This document shows positions 1-64,000 of a stretch of 64,000 nucleotides of DNA, piece by piece. The stretch spans positions 29,946,001-30,010,000 of the forward strand of contig OX597832.1 of NCBI GenBank assembly GCA_951406725.2. Direction: 5' to 3'. Every line of letters begins with the position of its first letter. The stretch's first letter is position 1. The stretch comes from Octopus vulgaris (taxonomy: Eukaryota). Under the pieces are notes generated by a model. The model ran no database searches, had not been told where the DNA came from, and saw only the letters and a program-made list of their open reading frames with translations. The position numbers and the translations under genes were made by a program.

Positions 1-191
1 CTACAATGACTTCGAAAGCACATGGTATCATTTGATTCCAATCTTCTATGGAAATATGTCCAGCCATGCAGAAATATTATGTTGCTTGTAAACAGGAGGA
101 GGTTGAAAAGACATCCAACGGTAAAAAAAAACAAAATTCTACCTCAGTGAATTCTGCCTGACCTATAATTAACTCTTTAACTGATAATTAA

Positions 192-408
192 CCCTTTCAT
201 TACTGTATTTATTTTGAGATGCTCCGTGTTTCTTTCAATTAATTTTAAATCTAACAAAGGATTTAGTAAAATAACTTAATTATCATTAAGTTAGTGTTAG
301 GAACATTAATTGTGACTAAGGTTTGGTGGAAGATTTTAATTCAAAACTTTATGAAAACAAGACATTTGTACTACAGAGCCGGTTTCAGCTGGGTTGGTAA
401 TGAAAGGG
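192..408. mobile_element. piggyBac-type MITE
   Basis: TTAA on both sides, TIR CCCTTTCATTAC. Inverted second copy at 30642-30860. Confidence 0.85.
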
Positions 409-430
409 TTAAACCTGTGTGTAAATATAT

Positions 431-985
431 CATCATCGTTTAACGTCTGCCTTCCATGCTGGCATGGGTTGGACGATTTTGACTGAGGGCTGGCAAACCA
501 GATGGCTGCACCAGGCTCCAATATTGATCTGGCAGAGTTTCTACAGCTGGATGCCCTTCCTCACGCCAACCACTCCGAGAGTGTAGTGGGTGCTTTTTAC
601 ATGCCATCGGCACGGGGCCAGTCAGGTGGTACTGGCAACGACCAAGCTCAAATCTTTTTACACATGCCACCGGCACAGGTGCCAGTAAGGTGACATTGGT
701 AACGATCACGCTCGAATGGTACCCTTTTACGTGTCACTGGTACGGAGCCAGTTGGCTGCTCTGGTAACGATCACGCTCAGATGGTGCTCTTGGCACCCTA
801 GTAGCACGGGCACAAGTGCCAGTAAGGCGACGCTGGTAACGATCACACTCAAATGGTACCCTTTTACGTGTCACTGGTACGGAGCCAGTTGGTTGCTCTG
901 GCAACGATCACGCTCGGATGGTGCTCTTGGCACCCTAGTAGCACAGGCACAAGTGCCAGTAAGGCGCCACTGGTAACGATCATAT
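431..985 (-). mobile_element. RTE-associated non-autonomous retroelement/SINE with (GAT)n tail and internal tandem units
   Basis: Shared catcatcgtttaacgtc...ctggatgcccttcc...ccaaccactcc sequence. Other copies at ~9890-10090, 10795-11065, 15150-16095, 31555-31698, 32043-32230, 34526-34925 and 36695-36980. Confidence 0.8.
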
Positions 986-1560
986 ATATTTAGAGAGTGA
1001 GAAAGAAAGAGGGGAGGTGAGTGGAGAAGAGAGATTCAACATAAACATAAATGATTTCTACAATTATTGCTTTTATTTTATTTTATTTTATTGCACACAA
1101 AAAAGGGGACTTTGAGATGTTTATGTTTTACCAAAAGCATTTAATACCAAATGAAACCCTTCAGGTTGGTGAATTGTAATTAAGGCTGATAGGTCTATGA
1201 GATGTTTATCTTTATCATGATATATATATACATACACATTTGTCACCCAAATATATACAAAATCTAACTGAAAGAAAGAAAAACTATTATGGAATATGAA
1301 ATGAAAGGTGGACCAAGCAATTGATAAAGATGTCCTGTGTGTACAAGGTTTCAGCAATTAGTCTAATGCTCAAGTGATGTGTAATCATATACATTTATAT
1401 ATGTGTGTGTGTGTGAGTGTGTCAGTAAGCCAATAGGTCATGAGTTGTAATATGTAGGTGTGAAATGAGGCACAAGCAGGGGCAGGTGGGTTGGTGATGG
1501 GACAAGTGGACGGGGGTCTTGGTAAAGTTCGCCAGAAGTGAAATAACACTCGATGCTTCC

Positions 1561-16459
<14,899 letters not shown>

Positions 16460-16611
16460 TGTCGGTCTGAAATAGAAAAGATGTACATACATAAATGTGT
16501 GTGTGTGTGTTACTTTCACTTTTGATAATGAAAGTAATGTTAGATCTGCATATTGTTAATTCAGTTCATCACAACATGATTTTATCTCATTAGATGACCA
16601 CCCCTGTTTAA

Positions 16612-17022
16612 TCTATAATATAAACTGGACAAGGGCAATCGTTGTATTCTTTCTTGTCTTGAGGTTCACAGCCAAACGGCTGGGTGGATTCACATGAAAA
16701 ATGGCACACATGTGGAGACGGGTGCATACAATAGAATGCGGTTTGTATTTTTTTCCTAACCCTCATACTTACTGAGAAAATCAATTAAAACTTTTTCTAA
16801 TAGAATTCCTTTCTTTCTTCTGCCATTAAAACAACTAGTTGCTTAGAAGCTGTTTTCTGACGGGGTGGGGGCCAGGACATTTTCATACAGCTGGAGGATC
16901 CAATTGAAACAGGGGACCCAAAATGATAAGGTTGACAAAAGCTGTTATAGATTACGCCTAACCGAAAACGATCACAGCCACCTCATCCAAACAGACCGGG
17001 TGAAACCAGGCTTAGCTGCTAG
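16612..17022 (+). mobile_element. Non-autonomous Helitron
   Basis: A|TCTATAATATAAA 5' end, subterminal hairpin CCGGGTGAAACCAGG, CTAG|T 3' end. Confidence 0.7.
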
Positions 17023-17298
17023 TAACTCTATAAATTTATGTTTGCATGTGGAACGACATTCTGAAACAGTATTTCAAATTTTTCAGAAATATTTTTGCGG
17101 CATTTGTTAACATTGTCTAAAAACACTTCCTCTGTGTTTTAACTTGAAATGATGATCAAACCGAACAAATAAAAATGGATAAATATACACTTCGTTTGCC
17201 TCTGCCATCTCCAAATGTATTTTATTTGCATCTGTGATTACTTTGCCAGCCGTAATAAAAAAATTTTTTAAAAAAAGGAACAATATGTTTATGTTATT

Positions 17299-17552
17299 TA
17301 TTTCTTTATTGCCCAAAAGGAACTAAACACTGAGGGGACAAACAAGGACAGGTAAAGGGATTAAGTCGATTACATCGACCCCAGTGCGTAACTGGTACTT
17401 AATTTATCGACCCCGAAAGGATGAAAGGCAAAGTCGACATCGGCGGAATTTGAACTCAGAACGTAACGGCAGATGAAATACCTATTTCTTTACTACCCAC
17501 AAGTTGTTAAACACAGAGAGGACAAACACGGACAGACAAACAGGCCTAAAGA
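17299..17552 (-). mobile_element. tRNA-derived SINE, truncated and with a duplicated 3' part
   Basis: Same family as 39584-39817. 20-bp TSD AACAATATGTTTATGTTATT. Confidence 0.8.
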
Positions 17553-18546
17553 AACAATATGTTTATGTTATTGAGTCGTCGCTGTTAAAAAAAAATGGTA
17601 AATTACGTATTTTATTTTGCTCGGTTATTCTGCAAAAAGAGACGTTTATTAAAACGAAAGAAACATGTTTATACAGCAAACGAGTTTCACTCGTTTACAA
17701 CCACAAAACCAGATCAACTTGGACAGGACTAGGGATTCTGGTCATTCCCAGCCAGTCTTCAGTAATTCTCACATGCTTCTCACTGCCCTTCTGATTTATG
17801 ATAATAATATGGGACTTGGGAAATATTAGGTTGCTATCTTTAGCAAGTCAAATGAGGGCACGAATGCTCACGTTAACTTTCATTTTCTCTTGGTCAACAG
17901 GCATTAAACAGACCTATGTTAAAGGCGTTCCACTAGGGACAACTTTGTTTTCTGTTACATAGCTATCTAGGACTACATTAACCAATGTCCTGTTATTTAC
18001 GACGGCAATATGTGATTTGGCAGCTATTTCTAGCAGATAAATCAACCGGGTAAAGGCACCGTAATGTAGTGATCATCCTCTTCACAGATTTACGCCACTA
18101 TTTCCCTCTTTTCTTTCAATGCATCATTTTCTAAGGCTCAAATTAATTTTCTTTTGCTATTCCAGATAACTGAGAGTGGGGAACTCCCAAATCCGGGGTA
18201 GATATACTAACGGGACCCTAGAAATGTTTTATATAGCGCGATGATGAGAAAAAAAGTTACAAAACAGACCTACCTTGTTCCCATTTTTAGTTTAAACTAT
18301 TTTCAATTTAATTACATTGTACGAACGTCTTTCATCACATTTTTTCCTTCGTTTATCAAATTTCACTCCTCGTGCGCAATTAAAGGATGTCCTTAATTAA
18401 TTGAACAACATCGCTTTTAGGATAAAAAAGAACCAAGGCCGACAACTTCAGATAAATTAATAATATTAGATTATTCTATGACATCAATAATATTAATGAT
18501 GATCATTATTGTTATTGTTGTTATAGGTAATTATCGATGAACTTAC

Positions 18547-18640
18547 CTCCGGAGTTTCTTGGGAGACGAACATCAAACGATGAACCATTGTGAAACGGGC
18601 TGCACCGGTGTCACACCAATATGTTAACACGTACAAAACA
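18547..18640 (-). promoter_or_regulatory. Candidate TGS1 first non-coding exon and promoter
   Basis: Strong minus-strand donor GAG|GTAAGT at 18547/18546 in unique, relatively CpG-rich sequence. Coding exon 1 has an acceptor that needs an upstream exon. The left end of the transcript is a guess. Confidence 0.4.
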
Positions 18641-18899
18641 AATCCGGTTTATTCTTCCGCCGAGGTCGACTTCGCCTTTCATCCTTTCGGGGTCGATAAA
18701 TTAAGTACCAGTTTCGCACTCGGGTCGATGTAATCGACTTGATCCCTTCGTCTGTCCTTGTTCTATTATTATTCCAGTTAACTGAGAGTGCGGAACTCCC
18801 AAATCCGGGGTATATACTAACATGACTCTAGAAATCCCTTTGTCTGTCCTTGTTTGTTCCCTCTATGTTTAACCCCTTGTGGGCAGTAAAGAAATATAC

Positions 18900-20470
18900 A
18901 TCGTTAGAAGAGCAATCATATTGCCGGACGGGGGAAGGCGTATGCCATGAGGGATTCTATGGAAACGGTTTTGCAACTGCTGAAATCTTGAGAACATAAG
19001 GCGTTGAAGAAAAGGCAGGGTGAGGAGTTTGTAGAAGACAAGTTGTAGGAATGTGTTGGTGAATGAATTTTTGAGAATTCGCTATAAACTAAAATGTTGG
19101 GATGCGATTTAGATTGTGTGTGTGTGTTGCAAACAGCACTGCCCGGGATATTGAAATGGAATTCCATTGTAGATTTTTTTTTATTTTGCACAAGACCCAC
19201 AAAGCTGTCGCTGCGACTGCTTTGAACTGAAATATTAACAGGGCTTGAATCGGCGGTTTTTGCTGTTATAAATGTGAGAGCACCATTAATTATGTGGCCA
19301 GGTGTTTATAGAGACTTTGAAGTATTTAAATTTTGCTTTGTTCAAAAACTAAAAGTGTTGGTGAAGTACAAGTTTGTTTCTTTGGATCTGAATACTGTGT
19401 TTTTGAATTGTTGGAAATTTCGTGTAATCATTGGAGATGATTATCAAGGTGTCTGTTCAAAAAGGCATTGGATCAGAAATGTAAACTTTGTGCATGGGCC
19501 TCCGAGAGAAATGGGACTTGGAGCTTCTCGCCATCAGAAATTCACGAAGTCCCTTGGATCTCCAAGCCAGAACTGATGTACTGACTGAATCCACCCAACT
19601 TTCACTCGCTCCGTGTGGTTGAGGGAAGGTTAAGTACGACGAGAAGTTTCGTCTGCAGAGAAGTGGGTTCTTGTCAGAAATGTTAGCAAGTTGGTAATGA
19701 ATATATCGCAGAGTATGACAGTCAGTAGTGGAAATTGGGGAATAGTTGAGTCGATACAGCTTTGTCTGCACAATCGATGCTCTTAGATGAGTAACGTTAA
19801 TAACCTGTTTCACATCTCAAACATAATCAAAGACTTTTAAAGGCGTCCCTTACAAGGACATTACTTGCATCGAACTTCTGAAGTGATGAAGGTAAATACC
19901 AGTTCGTAGTAATGAACGCAATAGTAGTAGTTCTGTAACAATGAGGTTGAGGCGACAATTGCAGAGTCGGTTGAACACATGTCGTGTAGCGGTTGTGGCT
20001 GCTATGCTGTGCCGGGTAACTTGGTACAGAAAGTTCTCGCAGGTTGAGCTTACTGTTAACCATGGTGACGTATTCACAAACAGTGAGAAGTTAAACCTGG
20101 GCGAATGTTGGCGTCGATAAGATGAAGGCAACGGAGATGGAGACGACGTTAAGATTGAAGGCAACGTTAAGATGAAGGCGACGTTGGTGGAGGTCCTGAA
20201 TATTGCTGGTTTTGTCTGTCGCTGGAACTGGCTGTGTGTTGCTGGAACATGGCTGAGAGCTCTGTGGTTAGTGGTGAGAACCAAAGACGAGATAGGGTGA
20301 ATCGCTGAAACTTTTACAGCAAATAGGAGGCTCCAGAAGAGAATTTAGAAGACTGTGTCGCGGGACCTTATCAGAAGGCTGCGATTGGTTGGGTCGCACA
20401 TTGGCACGAAATAAAGCAAAAGACAAACTGCACCAAAACCAACCAATCAGAGTAGTGGACACAACAGGGC
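18900..20470 (-). mobile_element. Probable decayed retroelement ORF, family unresolved (possibly a Penelope-like N-terminal region)
   Basis: Chain of broken minus-strand ORFs with strand-biased composition and no splice pattern. No diagnostic motif. Confidence 0.3.
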
Positions 20471-20574
20471 CCAAGCGGCCGAAGGTTAGCTGTTATCTGC
20501 TACGCCCGTATTTGTGTTATATATATCAGAGAGAGCGAAGGGGGGATGTATTTCACTAAGAGTACGCTACAAAT

Positions 20575-21365
20575 TTGATCAGTTAAAATGCTTCAATAGT
20601 CTTGACTATTAATTCTGCCATGAAGGGAAACCATTGGGCCGGCGGATTTCCAAGATACAGCTCCTCAGATCATCACAGATCTCCTCCATGTTTAACAGTT
20701 GGAAGAAGACAGTCTGGGTCAAATGCTTCTTTTGGCTCTCTCCACACGTATACTCGGCTGGTGGTCGGAAATAAGGTAAAGGATGATTCGTCCAAGAATA
20801 TAACATTCTTCCACTGCTCTAGGGACCAATTCTGTATGTGTTTACTCCCCTCTAAATGCTTTGCAATGTTTGTTTTTGAAAGTAGTGGGTTTTCTGATTG
20901 CAACCCTCCCATGAAATCCAGCTTTGTGCAGCTCCCGGCGAACAGTTTTTGTGGAAACTGAGTTCTCGAGGTGGTCATTAAGCTCTCCAGTAATTTTGGA
21001 ATCTGTACTTTTGTGATCCTTTCTAACAATTCGCATAAAAGTCCAGCGGTCCCTCTTCTTCTGGAGTTTTGTTTCGACGAGTAGGATTTTTTCCCCTTTC
21101 TCAAAGGCTGTCATTACTTTCGAGACAGTACTTCTTGATACACCAAACATTTCAGCTGTTTTCGTCACGCTATCGCCTGCCATACGAGCACCAACAATTT
21201 GACCTTTTTGAAAGTCCGATAGATCTGTCATTTTAATGAATTTTAATTACCTTTTTCTGATGATATCTGAGAAGAAACTCCAATTGTAGTAAAACGTATT
21301 AAGCAACACTAATAATAAATAAATAAAAAATTTAAATAAACCAGCTTTTGATGGTTTTATAGATA
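20575..21365 (-). mobile_element. Tc1-family transposon fragment with a frameshifted, 3'-truncated transposase
   Basis: MTDLSDFQKGQIVG...GVSRSTVSKV HTH, TVRRELHKAGFHGR, WKNVIFLDESSF and PTVKHGG. Confidence 0.92.
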
Positions 21366-22917
21366 TGTAAGGTCGGGTCACCAATTTGTAACGATTGAAA
21401 TTAATTTGTAAACAATAAAAGGGAACGTCGGAATCGTAATTAGTTTGTAAAGATTGGGTCTTCGTTGATTGCCATTATGTAAAGGGGATTAGTGGTGGGC
21501 AAGAGCGACGACGTTCCCGGGGACACTCTGGACGTAGGGAGGGATCAATTAAATGGCGTCTTCCGAGGGGGGGGGTCGGACGGCGGGCGGGGGGGCAATG
21601 GATAATATCCATAAATCCCTAGCTCGGCAGTATTACCAGGGAGTTCTACTTTGTCCAACTGTTGACCAACAACTGTTGGATGGATCCAGTTATCAGCCGA
21701 GTCCATCGAGAGGAAGTCCCCGCTACCTTCTTTTAACCGTGTAGAGAAGGGAAGGTAGTTTCCGTCTGTCTAGCGACTATGGCGAAAGAAGTAGTGTGAT
21801 GGACGAGGTTCAAAGGGCTGAAGACAAATATTAAGTAAGAATATTCAGCAATCCCTCGAATGTCGCGATTCGCTGGAATGTTTCCCACATGATCAACGAA
21901 TCTAACCAATCGCGACTACACCTGGAAAGAATATTACCCATATGATCAACAGAATCTGGTCAATCATGACTTCATCTGCAATAGGCTCCAGCGATCTTGT
22001 CAACTTTTGACGCCTTCCTTTCTGAGTCTCTCAATCGGTATAAAATGACACACACACACGCGACTGAGATCCAGAGACCTTTGTGATGTACTGGAGACGA
22101 CACGGCAGATGATGTGGAGAACAGACGCGGCTAACGGCCGTACCTAACTAACATCATCCTGACGAACTATCGGCGGCAACACAAGGACTAGCGGTTAACT
22201 TTTGCAATAACATCCAAATTCTCTCAACAGTCAGCTCCCATCATAAGCAGTCATATGCAACTCCTAGCATTTACCAAATCAGCTCAAATGACATCAACAT
22301 TTACAGCCACAGATATTTTCCTCTTCGAGTTCCATATGCAAAAAATAAAAATAAATATAAAGTGATGGAAGAGAGGGAAATGCTGTCCGTAAATATTTTT
22401 GTGTGAATGTGGCGAGGGTGGCCCATGTGAACATGGGGCCTACTCTGAACATGCGCTTATAAGCCGGAGGGGGTTGAGGAGAGAGAGAGGCACCTGCTGA
22501 AGTGTCTTTGGCGATCGGGGTGTTCTTGGAACCCGCTCCTATTTGGAGAATTTTATTTGCCTCAGTCATTTGACTGCAGCCATGCTGGAGCACCGCCTTT
22601 TAGTCTAACAAATCGACCCCTTTGTATGCCTAGTACTTATTCTATCGGTCTTTTTTGCCGAACCGCTACGTTACGGGAACGTAGACACGCCACCACACAC
22701 ACACTTCTTTCAGTTTCCGTCTACCTATAATAGAAGACACTTGCTCAAGGTGCGACGCAGTGGGACTGAACCCGGAACCATGTGGCTGGTAAGCAAACTA
22801 CTTACCACGCAGCCACTCCTGCGACTGTCGAATTTTTGTTAATTGTTCTTGTGCTAAGCCCCACTTATCCCTAGTTTTGTATTGTCTCTTTTCCTTTTGT
22901 GTGCGGCCCTAGACAAG

Positions 22918-22983
<66 letters not shown>
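22918..22983. repeat. (ATT)n microsatellite
   Basis: Direct reading. Confidence 0.97.
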
Positions 22984-22984
<1 letters not shown>

Positions 22985-24862
22985 TGACAAGATTTTTTTC
23001 ACTTTAAATTTGTAATTTGTGCCTTAGTCACAAATCATTAAGGTTCGTCCACTTCGGAAACTGAATTTTTTTGCTTTTTTAATGTTTTTAAACTCAATAA
23101 CGCAAAGCCATAAATTATTAGCTTAATTACTTAACCGTAACCACATTAAACAACGCACTGTTCAACTAACAAACGATGTTAAAAGATTAATTAGTAAATT
23201 ATTGACTGCCTTGTAAAGCAATATACTTCAAACTTTAATTAAAGATGTAATTAATTGCTTCCCAGAATGCCACACTACACAAGGACAGATAACCATTATT
23301 TTTCTTTCTTTGAATTTTCCGGAATTTTCTCTCAAATTCGGTAAAATATACTTTTTTCTCTTTCGTTTTTTCGCCTTTTCTAACTTTTTCATTACTTTGC
23401 ATTTATTTATTTAATTTCTCGATCATAGATCATTAAGTGGTATTTATTTATTTGCCAATATATTTCCTCTCATCGCACATATCAGAGGTTTATAATTAAT
23501 TTTTTAGTTTCATAGACGTTAGCCCTAATTGTTGTTGTTTGTCTTGATATGGTTAAAACAGCATAAAAGCACTTATCTGCTTAAAATACTTGGATATTTG
23601 CCACTAATTGTTGTTAATTATTTATGCTTCGCTAATTAGAGTCACCGATTGAGGTTATTTCATTTAAAACCGCATTTCTTTTCTTTCTCTCTGATATCAA
23701 ATATTGAATAGAATTAAAATAAATATTAAGACTGTATTTTATTTAATTAAATACAGATATTAATATAATTAAGAATAATAATGTTTTCGTGTGCCGCATC
23801 GTGAATCGAACCCGTATTCTATAAAACCTAATCCTGTCTGTCCATCATCAGCAAAAATAGAACAAGGGATGCTCATCGGTCTGTTAGAAATAGCAGCCAA
23901 ATCTACTGCATGTCTTTTACGTTTCTTTCAAAAAGAAGGACTCATTGGATTAACACAATCCAAAATAAACTGATCGATGGTCACAGTTGGGTTGTCTTGA
24001 ATCATGAGTCCACTGGACTAGGATTGACCCGGGGGCTAAAAACAATAACAACTCGATATAAAACTATGACTGTTGCCAACTTTTATGAATCAACACTGAC
24101 ACAATCGCAAAACTCTAACCATAGTTCTGGGATTGTGTCAATGTTTCTTCGTAAAAGTTGGCAGCAAGTCATTTCTAGAATCGTTCCTGTTACCCTGTCG
24201 ATGATCTCAATTTAAAAGATGGACCAAAGCCAATGCTTCACCTGATTCCTGTTAACGTGCCTTCTAAATGTCTCGAATATATTTTTACTTCAGGTTTGTC
24301 GTTGTTTAGGCCCAGGTCAGCTCTCATCCTGCTGACCTATGATCGAAGATCTTCCTCTCATGACCGCCTCGTCTCATTTTCATTGATAGTGTATCTGGTT
24401 TCGTTTCATGTAATATACCCTTCCTTAAAACACCAGCGTGAAATTTCAGGGGAATTTGGCAGCTATTTTTAGCAATTGAAGCGACCACATAGAGGCTCTC
24501 TCGTTGGCTGGAGCGTTGTGATTCGTCCATCGTTTCCATGGTGACTGTTTTTGTTTATGTCAAAATGAAATGGTTATGGTTTCTCATTTAAAGACCGCCG
24601 CTTCGTTCGCTTGTTTCTGCCAGAACTCTTTAATGGAAGATCTTCCCCATATCTGTTGCAGTATTTGATCTGATAAAGCTACTTATAGTAATGAGAGATT
24701 AACAACGTTCTGCTCTACCATTTATTTACCGCAGTTATTATATATGGCATCAGGTGAACTATAACGTCGTTAGATTCACTGCATTCTTGGCTGAGAGTGA
24801 GAAGGGAGTGAGTGTTTGTAACTCGGTAGACTTAGCTCAAAGAACACCAATAAATATAAATA

Positions 24863-25070
24863 CAGGGTGCGGCAGAAATACGTCCCACATTTTAAACTTT
24901 CACCCGTGTGTTGCTAATGAACTTATGCAGGTGCCAATGATGTTTTCATTTCGCTAATGAACAAAAAAACTGTGACCCTTTGTTTAAACAACAGTAAAAT
25001 TAATTTTTCATAATTTTCTGTTTCCTTTTGTCTACTTTTCAAATGTGGGAGGTATTTCTGCCGCACCCTG
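24863..25070. mobile_element. mariner-type MITE
   Basis: About 30-bp near-perfect TIRs CAGGGTGCGGCAGAAATACSTCCCACATTT with TA TSD. Confidence 0.92.
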
Positions 25071-25544
25071 TACATATGTATGTGTGTGTGTTTGCTTGTT
25101 TTACATCTGTTTTTTTCATGCTTGCATGGGTTAGATAGAAATGTTATTAAACCATTTGTTTTGCAGCCGGTTGCCCTTCCTGATGCTAACCCTTATTTGT
25201 TTTCCTACAGAGAGATCTCTTATTCCACACAACTTCAAATGCAAGTTTGATAGAAGTTTCAGCCACAACTAACCTTGAATATTGCAAATGTCAAACAACC
25301 ATGTTTGTTTATATATATGATGAGCTTTTCAGCTTCCATCTACTGAATTCACTCTCCAAATCACATAGTTTGGAAGCGAAATTAACCACACAGCCTTGCT
25401 TGTGCATGTGTGTGTATGCACAGGCATGGTTGTATAGTTGAGAAGTTTGCTCCCTAACCACATGGTTTCAGGTTATATATATATATATATATATTAATAT
25501 TTCTAAGTCTCTCTAAAGGAGACTATGGCAGTGTGTGTGTGTGT

Positions 25545-25790
25545 GTGCGTAACAAGAAAAGAAAATCCAGGTGTGGAAGCAAAACGTAGACTCAAAGGGT
25601 CTTAAGGTTAAATTAGCTAAGATCAAGGTTCTAGTAAGCAAGAAAACAGTCAGGACCCTACCCCTATCAGATAAATGGTTCTGTTTCCTACATATCAATG
25701 TAGGAAAGATGTATTCCATATGGTATACCCAGTGGAAGTTATGGATACAGAAGAGGCTTTCCAGGATGGAAGCTGGATGTTAGATGATGA
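25545..25790 (+). mobile_element. RTE-like LINE remnant
   Basis: WKQNVDSKGLKVKLAKIKVLV resembles the end of an RT domain. Confidence 0.6.
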
Positions 25791-26723
25791 TGATATGTAT
25801 GTGTGTGTGAGTGTGCGTGTATGTGTGTGTATGTGTTTGTGTGTGTGTGTGTGTGTATGTATATATATATATGTGTGTGTGTGTGTATATATATTTATAT
25901 ATATAAAGGGAATTATGTATGTCTGTCCTTTGCCAGAAATCCAGGACCCTGTCGTAGTGAAGAGAATTTCTTAATCCACACAGTGCTACAGAAATCAAGA
26001 ATTAATCAAATTTCTGAATATCTCTGAGGATTATCAAGAAAACCATTTATATTTGATATTATGACTCTGATGTATTATTGGACTAACATGCAACATTATG
26101 GCATTAAGCCCGACTTTTCCTTAATCCCTAACGCTTTACCTTTAAGTAGTTATTTCCCTTTGTTCAGCCTTTCTTAGGCTGTGTTACAACCTCCTTGTTA
26201 CACACACACACACAGATGCACTCAGCCTGTATAGAACTGTATAGAACATACCTTATTTAGCAAGGCTCTGATCACCTATCCTTTATAGTCATTTATTGAC
26301 ATGACGTGCCTGACACTAAACTATCATCAAATATTTGCTTCCTGTCTGTTCCAAATATAACAATTGATCTTTTCCTATTGACAAGTGGTTCTGTTGGTCT
26401 TGTTTCTCCGTATTGGATTAATCGTTACATAAAATTAATAATTACACACAGGATGACTAAGTGACATTCTTTACATACTTGAGGCCGGTGGTGACAAATG
26501 ATATCTTTTAATTAAGAGTCGGTTTATTTAAAGTGTACAACTCATTTCATATTGGCCTCGTTATTGGTTTCTCAGCTGAAACATAGTCACAACCCTTTAA
26601 CCCTACAATATCAACGTTCGTAAGTATTGGTGTTGAGAAACTTATTAAAATTTTAGCATTTGCAAAGTTAAAATTGCTGCTGAGATGATAAGACAAAACA
26701 ATGAGATGTTATATATTTATATG

Positions 26724-26984
26724 TGGAGGCGCGTGGCTTAGTGGTTAGGGTGTCAGCATCATGATTGTAAGATTGTGGTTTCGATTCCTGGACCGGGTGA
26801 TGTGTTGTTTTCTTGAACAAAACACCTCATTTCACGTTGCTCCAGTCCACTCAACTGGCAAAAATGAGTAACGCTGCGATGGACTGGCGTCCAGTCCAGC
26901 AGAGGAACACATACGTCATTGAAACCGGGAAACCGGGCCCATGAGCCTGGCTAGGCTTTAAAAGGGCGCATTTATTATTTTATT
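26724..26984 (+). mobile_element. tRNA-derived SINE
   Basis: A box TGGCTTAGTGG, B-box-like GGTTTCGATTCC, 15-bp TSD TTATATATTTATATG. Partial copy at 33600-33810. Confidence 0.85.
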
Positions 26985-27163
26985 TTATATATTTATATGC
27001 AGTTAAGTTTATGACCGGTCACAGAACTCTATGTCCTTCAGCTGTAGCGTCTGACAAATTGTCCACGGGGCTAAGCCATTCATGGATGCAAAACCATTGG
27101 TCACTCTATGACTGAATATAGACTTAACTGCCTATAAATACACCACTGCTCTAAGCTTTAGAG

Positions 27164-27412
27164 CAGTGATTCCCAAACCTTTTCAGGCTACCCCCCCCTT
27201 GATACCCAGGCCACATTCCTGGCACCCCCACCCCAACTGACCATCACAGCCATTCAAAGCAACTGTATTTCACAAGTAGAACTTTACCTAATGAATCCAT
27301 TATTTTATTGTTTTTACATGAATAGCTACCCCATTATCACCCCACTTCTTCAATGCCCCCTTGGAACTCTCCATCCCCAGGGAGACAGTACTGCCCACTT
27401 TGGGAACCACTG
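27164..27412. mobile_element. hAT-type MITE
   Basis: TIR CAGTGATTCCCAAA / TTTGGGAACCACTG, 8-bp TSD matching at 6 of 8 positions. Confidence 0.8.
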
Positions 27413-27651
27413 TTTTAGTGAGTGCTTCTCTGTCGGCTATATGATACACTGGTGATAAATATGTATATGTATATATATATATAGCTGAAACTAGAAAAAT
27501 CAAAATCAAAATCATATACCAAAAATTAATTTGCGAATGTGTCATTAATTCTATTATTATCCAATGTAACTATTTTAAAAATGATAATAACAGAATCAAT
27601 GACACAGGCGATAGCAGGCCAAAAAATAGCATTAAATAGCCAAGGGATTAA

Positions 27652-27783
27652 AATTAATCAAAAGACATACTAGGTATGTCTACCTGCTAGAAATAACAGT
27701 CAAAACTCTTATTGGCGATTTAATAAGAGTTTTGACTGTTATTTCAAGCAGGTAGACATGCTTAGTATGTCCTTTGATTAATT
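27652..27783. repeat. Inverted repeat (~60-bp arms)
   Basis: aattaatcaaaagacatac...aaaactcttatt / aataagagtttt...gtatgtcctttgattaatt. Confidence 0.9.
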
Positions 27784-27798
27784 ATAATATATATACAT

Positions 27799-28195
27799 AG
27801 GTGCAGGAGTGGCTGTGTGGTAAGTAGCTTGCTAACCAGCCACATGGTTCTGGGTTCAGTCCCACTGCGTGGCATCTTGGGCAAGTGTCTTTCTTCTGCT
27901 ATAGCCTCGGGCCGACCAAAGCCTTGTGAGTGGATTTGGTAGACGGAAACTGAAAGAAACCTGTCGTATATATATATTTATATATGTATGTGTGTCTGTG
28001 TTTGTCCCTCTAGCATTGCTTGACAACCGATGCTGGTGTGTTTATGTCCCCGTCATTTAGCGGTTCGGCTAAAGAGACCGATAGAATAAGTACTGGGCTT
28101 ACAAAGAATAAGTCCTGGGGTTGATTTGCTCGACTAAAGGTGGTGCTCCAGCATGGCCGCAGTCAAATGATTGAAACAAGTAAAAGAGTAAAGAG
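27799..28195 (+). mobile_element. Full-length tRNA-derived SINE (CORE-like) with internal microsatellite and (GTAAAAGA) tail
   Basis: A/B-box head. Minus copies at ~22555-22822, 45790-46228, 48135-48540, 48565-48870 and 53600-53985. Confidence 0.85.
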
Positions 28196-29156
28196 TATAT
28201 ATATATGAGGCAGTCTGATGATAGCTTAGTTGGTTGAAACTTTGAAATTACTTTCATTCTTGTAAAAGAATAATAAATATGTATTCTTCAATAGTACAGG
28301 AGTGACCCATCAGATTAATATAAAATTGTCTTTATTATAAGTGAACATAAAGACAAACATTGATGTATGTGTGTATGTAAAAACTTTTGTTTTAATGTCT
28401 TTCTTTTTGCCACACTTGTGGGGTTGGCAGTAATACGTTGGGGCCGTTTTTCTACTGCTAGGCCCCTTTCCTGAAGCCAACCCCTGCCTGTTTCCAATGT
28501 GGTGGTGATCTCACAGTTTATCAAACGAACAAACAGCCTCAACACGTTGACACGGAGATCTGGAGACAAACAACATTGTATGAGGGAAGCTTTTGTTTAG
28601 AAATATCACAAAAGGTCAAGTCTTGGTCAAGAGGCCTGGACATGTTTCTGCAGTGGACAGCAAGCAAACAACACCATCAGCGCAGAGCCATTGTTTACAA
28701 ACCAGCAAACACACAAGAAAACGATACAATTACGAACTCACTTGCAGAAACTCTCTCCCGCTCTCACTCTTTCTCTCTCGCTCACACACACACACAGATT
28801 GCATATCTATATGCACAATATCTTCAGACACATTATGACATGTCATAACTTTCCCGATAACCTTGTGCTCCCACAGGTGAAACTCAGAGTAGCAAGAGAC
28901 TGATTTGACCATAATAGAAATATATTGTAAATCTCCACTTTGGTATTGGGGGCTCTTTTTTTACAGGACACACTAAATGGTGATCTATCAAAGAAGATCA
29001 CAAATGGGTTAATGGTTCACTACAACTGTTTTAGACGTGTTTTTTTTTCTTCAGGTGAATTAAAGATTTAAAGAATTTATTGTTGCTGAAATGGGTGAAT
29101 CAATCCACATTGCACATCTTGGTATTTTCTCTCCAAACCAAATTTTAAATTTCTGA

Positions 29157-29243
29157 TTCACCTGAAGAAAACGTTTTTTTTTTTTTCATGATATAATCAA
29201 TTATTCATCAATAAAAAAACGTGTCTGAAACAGCTGTAGTGAA
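29157..29243 (+). ncRNA. Type-I hammerhead motif with long stem II; a degenerate inverted copy lies at ~28999-29060
   Basis: UUCAC-CUGAAGA-[long stem II]-GAA-ACAGCUGU-A/GUGAA. Confidence 0.72.
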
Positions 29244-29580
29244 CATTTAACCCATTTGTGTTCTTATGTGTTGGGTTTTGAACTTACACTGGATTGTGAA
29301 ATTGTATGTCAGTGTGCATGGGTATATAATTTCATGTATGTGTATATTTGTATGTGCAGGTATATGTATATGTAAGTGTATGAATATGTCTGTATATGCA
29401 TGGGGATATATAGGTATGTTTGTATATGGTATATAAACGGACGTGTGGATCTCCACCCTCGCTTGGTGTCCTTAATATTAAAATACTTTGATGCAAATGA
29501 ATCCTACAAATAATTACACACACACACACACATCCACACCCACATTTACATATTTGGCTTTTCTATTTCCAGCTTCGAAA

Positions 29581-29632
29581 ATGTACCAAGTGTTTGTTAT
29601 CAAAGAAGGTTACCAATATTCTGAAGTTGGAG
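29581..29632 (+). CDS. MBLAC1: MBLAC1 coding exon 1 (MYQVFVIKEGYQYSEVG)
   Basis: Acceptor ttccag| at 29572, ATG at 29581, donor g|gttag. An upstream exon is implied but was not located. Confidence 0.75.
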
Positions 29633-32600
29633 GTTAGCATCATTTCCTATTTTCTTTTACGGAAGAGATTCCATTTTTACCAGATTACATCGAAGCCAAA
29701 CTATTTTGTTGACATCAAAAGCTTTTTCTGCCCAAAAAGAATGTTAATTGTTGAAAACTCTTCATTTAAACTTTATCAATTCAATGTCCATAATTTTTTC
29801 TTATGAATTTTTCCTAATGTTAATTAATGATCAGACCCTGAGATACCTGGAAATATTTACCAATATTTATTCCATTACAGAATATAATATAATATATAGC
29901 TTTCTACATAACTCCCAGTGGATTACTCTCCCTAGATTGTCGTGTCCTTTTCTTGTATTCTTTCTGTGCCACCATGTTACATTCACTTATTATGTGAGTA
30001 ACGGGTTTCCTCTTTTGATTTGCATAATCTACATTGGGAATCTAATTGGTTGTTGTCTATCTTGGCTTTTATCCAATTAGTCCTTAATGCTTGATCTTGT
30101 ACAGCTATTATTATTATTATTTTGTTGTAGCCATATCTGTTATGTATCCAACCTTTCTATGCCAAACTTAACCCCAAAATGCTTTAGATAGTTCCGCTTC
30201 AAACATTTCTTCCATCCTTATTGTTACACGTCACAGTTGGTTTGTTTCTTCTTTATTTTTGTTATTTTTTTTCTCAATGGTCCACCTTACAAACACAATG
30301 AAGAAATATGAAGAATATAGTTAAATTCACTTAGAAACATTTGAGTTGTTTTCTTGTTTAAAGACACAGACTACCATTTCTATTGTCTAGGTGAAGAAAA
30401 TGCCTCTGGGACAGTCACCTTTGTAAATGGACCCCATAAAATAATTGTTGACACCGGAAACCCATGGGATAAAGAGGATATTATTCAAGGTAAGAGATAT
30501 CAATTTTGATTCAGTTCCATGCAGACCAAAATGTAGAACTTGTTGTCATTAGCATTTAAGAATATTCCAAAATATCTTTCACATTAATTTTTTTGCATAA
30601 TTCATGCCAACTGGCAACCATTGTCCTTTGATATTTGTTAACCCTTTCATTACCAACCCAGGTGAAACCGCCTCTGGCTCTAGTACAAATGTCTTGTTTC
30701 CCTAAGTTTTGAATTAAATTCTTCTACTAAACCTTAGTCACAATTTATGTTCCTAACACTGGCTGAATGATAACTAAGTTATTTTACTAAATTCTTTGTT
30801 ATATTTAAAATAATTGAGAGAAAAACAGAGCATCTCAAAATAAATACGGTAACAAAAGGGTTAATATTATCACAGAGTTTATGACAAATAACTTTCCTGT
30901 ATTGTAGGTCTTGCCAAACATGCTGTGCTCCCTTCAGATATTGATTACGTTGTGTGTACGCACGGACACCTGGACCACGTTGGCAACCTGAACCTATTCA
31001 CCAATGCTATTTATATTGTATCTTATGACATCTGCATTCGAAACCGATATTTGATGCACGACTTTAAAGAGGTAACATCATTGATTTTTAAAAAAATAAT
31101 TATATTGGTTTCAATTGCAGTGTGGAAGGTGTTTATAAGCCATTTAAGAAACACAAAACCGTTAGATTCACTTCAACATTTAAATATAAAAGTTGAAGTG
31201 AATCGAATGGTTTTTGTGTGTTTCTCAAATGGCTTATAAACACCTTCCACGCTGCAATTGTTTTCATTCCAACACACGATCTCAGATCAGGTCACTTGCT
31301 ATGCAAGTGCATCTCCGTAATATATTGGTTTCGTTGTTGTTTATAAAACGAAACACTGCAGCTGTGTGGTTAAGAAGTTTGCTTCCCAACCACATGGTTC
31401 TGAGTTCAGTCCCACCTTGGGAAAAGTTTCTTTTAGTAGATCCCTAGGCCAAACAAGGCTTTGCGAGTGGATTTGATGGGTGGAAACTGATAGAAGCCTG
31501 TCATGTGTGTGTTGGTGCCTCTTTGTTTTGACACCAGGCGATGGCTGTCACTGTCATCATCATCATCATCATCATCATTTAATGTCTGTTGTCCATGCTG
31601 GCATGGCTTAGGTAGTTTGTCTGGAACAGGTAAGCCAGAGAGCTGCACCAGGTTCCAGTCTCTGATTTGGCAGAGTTTCTACAGCTGGATGCCCTTCCGT
31701 GTGTGTGTGTTTATATATTAATGTTTGTTTTTATATTCAGTTATAATAAAAATAATTTTACTTTAATCTGATGAGTTACTCTGTACTTTTTTAGAGTACA
31801 AATTTGTCATGCTTTGACAAGAATGTTGTTGACAGTGATTTGGAAGTTCCGGTGAGTTAAGCCATCATTGAACTGCATTTTAATTCCAGTCTGATAATGG
31901 CTTACTCACTGGAAACTTGAAGCCACACTTACACAACATTCTTGTGTAAGAATATATGTGTGTGTGTGTGTGTGTGCTGGTGTGGAACTTATTTTATCTC
32001 TCAAGCAAATTGGAGCAAGTAGAGTGATATGCCTCCCCATCAGCATCATCATCATCATCGTTTAATGTCTATTTTCCATGCTAGCATGGGTTGGACAATT
32101 TTGACTGAGGTCTGGCAAACCAGATGGCTGCACCAGGCTCCAATCTGATCTGGCAGAGTTTCTACAGCTGGATGCCCTTCCTTATGCCAACCACTCCAAG
32201 AGTGTAGTGGGTGCTTTTACATGCGACCGCCACGGGGCCCAGTTTGGTGGTACGCCCTATAAAACTGTAAAGTCTGATTTCCTTAACACTTTTGACCATT
32301 CACACACCTGTATTGATTGTTTTTTGTTTTGTTTTGTTTCGTTAGGGCATTCCTTATGAAATCGATGATTATGTTGAAGTAATTGCCACTCCTGGTCACA
32401 CAGGGGAAGACGTATCGGTCATTGTCAAAAGCACACCTCATGGTGTTGTAGCCATCACAGGTGAGTATACCTTTCCTCTATTCCAACAGCAGTAGTTGTA
32501 AGCGTCACATGGATCAGCCCATGTAGCAGTAATGTTTACCGAAAGAACCTCTAGCTGTCAATGTCGGTGAAAGGCATATATATATATATATATTTATGGT

Positions 32601-34101
32601 CTTGTGAACCAAATGATACTGCCATTATTTTGGCCTGAAAGAGCACCACCTGGTGACAAATAATTGCTTAAAAAGGTCCACAGTATAAATGCCACCAGTC
32701 AGCTGTGAGCGAGACCCAGGATATTGACATCTGAATTTGCCATATCTTCATGAACCTTCATTGCTGTCAACATGCATTGTCTGTAGACATGTTTGTTGAT
32801 CTTATTTTTTTTTTTTAATAATTTACTCAAAACAGGTTTATTTTGTTCCTCATTCAGAGACTTCAAGTAAATTGTGAGAATTTAAATCGAAACAAAAACG
32901 ATATGTTACTGATTCAGACTTATTTTAGTCATCAGTAGTCATTTTTTAACCAACAGGTTTATTCTTCCCATTTCATATGCTTCATAAAAACTTTTATTCC
33001 CACACTATTTGTACAGCTTTCTTACATCCAGACTTTCACACTACCCACCTAACAACTATGCACACCCCCATCACTTCCACTAACTAATGCTACCCTACTT
33101 CCACTTGCACACACAAGCACACACACAAGCACTGCACCTTACGCTCACCTCCAGTTACACAGACTCACCACTTCTTCTTCCCTTCTTAACTTACCCAATG
33201 AACAGCAAGTATTTATTTATTGAAATCACATGTTATCCCTAATTTAGTTAACAAGGTTTACATCAATGTCCTCATTTAAATATATCTATATATGGTTAAG
33301 GTGTTACATTCACAATCTCTAGATTGTGATTTCAATCCCTAGACCGGGTGGTGTGTTGTGTTATTGAGAAAAAAAAAATTCATCTTGCATTGCTCTGCAA
33401 TCACTTTGACACCTGACCTGTGGCACAGGTACACTGTGCACCTGATCAGACAATGTCAATTTGACAGAGAGTGTGAGCTAATGTGTGGCATGAACATTTG
33501 ATCACAATAAACAAATCATCTGTACATTCGATGAGAGAGTTCATCGTGAATATATGTGTATATATATATATATATCATCATCATCATCGTTTAACGTCCG
33601 AAGATTGTGGTTTCGATTCCTGGACTAGGCAACGCATTGTGTTCTTGAGCAAAACACTTCATTTCACGTTGCACCAGTCCACTCAGCTGGCAAAAATGAG
33701 TTGCGCTGTGATGGACTGGCGTCCCGTCCAGCTGGGGAACACATACGCCATAGAAACCGGGAAACCGGGCCCATGAGCCTGGGTAGGCTTTAAAAAGGGT
33801 GCATTTATTTTTTTTTTGTTATTGGGCAACCATGTCAAGTTTTGAGTGGGAGGAATTTAAAGGAAACTTTAATTAATGAATCTTCTATTTCTGTTTAATT
33901 GTAGGTGATCTGTTTGAATGTCAGGAAGATCTTGAAAAACCCCATTTGTGGCAACAGTCGAGTCAAAAGCCAGAGTCCCAAGAACAGTACAGAGCTGATA
34001 TTTTAAAAATAGCCGACCACATCATTCCTGGTCATGGTCCCATGTTCCAAGTACCAGAGTCTTGCAAGAAGCAAATACAGATGGTATTACTCAATGACTA
34101 A
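29581..34101 (+). CDS. MBLAC1: Metallo-beta-lactamase domain-containing protein 1-like: join 29581-29632, 30391-30489, 30908-31071, 32346-32460, 33905-34101 (627 nt, 208 aa)
   Basis: Consistent GT-AG phases. Motifs VDTG, THGHLDHVGNLNLF (HxHxDH), TPGHT..DVSV, GDLFE and IIPGHG. AATAAA at 34158. Confidence 0.9.
30391..30489 (+). CDS. MBLAC1: MBLAC1 coding exon 2 (ASGTVTFVNGPHKIIVDTGNPWD)
   Basis: tctag| ... g|gtaag, phases 1->1. Confidence 0.9.
30642..30860. mobile_element. piggyBac-type MITE, same family as 192-408
   Basis: TTAA|CCCTTT...AAAGGG|TTAA. Confidence 0.85.
30908..31071 (+). CDS. MBLAC1: MBLAC1 coding exon 3 (HxHxDH metal-binding motif)
   Basis: tgtag| ... gag|gtaac. VVCTHGHLDHVGNLNLF. 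Confidence 0.93.
31112..31260. repeat. Inverted repeat (~66-bp arms)
   Basis: caattgcagtgtggaagg...cacttcaac / gttgaagtg...ccttccacgctgcaattg. Confidence 0.92.
32346..32460 (+). CDS. MBLAC1: MBLAC1 coding exon 4 (GIPYEIDDYVEVIATPGHTGEDVSVIV...)
   Basis: gttag| ... g|gtgagt, phases 0->1. Confidence 0.92.
33905..34101 (+). CDS. MBLAC1: MBLAC1 last exon (GDLFECQEDL...ADHIIPGHGPMF...ND*)
   Basis: tgtag| acceptor, TAA at 34099-34101. Confidence 0.92.
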
Positions 34102-36374
34102 TTTCTCTCACATTTCCAAAATATCCCAAATTTATTTGTTAAGATCTTTATTTGATCAATAAAATCTATTACACATGCTTGAGGTCACCAGTTTATTTCA
34201 TTGACGAGGCAGCAGAGTTACCAATATCTCTAAATGTGTTTCGGTAAATAAATAATAAGTGACTAATTGTAAGAAGATAAACAGAGATTAAAGATGTTGA
34301 TAAATGTTTAAAGATTCACAGAAGACGAAACAGAGTCTGCATGGGTTAACGATTTTGAAAATGGAAAATGATTGTAAGTTTAAAAATCAATAAAGGAATA
34401 TTGAATAATGAAAATATATTCAAAACTCTTTAATCAATGTTCAGAATTAGTGAGTCTTTCTTTGCTGTTTTGATAAGCGCAGTGAAGGATATGCTTTGGT
34501 GATGAGGCAAGAATAAGGCTGAAACATCATCATCATCATTGTCGTTTAACGTCCGCTTTCCATGCTAGCATGGGTTGGACGAATGACTGAAGGCTGGTGA
34601 ACCAGATGGCTGCACCAGACTCCAATCTTGATCTGGCAGAGTTTCTACAGCTGGATGCCCTTCCCAATGCCAACCACTCTGAGAGTGTAGTGGGTGCTTT
34701 TATGTGCCACCGGCACAGGGCCAGTCTGGCGATACTGGCAACGACCTCACTCAAATCTTTTTACACATGCCACTGGCACAGTTGCCAGTAAGGCGATGCT
34801 GGTAACGATCACACTGGAATGGGGTCTTTTACGTGCCACTGGCAGGGAAGCCAGTTGGCTGCTCTGGCAACGATCACGCTCGGATGGTGCTCTTAATACC
34901 CTACTAGCACGGGGCTCGAGTGCCAAACATACTTGGAAAATCAGAAAATTTAGTCGGTGTAGGTGTGTGGTGAGAATGTTTAGTGTGTAATCACATGGTT
35001 CTAGGTTTGATCTCCCTCCACTGCTCGTTGAGCCAAGTAACTTTTATTTTAGAGTTAAGCTGACCAGTTCTGTGTGTACCTGGCCTTTGTGGGAGTGAGG
35101 GTTAGTTGGATTGTGACAACCTGTCAAACCCATTCCAGTGTGGAAAGTGGATGTAATGTGATGAGAATGGTTAACCAATGCCTTTTTTGGTAAAAAGAAA
35201 CTGAGCATGAGTGTGTGTGTGTGTGTGTGTGTGGCCAGGACATTTTCTTCCATTCCACTTCTCAGACGTGAGACTCTTAAAAGAGTTATAAACCAAACTT
35301 AGTAATGCTGATACTTTGGCAGAAAAAACCCAAAACACCCAGGGTACAGGAAACCCTTCCTGAAGCCAACCACTTTTGTGGTTGGTTTCATTTGACCTGC
35401 TGGTTCCTGACAGACTGTCCATCCATGCCGGCATAGCAGGAAAAAAGAACAAGGATGATAGTGTGTGTGTGTGTGCAAGTTAGAATGAGACCTGTATTAA
35501 GTTAAAAGCTTAACTAACCAAGAAATTTATTTGATAAAGTCTATACTGGGTTGCTCTGAATAAAAACCCTGAAAGTAGTGCTCCAGCTCGGCCACTGTCA
35601 AATGACTGAAGCTAGGAAAAAAATAATTGGTGTGTATGTATACATATATATATACTTATATTTCGACCTGGATGTGTCTGGGGAGAGTCATTTTCTTTTT
35701 GTGCCTTATAATGTAACACACTCACCAGTAAAATTTCCACTTATTTCTTATTTTTATTTTCCTAAAATTTTCGCTGCGTCTTGCAACCTTTTCAATAGTC
35801 TTGACTCAACAGAATATGCTTCAACACACGAACTCACATAAAGAATCTTGCAGACCAAATCCAAAAACGAAATATCGACCTGGACTCATCTCCCTACTTT
35901 TATATATATATATATCTTGTCCATATTGATGGCACTCAATATTTTTACGTTAGTAGATTACAATAATAATTATATATTATAGAACTAAATTCTCTTCCAT
36001 GCCTCCTGATATCTTTTGTTCCTAAGTCCACCTTATGATTCCTTGAAACGAAGAATTCTCCAAATAGTTTAAAGGATTTGTTAGTAAAAAAAAAAAAGAG
36101 AAAAAAGCTGGGTTGTCTCCCTTAGAAGAAAGCTTCGTCAGTTCTTTGCGTCGACACAAAAACCTCGCAGCATCTCACCTAATCCAGGTCTGTCTGTGAT
36201 TAACTTTGCTGAAACACCCCCACGCTCCCCAAATACACACTTTCATTACTTGGTCCATCAGTTTAATAATGTCTTTTATTCTATTGTGTCTGGGGAGAGT
36301 CATTTGTCTTTGTGTGTCTTATAATGTAACACACTCACCGGTGAAATTTCCACTTATTTCTTATTTTTATTTTC

Positions 36375-36411
36375 CTAAAATTTTCGTTGCGTCTTGCAAC
36401 CTTTTCAATAG
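36375..36411 (-). ncRNA. Hammerhead-like motif with U3-A8 core; second copy at 35762-35798
   Basis: CUA-UUGAAAA-G-GUUGC(aagac)GCAAC-GAA-AAUU-U/UAG. Confidence 0.5.
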
Positions 36412-37037
36412 TCTTGACTCTTGCAAACCAAATCCCAAAACAAAATATCTTTGTAGTTAATTCTTTCCAAAACATTTGCTTTGCTCAAGTTGACTTTCAC
36501 AAGGATGCTGCTCTGGCTGACTTTGGAGGTAACATCTCCCATTGCAGCAGTTTGACGGCTTTCAATCTGATGGTGTGACCACCCTAGAAGCCGCTGGGAC
36601 ACGGAGACACAAAATTTGAACATTTGCAGAGAGAAAAAAAAAACTGACTGCAAATAGAAAGACAGAAAAGAAAACAGGGATCATCATCATCCTCATCATC
36701 GTTTAACGTCCGTTTTCCATGCTATCATGAGTTGGACGGTTCGATTGGGGTCTGGGAAGCCAGGAGGCTGCACCAGGCCCCTGACAGTGTTTTTCACAGC
36801 TGGTTGCCCTTCCTAACGTCAACCACTCCAAGAGTGTAGTGGAAGCTTTTTACGTGCCACCGGCACAAGGGGCCAGAGGAGCTAGCATCAACCATGATCG
36901 GATGGTGCTTTTTATGTGCCATCAGCATGGAAGCCAGTCAAGGCGGCACTGGCATCGGCCACGTTCGGATGGTGCTTTTTACGGGGCTCACAACTACAAT
37001 TTCCATTTGATTTGATTTTGATATTGCTAATATTTCG

Positions 37038-37171
37038 TTTTATTGTGTCTGGGGAGAGTCATTCTCTTTTGATGCCTTATTATTTAACACACTCACAGGT
37101 TCGAATGAACTGGTGAGTGTTTTAAATAATAAGGCACTAAAAGAGGAAGACTCTTCCCAGACACAATAAAA
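37038..37171. repeat. Inverted repeat built from the 35.7/36.3-kb repeat family
   Basis: ttttattgtgtctgggga...cactcac / gtgagtg...tcccagacacaataaaa. Confidence 0.85.
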
Positions 37172-37947
37172 TATGCTTCAACACACAAATTCACATAAAG
37201 AATCTTGAAAACCAAATACAAGAGTGAAAGGAATATTTAGTGTTTTGCTGAAAATCAAAAAAGGATGGAAAAAGACAAGATTCTGCAGGACAGGAAACGA
37301 TAGAATGAGGAACATAAATTTGGATATTTTGAAGTTTAGAGAATACCAGAAAACGTAGGAGAATAGAACCACAAGAAGGTGTCCGAATGAATGGTCAAAG
37401 AAAGAAAGACATTGAAGGAGAACAAGAACTACAGAGAGAGAGGGAATGTAACCCTGGACACTCTGAAGGCGTTGGCATTAGGAAGGGCATCCAGCTGTAG
37501 AAAACAAACTGAAATCTGGTGTGGCCCTCCTGTTTGCCAGCTTTGGTCAAAACGTCCACTCCATGCCATGGAGCCAATATAATACAAGTTGTGCCCTGGG
37601 GTTAAGGGAATCGACTTAGCCTCTCACCAAAGTTGCTGGTTTTGTTCCAAAATTTCAAACCAATTTTTTCTATTTCTTTGATGTTTTTGTTGTCTAAGTT
37701 TCAGCAATGGAGTTTTGTTTGTTAGAGAGAAGTGTCAACTGGGTTTCTTACTGAAATAAACACAAAGGTTGTATGCGTTAGTGTTACTCTGAGTGTGTGA
37801 GTGAGTACATGTGTGTTGGTGCGTGTTATTTGTATGTTATCTGTATTTTGACAATTTTTCATGCTGGATTATATGAATACATACACACACACACACACAC
37901 ATATATGAGAGAGAGAGAAAGAAACAGAGAGAGATGCATACATGCAT

Positions 37948-38013
<66 letters not shown>

Positions 38014-38654
38014 ATGTATATGTTTATATGTATGTGTGTCTAAATACATATGTGTACGTGTGTGTCTAAATACATACATAAATGCGTACTGTGTGCGTAT
38101 CTTTGCATGTTTTTTTACCAATATTCTGCTCTAATCTGTTTGATAGCCATTTATAATTATGCTGAGATAATTCATAGATAATCTTCTTAGAGATTAATGT
38201 AGCAATAAATATTAGGACTTCCCTGGCTAAAATACCAGTTTGTTAAATATATGGATTAGCCTAAAGCTTACAGCTGGTAACCCCCGCATCCTACAACCAC
38301 TACCACCAACACGAACACCACCATCACCACCACCACCAACAACAACAATAACCAGAAGAAGGCTTCTAGCTGCTAGAAATAGTAGCTAACTCTCTTACAT
38401 ATCACTTTCTACTGTCTTGAATGAGGAGAAAGCTTTATCAACTATTTCCTTGATCCTTCTGTAGAATAGAGGTCTGTTAGGTTAATTCTTACCTGAGGCT
38501 AAACAGCAACAGGTGTAATTATTGCTGTACATTAAAATTGTCTTCCAACTGAAATACTAATATCTCTACAGTTGAGCATGAACACCACAGAATCTCACCA
38601 TGTTATTTATTATAAATGCTAGGGATTGTGTGTGTGTGTGTGGTGATAGTAATG

Positions 38655-38935
38655 ATTGTTCCTTCTCAAGCCATGCCTGGCTTGTAAGGGCCGGTTTCCT
38701 TGGCATATAGGTTCCCCACCTGGATGGGATGCCGGTCCGTCGCAGGTGAGCTGCAAGATGCAGGAGGAAAGAGTGAGAAAGTTTTGGCGAAAGAGTCAGC
38801 AGAAGTTTACCATTACCTTCTGCTGGAGCCGTGTGGAGCTTAGATGTTTCGCTCTTAAACATACATATCACCCAGTCTGTGATTCGACCCCGCGAGTCCA
38901 CTGCTCTAACCACTAGGCCATGTGCTTCGACTGGC
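38655..38935 (-). mobile_element. tRNA-derived SINE
   Basis: Minus-strand TGGCCTAGTGGTTAGAGC A box and TCGAATC B-box-like motif. Related fragment at ~2193-2370. Confidence 0.65.
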
Positions 38936-39583
38936 GATAGTAATATTTTGTGTTAATCTCCTATTTCTCAGAACGAACGTTGACACAGCTAATGCCTGAG
39001 AGACAAAAATTTCCTAATTATTAGGATTAGCTCTAATAACGGTGATGAACCGGAAGAATCACAAGAACACCAGACACTGTGGCTGGTTCTGTTTACCTCC
39101 AGCTCTCTACGTTCTGAGTTCAAATCATACCTGAGCCTTCTTATCCTATATTTTGGAGGTGTCAATAAAAAGAAAGTACCAGTTATGTATTGAGGTCAGA
39201 TTTCAGGCTTTGTGTTCATTTTTTTTTAAACAATTATTATGGTGGTTTTACCTTTCATTTTTTTGAGGTCAATGAATTAAGTACAAGTTCAATATTGGGG
39301 TCAAACTTAATTGACTGGCTCCCTCTCCCAAAATTGTGCCTATAATAGAAAGGATTATTATTATTATTATTACTTGGTATAATGCTGTTGTTCCCATCAT
39401 GATAAGAAAGGTATAAAGAGGTTTTAATCCCAAATTTGATCTACTTTTAAATATATGTGGTATTACTTATCTTTTTATCCAGGTGTAGTGTGTGGTAGTA
39501 TCTGAATGACCCCCACCATAGACTGAATGAAGGAGTTGATTTTATATGGAAGGGTTTTATTATTACCGTGAAAGAAGGAATAC

Positions 39584-39817
39584 CTATTTCTTTACTACCC
39601 ACAAGGGGCTAAACACAGAGGGGACAAACAAGGACAGACAAAGGGATTAAGTCGTTTATATCGACCCCAGTGCGTAACTGGTACTTAATTTATCGACCCC
39701 CGAAAGGATGAAAGGCAAAGTCGACCTCGGCGGAATTTGAACCCAGAACGTAACGGCAGACGAAATACCGCTACGCATTTCGCCCGGCGTGCTAACGTTT
39801 CTGCCAGCTCGCCGCCC
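39584..39817 (-). mobile_element. Young full-length tRNA-derived SINE
   Basis: 15-bp TSD TGAAAGAAGGAATAC. Other copies at ~3893-3990, 4695-4845, 18655-18895, 51829-51995 and 57130-57357. Confidence 0.92.
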
Positions 39818-41106
39818 TGAAAGAAGGAATACTGCCATCATTATTGTTAAAACATTCATCGTCATCGTCATCACCATCATCACCAACAGCAGCAGCAACT
39901 CCAAAACGAAACTGGTCCTTCTTCGTCTCAACTTATAACCGCCACAACAAAACTGTCAACAGGTCGCTCTTTGGGTTGATGTAGAAATGAAACTACTTTT
40001 ATACCTGCCGCCACCACCACAATTTGTAGGTGTTTTATTGTGTATCTAAGACACTAGACTTTCTTTTAAATCTCCCTGGTTTAATGAAAAGATGATGTAA
40101 TGATGTCCTTGGAGGGAGAGATGACACGCAGGTAGATGATGTAATGCTGTCCTTGGACGGAGGTGAACGTTCTGGCCAGGGAGATAAGAATTACCATTTC
40201 ACATCGTAGCATCACAGCGTTACCCGATACAGTTCCCCTGCTAACAGGTGCAAAACTTATTTAACTTTTTAGAAGAGTGATGTTGTGATAGTCATTCAGA
40301 ACCGGGAATCAAAAGCCTGGTCGTAGTATGTCTTTGCTAACTGAAGTCTGAGTAGCTAAAGGATAAAAGGGGACAGGTTGATATTGAACTGAAATCCCCG
40401 GGGACCGAGACCAGTATAGTAGTTGTGGCTTGTAGAGCAGAATTCATGAATTAAATTTCACAAATCACAAACAAATATTTAATAAAGCACGTTCTTATTT
40501 ATTTATCTATTTATTTATTCCTTAATCCGCTTAACGAAGGTTAATGCATGACGGGATTATTTGAGTGTTGTGAGTAAGGCTGAGACACAGCATAAACAGA
40601 AAATGGGGAAAACATAACCTGTCAAAAATAACTCGCATTTTAAGCTAACTCGGCAAATCCAGAATATCTCATGACTGGACATTACACCTGTAATCTCTCG
40701 CTTTTTGGAATATTTCAAACATTTATATAAATTTGTTTTACGTAACAAATTCAGTCATAAATGACACCAGTTGTTGGTTGAGAGACTTTTCAAACAAACT
40801 TTCTTTACTTTAGAAAAATTGCTAAACATTTCGTTTATGAAACAAAAGATATTTATTCCAAATCAAATCGTTTACAGTGCTTGTGGAGGATAAAGTATAT
40901 TTTACCGACGTGGAATATTTAAATCCAGATTTTTAACACATAAAGTAAAAAAATATCTGAAATATTTAAGACAAACATTTTCGCCATGAAACCATTTCCT
41001 AAAAAGATGTTTGTTTGTTTGTTTTAAGTCCTGTTAAAACCAACCGAAATATATTTCACTGACTTATTTCTTTGATGATGCTTGCAATGGATACATTTTT
41101 CAAAGA

Positions 41107-41937
41107 ATGGCCAATACTTGCTGCTACTTCGGTCATTCCAAAGTACCTCAAAGACTCGACCAACTGGAATATATAATCAGTAAACTCAAACGGAAATTTG
41201 AAAAAATTGAAGAACGTGTGTTGGATATTGGAGAATATATGGACTTATACATTGACAAAATACGGGAATTAAATCAATTAACAAGTCTTTTAATCATCTT
41301 GAAAGGTGGTAATGAGGAATCGCTACAATTAATGGATTATCTGCTAATATTTTTTACAGCCATCAGTAACCAGATGAAAGAAAAGGATGAGACTATGAAC
41401 CAAGAATATTCTCTCTTTACTTTGCGAAACGATGCCAAAACCCAGAAACTGATGGCAGACGTCTTAGATATTTTAGGTTTCACTTCGGAATGTATTCACA
41501 TCTTGAAGCTAAGTTTAAGAATCGTTCATGAAGATGAATGGAGAAAACGAAAGAAAGGGTTGAGCAGTTTCGATGCAGTGAAAGACACTCAGAAAGTTTA
41601 TAATTATTTACGTTCGACCCATTCCGACGTCGAAAGAGACATACAGTTCACCTTACAGAAGATGATAGCCATTGTATATTTTGAGGCATTATTCGCTCAT
41701 ATTTCGGACAATTCAGAAACCTTGGAAGCGAATTCAGAGAATTCCCTTTCTGGAATCGATCTCGGTTCCCACGAATCGGATAATTCAGCTGAATTCGAAC
41801 TTAGTTCTCATTTCGACCATTCTTTAGGTAATTCTCTGAAACAACGCGAAGACGAAGTAATATTTCACGATTTATTGACTGACATCAAATCCTCTGTCAA
41901 GAAAATGCGAGCCCAAAAATTATTTAAATTAAAATAA
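41107..41937 (+). CDS. Intronless 276-aa hypothetical protein, predicted helical/coiled-coil
   Basis: 831-nt stop-free ATG-TAA ORF of normal complexity in AT-rich unique sequence. No TE motifs recognised. Confidence 0.65.
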   Translation: MANTCCYFGHSKVPQRLDQLEYIISKLKRKFEKIEERVLDIGEYMDLYIDKIRELNQLTSLLIILKGGNEESLQLMDYLLIFFTAISNQMKEKDETMNQEYSLFTLRNDAKTQKLMADVLDILGFTSECIHILKLSLRIVHEDEWRKRKKGLSSFDAVKDTQKVYNYLRSTHSDVERDIQFTLQKMIAIVYFEALFAHISDNSETLEANSENSLSGIDLGSHESDNSAEFELSSHFDHSLGNSLKQREDEVIFHDLLTDIKSSVKKMRAQKLFKLK

Positions 41938-42885
41938 TTTTGTGTTGTCGAGTGTTTCAAGGGTTAGCTTCTAATGGAGCCCTTGGTTCACTTTCGATTT
42001 CCAACTGGGGCTATTGAACATCCCTTGTATCTATTACCGACTTTCTCTCCTCACTATTTTATATGCGGTGCCTTCTTGGACACAAAAGGTCTCCATCCTC
42101 CCTAGACACCTTATAAAAGTCATCTAATGGAGACCAAAATCTTTATAAACTTCCTTTCTTCACTCTGATATAGATGTGGTATGTAGGGGGAGTTTATTTT
42201 TTTAAAAAATAATATGTAACTTAAATATGATAAATCATAATTTTCTTTCTATCTGAAATTATTTCACTGTAAATATATATTTGTATAATATATTGATCTG
42301 ATCATCATATCATATTGTTGTGTTTGTTCTTTTCAACATAAATTGTTTGTTCTGTCTGTTTTGGTAACAAGGGAATCTTGAACAAGCTTCTATGAGTGCT
42401 CTAAAATAAGTTCCGACCAATATAAGAACACAAGAATCATAATATGGAATCTTGTATTAAAACAAAAATGTTAAATATTTTCTTCTTCTTTTGGAATTCT
42501 TTGTAAAAAAAATATTATATTTTGCTTTTGAAAAGTAAATGTCTTTAGCTTTTGCCTCTTGGTCTCCCAGACATTGTTTGCTTTTTAAATTTCGATTTAA
42601 GAAGATTTTTATTATCATTATTTCACTTCTCAGAGCTGTCGGGCATATTTTCTCTGGTTAATTCTGTGAGAGTGGACAGCAACCTGTAATCAGGGGGTCT
42701 CACAGGGTCTCTTTCTGCAAATTATAAGCTTTGGGATCTGGATGTTAACCTATCATGGGGAACACTCAACACCCAAGCATCAATCTCAAAATCCTAGCTG
42801 TCCCCAATACAAGTTTTTTTGGGGGTCTGCTCGGTCCTCATGTCAATTACAATTTCTATTTTTTTTTTTTTACTTGCTCTGCCAT

Positions 42886-43260
<375 letters not shown>

Positions 43261-44575
43261 ACTGCTGCAACTATAACCGTTATTATTAGAATCCACTTGC
43301 CATTCCCAGAAAGCTATCTTCACATCTCAAGGCCTTTTTAGAGCTGAGTAAATAAACAAGACGATCGGGGTGGTCACGGCTGAGACGCCTTTGATAGTAG
43401 GGTGCAGGCCCTGAACCAACCTTGAGCTAAATAACAACGTGTGTTTAATAGAAACACCACATGGACTTCCACGTGAAACGAAAATATTGAGCCGGGATTA
43501 ACAGATTAACGCCCTGTAATCTGGATTGGTTCTTTATCGATACAGTTAAGAGTTATTGATATTTATGGATTCAAACTTGTTGCTGTTGTTGTTGCTGTTT
43601 AGCTCCAGCTCAGCCTTGAACCATTAAACCAATGACCAAGAAAATTCCAGCCGCTGACCATCCCATTATATATATTCTCCCTGTAGAGGAAAGCAAGTGT
43701 CTCATCATCCAACGTGTCCTTTTCTGAAGTAGTTGAGCACCATTTGAGGAAGGTTTGGTTGCTATTTCTAGCAGATCTAGCAACCACGCAAAAACTGCTT
43801 CCGTGACTGGCTTGACTCAAGGCTGTCTGAATTATTACCCGTGACCTTTAGCCTTTCACCTTTGGCCTTTTAAACAGAAGACCCTGAGGGATAAACAAAG
43901 CAGTTAATTAATGCTTCATAAAGATTGGAAACTTCTCTTCCTTCTCCTCCTCTTCTCCTCCTCCTCTCTTTCCCCTACAATTACATAATACCATTACCGA
44001 ATACTGGGTCTTTGTATTTTCTGTGCTTTTCTCCAACTATCTTTAATAGCAGGTAGAAATAGGATATAAAGAAGCCGACGAAACTGAGAAATATCAAAAA
44101 GAAATAGTAGCCAAATGTCTTTAAATTCCTATCCAAATGTGTTTTAAAAAAATATGGTCCTATGCATATAAAGACAGGATGGCCACAATTGGAATATTTC
44201 TGGTTCTAAATCAGGGCGGGAGAGATAAGTAAATAAGAGTTACCTCCCATCCATTAATGTCTGCCGTAAAAACCCAGAATTTGACAGCAAATGGTTTTCT
44301 GTCGAAACAGATTCTTGTTAATAAAAGAAACACATTGAAATTTGCCAAAATGAAATTGGTGGATCTGCCGTTTTAGGCTGCCCACCCTCATCACTCATTA
44401 ATACTATACACTCTTCTCTTCGCTTACTTTTCCTATAACAACCCAGTTTCAATTTCTGAAGGGCTTAACTGCTTATTGAGCCCCTTATCCACTTCATAAC
44501 TTCGTTTGTCCGGTTTTAGGTTTTAGGAACTTGAAGATTTACGATAAAATATATATATATATATATATATACGTA

Positions 44576-45089
44576 CCGTAAATCCTCGAGTAGAACCCGC
44601 ATTTTCCCTCCCAAATTTAAAGGTCAAAATCCCTAGTGCGTACTATATACGAGGTTAAAAACGAAAAATATTTTCTAAGCAATGTCTGAGTCCCTATTTG
44701 CTGTCCGGCAATGTTTATTCAGACGCATTTTGTGGTGTCGGGCGCGAAAATACCTTAAGCTAAGCCTGAAAGCAATAAAGTCATATAAGAATCGTCCATA
44801 ACTTGCAGTAAGCAACATTTATTAAACGTTATTACTGTTATTTCTTTATTTTCTGCAAACAAAATGCACAAAAAAGCTACACGCTTGCATCATGTTATAT
44901 ATACAATAATAATAAAGGACGTCACCGTATACATTTTTACAAACCAAGGACGTTATATAAACCTCCTTGACTCAAGTTAGAGAAGGAGTGCGTATTATAC
45001 ACAAGGTTTAAGTTTTTCAGAGATACAGCCCGCTAAAAATCCCCTGCGTATTATAACCCCAGGGGCGGACTATACTTGAGGATTTACGG
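44576..45089. mobile_element. Tc2/pogo-like MITE
   Basis: TA|CCGTAAATCCTCGAGTA...TACTTGAGGATTTACGG|TA. A copy of the right half lies at 56363-56524. Confidence 0.88.
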
Positions 45090-45989
45090 TATATGCAAAA
45101 ACAATTCAGTTTTAATTTTTAAAAATTCTATCATTAGAACTTTTCAATTTTTGAGTTTTTCGAATTTTTTCTTTTTAAATGTTGCTTTCTTTTTTAATTA
45201 TAAAACTGTGGTTACTGGAACTGTCCAGGGACAGAGCGAAGTGGAAACGAGATAAAGGAGAGATCTACAATAACTGGAAGAGAACTATATAGGATGGTCA
45301 TAACTGTAACGCCGTTGATCATTGTTGTGCTCAGTGTAGGACTGACCCGGGGCTAAACAACGACAGCAAAAACAAATTCTGTATCGATTGGAATGGATAC
45401 GAACATCAAAATAACTTATTGTTCTCCCACATCTTTACATTATAATGAAAGGATTTCCAACCATGACCACCTTTTCATAAATCAATCTATTCTTGCTTAA
45501 AAGACGACAGGTTTTAAGGCTTGGCTGTTATTTCTAGCAGGTGGAATGACTAGCTCTCGTTGGTCCGATCAAGTCAGTGGACGTTGAATGGAATTATTCC
45601 TTTCGCAGTCTGGCAAGTAAAATGGATGTCGTGGCGTTCATCTCTTTCCATCAGTTATAGAAATAAAAGGGATTGTGTTAAAGTCTGAGAGGGTTTCCCT
45701 CTGTTGTGTCAGCTTTTCGATCCAACAGGAGGAATGTGAGTATGTGAGGTTCATGCCTCTCTTAAGAACATTTGTGCTATAACACATGTACTCTTTTACT
45801 CTTTTACTTGCTTCAGTCATTTGACTGTGGCCATGCTGGAGCACAGCCTTTAGTCGAGCAAATCGACCCCAGGACGTATTCCTTGTAAGCCTAGTACTTA
45901 TTCTATCGGTGTCTTATTGCCGAACCGCTAAGTTACGGGGACGTAAACACACCAGCGTCGGTTGTCAAACAATGCTAGGGGGACAAACA

Positions 45990-46058
<69 letters not shown>

Positions 46059-46654
46059 GCATATAGACGACGGGCTTCTTTTCAGTTTCCGTCTACCAAA
46101 TCCGCTCACAAGGCTTTGGTCGGCCCGAGGCTATAGCAGAAGACAGTTGTTCAAGGTGCCACGCAGTGGGACTGAACCCGGAACCATGTGGTTGGTAAGC
46201 AAGCTACTTACCAAACACCCACTCCTACGCATGTGTGAGTATATGTTTGTATTTGTGTACGTATGTGTGTGTATACTTGTGTGTGTTTCTGTGTGTATGT
46301 GTATACGTGTGTACGGTGAGTGTACGTGTGTGCGTGTGTGTGCGTGCGCTTATGAGTGAGCATTTGTGAGTACCTATTTGTGAGTGTGCGCGTGGGTGTG
46401 CTTGCGTGTGTGTGAGTGAATGTGCAGACATGTGTGCGTGTGTGTGCTTGAGTGTGTGTGTGTGTTGTGTATATGTACATGTAAGTGCGTGTGCATGTGT
46501 GTGTATGTGTGTGCGAGCCCGCGTATGGGTGCATTTGTGAGTGCATGTGTACATGTGTGATTACACGTGTGTGTGTGAGAGTGCACTTGTGTGTGTGTGT
46601 GTGTATGTATGTAGTTGTGTGTGTGTAAGTGTGTGCGTCGGCGAGGGCGTGTCT

Positions 46655-46692
<38 letters not shown>

Positions 46693-46860
46693 GGGTGTGT
46701 GCTTTGTAAGGCTTACCATTTGAAATGTGTGTGTAAACATGTGCTTTGTGTCTGTGTGTGCGATTCCACCTGCGAACGTTCGACCGAGGTTCACACCTGC
46801 TTCTCTCTTTCTCTCTCTCTCTCTCTCTCACTCACTCCTTTCTCTATTCACTCTCCACAG

Positions 46861-46892
<32 letters not shown>

Positions 46893-47009
46893 TTATCTTT
46901 TTCTTTTGTGTCTACATAAACACGTAAATATACATACGTACTTATACATGTATATATATACAATACGGGCAGACACACATACTGAGAGACTGCTTAATTA
47001 TAACGCGAG

Positions 47010-47109
47010 TATACATACATACATACATACATACATACATACACACATACACACACACACACACACATACATACACACATACACACACACACGTACATAC
47101 ATACATACA

Positions 47110-47141
<32 letters not shown>

Positions 47142-47424
47142 CACATACATACACACATACATACACTCATACATACGTACATACATACATACATACATAC
47201 GTACATACATACATACATACATACATGCATGCATGCATGCATACATACATACATACATACATACATACTACATACACACATACACACACACACGTACATA
47301 CATACATACATACATACATACATACATACACACATACATACACACATACATACACTCATACATACATACATACATACATACATACACACACACACATACA
47401 TACACACACACATACGTACATACA

Positions 47425-47456
<32 letters not shown>

Positions 47457-47995
47457 CACATACATACACACATACATACACTCATACATACGTACATACA
47501 TACATACATACATACGTACATACATACATACATACATACATGCATGCATGCATGCATACATACATACATACATACATACATACACACACATACATACACA
47601 CATACACACACACACGTACATACATACATACATACATACATACATACATACATACATACATACATACATACATACATACATACATACATACATACATACA
47701 TACATACATACATACATACATACATACATACATACATACATACATACATACATACATACATACATACATACACACATACATACACACATACACACACACA
47801 CGTACATACATACATACATACATACATACATACATACATACACACACACACATACATACACACACACATACGTACATACATACATACATACATACGTACA
47901 TACATACATACACACACACACATACATACACACACACATACGTACATACATACATACATACATACATACATACATACACACATATACATACATAT
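47010..47995. repeat. (ATAC)n/(AC)n compound satellite with higher-order duplications
   Basis: Direct reading; catgcatgcatg and ctcat marker units recur. Confidence 0.97.
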
Positions 47996-48899
47996 ATGTT
48001 TATCTATTGATATGTGTGTGTGTGTGCTTATGTGTAGTACATATATATGCACTGGCATCACATACTTGTGTGTATATGTATTTATTTGAGTGTGTGTGTG
48101 TGTGTGTGTGTGTGTTTGTCTCTATCCTTTTATCTGTTTCAGTCATTTGACTGCGGCCATACTGGAGCACCGCCTTTAGTCGAACAAATCGACTCCAGCA
48201 CTTATTCTTTGTAAGCCTAGAATTTATTCTATCGGTCCTTTATTGCCGAACTGATAAGTTACGGGGACGTAAACACACAAGCATCGGTTGTCAAGCGGTG
48301 TTGGGGGTGGGACAAACACAGACACACAAACATATACATATATACATATATATGTATACATATATAAATGTACACACACACACACACACACACACAAACG
48401 ACGGGTTTCTTTCAGTTTCCATCTGCCGAAAAAGGCTTTAATCGGCCCGAGGCTATAGTAGGAGACACCCAAGGTGCCATGCAGTGGGACTGAACCTGGA
48501 ACCAAGTGGTTGGTAAGCAAGCTACTTACCACACAGCCACTCATATATATATACGTATATTCTTTTATTCTCTTTTACTTGTTTCAGTCATTTGACTGCG
48601 GTCATGCTGGAGCACCACCTTTAGTCGAACAAATCGACTCCAGGATTTATTCTTTGTAAGCCTAGTACTTATTCTATCGGAATCTTTGTGCCGAACCGCT
48701 AAGTGACGGGGACGTAAATACACCAATGTCGGTTGTCAAGTGATGGTGGTGTTAGTGGTGGGGGGGTCAAGCCAAATCCACTCACAAGGCTTTGGTCGGC
48801 CCGAAGATCTTGCCCAAGGGACTGAACCCAGAACCATGTGGTTGGGAAGCAAGTTACTTACTACACACTCACTCCTGATTTTTTTTTCTAGTTTCCAGC

Positions 48900-49330
48900 C
48901 GAGGGGCTGCAGCCATGCTGGGGACCGCCGTTTGCTCTGCTACACTTTCACTAAACCTCATCTGATGAGTGGAATTTGGTAAATGAGTGAGTTTGACGTT
49001 GCTGCCCTCATCTGTGTTCCTTGCCTCGAGGTCGGTTCATCTGGAACTCTTGACTGGAGGAGGAGATCGAGTTGTGTTTTGAAGACGCCTACATCTCTCA
49101 GGCTTTGCGGGAGGATGTTGATGAGCTTTGGGCCCTTGTAGGCCAAGCTGGTACAGTATATATTCCTGTATAATGATGGCAATGTTGGGGTTTCTGGTAC
49201 TATTCAAAATTGCTCGTCTTTTGCCAAACTTTTGAGCGAATATACTGATGGCTTCTCGCCCTCCATGTGACCAAACATTTTCTTTTCTCAGCTTTAGCTT
49301 TTATCTCAAAGCTTTCCAACGCCTTTGACT
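48900..49330 (-). mobile_element. CR1/L2-like LINE 3' fragment
   Basis: KGPKLINILPQSLR...VFKTQLDLLL...VPDEP is typical of an ORF2 C-terminus. Confidence 0.72.
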
Positions 49331-49346
49331 GATACATCAAGCTGTA

Positions 49347-49377
<31 letters not shown>

Positions 49378-49400
49378 ATGTTCATGCATGTTTGTGCAGG

Positions 49401-49445
<45 letters not shown>

Positions 49446-50219
49446 GTATGTATGTATGTATGTATGTATGTATCTATGTATGTATATACATATATGTATT
49501 TGTATGTATATATATATATATATACACGCACACACACATGTATATGTTTACATATATGTGTGTGTGCGTGCTTGTGTATGTCTGCATGTGTGCGTGTGTA
49601 TGTATGTATGCACACATTCACACACACGTACACACACATATGTCTGTATAAATAGGTGTCTGTGTCTGCGTATGTCTATATATGTGTACATCTGTTTTTA
49701 TGTTCCCATGTATTTATGTTGAGTAATGTGTGATGATGCATTTTTGTGTAGTGAGTGATGCAATGTCGAGTGGAGGAGTGATGTAATGATGATTAATGAT
49801 TGACATAAAGCAATTTCTCGATTCCGTCTTTACACTTTACTGGAGTCGACATTTTGAAAGATTTCCAAAGACATTGAAATGGAACAAAAAAATATTCCTC
49901 GCAGCTTTTCAAAATGCCCGGGTCACCACAAAATATGGACAAGGCATCGCATAATGTCAATTATGTTAGACTTAGACGACGAAGGACGAATCTGCTGTCT
50001 TTTGTGGTTCTTAAGTGGAGTCTTGAAAAGGTGACTGGATTCTACATAAGGAAATACCGTTCTGGTGATTCTACAATGAAATATTTATTTTAATCTTCTT
50101 AAATTATTTAAAAAATAAACTATTAAAAAGTTTGTTTACATTTTTATTTTCTTTACTGTTGACAATAACGTTTTCACAATAACTGTAGTGACATCTTTTT
50201 GTGTATATTTAATAAAATA

Positions 50220-50616
50220 CTAGCAGTATCGCCCGGCGTTGCTCGGGTTTGTTTCGACCCTTTAGAATTGGAATTTTTGAAAAGTAAAAATTTTGCATTA
50301 TGTAGCTTGTTTATTCTCTTTAAGTGAACATTTTTCTGGTTGAAATACACCGAAAAATGGCGACACAGTAGTAAAAAAAAAATCGTTTAAAAATAGGGAT
50401 TTTCATAGAAAAAAAGCACCTTTTTGATGTAAATAATTTCTGGTGTTAACATGGTCCAATTTGAATTTTTTCTTCTACGGAAGGAAGAGCAAGCCCCCTT
50501 CTATCATACTCTCAATTTTGGTCAACTTGCACCGCAGGGTCTCGGAGGAGATAGTGTTAGTTGAAGGCTACCAAACTTGCCATACACAGACAACTTCAGC
50601 TTTATATATAGAGAGA
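50220..50616 (-). mobile_element. Non-autonomous Helitron
   Basis: Minus strand: A|TCTCTCTATATATAAA ... CCCGAGCAACGCCGGG hairpin ... CTAG|T. Confidence 0.82.
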
Positions 50617-52202
50617 TTACAAGAATATCGCCTTATTACTTTACGCCATGTTGTCATCGTCAACAATAAAAAGTTTTCCCGCCTCTGGTCAACACAGAAA
50701 TATGTCAGACGTTGTTGAACGATGGTTGAAGCTCGCAGCCAGTTTACAATAATGGTTTGAAGGCAAATGGAACCATTCCATTCTATTTATTGCTAGTATT
50801 TGTCAGTAACCCAAAGGCAAAGTTTTCGGCAGCGACCTAACGGCAGATAAAGAATGAAGAGCCGTCTTGTGGCCTCGTCAGAGGAAGATCTGTTTCTCGT
50901 TTGTAAATCGACAGAAGAGAGTTGAAGAATGTTGTTGAGTAAATGGAGATATTTGTGGAAATATGTCAACTTTGAACATTTCGTTGACGGTTTAATCACA
51001 ATCATTCAGGAAGAATTTGGTTTGGATGGGAAAAATCAATGAAATTCTAAGCTTTAAATCGAAGTGTGGGGAAAAGGTGAAGACGGTAAATAGTAAATAG
51101 GATATTGTTACGAACAGAAGCACATTTGTTGATTGTAAGCGGGATATTAGTGTCAAATTATATAAATCTCTCGGTTACGTGTCTTCTTCTCTCCAATGTG
51201 TCGTCCTGCTAAAGAGATACACAGCAGGAAATGGAGGGAGATTCACGCTTGTACTGCGTTCGATATTTGATAATGATAAATGATCCAATGAAGAGAAATA
51301 AAAGGACTGGTTTGATGGGGGTTTGAGAAGGAGAGATTGTGATAGGGTCACATTGAAATGGTAAAAATTATCAAATGTTTGAAACATATGAGACTGACAA
51401 GCAGTATGACCTACAAAACTGAGAACTATTCTTAGCAATTGCAAAAGAAAACATCCACGCTGGACTTGAGAAGAATCTACAGATTAGAAGTGCATTTTCT
51501 AAAAGGGAGACATGATTGAAAAGTCGTTTTGACGAAGTGAACCCTGTTCTTGTTGGTTTTTTTTTTTTCTAAAATGTACAGATATTTCTCACAAAAATAT
51601 TTATGTCTGAATATAATTCTAGAAGAAGATAGACACGGGAAGGAAATGATGGAAGAATTATCCAAATCTCTCGTAGAATGGATAAATTTCTTGTAGCTGA
51701 AACACAACTCAGTTGGTCAGCAGAGAGGGTCACTATAAAGACGATGCCTAGTCTAATTCACATCCACCCAAGAAGCTTAACTTTTGGAGGATGAAAATAT
51801 GGAGATTTTTTGTTAAATATATTTCTGAAGGCGGCGAGTTTGCAGGATCGTTGACATGCCGGATGAAATGCTTAGCGGTATTTCGTCTGCCGCTACGTTC
51901 TGAGTTCAAATTCCGCCGAGGTCGACTTTGCCTTTCATCCTTTCGGGGTTGATTAAATAAGAACCAGTTAAATCTTGGGTTCAATGTAATTGACTTAACT
52001 ACTCTTCGGTATGAGTATAAAAACTGGACCCTTCTGTCAAACCATGCCGAGGCATTGTGACAGAATAGGCTCATCAAACCCAGTAAGATCTCAAGCTCAA
52101 ATTCACAGCCTCCACATCAAACAGACCATGATAGGTGGGGAGAATATGCTGAAGCCTTTGTCCTGCAGTGGAATGAATATCGACATCCAAAGCCAGGAAC
52201 TA

Positions 52203-52256
<54 letters not shown>

Positions 52257-53109
52257 ATACATACACACACGCACGCACACACACGTAGTATATATATATC
52301 TATAAGAACGAATATCGACGTTCCGTTGGCCAACGAAGCCAAAAGCGTGTCCATTGGCCTACGCTGTCCAACGGCATTAAGTGCTTGTAATTAAAATTTC
52401 TTAATTGGTCGTCTCTTTTCTAACTTCATGAAAGACAACATCTCAAGAATAGTCCCGTGGCCGTTACATAACCAACTGTTCCATTACTCACAGCTAAATC
52501 GAAAGCGATAAACCCTTCCGCAGTCGCCGCAAATATTTCATTAGTTTCAAGCCTTTCTATTTTCTTATCTCCCTTCATCTTTAAACAGTCTGTTAACACC
52601 AGCTGTTCAACTGGTGTCTATGACTGTCTCCCATTTCAATTCTCGATCTTCGATGACAATGTCTGGTCAGTAAGTATTTCATTTTCACAGAAGTTTTGGC
52701 AAGAACATTCAACGAGCTTTCGGTCGTATACATACTTACATGCATGCATGCATGCATGCATACATACATACATACATACATACATACATACATGCATGCA
52801 TGCATACATACATACAGACAGACAGACAGACAGTCGCGGATTTTCCAAAGATTCTCCATCTGAGATTCTTTAAATGATTAGATACACACATATGGGTGTA
52901 TGCATCGACAGCTCCACCAACAGATCAACTCAACCACATATTTACAAACATTGGGAACTCTTTGAATTCAAAAAAATCCTTGTTGCTTCGTTAACGACCG
53001 GCTTGAAATCTCTTCGAGAGAGACACAAGGACTTAAATAAAACTCAAAGAAAAAAACATACGTTCATATATATGTATGTATGACAGCACTGACTTCTATC
53101 TCTTCTCAA

Positions 53110-53590
53110 GTCCGCTGAAATATTTTCGTCACTCTAGTTTTGCTTAGCATCAACATATGCGATCATTTCATTGATTCCAGTGCATTTCTATCAGTCACCA
53201 TTTCCTCCATTTTGACTGAGGGAATACAGAAACGTTTGGGATCCATATTCGTTGCTTGATCGACAATCTCTCCTCGCCTGACTACCAAATACTTGTCCTG
53301 TCCAAACTCCATTCCTATGTCCCGTGGCGATGTTGTGACTATTTCTAACAGCTTCTTGGCGTTATGACTATAGCTTAAAGTCATCAACAAAAAAGGTGTA
53401 TCCGGAATTAATCTTTCTTTCATCTGCAGCTCCTGTCACAGACCCTTCGTGCTTCCTTAACAGAGCTGACAAAGGACAAAGGAAAGCAAAGCATTACAGA
53501 GTGTCTGTCTCTCTCTGAAATATTTCTGTTGACAGCTTAATTCTTTTAGTCACTATAATGGTTTCTTCAGTTCTTATCGAGAGCTCACGT
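53110..53590 (-). mobile_element. Degenerate R4/NeSL-like LINE RT fragment
   Basis: LLEIVTTSPRDIGMEFGQDK, preceded by frameshifted remnants of the RT catalytic region. Confidence 0.65.
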
Positions 53591-54644
53591 TGTTACTCTT
53601 TTTTTTACTCTTTTACTTGTTTCAGTCATTTGACTGCGGCCATGCTGGAGCAACGCCTTTAGTCAAGCGTATAGACCCTAGGACTTATTCTTTGTAAGCC
53701 TAGTACTTATTCTATCGGTGTCTTTTGCCGAACCGCTAGGTTACGGGGGACATAAACACACCGGCATCGGTTGTCAAGATATGATGGGGGGTGGGACAAA
53801 AACAGACACACAAACATACACACATACATATATATATATGTATACGACGGGCTTCTTTCAGTTTCCATCTACCAAATCCACTCACAAGGCTTTGGTCAGC
53901 CCGAGGTTATAGTAGAAGACACTTGCCTAAGGTGAACCCAGAACCATGTGGTTGGTAAGCAAGCTTCTTACCACACAGCCACACCTAGGCCTATGTGAAA
54001 GTTTTAAAAAATTGTACTTGTAAGGGCACCGAAGTTCAGCGTGTGTGTGTGTGTGTGGTGGGGGGGGTAAAGTGATATATAAGAGCATGCACGCATATGT
54101 ATATGCGCGTGTGTGTAATATATATGTGTCGTTGTATGTTTATGTGCGTGTGTATGTAATACACACACAGAAACAAAGAGAAGAGCGCGCACACAGACAG
54201 ACAGACAGACAGACAGACACACAGACAGACAGACAGACACACACACAGACAGACACACAGACAGACAGACAGACACACAGACAGACACACAGACAGACAT
54301 ACACACACACAGACAGACAGACAGACACACAGACAGACAGACAGACAGACACACACACAGACAGACACACACACACACACACAAACTCATATAAATGCAT
54401 CTATATACGTACGAGTGTATGGGTGTATAATTAACATATACGTGCGTTCGTGTGTGCATGTGTGTAGTTGTGTGTATGTAAACATTTGTGTGAAAGTGTG
54501 TTGCGGATGCAATGTGCGTAGGGGAGAGGAGGGGGTTGGTTTTTATGTGTATATATATGTATATCTGTGTGTGTGTGTGTGTGCGTATGTGTGTGTTACT
54601 GTTTGATCGATCTGATGAAGGTCAGAGTTGGTATAATGTGTCTG

Positions 54645-54880
54645 TGTGTTTGTGTATATGCATGTGTGTGTGTGTATGTGTTTGTGTATATGCATGTGTG
54701 TGTGTGTATGTGTTTGTGTATATGCATGTGTGTGTGTGTATGTGTTTGTGTATATGCATGTGTGTGTGTGTATGTGTTTGTGTATATGCATGTGTGTGTG
54801 TGTATGCGTTTGTGTATATGCATGTGTGTGTGTGTATGTGTTTGTGTATATGCATGTGTGCGTGTGTATGTGTTTGTGTG
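54645..54880. repeat. 32-bp minisatellite (GTGTTTGTGTATATGCATGTGTGTGTGTGTAT), about 7 copies
   Basis: Direct reading. Confidence 0.92.
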
Positions 54881-55038
54881 TGTGTATATATTATATATAT
54901 GTGTGTGTGTGTATGAATGTATTTGTGTACACTTGTGTTTTGTGTGTTTATATGTACGTATTTGATATATATGTTTCTATGGTGTGTTGGTGTGTGTATC
55001 TATGTATTCGTATGTATGTGTGCCTGTGAGTATGTGTA

Positions 55039-55069
<31 letters not shown>

Positions 55070-55718
55070 CAGCGAGTTAATGCTGATATGAATACATAAA
55101 TAATATAGTTGAAGTTAAACCACAGGTCAGTCCTTATACAATACACTTATGATAAAAACCATTCCAGCGATGACCATCCCTTCATACCCGCTACACTGCC
55201 ACGATCAACACGACGACGACCACCACCACCATCACCACCACCGCCGCCACCACCACCATCACCACCACCATCACCACCACCACTACCACCACCACCACCA
55301 CCACCAAAACCACCACCACTACCACCACTACCACTACCACCACCACCACCACCACTGCACAACCACTAGCGTTGTCCCCCCCCTTTCATGATGTCAGTAT
55401 CTTGTCCTTCTCAGATTCCCACAGTTTCACACTTCACTGTTGAGTAACAACGAAATGATGAAGAAGCTGTTTATTGAGCACGGCTGACCTCTGACCTCCG
55501 ACCTCTGACTCAATATTCACCCCTCACTGCGTGAAACCTTTACTAGGTCAATGGATCACTGACACTGGCGTCTTCTACGTGGTTCATTCAATATGCTAGA
55601 CATAACAGCTCTCAACTGCAACCCATTTTATCATCCATAGATCAGGGCTGGGACGAAAGCTACAAAAAAACCTCCCAAAACAGCACACAACACATTACAC
55701 TACACACACACTCAAAAC

Positions 55719-55829
<111 letters not shown>

Positions 55830-55894
55830 GTCCCGGTTGATTCGGGGTTAACCACAGTAAATAAGGTACTCAATACATAGCAGAGTAAAATTAA

Positions 55895-56020
55895 TTTATT
55901 ATAGAAGGAGCTTCTACAGGACTAGAACTGTTTCATTCAAGAGAAATCTTCAGGAAGCTTCCTGAAGATTTCTCTTGAATGAAACAGTTCTAGTCCTGTA
56001 AACTCCTTCTATATAATAAA

Positions 56021-56021
<1 letters not shown>
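55895..56021. ncRNA. Palindromic head-to-head pair of type-I hammerhead motifs, copy 1
   Basis: Minus arm: AGCUUC-CUGAAGA-UUUC(ucuu)GAAU-GAA-ACAG(uucuaguc)CUGU-A/GAAGCU (55959-55909). The plus arm is its mirror with a damaged stem-I 3' strand. Confidence 0.78.
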
Positions 56022-56075
<54 letters not shown>

Positions 56076-56080
56076 GTATG

Positions 56081-56154
<74 letters not shown>

Positions 56155-56276
56155 TTATTTTATAGAAAGCTTCTACAGGACTAGAACTGTTTCATTCAAA
56201 TGAAATCATCAGGAAGCGCTTCCTGATGATTTCATTTGAATGAAACAGTTCTAGTCTGTAAAGCTCCTTCTATAAA

Positions 56277-56280
<4 letters not shown>
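56155..56280. ncRNA. Palindromic head-to-head pair of type-I hammerhead motifs, copy 2
   Basis: GCUUC-CUGAUGA-UUUC(auuu)GAAU-GAA-ACAG(uucuaguc)CUGU-A/GAAGC. Within the core it differs from copy 1 at position 7 and loop II, both unconstrained positions. Confidence 0.78.
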
Positions 56281-56344
<64 letters not shown>

Positions 56345-56594
56345 ATGTATGTATGTATGTTACCGTATACATTTTTACAAACCAAGGACGTTATATAGAC
56401 CTCCTTGATTCATGTTAGAAAAGTGGTGCGCATTATACATAGGGTTTAGGTTTTTCAGAGGTACAGCCCCTAAAAATTCCCTGTGTATTATACTCACGGG
56501 CGGACTATACTCGAGGATTTACGGTGACCGCGTGTGTATCGTTGGCGATTTTTTTCCCTCCATCTTCCCTTCCTTGGATCTTTCCTTCTCCTAT

Positions 56595-56630
56595 GTTTCT
56601 GACGAAGAGCTCCGCTCGAAACGTTAAATC
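56595..56630 (+). ncRNA. Minimal hammerhead-like motif
   Basis: GUUU-CUGACGA-A-GAGC(ucc)GCUC-GAAACGUUA/AAUC. Stem I is imperfect. Confidence 0.6.
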
Positions 56631-56741
56631 TTCCTTTTTTTCTTTCCTTTCCTGGGCGTCCAATAACACTATACTTGTTCCACGTCCTCGCGTTGTTGTG
56701 TTTTCTCTTTGTGTTTTCATGTTTGGATTAACTAGATATAC

Positions 56742-56841
<100 letters not shown>

Positions 56842-56937
56842 CGGGAAGCTTTATGAAAATAAACAAAAGACGAAGGCAGGTGGAATACAAACAAACAATT
56901 GTATTAGTATGGCGCTCAGGAATAGAAATAAAACAAG

Positions 56938-56975
56938 TCTTTTACGTTTCGAGCCTACGCTCTTCAACAGAAAGA
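56938..56975 (-). ncRNA. Minimal hammerhead-like motif with A6U
   Basis: UCUUU-CUGUUGA-A-GAGC(guag)GCUC-GAAACGUA/AAAGA. 5-bp stem I. Confidence 0.6.
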
Positions 56976-58165
56976 TACACAGAAAAGAAACACGGAGAGA
57001 AACAAGGAGAGAAAAAAAATGCGTGCAGGAGCTAACGATATATATATATATATATATATTACTTTTTGTTATGAATATTGGCTCTGTTGTCAATATGTAC
57101 ATATATTGTATTTTAAATCAGTTTAAACACTGGTTTCAAATTTTGGTACAAGGCCAGCAATTTGGGGAGAGGGGGGAGAGGGGTAAACCGATTACATCGA
57201 CCCCAGTATTCAACTGGTACTGATTTTATTGACCCCCTTCGAAAGGATGAAAGACAAAGTCGAACTCGGTAGAATTTGAACTCAGACCGTAAAGACGGTT
57301 GAAATGTCGCTAAATTCTTTTCGCCTGGCGTGCCACCGGGTGTGCCATCTTGCCGCCTTAATCAGTTTAAATATTAATATTTATGATTTATTAATTGGAA
57401 TAGGGATATTGTAAATAGAGGGAGAGAAATGAGATGTTGTGGCGTTTATTTCTTTCCCAGAATATTAATTAAAACTAGAGTGGAAAAGATGTTTTCAGGC
57501 GAGAATCGAGACTTGACTGAAAGCGAACATAGCGCCATCTATCATCGATAAAGATCGAATTTAATGGTCGATCAAACCAGTAATGCACTGGGGGTCGGCT
57601 AGGTCGATCCGGGTATTAACGGGGGTTTTATCGAAATGGTCCGAATGAAAAGAAAAGTAAAACTCACTCGAGCAGGATTTGAGCCTGGAATATGAAGACA
57701 CCAGAAGTGGACATCACAATGGAACTGGTCAGTCCACCGTTCATTGTACCTATTGACCCCACTGGTCACTGTCAGTCTTTTGTCTGTCTCTCAATCTCTC
57801 AGCCTCTGTCTCTCTTCCAGTCTCTGTATGTCTCTCTCTTTCTTTCTCTCTCTCTTTCTTTCTTTCTCTCCCTCTCTCTTTTCTCTCTCTCTCTTTCTTT
57901 CTCCCAGTCTCCCCCTCTCTCTCTCTCACACACACACAGACATACACACATACATCACAACAAAAGACACTCACCCCCTACAATAACAGACACACGACCA
58001 CTACTCCCACCGCCACCACCACCACCACCACCAGCACCACTACTACCACCACCACCACCACCCACATCCACCACCGTTTCAATAAAACGTCACAATAAAA
58101 CACGCCCAATAAAACACACACAAAAATACACACACACACAACTCGACACTCTCTGTCTCTCTCAG

Positions 58166-58198
<33 letters not shown>

Positions 58199-58205
58199 CA
58201 CACCT

Positions 58206-58241
<36 letters not shown>

Positions 58242-58279
58242 CTTCTCTCTCTCTTTCTCTCACACACACACACGTACCT

Positions 58280-58311
<32 letters not shown>

Positions 58312-58312
58312 C

Positions 58313-58353
<41 letters not shown>

Positions 58354-58486
58354 ACACACACACATGTAAGAGAAATAAAAAGGAAGGCTTTATGTGTTAA
58401 CAGATCAATTGTAGCTGCCAAGCTGCCTGCATTAACGATTCATTAAGACAATATCCTTTCCAATATAATTACAACAAAATACATTG

Positions 58487-58522
<36 letters not shown>

Positions 58523-58964
58523 GTGTGTGTGTGTGTGTGTGTGTCATGAAAAGGAAAAAAGACTAAGAACGTAAGACAGTTGCGAAATTGATCCAAGAAT
58601 CAACGGGAATTATTATTAATTTGGTTAATAGATCCAGCGACGTCAGACGTTGTGTGTCGTCGTCGTCGTCGACTCACGATTCCGTTGATGTCCATTTTGG
58701 AAGTTGGATTTCGTCAGAGACTTCGTCTTGATGTGATGAAAGGAAGATGGGGAGCAAGAGAGAGAGAGGGGGGGAGAGAGAAGAGAGAGGGGGAGAGTGA
58801 GAGTGATAGGAAAACCTTTTTACGGGGGAGGGGGATTTGTGGGGTGGGGTGAAAAGTGATTACAAGATAATTGAAACACTCACACGGACATACATTCATA
58901 CATACGCACACACTCAGACATATACACATGTAGATATAATATATATATATATACATATATATAG

Positions 58965-58998
<34 letters not shown>

Positions 58999-59079
58999 GT
59001 ATGTATATGTATGTATATAAACGTATATATATATATATATTTATGTATATATATATGTATAAGTATACAATGCAATATA

Positions 59080-59126
<47 letters not shown>

Positions 59127-59283
59127 GCACACATATATATGTGTATGTATGTATATGTGTGTGTGTGTATATATGTATGTGTGTAAGTGTTCACCCATCA
59201 CACATTAATATTGAAAAAGTTTTAGAAACGATGATGGGATGTAAGAAAAGAAGATTAAAGGGAAAAAATGGGACAAAATAAAC

Positions 59284-59331
<48 letters not shown>

Positions 59332-59406
59332 TTGTGTATTATATATTCTTGTCTTCTGTAACTGATTTTATTTATGCAGAATGTGGTCATACTGTAGTAA
59401 TGCCGT

Positions 59407-60170
<764 letters not shown>

Positions 60171-60262
60171 CTGTAAGTCTCTCTCCATCACCTCTTTCTT
60201 TCTTTCTTTCTTTCTTTCACCCTTTTTCTCTATGTATGTATATATATATATGTGTGTGTGTG

Positions 60263-60297
<35 letters not shown>

Positions 60298-60373
60298 GTT
60301 TATACATACATATACATATGTACATTTATGTGTGTGTATATATATATATATATACGTTTACACACACACACAT

Positions 60374-60432
<59 letters not shown>

Positions 60433-61449
60433 CTTACACACACGCTCACACACATGCACTGAAGAAAAAAGTTCTTTCCGTTCTAAGAACTGTTATTTCT
60501 TTCTCTTCCCCCCTCTTCCCCCTCTCTTTTCCTTTCTCCACCACCACCACCACCACCACTACCATCTCCTCCTCCTCCTCCTCCTCTCTTTCCTTCCCTT
60601 CTCCTCCCTCGCTCTTCCCCCTCCCCCACCCTCTAATTGTTAATGTGAAATGAAATTTAAAGTTAATGACAACTCATTTGATGTGCTTCCTTCGCGGGTG
60701 CGGGTGGTGGTGGTGGTGGTGGAGGGGAAGAGGCTGCTGCTGCTAACAAAACCCACGGCGGCGGCGATGGCGGCGGCGGCGATGGCGGCGATGGCAATGG
60801 CGGCTGCGGCGGCAATGGCGACCACCAAAGCCGCAGTTTAAACTTTATCTCATTTCGCTTCTAATTCACTTCAAGTCTTCACTGGAAAACTCTCGGCTGA
60901 TGTTTTGCGACTGAAATGAGACCAGCTTTTTTGTAGAAGCGGAAACTTTGACGATCTTCATAGCGCATTTGGCTACGAGGTTATATGATTATTTTCTCTT
61001 TTTTTTAATATAATGGCTGTCAGCGTAAAATGGCCGCAGTTGGTTCGACGAGTAACTATTCTGTCATTTCCGAAGGGATGGATTAGCTGGGAGCCATTCT
61101 TCCCTATTAGCAGCAATTAGAGTTACGGAACCAGATTGTTATAAAGTCATAGACTGCTCAAAGATTCAAAGGAAGTAATTATGGAATTAGAATCATGGAA
61201 TGGAAGCGCAGAAAAGCGACAAGAAGAAGGGCTGTCACTTGGCTACAGGATCAGGAACGAAGGAGATTCATTGAGCTGACGTCACTAGTTCTTGTGTGCA
61301 GCCAAGCATGACTGTCAGCACTTGGCTGGCACTGGAACCGAAAGCAGTGGTGACCGTATTCTGAGAGAGGCTCCACTCTGGAAGATTTTCTTAAATGGTT
61401 TGAGGTTAAAAGATCGAATACGGCAAAGTGGAGGAGGGAGGGAAGGAAC

Positions 61450-61728
61450 GAGAGAGAGAGACAGAGAGAGAGAGAGAGAAAGAGAAGAGAGAGAGAGGAG
61501 AGAGAGAATAGTAAGTGTATAAGAGAGAGAGAGAGAGACAGAGAGAGAGAGAGGAGAGAGAGAATAGAAAGTGTATAAGAGAGAAAGAGAGAGAGAGGAG
61601 AGAGAGAGGAAAAAGAGAATAGTAAGTGTATAAGAGAGAAAGAGAGAGAGAGAGAGAGGAGAAGGGACAGATAGAGGGAGATAGAAACAGGTAGGAGAGC
61701 CATATATGAATGATGCATAGATAGACAG

Positions 61729-61783
<55 letters not shown>

Positions 61784-61920
61784 AAGGAGAGAGAAAGAGG
61801 GGGAAGGGACAGATAGAGGGAGATAGAAACAGGTAGGAGAGCCATATATGAATGATGCATAGATAGACAGAAAGAAAGAGAGAGAGAGAGAGAGAGAGGG
61901 AAAGAAGGGAGGAGAGGGGG
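61450..61920. repeat. (GA)n-rich tract with an internal ~130-bp duplication
   Basis: gaagggacagatagagggagatagaaacaggtaggagagccatatatgaatgatgcatag occurs twice. Confidence 0.9.
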
Positions 61921-62113
61921 AGATGCAGGGAGGTGGTAGGAGGTGCAGGCGATGTAGTGTGTATTTGATCTGCCAACTCAATTGTTAAAAGGTGACAAAT
62001 TGAACGTCGACATTTATGGAATGAAAAATATTAATTTAGTAAAAGAATAATTTTTCCACTTGTTTTTGTTTTTCATTCATTTATTTATTTCTATTAAGAA
62101 ATCATCGCTGCTA

Positions 62114-62114
<1 letters not shown>

Positions 62115-62172
<58 letters not shown>

Positions 62173-62270
62173 AATCATCATCATCATCATCATAATCATC
62201 ATCATCAAGGCCGTCATCATCATCATCATCACCACCACCACCACCACCATCAAGGTCATCATCATCATTA
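62115..62270. repeat. (ATC)n/(ACC)n microsatellite
   Basis: Direct reading. Confidence 0.95.
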
Positions 62271-62499
62271 ACATCATCTCCCTCATCACCGTTTGTTGTT
62301 GTTCGTGTTGTTGTTCTTCTTCTTCTTATGCCATTATCTCTACTTTTACTTTTCATTATTCCCCCCCCCCACGCCGTTTGTTTAAAGATTTGAACGTTTT
62401 TAATTGAAATAAAGTTTTTAATTAAACCAAAGATTAATGAGTTTTTTAAAGTCTAAAGGAATATTTTACACAAATGGAATATTATAAAGGTGTGTCTAC

Positions 62500-62669
62500 A
62501 GGTATATATGTATACATATACACATATATACATACGCACGCATATGTGCACACGCACAAACACACATACACACAGACATATCTATATACGTGCACATACA
62601 CATACACTCACATACATATATGTTTAGAATGTATGTGTGTGTACAAGTGTGTATTGTTTACAAAGGAAA

Positions 62670-62717
<48 letters not shown>

Positions 62718-62785
62718 GTATAATATACATATATATATAATATATAATATATAATATATAATATATGTATGTATATATATGTATA

Positions 62786-62833
<48 letters not shown>

Positions 62834-63143
62834 TTTGCATGCATATATTTGTGAATGTGTGAGTGTGTATGAATGTATGAATTCATATGTGTGTGTGGGT
62901 GCGCGGGCATGTATACATATATATATAAATAAATATATATATATATATATATATATACATACATGCATACATAAATAGATGCATACGTACATGCATGCAT
63001 CTATGTATGTATGTTTACATATACATATATAGTGGGTGTCTATATATGTGTGTGTGTGTGTGTGTGCATGTGCATAAACGTGGCTATGTATGTATGTGTA
63101 TTTGTATGTGCAAATGTATGTGTGTATGTATACACACACATAC

Positions 63144-63189
<46 letters not shown>

Positions 63190-63287
63190 ACACATATTGT
63201 ATGTATATAAAAATTATAGATAGATAGATAGATAGATTGATAGACAGACACACAGAAAGACAGAGACAGATAGATTGACAGACAAGC

Positions 63288-63362
<75 letters not shown>

Positions 63363-63738
63363 CGTCTTTAAAAAGTTCCACCAAACAGCTATGACTCTTC
63401 ACCATTTCACTTTCTTCAAAGAATTATCCTTCACAGGGCCAGAATGTTGCGAAAGAGTGTTTCCACGAGTCTTTGAGGAAAGTGGAATGGAGCTGACAGG
63501 AACAACCATTCCACTTGTTCCTTATTTCTCGTAGACTAAAGATGTGTGCCAGACTTTCAAGAACTTCCTACGACGTCTCTGCAACGGCGCGGCATTCTTG
63601 TGGACGTTGTACAGAACAGAGTTGTAGAACTTTCTTATGTACACACACACACACACGTGTGTGTATGTTTGTGTGTATGAATGCATATGCGTACACTCAT
63701 TCACATACTGATATATATATACGTATATACATATATAC

Positions 63739-63791
<53 letters not shown>

Positions 63792-63856
63792 CTTATATTC
63801 ATATATATATATATATTTATATATATGAATGTAAGTATATACATATATATATATTC

Positions 63857-63950
<94 letters not shown>

Positions 63951-64000
63951 TGTATGATATATATATATATATATATATACATATATGCACACACATACAC
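62500..64000. repeat. (TA)n, (TG)n and (GATA)n microsatellite field
   Basis: Direct reading; interrupted by unique sequence at ~63360-63640. Confidence 0.9.

Follow-up and report, generated by a model that had tools for sequence, protein, structure and literature searches.

Head-to-head hammerhead ribozyme palindromes in Octopus vulgaris as probable fold-back copies of truncated Penelope-like element ends

The 64 kb window analysed here (the whole stretch of Octopus vulgaris DNA, 64,000 nucleotides) contains two palindromic cassettes of hammerhead ribozyme sequence embedded in (TA)n. These are probably the 5'-truncated 3' ends (pLTRs) of a Penelope-like element (PLE), in which the cDNA folded back at short self-complementary motifs to leave dead-end hairpin copies. 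The cassettes show several PLE hallmarks: a terminal hammerhead, a palindromic head-to-head inversion that is 5'-truncated, a tail at one end, and a microsatellite or AT-rich target. Membership in PLEs is argued from these non-coding hallmarks because no RT or endonuclease ORF was seen; searches for RT and GIY-YIG domains returned no match in the 279 of 297 window frames that were scanned (18 frames at 270-2823 lie outside the scan), an absence expected for a truncated copy, and a min-HHR pattern search aimed at a PLE ORF also gave no match. To this extent, the Penelope-like affinity proposed in an initial annotation of the sequence is supported. Observations that count against this reading include a tail of 62 nt, as compared with the published 30-40 bp; a ribozyme that does not conform to the minimal consensus of PLE hammerheads; an isolated arm that folds no better than shuffled sequences; and 5' junctions that cluster more tightly than random truncation would suggest.

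The two head-to-head palindromes, as initially described, are borne out, with centres at 55957/58 and 56217/18 and perfect arms of 43 and 39 bp; when indels are allowed, the arms extend to ~68 nt and ~63 nt, respectively (Table 1). No third non-simple palindrome of at least 14 bp occurs in the 64 kb window. The centres of the two palindromes differ by one base per arm, and within each palindrome the two cores lie 8-10 nt apart, with stem I common to both. All four arms carry the CUGANGA, GAAA, and ACAG/CUGU motifs, CUAG in loop III, and GUA, as the initial annotation had stated, but stem I is in register only in the left arms as assembled. Cassette 1 is asymmetric, its left arm alone running on into the tail; the tail falls outside the 55895..56280 range first assigned to the cassettes and had been missed. 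The cassettes differ from one another at N7 and in loop II, and each of these differences is indeed mirrored in both arms. Independent draws would produce such mirrored variants with a chance of at most 0.07-0.14; a single template for each palindrome, as originally proposed, is therefore probable on this pattern.

Table 1. Coordinates of the palindromic cassettes, their hammerhead motifs, and adjoining features in the window
Feature	Coordinates	Strand	Details
(TA)n target tract left of cassette 1	55721..55826		read from sequence
62-nt optional 3' family tail, cassette 1 left side	55828..55889	-	adjoins (TA)n
Cassette 1 left arm	55890..55957	-	complete type-I hammerhead plus 25 nt to first (TA)n junction
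Hammerhead, cassette 1 left arm	55909-55959	-	C3 55953; N7 55949; U10.1 55946; loop II 55942-55939; U11.1 55935; predicted cut after A17 at 55915
Centre, palindrome 1	55955-55960		AAGCTT; overlaps stem I 5' strand of both arms
Cassette 1 right arm	55958..56025	+	inverted copy; core at 55962; A17 at 56000; without tail
(TA)n tract between cassettes	56026..56151		read from sequence
Cassette 2 left arm	56152..56217	-	5-bp stem I; without tail
Hammerhead, cassette 2 left arm	56169-56217	-	complete type-I; C3 56212; predicted cut after A17 at 56174
Centre, palindrome 2	56214-56221		AAGCGCTT
Cassette 2 right arm	56218..56283	+	inverted copy; core at 56223; A17 at 56260
(TA)n / (TATG)n tract right of cassette 2	56284..56359		read from sequence
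Minimal hammerhead, different PLE-like family	56595..56629	+	extra base after A9; G10.1-C11.1; 2-bp helix III
Minimal hammerhead, one core mismatch (A6U)	56938..56975	-	200-bp piece between two (TA)n tracts

A hammerhead descriptor of our own recovered five motifs in the window, while 12 shuffled controls yielded no exact-core match and one relaxed match in total. The left arms contain every core base (C3-A9, G12-A14, A15.1-U16.1, and H17), with stems of 6/5, 3, and 4 bp; by core and three helices they are type-I hammerheads, in support of the identity first assigned to them. Helix I is 6 bp long, and helix III has 4 bp and an 8-nt loop. Stem II opens with U10.1·U11.1, followed by three pairs (UUC/GAA) and a four-base loop; the G10.1-C11.1 pair is absent, with U·U in all four arms and no variant at 2% or above across the runs analysed. 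U10.1·U11.1 is described as a natural variant and the best tolerated mispair (PMC3088659). Helix III is a degenerate 16-nt palindrome for which the predicted homodimer (−12.8 kcal/mol) is favoured over the hairpin (−1.4 kcal/mol). The isolated arm folds no better than shuffled sequences (z of 0.17 and −0.22), with a stem II pair probability of 0.06-0.07; because the single arm folds this weakly, help from a dimer or a protein is likely needed, and the same need is reported for PLE hammerheads (PMC4209133; PMC11167929). By eye, 55899-55917 and its mirrored copies form a hairpin of their own (UAGAAG/CUUCUA) 3' of the cut, which would compete with stem I. The comparison with Rfam suggested in the initial annotation identified no hammerhead match in the window, the cassette region, or a single arm; the same models also missed six type-III examples (described below) and the neighbouring min-HHRs. 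Matches to miRNA families fell below the gathering score and were rejected as generic hairpin matches.

The cassette arm belongs to a highly repeated Octopus family. Among the matches listed, the stretch or part of it is present in 20 of 24 sequencing runs, four of which were analysed (X4, X3, X10, and X13, from four studies under three organism labels, one of them perhaps the source). Matching contigs numbered 1287 in X4 and 1324 in X3 (both DNA runs), 95 in X10, and 2 in X13, and included solo arms; summed depth, which is not a copy number, reached 1e5-1e6 as compared with 12-39 for single-junction contigs. Five sites among those listed vary at 2% or above, namely N7, three loop II positions, and a minor site 3' of stem I. 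Four of the five are at N7 or in loop II (chance 0.01-0.065, counted as two events), and no variant at 2% or above was found in the core or stems in the four runs, the contigs of which break at variants and miss rare ones. The stems being invariant at this level, the covariation in stems I-III that the initial annotation had called for was not seen. The pattern of variable positions is consistent with the ribozyme being under selection in source copies.

The 3' side of the family has two alternative junctions with (TA)n, which lie 25 and 87 nt beyond the cut site. Among the matches listed, loose contig ends running into (TA)n fall at 55899 (X4, 23 contigs; X3, 25; X10, 2) and at 55835 (X4, 23; X3, 12; X13, 1; X10, 2). 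The unit extends left to ~55828, and the 62-nt tail is covered at family-level depth and ends in a predicted stem-loop, after which (TA)n begins. The proposed (TA)n targeting is supported, in that (TA)n lies on both sides within 300 nt of all seven hammerhead positions (7/7), as compared with 5% of random positions; these positions represent only two loci, and the count is therefore not independent. No copy of the octopus family was found in viral contigs, metagenome contigs (by blast check), or GTDB genomes.

Assembly quality bears most directly on the right arms. Both right (+) arms are missing the G directly after the GUA cleavage site, and that of cassette 1 is missing a second G as well; the right arm of cassette 2, as assembled, also lacks one loop-III C. 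Because the G after GUA is missing, stem I cannot form in register in the right arms, where 0 bp are paired as assembled; the left arms pair 6 and 5 bp. Differences confined to indels are a trait of long-read consensus error. The arms here differ from one another at 8 gap columns with 0 substitutions, and contigs from three of the four runs analysed restore one or both Gs (at 56000 and/or 56002, in X3, X13, and X4, the last at low depth); the missing Gs may therefore be consensus errors. Depth on the window version of 56001-56021 is ~1e2-1e3, versus >5e5 on the mirrored left arm. That long-read sequencing or assembly created the palindromes themselves by fold-back, a concern raised in the initial annotation, is hardly credible. 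The purely insertion- and deletion-type arm differences do indicate a local consensus that is probably imperfect, and among the matches listed 0 contigs span the whole locus; however, the palindromes exit into different flanks, their two centres are not identical, and short-read contigs from three runs cross the palindrome centre head-to-head, one of them by 49 and 36 letters, which makes a fold-back artefact unlikely.

The 5' junctions cluster at the border of stem I, but their position is not fixed, contrary to the initial proposal of an inversion point fixed at this stem. Of the 26 contigs among the matches listed, nine (from X4, X3, and X10) read through the centre in head-to-head orientation and vary by −10 to +5 nt in net length; other contigs continue upstream. 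One of the 26 has at least 31 letters on both sides of the centre, and one centre-crossing X10 record is a poor match. Because perfect palindromes would presumably block the assembly of such contigs, we infer that the crossing contigs represent diverged palindromes. Loose ends at 55956/55959 occur in 17 contigs of X4, 20 of X3, and 3 of X10, among the matches listed. The X4 loose ends (6 and 11 contigs; agreement 0.92 and 0.61) have a common upstream continuation, in which, by eye, a reading frame ends at a stop overlapping stem I; this arrangement is weakly suggestive of an ORF followed by its pLTR, and we take the end of the frame to bear a weak likeness to a GIY-YIG C-terminus. The X3 loose-end consensus is without this continuation; in X3 and X10, the loose ends show a fold-back of 3-6 nt centred on CTAG and then unrelated sequence (agreement 0.59-0.79). 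One X10 contig places (TA)n directly against stem I. The short self-complementary words AGCT, CTAG, and GTTAAC stand in a row at the stem I border. The clustering is partly a matter of ascertainment, because the query shows only junctions near its own centre. Two further explanations for the position were set aside: 3' splicing at the centre, where an AG is present (the two centres are not the same, and a free 5' end is not a product of splicing), and a 5' end defined by ribozyme cleavage, the cut after A17 lying ~40 nt away.

In the mechanism that we favour, the endonuclease of the element would nick AT-rich DNA, as may be extrapolated from PMC11167929, and RT would begin at either of two internal positions, located 25 and 87 nt beyond the cut site, resulting in two (TA)n junctions and an optional tail. 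PLE insertions are described as carrying a tail of 30-40 bp at one end (PMC8557442), and two RT start sites have been put forward to explain this one-end tail (PMC11167929). The cDNA would copy the uncleaved hammerhead and often stop just past stem I; its 3' end would then self-prime, copy back anything from a few bases to the whole arm, and rejoin (TA)n. The arms would share variants because the cDNA is copied back on itself, and partial self-priming would predict fold-backs of 3-6 nt followed by flank, as in the X3 and X10 loose ends. Head-to-head PLE repeats with palindromes at their junctions are reported as the most frequent arrangement, and are read in that source as self-priming on an antisense strand (PMC3846280); our model would place the self-priming step on the cDNA instead. 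Selection for ribozyme function would fall on source copies that are not palindromic, in which a helix III dimer or an element protein is probably needed.

Several of the same junction data could also be accommodated by a short non-autonomous element (~70-130 nt) with its 5' end set at stem I, mobilised in trans by a PLE and producing the palindrome as its normal product. The small non-autonomous element of the initial annotation thus stands as a possible but unlikely origin. Both window centres agree to within 1 nt per arm, the nine centre-crossing contigs differ in net length by no more than −10 to +5 nt, the best-supported 5'-side loose ends fall at 55956/55959, an X10 contig has (TA)n directly on stem I, and PLE-derived non-autonomous hammerhead elements have been proposed in the text of bioRxiv 10.64898/2026.07.22.740005. 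However, the X4 contigs have an upstream continuation in common, the clustering partly reflects a query to which distant junctions are invisible, no promoter or processing site was found for such a 5' end, and the hammerhead cuts after A17. A more improbable route is twin priming, in which a PLE dimer nicks both (TA)n strands and two cDNAs anneal head-to-head at AGCT or GC; the element would be unchanged, and only the way of joining would be different. An anole PLE protein is described as cleaving and extending both strands and is predicted to dimerise (PMC11167929); different start sites on each strand would yield a one-sided tail, and the missing base after the scissile bond in both right arms is what a template jump over cleaved RNA might give. 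Against this, the mirrored variants favour one template, fold-backs of 3-6 nt followed by flank are impossible from a second 3'-initiated cDNA, and contigs without the G make up a tiny share of family depth, so that assembly error is the likely source of the gap.

It is very improbable that the palindrome is itself the mobile unit, as a foldback or MITE-like DNA element with the hammerhead as an inherited passenger. Near-perfect inverted arms inside a TA target resemble such elements, some centre-crossing contigs have depths of 112-171, so several loci may share one junction, and a palindromic DNA repeat is known from frog (PMC5625713); yet a tail on one side only, centres that are not alike, arms that occur singly, and continuations upstream all argue otherwise, no transposase-type terminal motif was recognised, and variation at only ribozyme-tolerant positions would imply selection on single-stranded RNA. 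A Helentron-type element was also considered as an identity and set aside.

Under the fold-back cDNA model, read-through RNA of either strand is predicted to present the antisense arm first and to form a ~60 bp hairpin without cleavage. The computed hairpin is more stable than the best hammerhead-compatible fold by 56-67 kcal/mol, so that no ribozyme activity would be expected of these copies; the locking of the ribozyme in a hairpin, anticipated by the initial annotation, is thus supported by prediction, and both copies in the window are probably inert. Octopus and frog are described as the most hyper-edited species, and editing in the frog is partly explained by a palindromic repeat (PMC5625713); octopus gives the strongest hyper-editing signal and has exceptional dsRNA potential in that source, but does not appear in the repeat-family analysis as presented there. 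The octopus cassette family is a candidate dsRNA source for this hyper-editing. The A>G sites of X10, which is RNA only by guess, are also seen in the DNA run X4. A broader proposal is doubtful: that thousands of ribozyme-sized retroelement copies, with a 5' end set at stem I and usually inserted as self-silencing perfect palindromes, provide in their 60-bp hairpins a main substrate of A-to-I hyper-editing in octopus, their junctions recording how Penelope RT finishes its cDNA. Both the formation of inverted PLE ends and the role of the hammerhead are stated to be open (PMC8557442; PMC11167929). The cassettes offer two marker sites (N7 and loop II) in short inverted arms, such that counts of matched and unmatched arms would separate self-priming from twin priming. 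A ribozyme with U·U and a long helix III is missed by both Rfam and the min-HHR consensus, and counts of families of this kind may therefore be too low.

The cassettes have close neighbours of similar kind. The 1.2 kb at 55828-57038 contains six hammerhead motifs that represent at least two families, each piece being bounded by (TA)n, and this region is a repeatedly used insertion hot spot. The hammerhead at 56595..56629 fits the minimal consensus as given in PMC4209133. A solo hammerhead of another family lies between TA tracts at 14685-14729 (-), with a 5-bp stem I, a 5-bp stem II preceded by U·C at 10.1/11.1, a palindromic AGUACU helix III, and ~25 nt of sequence on the 5' side ahead of (TA)n. 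The U·C is the second pyrimidine mismatch to be seen at this position in the genome. A repeat of ~165 bp, 89% alike at 56361-56487 and 44924-45090, adjoins the hammerhead piece at 56599; we take it to resemble the remnant of a small DNA transposon. The window is otherwise microsatellite-rich animal DNA. It includes TGS1 exons at 4306-14251 (-), of which the exon at 12515-14251 is 96% identical to an Octopus sinensis protein and 88% to that of O. bimaculoides; a Tc1-type transposase remnant at 20676-21246 (-); a metallo-beta-lactamase-fold exon at 30892-31236 (+); and a 299-aa frame at 41038-41934 (+) with no Pfam match.

Searches outside octopus returned ribozymes that share part of this design. 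The cassette-core pattern matched 26 times in viral and metagenome contigs, 17 of the matches being distinct; 6 of these 17 have a type-III hammerhead fold, with differing 7-bp stems I, and 11 are without it. The six (L001, L002, L009, L010, L015, and L020) have U10.1·U11.1 and a UUC/GAA stem II, and none reaches the Rfam gathering score. Stem II is thus the same as in octopus, and an ACAG/CUGU-type helix III is present in four of the six; however, the type-III examples have a purine-rich loop II and a closed loop I, whereas the octopus arm, of type I, has a loop II that is variable and rich in pyrimidines, and no tertiary contact was recognised in it. A further contig, L025, has hammerhead-like cores with the same stem II at 716-739 and 1483-1506 (-), 767 bp apart, which lack a type-III fold and have weak type-I stems. 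The palindromic Harbinger repeat of Xenopus tropicalis (PMC5625713) is likewise short and self-folding, requiring no neighbouring inverted copy, but it belongs to a DNA transposon family and is described as an ADAR substrate with measured editing, while the octopus family is likely of retroelement type.

No report on octopus hammerheads or on zero-spacer twin hammerheads was found in the literature searched (subscription papers and Repbase/Dfam lie outside this search). Thirty recently active Penelope families are described in O. vulgaris (PMC13282606), and the library of that study may already contain the cassette family; 235 Rfam hammerheads are reported for the giant squid (PMC6962438). Non-LTR retrozymes (PMC7229834; bioRxiv 10.64898/2026.07.22.740005) resemble the octopus family in being small and non-coding, with a type-I hammerhead and a probable PLE origin, but are described as head-to-tail tandem units, whereas the octopus cassettes are head-to-head with (TA)n between them. 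The min-HHR of PMC4209133 shares with the octopus arms a type-I fold, the CUGANGA/GAAA core, a palindromic loop III suited to dimers, dispersed high copy, and opposite-strand pairs, which in Schistosoma mansoni are reported 100-700 bp apart. However, it has an extra base after A9, G10.1-C11.1, a long helix II, and a minimal helix III, none of which is found in the octopus arms; as judged by the consensus given in that source, the cassette ribozyme is not the minimal PLE hammerhead. The octopus cassettes are neither min-HHR nor retrozyme. The closest parallel is with inverted 5'-truncated PLE pLTRs, which are likewise described as head-to-head with a palindromic junction and a one-end tail, and which share with the cassettes (TA)n microsatellite targets and a hammerhead near the 3' end (PMC3846280; PMC8557442). 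The octopus arms differ in consisting of only the ribozyme and 25 nt, with no spacer, a 62-nt tail, and no ORF seen; as set out in these two sources, their overall architecture is one already described for PLEs.
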